A stretch of DNA of 7,953 nt from Candidatus Helarchaeota ASGARD archaeon Hel_GB_B. Lineage in GTDB: Archaea > Asgardarchaeota > Lokiarchaeia > Helarchaeales > HEL-GB-B. This document shows, one piece after another, positions 1 to 7,953 of the stretch (its first letter is position 1; every line of letters begins with the position of its first letter). The translations under genes and the position numbers were made by a program. The notes under the pieces were generated by a model. It was not told where the DNA came from, made no database searches, and saw only the letters and a program-made list of their open reading frames with translations. The stretch covers positions 1-7,953 of the forward strand of contig SUPR01000129.1 in NCBI GenBank assembly GCA_005191425.1, read 5' to 3'.

Positions 1-2
1 TA

Positions 3-86
3 AAAAAAGCAGTCCCGAAAGCTTTTGATAAAGTGGACGGGATAGAGGCGTTTGGGGTCACGCCAGTATCTGTTCGTGTTGAATAG
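3..86 (+). CDS. Probable 3' end of an upstream gene running in from the left edge (...KKAVPKAFDKVDGIEAFGVTPVSVRVE*); product unknown
   Basis: Frame 3 is open from the window edge to TAG at 84-86. The stretch is visibly more GC-rich than the AT-rich spacer that follows, and the peptide looks protein-like. Only 27 codons are visible and no family is recognisable. Confidence 0.5.
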   Translation, partial: KKAVPKAFDKVDGIEAFGVTPVSVRVE

Positions 87-94
87 ATATAAAA

Positions 95-131
95 TTTATT
101 CTCCTATTATTAGCATAGGAAAATGAATAAA
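95..131. terminator. Imperfect inverted repeat between convergent gene ends; possible terminator hairpin
   Basis: TTTATTC-TCCTAT (95-107) pairs with ATAGGA (115-120) and GAATAAA (125-131), with a 7-nt loop and a 4-nt bulge. It lies just after the TAG at 86 and downstream of the minus-strand stop at 181. AT-rich, so chance is possible. Confidence 0.3.
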
Positions 132-180
132 CCCTTACTACAATTCAATAAATTAAAAAATAAAATAAATAAAACGATAG

Positions 181-2058
181 TTAATCAAATTTAACTTTCT
201 TAAATGGATTTCCAAAAAGAGAATACGCACCATAAAATACTGGTCTTTTCAAAGTAGCCCAAATCTTTTTTCGACTTTCAAACAAGCTCTCACATACATC
301 TATTTCCGATGATAATCCATGGTAAAATTCAAGCATAAAATCTGGTGTAATATTTTCCATGATATACCAATTAGGTAATATAATACTTGAAATCCCAGCG
401 AGTATCAGTCCTCTTAATAAGACGACTAGGTTATTTATCATAGGGTCCTCAATTTCTCCTAATTCAACTATATTCATCACTAATATCGGAGATATTTCGA
501 GTCCTATATTAATAAGTTCATTGATATTTAACAATGAATAATTTTTTTCGTCATAGAATAAAAGTCCAGTAAACCGATTCTTTTCTAAAATTGAAGCCCC
601 CTGCGACAAATCCCCCATTTTGTTTAATGGATCGAAATTCGCGTAGCCACCAAAATGAATAACCCCAATTTTTTTATTTTTTATGATTTTAAGGAATTTA
701 TCTTTGGTCGCCTCTTCATGGGCGAGGATCACGTGCGGAATCTTATAATCCTTTAATAATTTAGTTATCCCGCCAATTTCTCTTTCAGCAATTGTGACTG
801 GATAAGAATTGAACGTGGGGTTGTTAATAAAAAACAATTCATTTCCTTGAATACTCGCATCATTTGTATTAATACACGACATTAGCATATTTATAGAATA
901 ATTTCTACATATTGGTAATTTTAAGCCAACTGGGTCAATAATTTCCCAAGGAATTAAATGTAATACATTGTGTGGCAATATTATTAATTTTGATTTATTT
1001 TCCAAGGAATCCAATAAATCTGAAGGTAATATTTCCGTAATCATGTTTTTAATTTCTATTAAGTTTTCAAATGATTGGTATTTTAGAACTGGGTCTGTTA
1101 TCATTCTATAAAAAAGTCTATACGCTTCAAAAAACTTTTTTCCATCAAAATTTTCTACTTGGTACAAGTTGATGTCTTTAGAGTCTACTACTACAACATT
1201 GAAATTATTTTGATAAGGTAGGGCATTTGGGACATAAAAAAGTTCCCAGACGACTACATTTTCAATTTCAAATAATCGTAATAAATCTTTTTTGGGGTTA
1301 TAGTCCCTCGTTAATTTTATTAATTTTGGGTCTTCTAATTTTAGCATAAGTTCTGATCGTAATTTCCTAGATTCTTTACCCAAATTCAAGAGTAATTGAT
1401 TTTTTTCTTCTATTTGATCCTCTAAATTTATTACTTCTTGTTCTAGTTTTTGAATTGTTTCTTCAATTGTTTTTTGGTCGTCAAAATGTTTATATTTTTG
1501 GATAAGTCCCCATAATTCTCTTTTTCTTTTATTTAAATCATTTATCTCTTCTTTTATTAAAAACATTTCATTGACTAGTTTTTTTTCCTTTTTTACTAGT
1601 TCAATATTTTTAGAGGGATATTTTTCAATAATTTGAAATAATTGCAAGATCTCGATAATTTCTGTAGATTTTCCTAGTTCAATATATTTTAATGCTTCAT
1701 ATAAATTTTCTTTATTTTTTGTTTTTTTATATAAATCAAATAGGAGTTGTGTAATTCCATAATATGGATTAAATTCTTCTGTTATATCTATTTTCTCAAC
1801 AGCTGTCTTAATCTCTCCAATAAAAATCTCATAAATATCTATTGATTCTTCAAAGTACTTTTTTGCAGTTTGATAGTCTCCTTCTGACCATTTAATATAT
1901 GCAATATTGTTTAAAATTTTTCCTTTGATATTTATATCTGCAATTTCATCTGCTATTTTGAGTGCTTTTTCATAATTTTTAAGAGCTTCATTATATTTTC
2001 CTGCTTTATGATATCGTAATCCTATTGAATTATAACATCGTCCTTCATCTTCTTTCAT
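181..2058 (-). CDS. TPR-repeat + coiled-coil + CHAT (caspase-like, clan CD) domain protein; catalytic dyad appears degenerate; true start may be about 2148
   Basis: The N-terminus has 40-aa-period TPR-like repeats (EGRCYNSIG..YNEALKNYEKALKIA; KGKILNNIA..YQTAKKYFEESIDI). Next comes EALKYIELGKSTEIIEIL, typical of TPR-CHAT linkers, then an E/K/L-rich coiled coil. The C-terminal ~300 aa carry CHAT motifs in order: LIILPHNVLHLIPWEII, FINNP, AEREIGGI, EATKDKF, VIHFGG, GLLFYD, LILAGISSIILPNWYI..FMLEFY, PVFYGAYSLFG. Confidence 0.85.
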   Translation of the reverse strand: MKEDEGRCYNSIGLRYHKAGKYNEALKNYEKALKIADEIADINIKGKILNNIAYIKWSEGDYQTAKKYFEESIDIYEIFIGEIKTAVEKIDITEEFNPYYGITQLLFDLYKKTKNKENLYEALKYIELGKSTEIIEILQLFQIIEKYPSKNIELVKKEKKLVNEMFLIKEEINDLNKRKRELWGLIQKYKHFDDQKTIEETIQKLEQEVINLEDQIEEKNQLLLNLGKESRKLRSELMLKLEDPKLIKLTRDYNPKKDLLRLFEIENVVVWELFYVPNALPYQNNFNVVVVDSKDINLYQVENFDGKKFFEAYRLFYRMITDPVLKYQSFENLIEIKNMITEILPSDLLDSLENKSKLIILPHNVLHLIPWEIIDPVGLKLPICRNYSINMLMSCINTNDASIQGNELFFINNPTFNSYPVTIAEREIGGITKLLKDYKIPHVILAHEEATKDKFLKIIKNKKIGVIHFGGYANFDPLNKMGDLSQGASILEKNRFTGLLFYDEKNYSLLNINELINIGLEISPILVMNIVELGEIEDPMINNLVVLLRGLILAGISSIILPNWYIMENITPDFMLEFYHGLSSEIDVCESLFESRKKIWATLKRPVFYGAYSLFGNPFKKVKFD

Positions 2059-2155
2059 ATTAAATTCTCTAGCAATATCAAGGATTTTTTCGAGATCTTC
2101 TAGTTTTAACTCCTCTATCTCTTTATCTTTATATTTTAAATTAAAAATTTTTAAT

Positions 2156-2161
2156 CCACCT
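2156..2161 (-). promoter_or_regulatory. Shine-Dalgarno-like AGGTGG upstream of the TPR-CHAT reading frame
   Basis: The minus strand reads AAAGGTGG-ATTAAAA-ATT. The motif sits 7 nt before an in-frame ATT at 2148-2146, the same spacing as GGTGA to ATG in the SDR gene. Confidence 0.45.
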
Positions 2162-2324
2162 TTAATATTCTTTAATATTATTTAATTACTAATTTATGAG
2201 ATTTTAACCATATTTTATATCATCGATTTTAATCAAAAATAAACAGATATAATTATAACATAATATAAATAATTAGTATGAGTTTTTTTTAAATATTTAT
2301 AATTTATTAATAGGTGGTTAAAAT

Positions 2325-2330
2325 AGGCGA
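2325..2330 (+). promoter_or_regulatory. Possible ribosome-binding site AGGCGA before the FGGY kinase ATG
   Basis: AGGCGA lies 4 nt upstream of ATG 2335. A second SD-like AGGTGG at 2312-2317 contains the GTG that the ORF track used as a start. Confidence 0.35.
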
Positions 2331-2334
2331 AAAA

Positions 2335-3918
2335 ATGAAATATATTTTAGCTCATGACCATGGTACAAGTGGCTCAAAAGCTGCAATAGTATCAATCTAC
2401 GGAGAAGTAATTGACTGGGAATTTCAAGCATGTAAATTATATTTATTTGAGAACGGTGGTGCGGAACAAGACCCTGAAGAATGGTGGAATGCAATAATGA
2501 CAACATCAAAAAAGTTAATTGATAAACAAATTGTTCCAGCAGAAGATATTGTAGCGGTTTGTTGTTCAAGTCAATGGTCTGGTACGGTACCTGTTGATAA
2601 AGACGGTAATCATCTTATGAATGCAATTATTTGGATGGATACCCGAGGCGCTCCATATATTAAAAAGATGTTAGGCGGATTTCCTGAAATTTCTGGTTAT
2701 AAAATTACTAATATTCTTAAATGGGTCGGGCCCACTGGTGGAGCTCCTGGACTTTCTGGGAAAGACCCGATTGGACATATTTTATATATAAAAAATGATC
2801 TTCCTGAAATTTATAATAAGACATATAAATTTCTTGAATGCAAAGATTATCTCAATTTAAAATTTACAGGAAAATTTGCAGCTTCTTATGATTCTATAGT
2901 ATTACATTGGTTAACTGATAACCGAGATTTACAAAATATTCATTATCATGATGGACTTATTAAAAAGACCAAAATTGATAGAGAAAAATTACCTGAATTG
3001 AAGCGTTCAATTGACATACTAGGGACAATAAAAAAAGATATAGCAGATGAATTAGGTCTTAATAATGACGTTAAAGTAGTAATGGGGTCGCCAGATGTTC
3101 AAGCTGCAACAATTGGTTCGGGCGCAGTTGGTAATTATGAAGGTCATATATATATTGGAACTTCTTCTTGGATAATTTGTCATGTCCCTGCTAAGAAAAC
3201 AGATATTTTTAATAATATTGCGTCCATACCTTCTGCTATTCCCGATAAATATTTTGCTGTAACTGAACAAGAAACTGCTGGAGCATGTCTCGCATTTCTA
3301 AGAGACAATATCTTATATCATAAAGATGAGTTATTAATAGAAGAAAAAGTTCCAGATGTATTCAAAATTTTCGATAAAATAGTCGAAAAAGTTCCACCTG
3401 GGAGTAATAAATTAATTTTCACACCTTGGCTATATGGTGAGAGAACTCCAATTGAGGATCACAATATTAGAGGTAATTTAATAAATATTTCTTTAAAGAC
3501 CACAAGAGCTGATATGATTAGAGCCATTTTTGAAGGTGTAGCATTTAATAGTCGATGGGTCTTAAATACTATAGAAAATTTTGTTCTGAAAAAGTTTAAA
3601 GATGGACGAAGACTTGACCCACTTAACATAATTGGTGGTGGTGGAAACTCAAATATTTGGTGCCAAATTTTTGCTGATGTCTTCAATAGGACTATACGGC
3701 AAGTAAAAGACCCAATTCAAGCCAATGCTCGTGGAGCCGCTTTTATTGCTTCTGTAGGTTTAGGATATATAACTTTTGAAGATATTCCAAAATATATTCA
3801 ATATACTAATATATATAAACCAAATCCTGAAAATAGAGCAATTTATGACGAACTTTATAGTGAATATATTAAGTTTTATTATCGGAATAAAAAAATGTAT
3901 AAAAGGTTAAACCAATAA
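2335..3918 (+). CDS. xylB: FGGY-family carbohydrate kinase, xylulokinase (XylB)-like; exact sugar substrate uncertain
   Basis: N-terminal phosphate-binding motif ILAHDHGTSGSKA, plus EQDPEEWW, SQWSGTVPVD, AIIWMDTR, FLECKDYL, GSPDVQAATIGSG, YIGTSSW, PWLYGERTP, RAIFEGVAF, IGGGGNSNIWCQIFADV and ARGAA. ATG 2335 is preferred over GTG 2314 because family members begin at the MKYILAHD-type strand. Confidence 0.85.
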   Translation: MKYILAHDHGTSGSKAAIVSIYGEVIDWEFQACKLYLFENGGAEQDPEEWWNAIMTTSKKLIDKQIVPAEDIVAVCCSSQWSGTVPVDKDGNHLMNAIIWMDTRGAPYIKKMLGGFPEISGYKITNILKWVGPTGGAPGLSGKDPIGHILYIKNDLPEIYNKTYKFLECKDYLNLKFTGKFAASYDSIVLHWLTDNRDLQNIHYHDGLIKKTKIDREKLPELKRSIDILGTIKKDIADELGLNNDVKVVMGSPDVQAATIGSGAVGNYEGHIYIGTSSWIICHVPAKKTDIFNNIASIPSAIPDKYFAVTEQETAGACLAFLRDNILYHKDELLIEEKVPDVFKIFDKIVEKVPPGSNKLIFTPWLYGERTPIEDHNIRGNLINISLKTTRADMIRAIFEGVAFNSRWVLNTIENFVLKKFKDGRRLDPLNIIGGGGNSNIWCQIFADVFNRTIRQVKDPIQANARGAAFIASVGLGYITFEDIPKYIQYTNIYKPNPENRAIYDELYSEYIKFYYRNKKMYKRLNQ

Positions 3919-3925
3919 ATTGCTT

Positions 3926-3930
3926 GGTGA
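3926..3930 (+). promoter_or_regulatory. Shine-Dalgarno GGTGA for the SDR gene
   Basis: GGTGA lies 7 nt upstream of ATG 3938, in a 19-nt gap after the kinase stop. This is consistent with an internal operon gene. Confidence 0.65.
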
Positions 3931-3937
3931 ATAATTT

Positions 3938-4678
3938 ATGAGACTTAAAGATAAAGTTGCTGTAATAACTGGAGGTGCACGTGGAATTGGACGTGCTACT
4001 GCAATTAAGTGTGCCAATGAAGGCGCAAATATTGCAATATTAGATATAATCTCGGCTGATAATGTTGTTGAAGAAATCAAATCAATAGGACGAAAAGCTA
4101 AAGCATATAAGGTCGATGTTGGTTTTTATGACCAAGTACAACAAGTAGCAAAAGATATTATCAATGAATTTGGTACAGTCGATATCTTAGTCAACAACGC
4201 TGGTATAACAAAGGACAAACTTTTTATAAATATGACCGAAGAAATGTGGGACGATGTCCTTAGGACCAATCTTAAAGGCATCTTTAATTGTTGTAAAGCT
4301 TTTGTCCCAATAATGCGTGAAAAAAAATACGGTAGAATTATTAATGTTAGTTCTGTTGGTGGTAAAGCAGGAAATATTGGGCAAGCCAATTATGCTGCCA
4401 GTAAAGCAGGTATTGTTGGTATCACTAAAACTCTTGCTAAAGAATTACCTTTTGGTGGCGCCGAAATTACTGTCAATGCAATTCAACCAGGTATGATATT
4501 AACTGATATGACTAAAGCAATGCCTCAAAAAGCTTTTGATGCCCTAGTAAGTCAAACTCCTATGGGCAGGGCTGGTAAACCTGAAGAAGTAGCAAATGTT
4601 ATAGCATTCTTGGCATCCGAAGAAGCAAGCTATGTAAATGGTTCCATAATTTTAGTCAGTGGCGGTAAAGATATTTAA
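3938..4678 (+). CDS. fabG: Classical short-chain dehydrogenase/reductase, FabG (3-oxoacyl reductase)/acetoacetyl-CoA reductase-like
   Basis: TGGARGIG Rossmann motif, LVNNAGITKD, NLKG, IINVSSVGG, GNIGQANYAASKAG (intact N-S-Y-K tetrad), VNAIQPG.I.TDMT and PMGRAGKPEEVA; 246 aa. The symbol reflects family similarity, not a demonstrated function. Confidence 0.85.
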   Translation: MRLKDKVAVITGGARGIGRATAIKCANEGANIAILDIISADNVVEEIKSIGRKAKAYKVDVGFYDQVQQVAKDIINEFGTVDILVNNAGITKDKLFINMTEEMWDDVLRTNLKGIFNCCKAFVPIMREKKYGRIINVSSVGGKAGNIGQANYAASKAGIVGITKTLAKELPFGGAEITVNAIQPGMILTDMTKAMPQKAFDALVSQTPMGRAGKPEEVANVIAFLASEEASYVNGSIILVSGGKDI

Positions 4679-4712
4679 TATTTTATCCTCTTTAATATTT
4701 TTATAATTTTTA
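4679..4712 (+). terminator. T-rich tract after the kinase-SDR operon; possible archaeal-type oligo(T) terminator
   Basis: TATTTTATCCTCTTTAATATTTTTATAATTTTT immediately follows the SDR stop. Weak evidence in an AT-rich genome. Confidence 0.25.
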
Positions 4713-4837
4713 GCAAAAATTAGAAAAATAGGTATATTTTTTACAAAATAAAATCATTTTATTTTCAATTAAAATATCTGCCAATTTAATTATAAAAGTA
4801 GTCTTTAATAGTCATTAAAAAATTAGATGCGCTAATT

Positions 4838-6094
4838 ATGATTATAAAAAAGCGAAATTTATTATGTATAATGAAAAGAGAAAATCTTGATTTAGGGCAT
4901 ATGCTGCTATATGCCCCTTATAAAAATATACTTACAAAATTTGTTGAATTATCTATTAATCCAAAAGCTATTGAGTTTGATCCTATTTCTAAAATTTTTG
5001 ATGGTTTAGAAAGTATTTCTGAAGGATTAAAGCATTACTATGAAGCTTTATTGGGTGTTACCTCCTATTATCAACATAGTCAAGGTGGGAGAGGTAAATA
5101 CATTGAAAAAAAATTCGCATCCTTAGTAAATTCATGTTCGCTTAATATCAAATTAAGTGAATTACCTTTTTGGCTCCAATATCCTGATTTACATAGAAAA
5201 AAGGGAATTTTTACATTAAAAAATTTATCTTCTAATGAAAAATCAATTATAAGAAGAATTGATTGGGACTATATAGGGAAAGAAGATGAGACGACAGATC
5301 TTGGAAATTTATTAAAAAAAGAAAAGACCATTGTTTTAATTGAATTAAAAAATCGGGTAGATTCAGGTGGGACTGCAGCCAGAAGGGAAATTTGGACAAA
5401 AAAATTTAAAACTATATTAAATTATATTTATGACAATACAATAAAACTATATAGAAGAGAAGATAAAGAATTTTCCTTGACTGAATTATTAAAAATTTTT
5501 GGATTTGAAAAAATAGAAATTTATATTGCCATCCTTTTTAATGCAGATGGTAATTCAGCTACAAGATTGGGTGATAAAGAGAATGGTTTTTATTCTTCTA
5601 ATGAAGAGGGATATAGAGATTTAAAAAATGCAATATTAAATAAAGGACTTACTATTTTAACAGATAATATTTCTGAACTAGAAATTTCATTTAAAATTAA
5701 TGGTATATATGTTCTTTTTGGGGCTATTTATGGTGATGAGATCCCTCTCAAGTATTTTAGACAAAATTATTCGATATCTGATATTTTAATTTTAAATTAT
5801 GACGACATATGGCTTTCTCAGTTAACCGCTATAAGTGAAAGGAAATTTTTATTAGAATTCAATAATAACTATATGAAAATTTTCAAAAACATTGTGAAAA
5901 AGGATCAGAAGATTAGGATTTTATATGATAAATTTATAACTTCTGAGGGAGATGAAAATACATTACAAAAATTAATTGAATATTTAATACAAAATTTTTC
6001 AAAAGATTTTCCATCCAATCTTTGTCCATCACAAAAAAATAGGATCGAATATTTGGCAGATGTAATTCAAATCATAGCAGCTTCAGAAGCATAA
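4838..6094 (+). CDS. Putative PD-(D/E)xK nuclease, probable Type II restriction endonuclease; alternative start ATG 4871
   Basis: Candidate catalytic elements occur in the expected order: a helix with Glu (GRGKYIEKKF), an acidic strand start (ETTDLG), and a hydrophobic strand ending in ExK (IVLIELKNRVDSGG) followed by a helix. The gene lies next to a DNA methyltransferase. No helicase, ATPase or MTase motifs. The assignment rests on motif pattern plus context. Confidence 0.65.
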   Translation: MIIKKRNLLCIMKRENLDLGHMLLYAPYKNILTKFVELSINPKAIEFDPISKIFDGLESISEGLKHYYEALLGVTSYYQHSQGGRGKYIEKKFASLVNSCSLNIKLSELPFWLQYPDLHRKKGIFTLKNLSSNEKSIIRRIDWDYIGKEDETTDLGNLLKKEKTIVLIELKNRVDSGGTAARREIWTKKFKTILNYIYDNTIKLYRREDKEFSLTELLKIFGFEKIEIYIAILFNADGNSATRLGDKENGFYSSNEEGYRDLKNAILNKGLTILTDNISELEISFKINGIYVLFGAIYGDEIPLKYFRQNYSISDILILNYDDIWLSQLTAISERKFLLEFNNNYMKIFKNIVKKDQKIRILYDKFITSEGDENTLQKLIEYLIQNFSKDFPSNLCPSQKNRIEYLADVIQIIAASEA

Positions 6095-6205
6095 AAACAA
6101 TTCATAATTAAATTATTATGATTTTTTATTTACTTCATTAATTACTCTTCTTTTCGGGTATTCAACTAAAATTTGACATCAAATTAACTTTAATATTTTA
6201 AATCT

Positions 6206-7573
6206 CTAATCATTTTTCATAATAATAATTCGATCAAACTTTTTTTTCTTTGACCTACTTGCTACTTTATTTAATGGAATTTCATCTTTAATAATATCAA
6301 GAGTTTCGAAACCTATATCTTTATAAATCTCTCCCACGCGCTCAGCTGTATTAATAAATGATTTAGTTCTAATTACATCTCCTAAAATAAAAATAATATA
6401 TCCTTCTGGAATTAAGACTCTTTTTAATTGTATTCCTACTTTTTTCATTTCGTCAAGATATGTTTGACTATTTTGAATTAATTTTTCTTTTAATAAATCT
6501 TGATTTTCTCTATTTAACCCCAAAAAGAATAAACGCACTCTATTTTGACTTGTATAATCTAAAGTATTATAATATGGCGGAGAACTTATTATAACATCTA
6601 TTGAATCTTTTTTAAGACTCTTTAGTTCTCTTGCATCTTCATTTAGGATTATACCCTTTGTTTTTAAAGGAATTTTATTTGAAAACATTCTCATTACTTT
6701 AGCAGCCATTCGAGGGATGGTTGCTCTATATTCTGGAATATCTTTATCTGGTCTAAATTTAGGGTGTGTTTTAGGACGAGGTTTCATTGGGATAATACAA
6801 CCTGTATAAACAGATAAATAACCCGGGCGATTACCATGTAAAATTCCCATTAAACATGCATGTAAAAAATATTGTTTTTCATCATTTAGTTTTTCATTTA
6901 AATAAAGTATTTCCTTTAAAGTCTTTTCATGAAAATATGCTTTAATCCAATCTGGAATATTATCAATAGATTTATTATTAGAAACTACATCATCGGAAAT
7001 ATTTTTTAAGTAATCTAAATGATCATTTAGAGGGCGTCTATCAAATTTTCCCATAGAAATCAAATATGCGTATGGGTTTAAATCACTTCCAATGCCTTTT
7101 CGGTTTAATAAATCAGCTTCTAAAGGGACAGTTCCTGACCCACAAAATGGATCTAAAATAGTCATATCCGGACTGGAAAATGCCCTTATAAGCCAATGAA
7201 CAAAAGATGGGGTCAACCGTCCTTGATATGGAGAAAGACTATGTAACCAATGCCCCCAATGCTGCTTATCATATGGTTCTTTTCTCCATCTTAACTCTTT
7301 AGTGATAGAAATTGCTTTTTTTATGTCAAATGATTCTCTTGAAGGAAAAAATTCTTTAAATTTTTTCAAACTGAACTTTTTTTGAAATTCTATCTTAAAA
7401 TTTTTTGTTAAATTATTTGAATATAAATTTTGCCAAATTTTTATGTATCGAGGGTATTTTTCATTATCCCATATTTCTTCTCTTTTTTTAATTCCAAAAA
7501 ATGACAAAATGTTTGTTTGAGAGGTTCTCACTTTTTTCAAACCATTATAATTTTTGGTTATATTTTTCTCCAA
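6206..7573 (-). CDS. Site-specific amino-DNA methyltransferase, alpha class (motif order X-I-II-III-TRD-IV), probably N4-cytosine; N-terminal extension with PIP-box; TTG start
   Basis: Motif X HSLSPYQGRLTP, SAM-binding motif I ILDPFCGSGTVPLEA and motif II GIGSDLNP precede the variable region. Motif IV DVIISSPPYYN, VI LKRVLIPEGYIIFILGD and VIII-like GFETLDII follow it. SPPY is typical of m4C enzymes, but m6A is not excluded. There is no in-frame ATG before motif X and TAA immediately precedes the TTG. Confidence 0.9.
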   Translation of the reverse strand: MEKNITKNYNGLKKVRTSQTNILSFFGIKKREEIWDNEKYPRYIKIWQNLYSNNLTKNFKIEFQKKFSLKKFKEFFPSRESFDIKKAISITKELRWRKEPYDKQHWGHWLHSLSPYQGRLTPSFVHWLIRAFSSPDMTILDPFCGSGTVPLEADLLNRKGIGSDLNPYAYLISMGKFDRRPLNDHLDYLKNISDDVVSNNKSIDNIPDWIKAYFHEKTLKEILYLNEKLNDEKQYFLHACLMGILHGNRPGYLSVYTGCIIPMKPRPKTHPKFRPDKDIPEYRATIPRMAAKVMRMFSNKIPLKTKGIILNEDARELKSLKKDSIDVIISSPPYYNTLDYTSQNRVRLFFLGLNRENQDLLKEKLIQNSQTYLDEMKKVGIQLKRVLIPEGYIIFILGDVIRTKSFINTAERVGEIYKDIGFETLDIIKDEIPLNKVASRSKKKKFDRIIIMKND

Positions 7574-7953
7574 TTAGATTTTCAAATTGATTTTTGAGAT
7601 TAATGTAATTAAATTAAAATAATTAAATTCTAATTTTCAAAAAATTATATTAAAAGTTATCTTGATATTTTTTAAAATCTATTTTAATTAATTATGTTTT
7701 CTCTCCAACCATATATATATTATACTATTTCTGTTTGATCAAATTTTTTACTAAATTTTTCATTGTTTAAATAATGAATTTTTGAATAATTTAATAAATA
7801 TGGAATTATTTTCCATTAACAAAAAATATTGGATTGAATTTATAATCTAAAAAGTGATTAAAATATGTCCTATTACTTTATATTCTTTTTTTTTCAAAAA
7901 TTTAAATTTGTGATAAAAAAAGATTTCTATTGGAAATGAATTTTTCCTAAAAA

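What the first reader, a model, noticed from the sequence alone, without database searches (positions are those of the whole stretch)
7496..7519. Canonical PCNA-interacting (PIP) box at the N-terminus of a restriction-modification-type DNA methyltransferase
Seen: residues 19-26 of the MTase are Q-T-N-I-L-S-F-F, flanked by basic residues (KKVRTS...GIKKR). They lie in a ~90-aa N-terminal extension well before motif X. Established: this matches the PIP consensus Qxx[ILM]xx[FY][FY], closely resembles the human DNA ligase I N-terminal PIP (QRSIMSFF), and eukaryotic DNMT1 is recruited to replication foci through a PIP-box. Inference: this amino-MTase may ride the archaeal PCNA clamp and remethylate nascent DNA at the fork, a DNMT1-like maintenance logic on an unrelated m4C/m6A enzyme. 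I do not know of this as a described feature of archaeal R-M MTases, but I cannot search the literature. PIP-like strings also arise by chance.
Basis: partly seen in the sequence, partly recalled or inferred. Interest (0 to 1): 0.8.

Follow-up and report, generated by a model that had tools for sequence, protein, structure and literature searches.

The report
PCNA-docking peptide on archaeal restriction methylase
A DNA methyltransferase of a restriction-modification system in an Asgard archaeon starts with a textbook PCNA-docking peptide on a floppy tail, so it probably rides the replication clamp and marks new DNA right behind the fork; binding itself is still untested.

Summary
Bases 7496-7519 (- strand) encode QTNILSFF, a perfect Qxx[ILM]xx[FY][FY] PIP box.

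- **Start codon:** the gene most likely starts at GTG 7531, so the motif is residues 5-12 of a 441-aa protein, not 19-26.
- **Host:** a Helarchaeota-like Asgard archaeon with one PCNA. No beta clamp was found.
- **Orthologue:** the same-genus orthologue keeps the motif (QTNILSYF) through synonymous changes, while the neighbouring codons diverge.
- **Family:** basal members of all three long-form subclades begin with the archaeal PIP-type string [ST]LD[KS][FY][LIVF]. Archaeal short forms begin with Q[ST]xLxx[FY]. No bacterial member whose host could be assigned has either string. One bacterial clade begins with QLxLF, the beta-clamp motif.
- **Structure:** AlphaFold puts the motif on a low-confidence tail.
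- **Co-fold:** a co-fold with the host's own PCNA places it in the canonical PIP groove (ipSAE 0.62, best control 0.02). This could be recall of solved PIP-PCNA complexes.
- **Partner gene:** the convergent 418-aa neighbour is a restriction-endonuclease-like PD-(D/E)xK protein that recurs beside this MTase family.

PCNA binding and fork-coupled methylation remain inference. I found no published archaeal PIP-bearing MTase. This scan has noted PIP-like C-terminal tails on other archaeal and viral MTases on other DNA; those notes were not checked here.

The parts
7496..7519 (-). PIP box QTNILSFF (residues 5-12 from GTG 7531; 19-26 of the TTG-opened frame)
   Evidence: Conserved as QTNILSYF in the same-genus orthologue with two synonymous changes and F->Y. 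In the co-fold, residues 1-14 contact the PCNA pocket, interdomain connecting loop (IDCL) and C-terminus.
7529..7531 (-). Most likely start codon (GTG)
   Evidence: It aligns with the ATG of the orthologue in L083. The 14 codons upstream (from TTG 7573) are not conserved, and L083 has a stop 3 codons before its ATG. The database protein P0002 starts here.
7472..7531 (-). Flexible N-terminal tail (residues 1-20) carrying the PIP, followed by the basic GIKKRE stretch
   Evidence: AlphaFold2 pLDDT is 44 for residues 1-10 and 60 for 11-20, against above 85 from residue 21. A short helix spans residues 8-12.
6206..7531 (-). DNA amino-methyltransferase CDS (441 aa plus stop). Motif I is DPFCGSGT (7130-7153) and motif IV is SSPPYY (6569-6586), in alpha-like order.
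   Evidence: Pfam N6_N4_Mtase, 63 bits. PADLOC Type II MTase models. Fold nearest Trm11/Trm14 and Dam. Coordinates.
7433..7462 (-). Start of the conserved folded N-terminal helical module (EKYPRYIKIW) of the long-form clade
   Evidence: Conserved across P0002-P0040. High pLDDT.
4838..6094 (+). Convergent 418-aa PD-(D/E)xK restriction-endonuclease-like partner. Invariant D154 (5297-5299) and E169-x-K171 (within 5342-5362).
   Evidence: No Pfam, NCBIfam or PADLOC hit. About 420-aa family at 50-67% identity across bacteria and archaea. Invariant D...ExK. VIA-align top rows are Type II REases: EcoO109I Z 7.5 (rmsd 5.2, 186 aligned), BstEII Z 6.3, Bse634I Z 5.9. It recurs beside this MTase family in L134, L145/L146, L083 and the P0275 contig.
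6095..6205 (.). 111-nt gap between the two convergent genes
   Evidence: ORF coordinates.

Best explanation
The gene at 6206-7531 (-) encodes the methyltransferase of a two-gene Type II-like restriction-modification system in an Asgard (Helarchaeota-like) archaeon.

Its first ~20 residues form a flexible tail. Residues 5-12, QTNILSFF, are a PCNA-interacting peptide. They are predicted to form the usual short helix, to plug Ile8, Phe11 and Phe12 into the hydrophobic pocket of PCNA, and to lie along the interdomain connecting loop (IDCL) and the C-terminal strand.

Tethered to PCNA rings left on newly made duplex, the enzyme would be concentrated on nascent, hemimethylated DNA. It could then restore full methylation before the partner endonuclease, or any reader of the mark, sees unmodified sites.

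- **Shown:** the motif, its position, the start codon by comparison, the archaeal host with PCNA, conservation of PIP-type strings in archaeal relatives, the predicted disorder, and the endonuclease-like neighbour.
- **Inferred:** physical PCNA binding (supported only by a co-fold with controls), action at the fork, and any preference for hemimethylated DNA.
For: 1. **Motif and rarity.** It is a perfect consensus. A strict PIP in the first 30 residues occurs in 4 of 2681 ORFs of this genome.
2. **Local PIP style.** The genome's bona fide PCNA clients end in the same style, with Ile at position 4: Fen1 paralogues QKRIDHYI and QTFIDQFL, and RNase HII QRKIDTFI.
3. **Host.** PCNA_N hit at E 6.7e-17. 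No DNA_pol3_beta hit in a 94%-complete genome.
4. **Purifying selection.** Against the 80%-identical orthologue, the PIP codons differ by ATT/ATA and TTG/TTA (synonymous) and TTT/TAT (F/Y). Codons 2-4 are all non-synonymous, and upstream DNA does not align.
5. **Long-form clade.** [ST][LI][DEN][KRS][FY][LIVF] starts within the first 25 residues in 9 of 38 long-form proteins, against 2 of 2681 proteome ORFs. This pattern was defined post hoc. It sits on basal branches of all three long-form subclades. It resembles the archaeal consensus peptide KTTQSTLDSFFK (PMC4929162). Examples are QSTLNKYI, NSTLEKFF, TTLDSFL and MTLDKYL. Some proteins carry two copies.
6. **Short forms.** Q[ST]x[LI]xx[FY] is N-terminal in 11 of 64 short forms against 1 of 2681 ORFs. 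Short-form contigs whose host could be assigned are archaeal: L147 carries ribosomal L37ae and Csa3; L148 carries Rpr2 and RpoN; L010 and L012 are DPANN by record title or phylum.
7. **Bacteria.** Bacterial members with an assigned host (L009, L015, L016, L017, L019, L020) have no such string. L013 has QLRLPL. The bacterial P0052 clade has QL[NTE]LF, which matches the beta-clamp consensus QLxLF.
8. **Disorder.** AlphaFold2 gives a low-confidence tail and a confident core.
9. **Co-fold with own PCNA.** ipSAE 0.62 (runs 0.60-0.63) against a best control of 0.02. That mark was reached by 58 of 80 solved complexes and 2 of 110 mismatched pairs; these counts hold only roughly because my own alignment was used. 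The runs share at least 61% of contacts. Partner pLDDT is at least 45. The interface is PCNA 40, 44-47, 122-129, 223-225 and 244-251 with MTase residues 1-14.
10. **Precedent.** IS1634 transposases, also mobile-element proteins, carry QLxLF in bacteria and QxxIxxFF in Methanosarcina, and both forms bind the respective clamps (PMC4549789).
Against: - No experiment exists, and there are no RNA or proteomic data for the start codon.
- PIP-PCNA complexes are abundant among solved structures, so the co-fold pass may reflect likeness rather than this copy's affinity. The partner's pLDDT is below 50.
- In the Heimdall/Hod-type clade, which is an orphan gene in housekeeping synteny, most members have a weakened string (TLFDHLG, with His or Ala at the aromatic position) or none (MALLESG...). 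The motif is therefore dispensable there.
- Some archaeal members lack it (L092, L011, L014).
- Host assignment is missing for several motif-bearing short-form clades, for example L130.
- The short-form motif has a polar residue at position 8.
- The gene is patchy in Asgard genomes (16 of 400 at E<=1e-30), so any role is accessory.
Confidence: 0.65

Rival explanations
1. The conserved N-terminal peptide is a real functional motif, but it serves something other than PCNA. It might dock on the partner endonuclease or on the second methyltransferase (MT2) found in related three-gene systems, act as an autoinhibitory or oligomerisation element, or act as a degradation signal.
For: The motif is best kept where an endonuclease-like partner is present (the window; L145 with MT2 plus an ORF418-like gene). 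It is decayed in the orphan clade. That pattern fits partner docking as well as a race at the fork. Only MT1 carries it, not MT2.
Against: The sequence matches the PCNA consensus and this organism's own client PIPs position by position. A bacterial clade carries the beta-clamp consensus at the same place, which a partner-docking peptide would not predict. The co-fold puts the motif in the canonical PCNA groove and fails with an unrelated protein in place of PCNA. Both the window and G126 lack MT2 yet keep the motif.
Confidence: 0.15
2. The PIP-like string is a chance product of an AT-rich, Ile/Leu/Phe-rich proteome and has no function.
For: Relaxed cores ([LIM]xx[FYW][hydrophobic]) start within the first 25 residues of 26% of this genome's ORFs. 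Four other ORFs have a strict N-terminal PIP with no evident tie to DNA. The motif is lost in many relatives.
Against: The strict motif has about a 0.15% prior per protein. It is conserved through synonymous changes in the orthologue while its flanks change. Homologous PIP-type strings sit at the same terminus across deep branches of the family, far above background. The tail is predicted flexible.
Confidence: 0.07
3. The motif is not part of the protein because translation starts inside or after it, for example at TTG codon 23 of the long frame.
For: Neither GTG 7531 nor TTG 7573 has a convincing Shine-Dalgarno or promoter assignment in this very AT-rich leader. Non-ATG starts are uncertain by nature.
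Against: The orthologue has an ATG at the position of GTG 7531. Relatives L004 and L005 also use TTG starts directly before their motif. No start codon lies between the motif and the conserved folded module, and the first ATG is codon 136.
Confidence: 0.03

Closest known systems
N-terminal PIP box of eukaryotic DNA ligase I (MQRSIMSFF..., from my own knowledge) and archaeal terminal PIP clients (Fen1, RNase HII, RFC-L, PolB/PolD, NucS, NreA; N-terminal PIP proposed for Thermococcales TIP, PMC4929162)
   Same: It has the same Q-x-x-h-x-x-a-a motif at an extreme terminus, on a flexible segment followed by basic residues. The same groove is predicted on PCNA.
   Different: The carrier is a restriction-modification amino-methyltransferase. 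That client class is absent from the archaeal lists I could read. Archaeal PIPs are mostly C-terminal, whereas this one is N-terminal.
DNMT1 PCNA-binding domain (eukaryotic maintenance C5-methyltransferase recruited to replication foci; established knowledge, not re-read here)
   Same: The logic is the same: a DNA methyltransferase is tethered by a PIP-type peptide in an N-terminal region to the sliding clamp, so that methylation follows replication.
   Different: The catalytic family is unrelated: an alpha-like N6/N4 amino-MTase with SPPY against a C5-MTase. This protein has no RFTS, CXXC or BAH domains. It sits in a defence (R-M) context. No preference for hemimethylated DNA has been shown. 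The resemblance is almost certainly convergent.
Clamp-binding motifs of IS1634-family transposases (QLxLF in bacteria, QxxIxxFF in Methanosarcina; PMC4549789)
   Same: It is a horizontally mobile gene family whose members carry a terminal clamp-docking peptide of the type matching the host's clamp. Here, archaeal members have PIP-type strings and the bacterial P0052/53/55 clade has QL[NTE]LF.
   Different: The enzyme is a methyltransferase, not a transposase. The motif is N-terminal, not C-terminal. Binding was shown biochemically for the transposases and not here.
Type II R-M methyltransferases of the N6_N4_Mtase superfamily (Pfam PF01555; PADLOC MTase_II)
   Same: It has motif I (DPFCGSGT), motif IV (SPPY) and an adjacent PD-(D/E)xK endonuclease-like gene. 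Its distribution is patchy and crosses the domains of life.
   Different: The motif order is permuted (I before IV, alpha-like) relative to the Pfam model. It has an extra folded N-terminal helical module and the PIP tail.

Membership tests
PIP-box client of PCNA | Sequence Q-x-x-[LIM]-x-x-[FY]-[FY] | tested here: met
   QTNILSFF at residues 5-12. Consensus as given in PMC4929162.
PIP-box client of PCNA | Motif lies in an exposed, flexible segment, usually at a terminus | tested here: met
   AlphaFold2 pLDDT is 44 for residues 1-10 and 60 for 11-20, with the core above 85. This is a prediction only.
PIP-box client of PCNA | Host uses PCNA | tested here: met
   One PCNA gene at G000:C124. No beta-clamp hit in a 93.7%-complete genome.
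PIP-box client of PCNA | Motif conserved among orthologues while its flanks vary | tested here: met
   QTNILSYF in the same genus with synonymous changes. [ST]LD[KS][FY]x strings occur in basal members of all long-form subclades. The motif has decayed in the derived orphan clade.
PIP-box client of PCNA | Physical, motif-dependent binding to PCNA | not testable with these tools
   Only a co-fold is available: ipSAE 0.62 against a best control of 0.02, in the canonical groove. It may reflect likeness to solved PIP complexes.
Type II restriction-modification system (MTase plus REase) | SAM-dependent amino-MTase motifs I (FxGxG) and IV ((S/D/N)PP(Y/F)) | tested here: met
   DPFCGSGT at residues 127-134 and SSPPYY at 316-321. 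PF01555 at 63 bits. PADLOC MTase_II.
Type II restriction-modification system (MTase plus REase) | Linked endonuclease gene | tested here: met
   The convergent 418-aa ORF has invariant D154...E169-x-K171. Its fold is nearest Type II REases at middling Z (5-7.6). It is linked to this MTase family in at least four other loci. Cleavage has not been tested.
Type II restriction-modification system (MTase plus REase) | Defined recognition site and modified base (m4C or m6A) | not testable with these tools
   SPPY hints at m4C, but no methylome data are available.
DNMT1-type maintenance methyltransferase | C5-cytosine MTase catalytic domain | tested here: not met
   Pfam, NCBIfam and fold searches all point to N6/N4 amino-MTases, Trm11 and Dam.
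DNMT1-type maintenance methyltransferase | Preference for hemimethylated DNA and action at replication foci | not testable with these tools
   This needs enzymology and localisation.

The most novel reading that the evidence does not exclude
This MTase family as a whole is clamp-tethered. Its N-terminus is an exchangeable docking peptide matched to the host's sliding clamp: PIP-type Q[ST]xLxx[FY] or TLDK[FY]L in archaea, and QLxLF in a bacterial clade. On this reading, fork-coupled methylation is a general way for R-M systems to out-run their own endonuclease. Transfer between the domains of life would require a motif swap, and the motif would decay once the endonuclease is lost, as in the orphan Heimdall/Hod-type clade. 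Together with the PIP-like tails this scan has noted on unrelated archaeal and viral MTases, this would mean that replication-coupled DNA methylation existed in the archaeal relatives of eukaryotes independently of DNMT1.
Probability: 0.35. Interest if true: 0.8.

Novelty: new variant of a known kind. Interest (0 to 1): 0.66.

Why it matters
Replication-coupled methylation through PCNA is a hallmark of eukaryotic epigenetic inheritance (DNMT1). In bacteria and archaea, methyltransferases are generally thought to find hemimethylated DNA by diffusion.

A restriction-modification methyltransferase hard-wired to the clamp in an Asgard archaeon would show three things:
- Clamp-tethered methylation arose independently in prokaryotes.
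- R-M systems have a simple way to avoid self-restriction of nascent DNA.
- PCNA has a new client class in archaea.

The claim is directly testable with a 20-residue peptide and recombinant PCNA. The domain-matched motifs (PIP against QLxLF) would also provide a marker for how mobile defence genes adapt to a new host's replisome.

Tried and rejected
- **RNA evidence:** no RNA holder is listed for window:6000-7953; only metagenome DNA runs hold part of it. The start codon could not be checked by expression data.
- **More members with known hosts:** phylum-wide genome searches around the DPANN (G400) and Patescibacteria (G401) members gave only 3 of 401 and 1 of 401 hits. The family is too rare there to enlarge this set.
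- **Host of the EQTTL clade:** ESM-Atlas look-ups of P0083 and of a neighbouring Tag gene were inconclusive. The clade was placed in archaea only later, through L147's neighbours.
- **Host of the QSRLLDF clade (L130/L131):** unresolved. NCBIfam on ten neighbours was uninformative.
- **The listing of cluster members:** it returned almost no organism names.
- **First enrichment test:** it used the proteins' own core as the null. I discarded it because conserved core positions inflate that rate. The proteome of G000 was used instead.
- **Foldseek on the ORF418 model:** no match at E<=0.001. Only VIA-align showed the endonuclease-like core.
- **Profile search of 1.84 billion representatives:** it added only distant relatives, including long (~850-950 aa) proteins (~900-aa tandem double MTases in bacterial loci), and nothing about the N-terminus.
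- **Second MTase (MT2):** not found with these queries in the window or elsewhere in G000. The contig ends 380 bp upstream of the gene.
- **RNA methylase reading (Trm11/Trm14-like fold):** considered and rejected because of the R-M gene neighbourhoods and the PF01555 and PADLOC hits.
Full report
**What is in the sequence**

The longest frame on the minus strand runs from TTG 7573 to the stop at 6206-6208, 455 codons. Codons 19-26 read QTNILSFF and map exactly to 7519-7496. The string satisfies the PIP definition QXXhXXaa (PMC4929162). It is preceded by KKVRTS and followed by GIKKRE.

The protein is a SAM-dependent DNA amino-methyltransferase. It scores 63 bits on Pfam N6_N4_Mtase and matches many PADLOC Type II MTase models. 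Motif I is DPFCGSGT and motif IV is SSPPYY. Motif I comes before motif IV, which is an alpha-like order. The AlphaFold2 model (mean pLDDT 87.6) is nearest to Trm11/Trm14 and Dam-type enzymes, but only weakly.

**Where translation starts**

There is no in-frame ATG before codon 136. The only ATG, GTG or TTG codons upstream of the conserved core are TTG 7573, a TTG at codon 12, GTG 7531 (codon 15) and a TTG inside the motif.

The same-genus genome G126 holds an orthologue that is 80% identical. Its ATG lies exactly where the window has GTG 7531, and a stop sits three codons further up. In a DNA alignment the two loci are unrelated upstream of that codon and similar from it onward. The database copy of the window's protein (P0002, 441 aa) also begins there.

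I therefore take GTG 7531 as the start, which puts the PIP at residues 5-12. Relatives in the Heimdall/Hod-type clade also use TTG starts immediately before their motif (L004, L005).

**The host**

The window is the whole of contig C35 of a 3.54-Mb genome (94% complete, 28% GC). The contig's composition matches the genome's. The genome has one PCNA gene and no hit to the bacterial beta-clamp family. The nearest database protein is labelled Candidatus Helarchaeota, and further relatives carry Heimdall-, Hod-, Thor-, Sigyn- and Promethearchaeota labels. The host is therefore an Asgard archaeon.

Its recognisable PCNA clients end in PIPs of the same local style, with Ile at position 4:
- Two Fen1 paralogues end in QKRIDHYI and QTFIDQFL.
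- RNase HII ends in QRKIDTFI.
- A DUF72 protein ends in QKTIDSFF.
- An HhH protein has QSSLDEYF near its C-terminus.

**Is it more than chance?**

In 2681 crude ORFs of this genome, a strict PIP lies within the first 30 residues in 4 (0.15%).

Against the orthologue, the eight PIP codons show two synonymous changes (ATT/ATA, TTG/TTA) and one F/Y change. Codons 2-4 are all non-synonymous.

The family falls into two groups. A long-form clade carries Asgard labels wherever labels exist. The short forms are spread over archaea and bacteria.

In the long-form clade:
- Basal members of all three subclades begin with strings such as QSTLNKYI, NSTLEKFF, NSTLDKYI, KSTLDRYI, TTLDSFL, KTLDKYL, MTLDKYL and MSLFKYL. 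Some proteins carry two copies.
- These resemble the archaeal consensus peptide KTTQSTLDSFFK.
- The post-hoc pattern [ST][LI][DEN][KRS][FY][LIVF] starts within the first 25 residues in 9 of 38 long forms, against 2 of 2681 proteome ORFs.

In the short forms:
- Q[ST]x[LI]xx[FY] is N-terminal in 11 of 64, against 1 of 2681. Examples are EQTTLAMYS, MQSSLMVYP and MQSTLRDF.
- Where I could assign a host, motif-bearing short forms are archaeal. L147 sits beside ribosomal protein L37ae and a Csa3-like gene. L148 sits beside Rpr2, RpoN and archaeal RpoD. L010 and L012 are DPANN.

The six bacterial members with an assigned host (Methylopumilus, Patescibacteria, Flavobacteriaceae, Paceibacterota, Roseburia, Shapirobacteria) have no such string.

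Two bacterial lineages carry the bacterial clamp motif at the same place:
- The P0052/53/55 clade begins with QLNLF, QLTLF or QLELF. L132 is bacterial by its bacterial-type tyrS, pyrimidine-nucleoside phosphorylase and PTS genes.
- A Saccharibacteria member has QLRLPL.
- The beta-clamp consensus is QLxLF (PMC4549789).

**Counter-trend**

In the large Heimdall/Hod-type clade, all 8 matches in family f16 (8 of 22 genomes) fall in one genus. There the gene sits in conserved housekeeping synteny (YdjM, thioesterase, flavodoxin) with no endonuclease-like neighbour. Most members have a weakened string (MTLFDHLG or MTLFDALG) or none (MALLESG...). A few other archaeal members lack it as well (L092, L011, L014). 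The motif is therefore not indispensable to the enzyme.

**Structure predictions**

AlphaFold2 gives pLDDT 44 for residues 1-10 and 60 for 11-20, with a five-residue helix at 8-12 and a confident core from residue 21.

The co-fold used the host's own PCNA (24-row alignment) and MTase residues 1-36.
- Score: ipSAE 0.62 (runs 0.60, 0.62, 0.63). The best of three controls scored 0.02.
- Calibration: that mark was reached by 58 of 80 solved complexes and 2 of 110 mismatched pairs. These counts hold only roughly because my own alignment was used.
- Agreement: the runs share at least 61% of contacts, and partner pLDDT is at least 45.
- Interface: PCNA residues 40, 44-47, 122-129 (IDCL), 223-225 and 244-251, with MTase residues 1-14. 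Ile8 and Phe11 make the most confident contacts.

This is the canonical PIP groove. Many such complexes are solved, so the pass shows likeness and not affinity.

**Genomic context**

The convergent 418-aa ORF (4838-6094) has no Pfam, NCBIfam or PADLOC hit. It belongs to a ~420-aa family that is 50-67% identical across bacteria and archaea. The family has invariant D154 and E169-x-K171.

Its AlphaFold2 model (pLDDT 85) has no significant Foldseek match. By VIA-align it aligns best with PD-(D/E)xK nucleases, mostly Type II restriction endonucleases: EcoO109I Z 7.5, BstEII 6.3, Bse634I 5.9, then PfoI, Cfr10I, FokI and NgoMIV at about 5.4. These Z values are middling.

Homologues of this ORF lie beside this MTase family in L134, L145/L146, the P0275 contig and, more divergent at 27% identity, the same-genus locus L083. 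Those systems often include a second, different MTase that lacks the N-terminal string. The window thus holds a two-gene R-M system. The family is patchy in Asgard genomes (16 of 400 at E<=1e-30), as mobile R-M genes usually are.

**Mechanism proposed**

The flexible N-terminal PIP docks the methyltransferase on PCNA rings that remain on newly synthesised duplex. This concentrates the enzyme on nascent DNA, so full methylation is restored before the cognate endonuclease can cut. That would explain why the motif is intact where the endonuclease-like gene is present and decays in the orphan clade. This last correlation rests on few lineages, and it also fits the rival in which the tail docks on the partner protein.

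The domain-matched motifs (PIP in archaea, QLxLF in a bacterial clade) argue for clamp docking. They mirror what was shown biochemically for IS1634 transposases (PMC4549789).

**Comparison with the known**

- Four literature searches and two reviews of archaeal PCNA partners and archaeal R-M systems turned up no archaeal DNA methyltransferase with a PIP box. The nearest item is a putative adenine MTase that co-purified with NucS in P. abyssi.
- DNMT1's PCNA-binding peptide and DNA ligase I's N-terminal PIP are the closest functional analogues, from my own knowledge. The catalytic domain here is unrelated to DNMT1.
- Within this scan, other agents noted PIP-like C-terminal tails on unrelated MTases of Prometheoarchaeum and other archaea and on archaeal viruses. 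I did not test those notes. If they hold, this case is one instance of a wider pattern, and it is the first in which the motif is N-terminal and fully canonical.

**Verdict**

Physical binding and fork-coupled action remain to be shown. I rate it a new variant of a known kind (a PIP-box client, and a PCNA-tethered methyltransferase) with interest of about 0.66.

Noticed in passing
window 4838-6094 (+): This 418-aa ORF has no family hit. It belongs to a widespread ~420-aa family (50-67% identity across bacteria and archaea) with invariant D154...E169-x-K171 and a restriction-endonuclease-like PD-(D/E)xK core. It is an uncharacterised REase family that lacks a Pfam model. It usually occurs in three-gene systems: MT1, MT2 and this protein.
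   Followed up: partly
L132:490-1836 (+), L134:142-1437 (+), L133:44-1321 (+): The bacterial clade of the same MTase family (P0052/53/55, about 50% identical to the window's protein) begins with QLNLF, QLTLF or QLELF. This is the beta-clamp-binding consensus QLxLF, at the position where archaeal members have the PIP. L132 is bacterial by its tyrS and PTS neighbours. Only three sequences exist in the 5.8-billion-protein collection.
   Followed up: partly
G000:C76:1528-2385 (-) = L139; G000:C118:5188-6171 (-) = L140: A DUF72 protein ends in a canonical PIP (QKTIDSFFKQQ). A 327-aa helix-hairpin-helix protein has QSSLDEYF near its C-terminus. Both are candidate PCNA clients of this Asgard genome.
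   Followed up: no
G000:C160:3636-4763 (-) and G000:C140:8669-9697 (-): Two paralogous, distantly related MTases of the same genome carry PIP-like strings without the Gln near their N-termini: TENVSEYL and SDIISEYL.
   Followed up: no
P0041-P0049 (metagenomic relatives, about 516-520 aa): This clade of the family replaces the PIP tail with an ~80-aa N-terminal winged-helix domain. The HTH_20 hit is weak (E 0.003). It may be a fused controller-type regulator.
   Followed up: partly
L099:1501-2319 (+) (PCNA of G000): The PCNA carries a ~25-residue, strongly acidic C-terminal tail (EEEEIDEESEDEEVPEIYDEDTEE). Its relatives have similar tails ending in D/E-F or Y.
   Followed up: no
G000:C106:11585-11830 (-) and G000:C105:28233-28478 (+): The genome has two Fen1/XPG-type paralogues, each with its own C-terminal PIP (QKRIDHYI and QTFIDQFL).
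   Followed up: no
G000:C128:43452-47516 (+) = L141: The PolD large subunit DP2 contains an intein (Intein_splicing hit at residues 949-1094).
   Followed up: no
L004:3513-5840 (-), L005:3513-5840 (-): In two Heimdall/Thor-labelled genomes the orphan MTase lies divergently next to a 775-aa Eco57I/MmeI-like Type IIG/IIL enzyme. This is a separate R-M gene.
   Followed up: no
L129:957-3418, L130:7081-9176, L147:8718-11167, L148:10001-14179: Short-form members sit in integrase-linked islands. Each has a second MTase and two ~370-400-aa ORFs of unknown family that are not ORF418 homologues. This suggests a different nuclease partner for the short-form systems.
   Followed up: no
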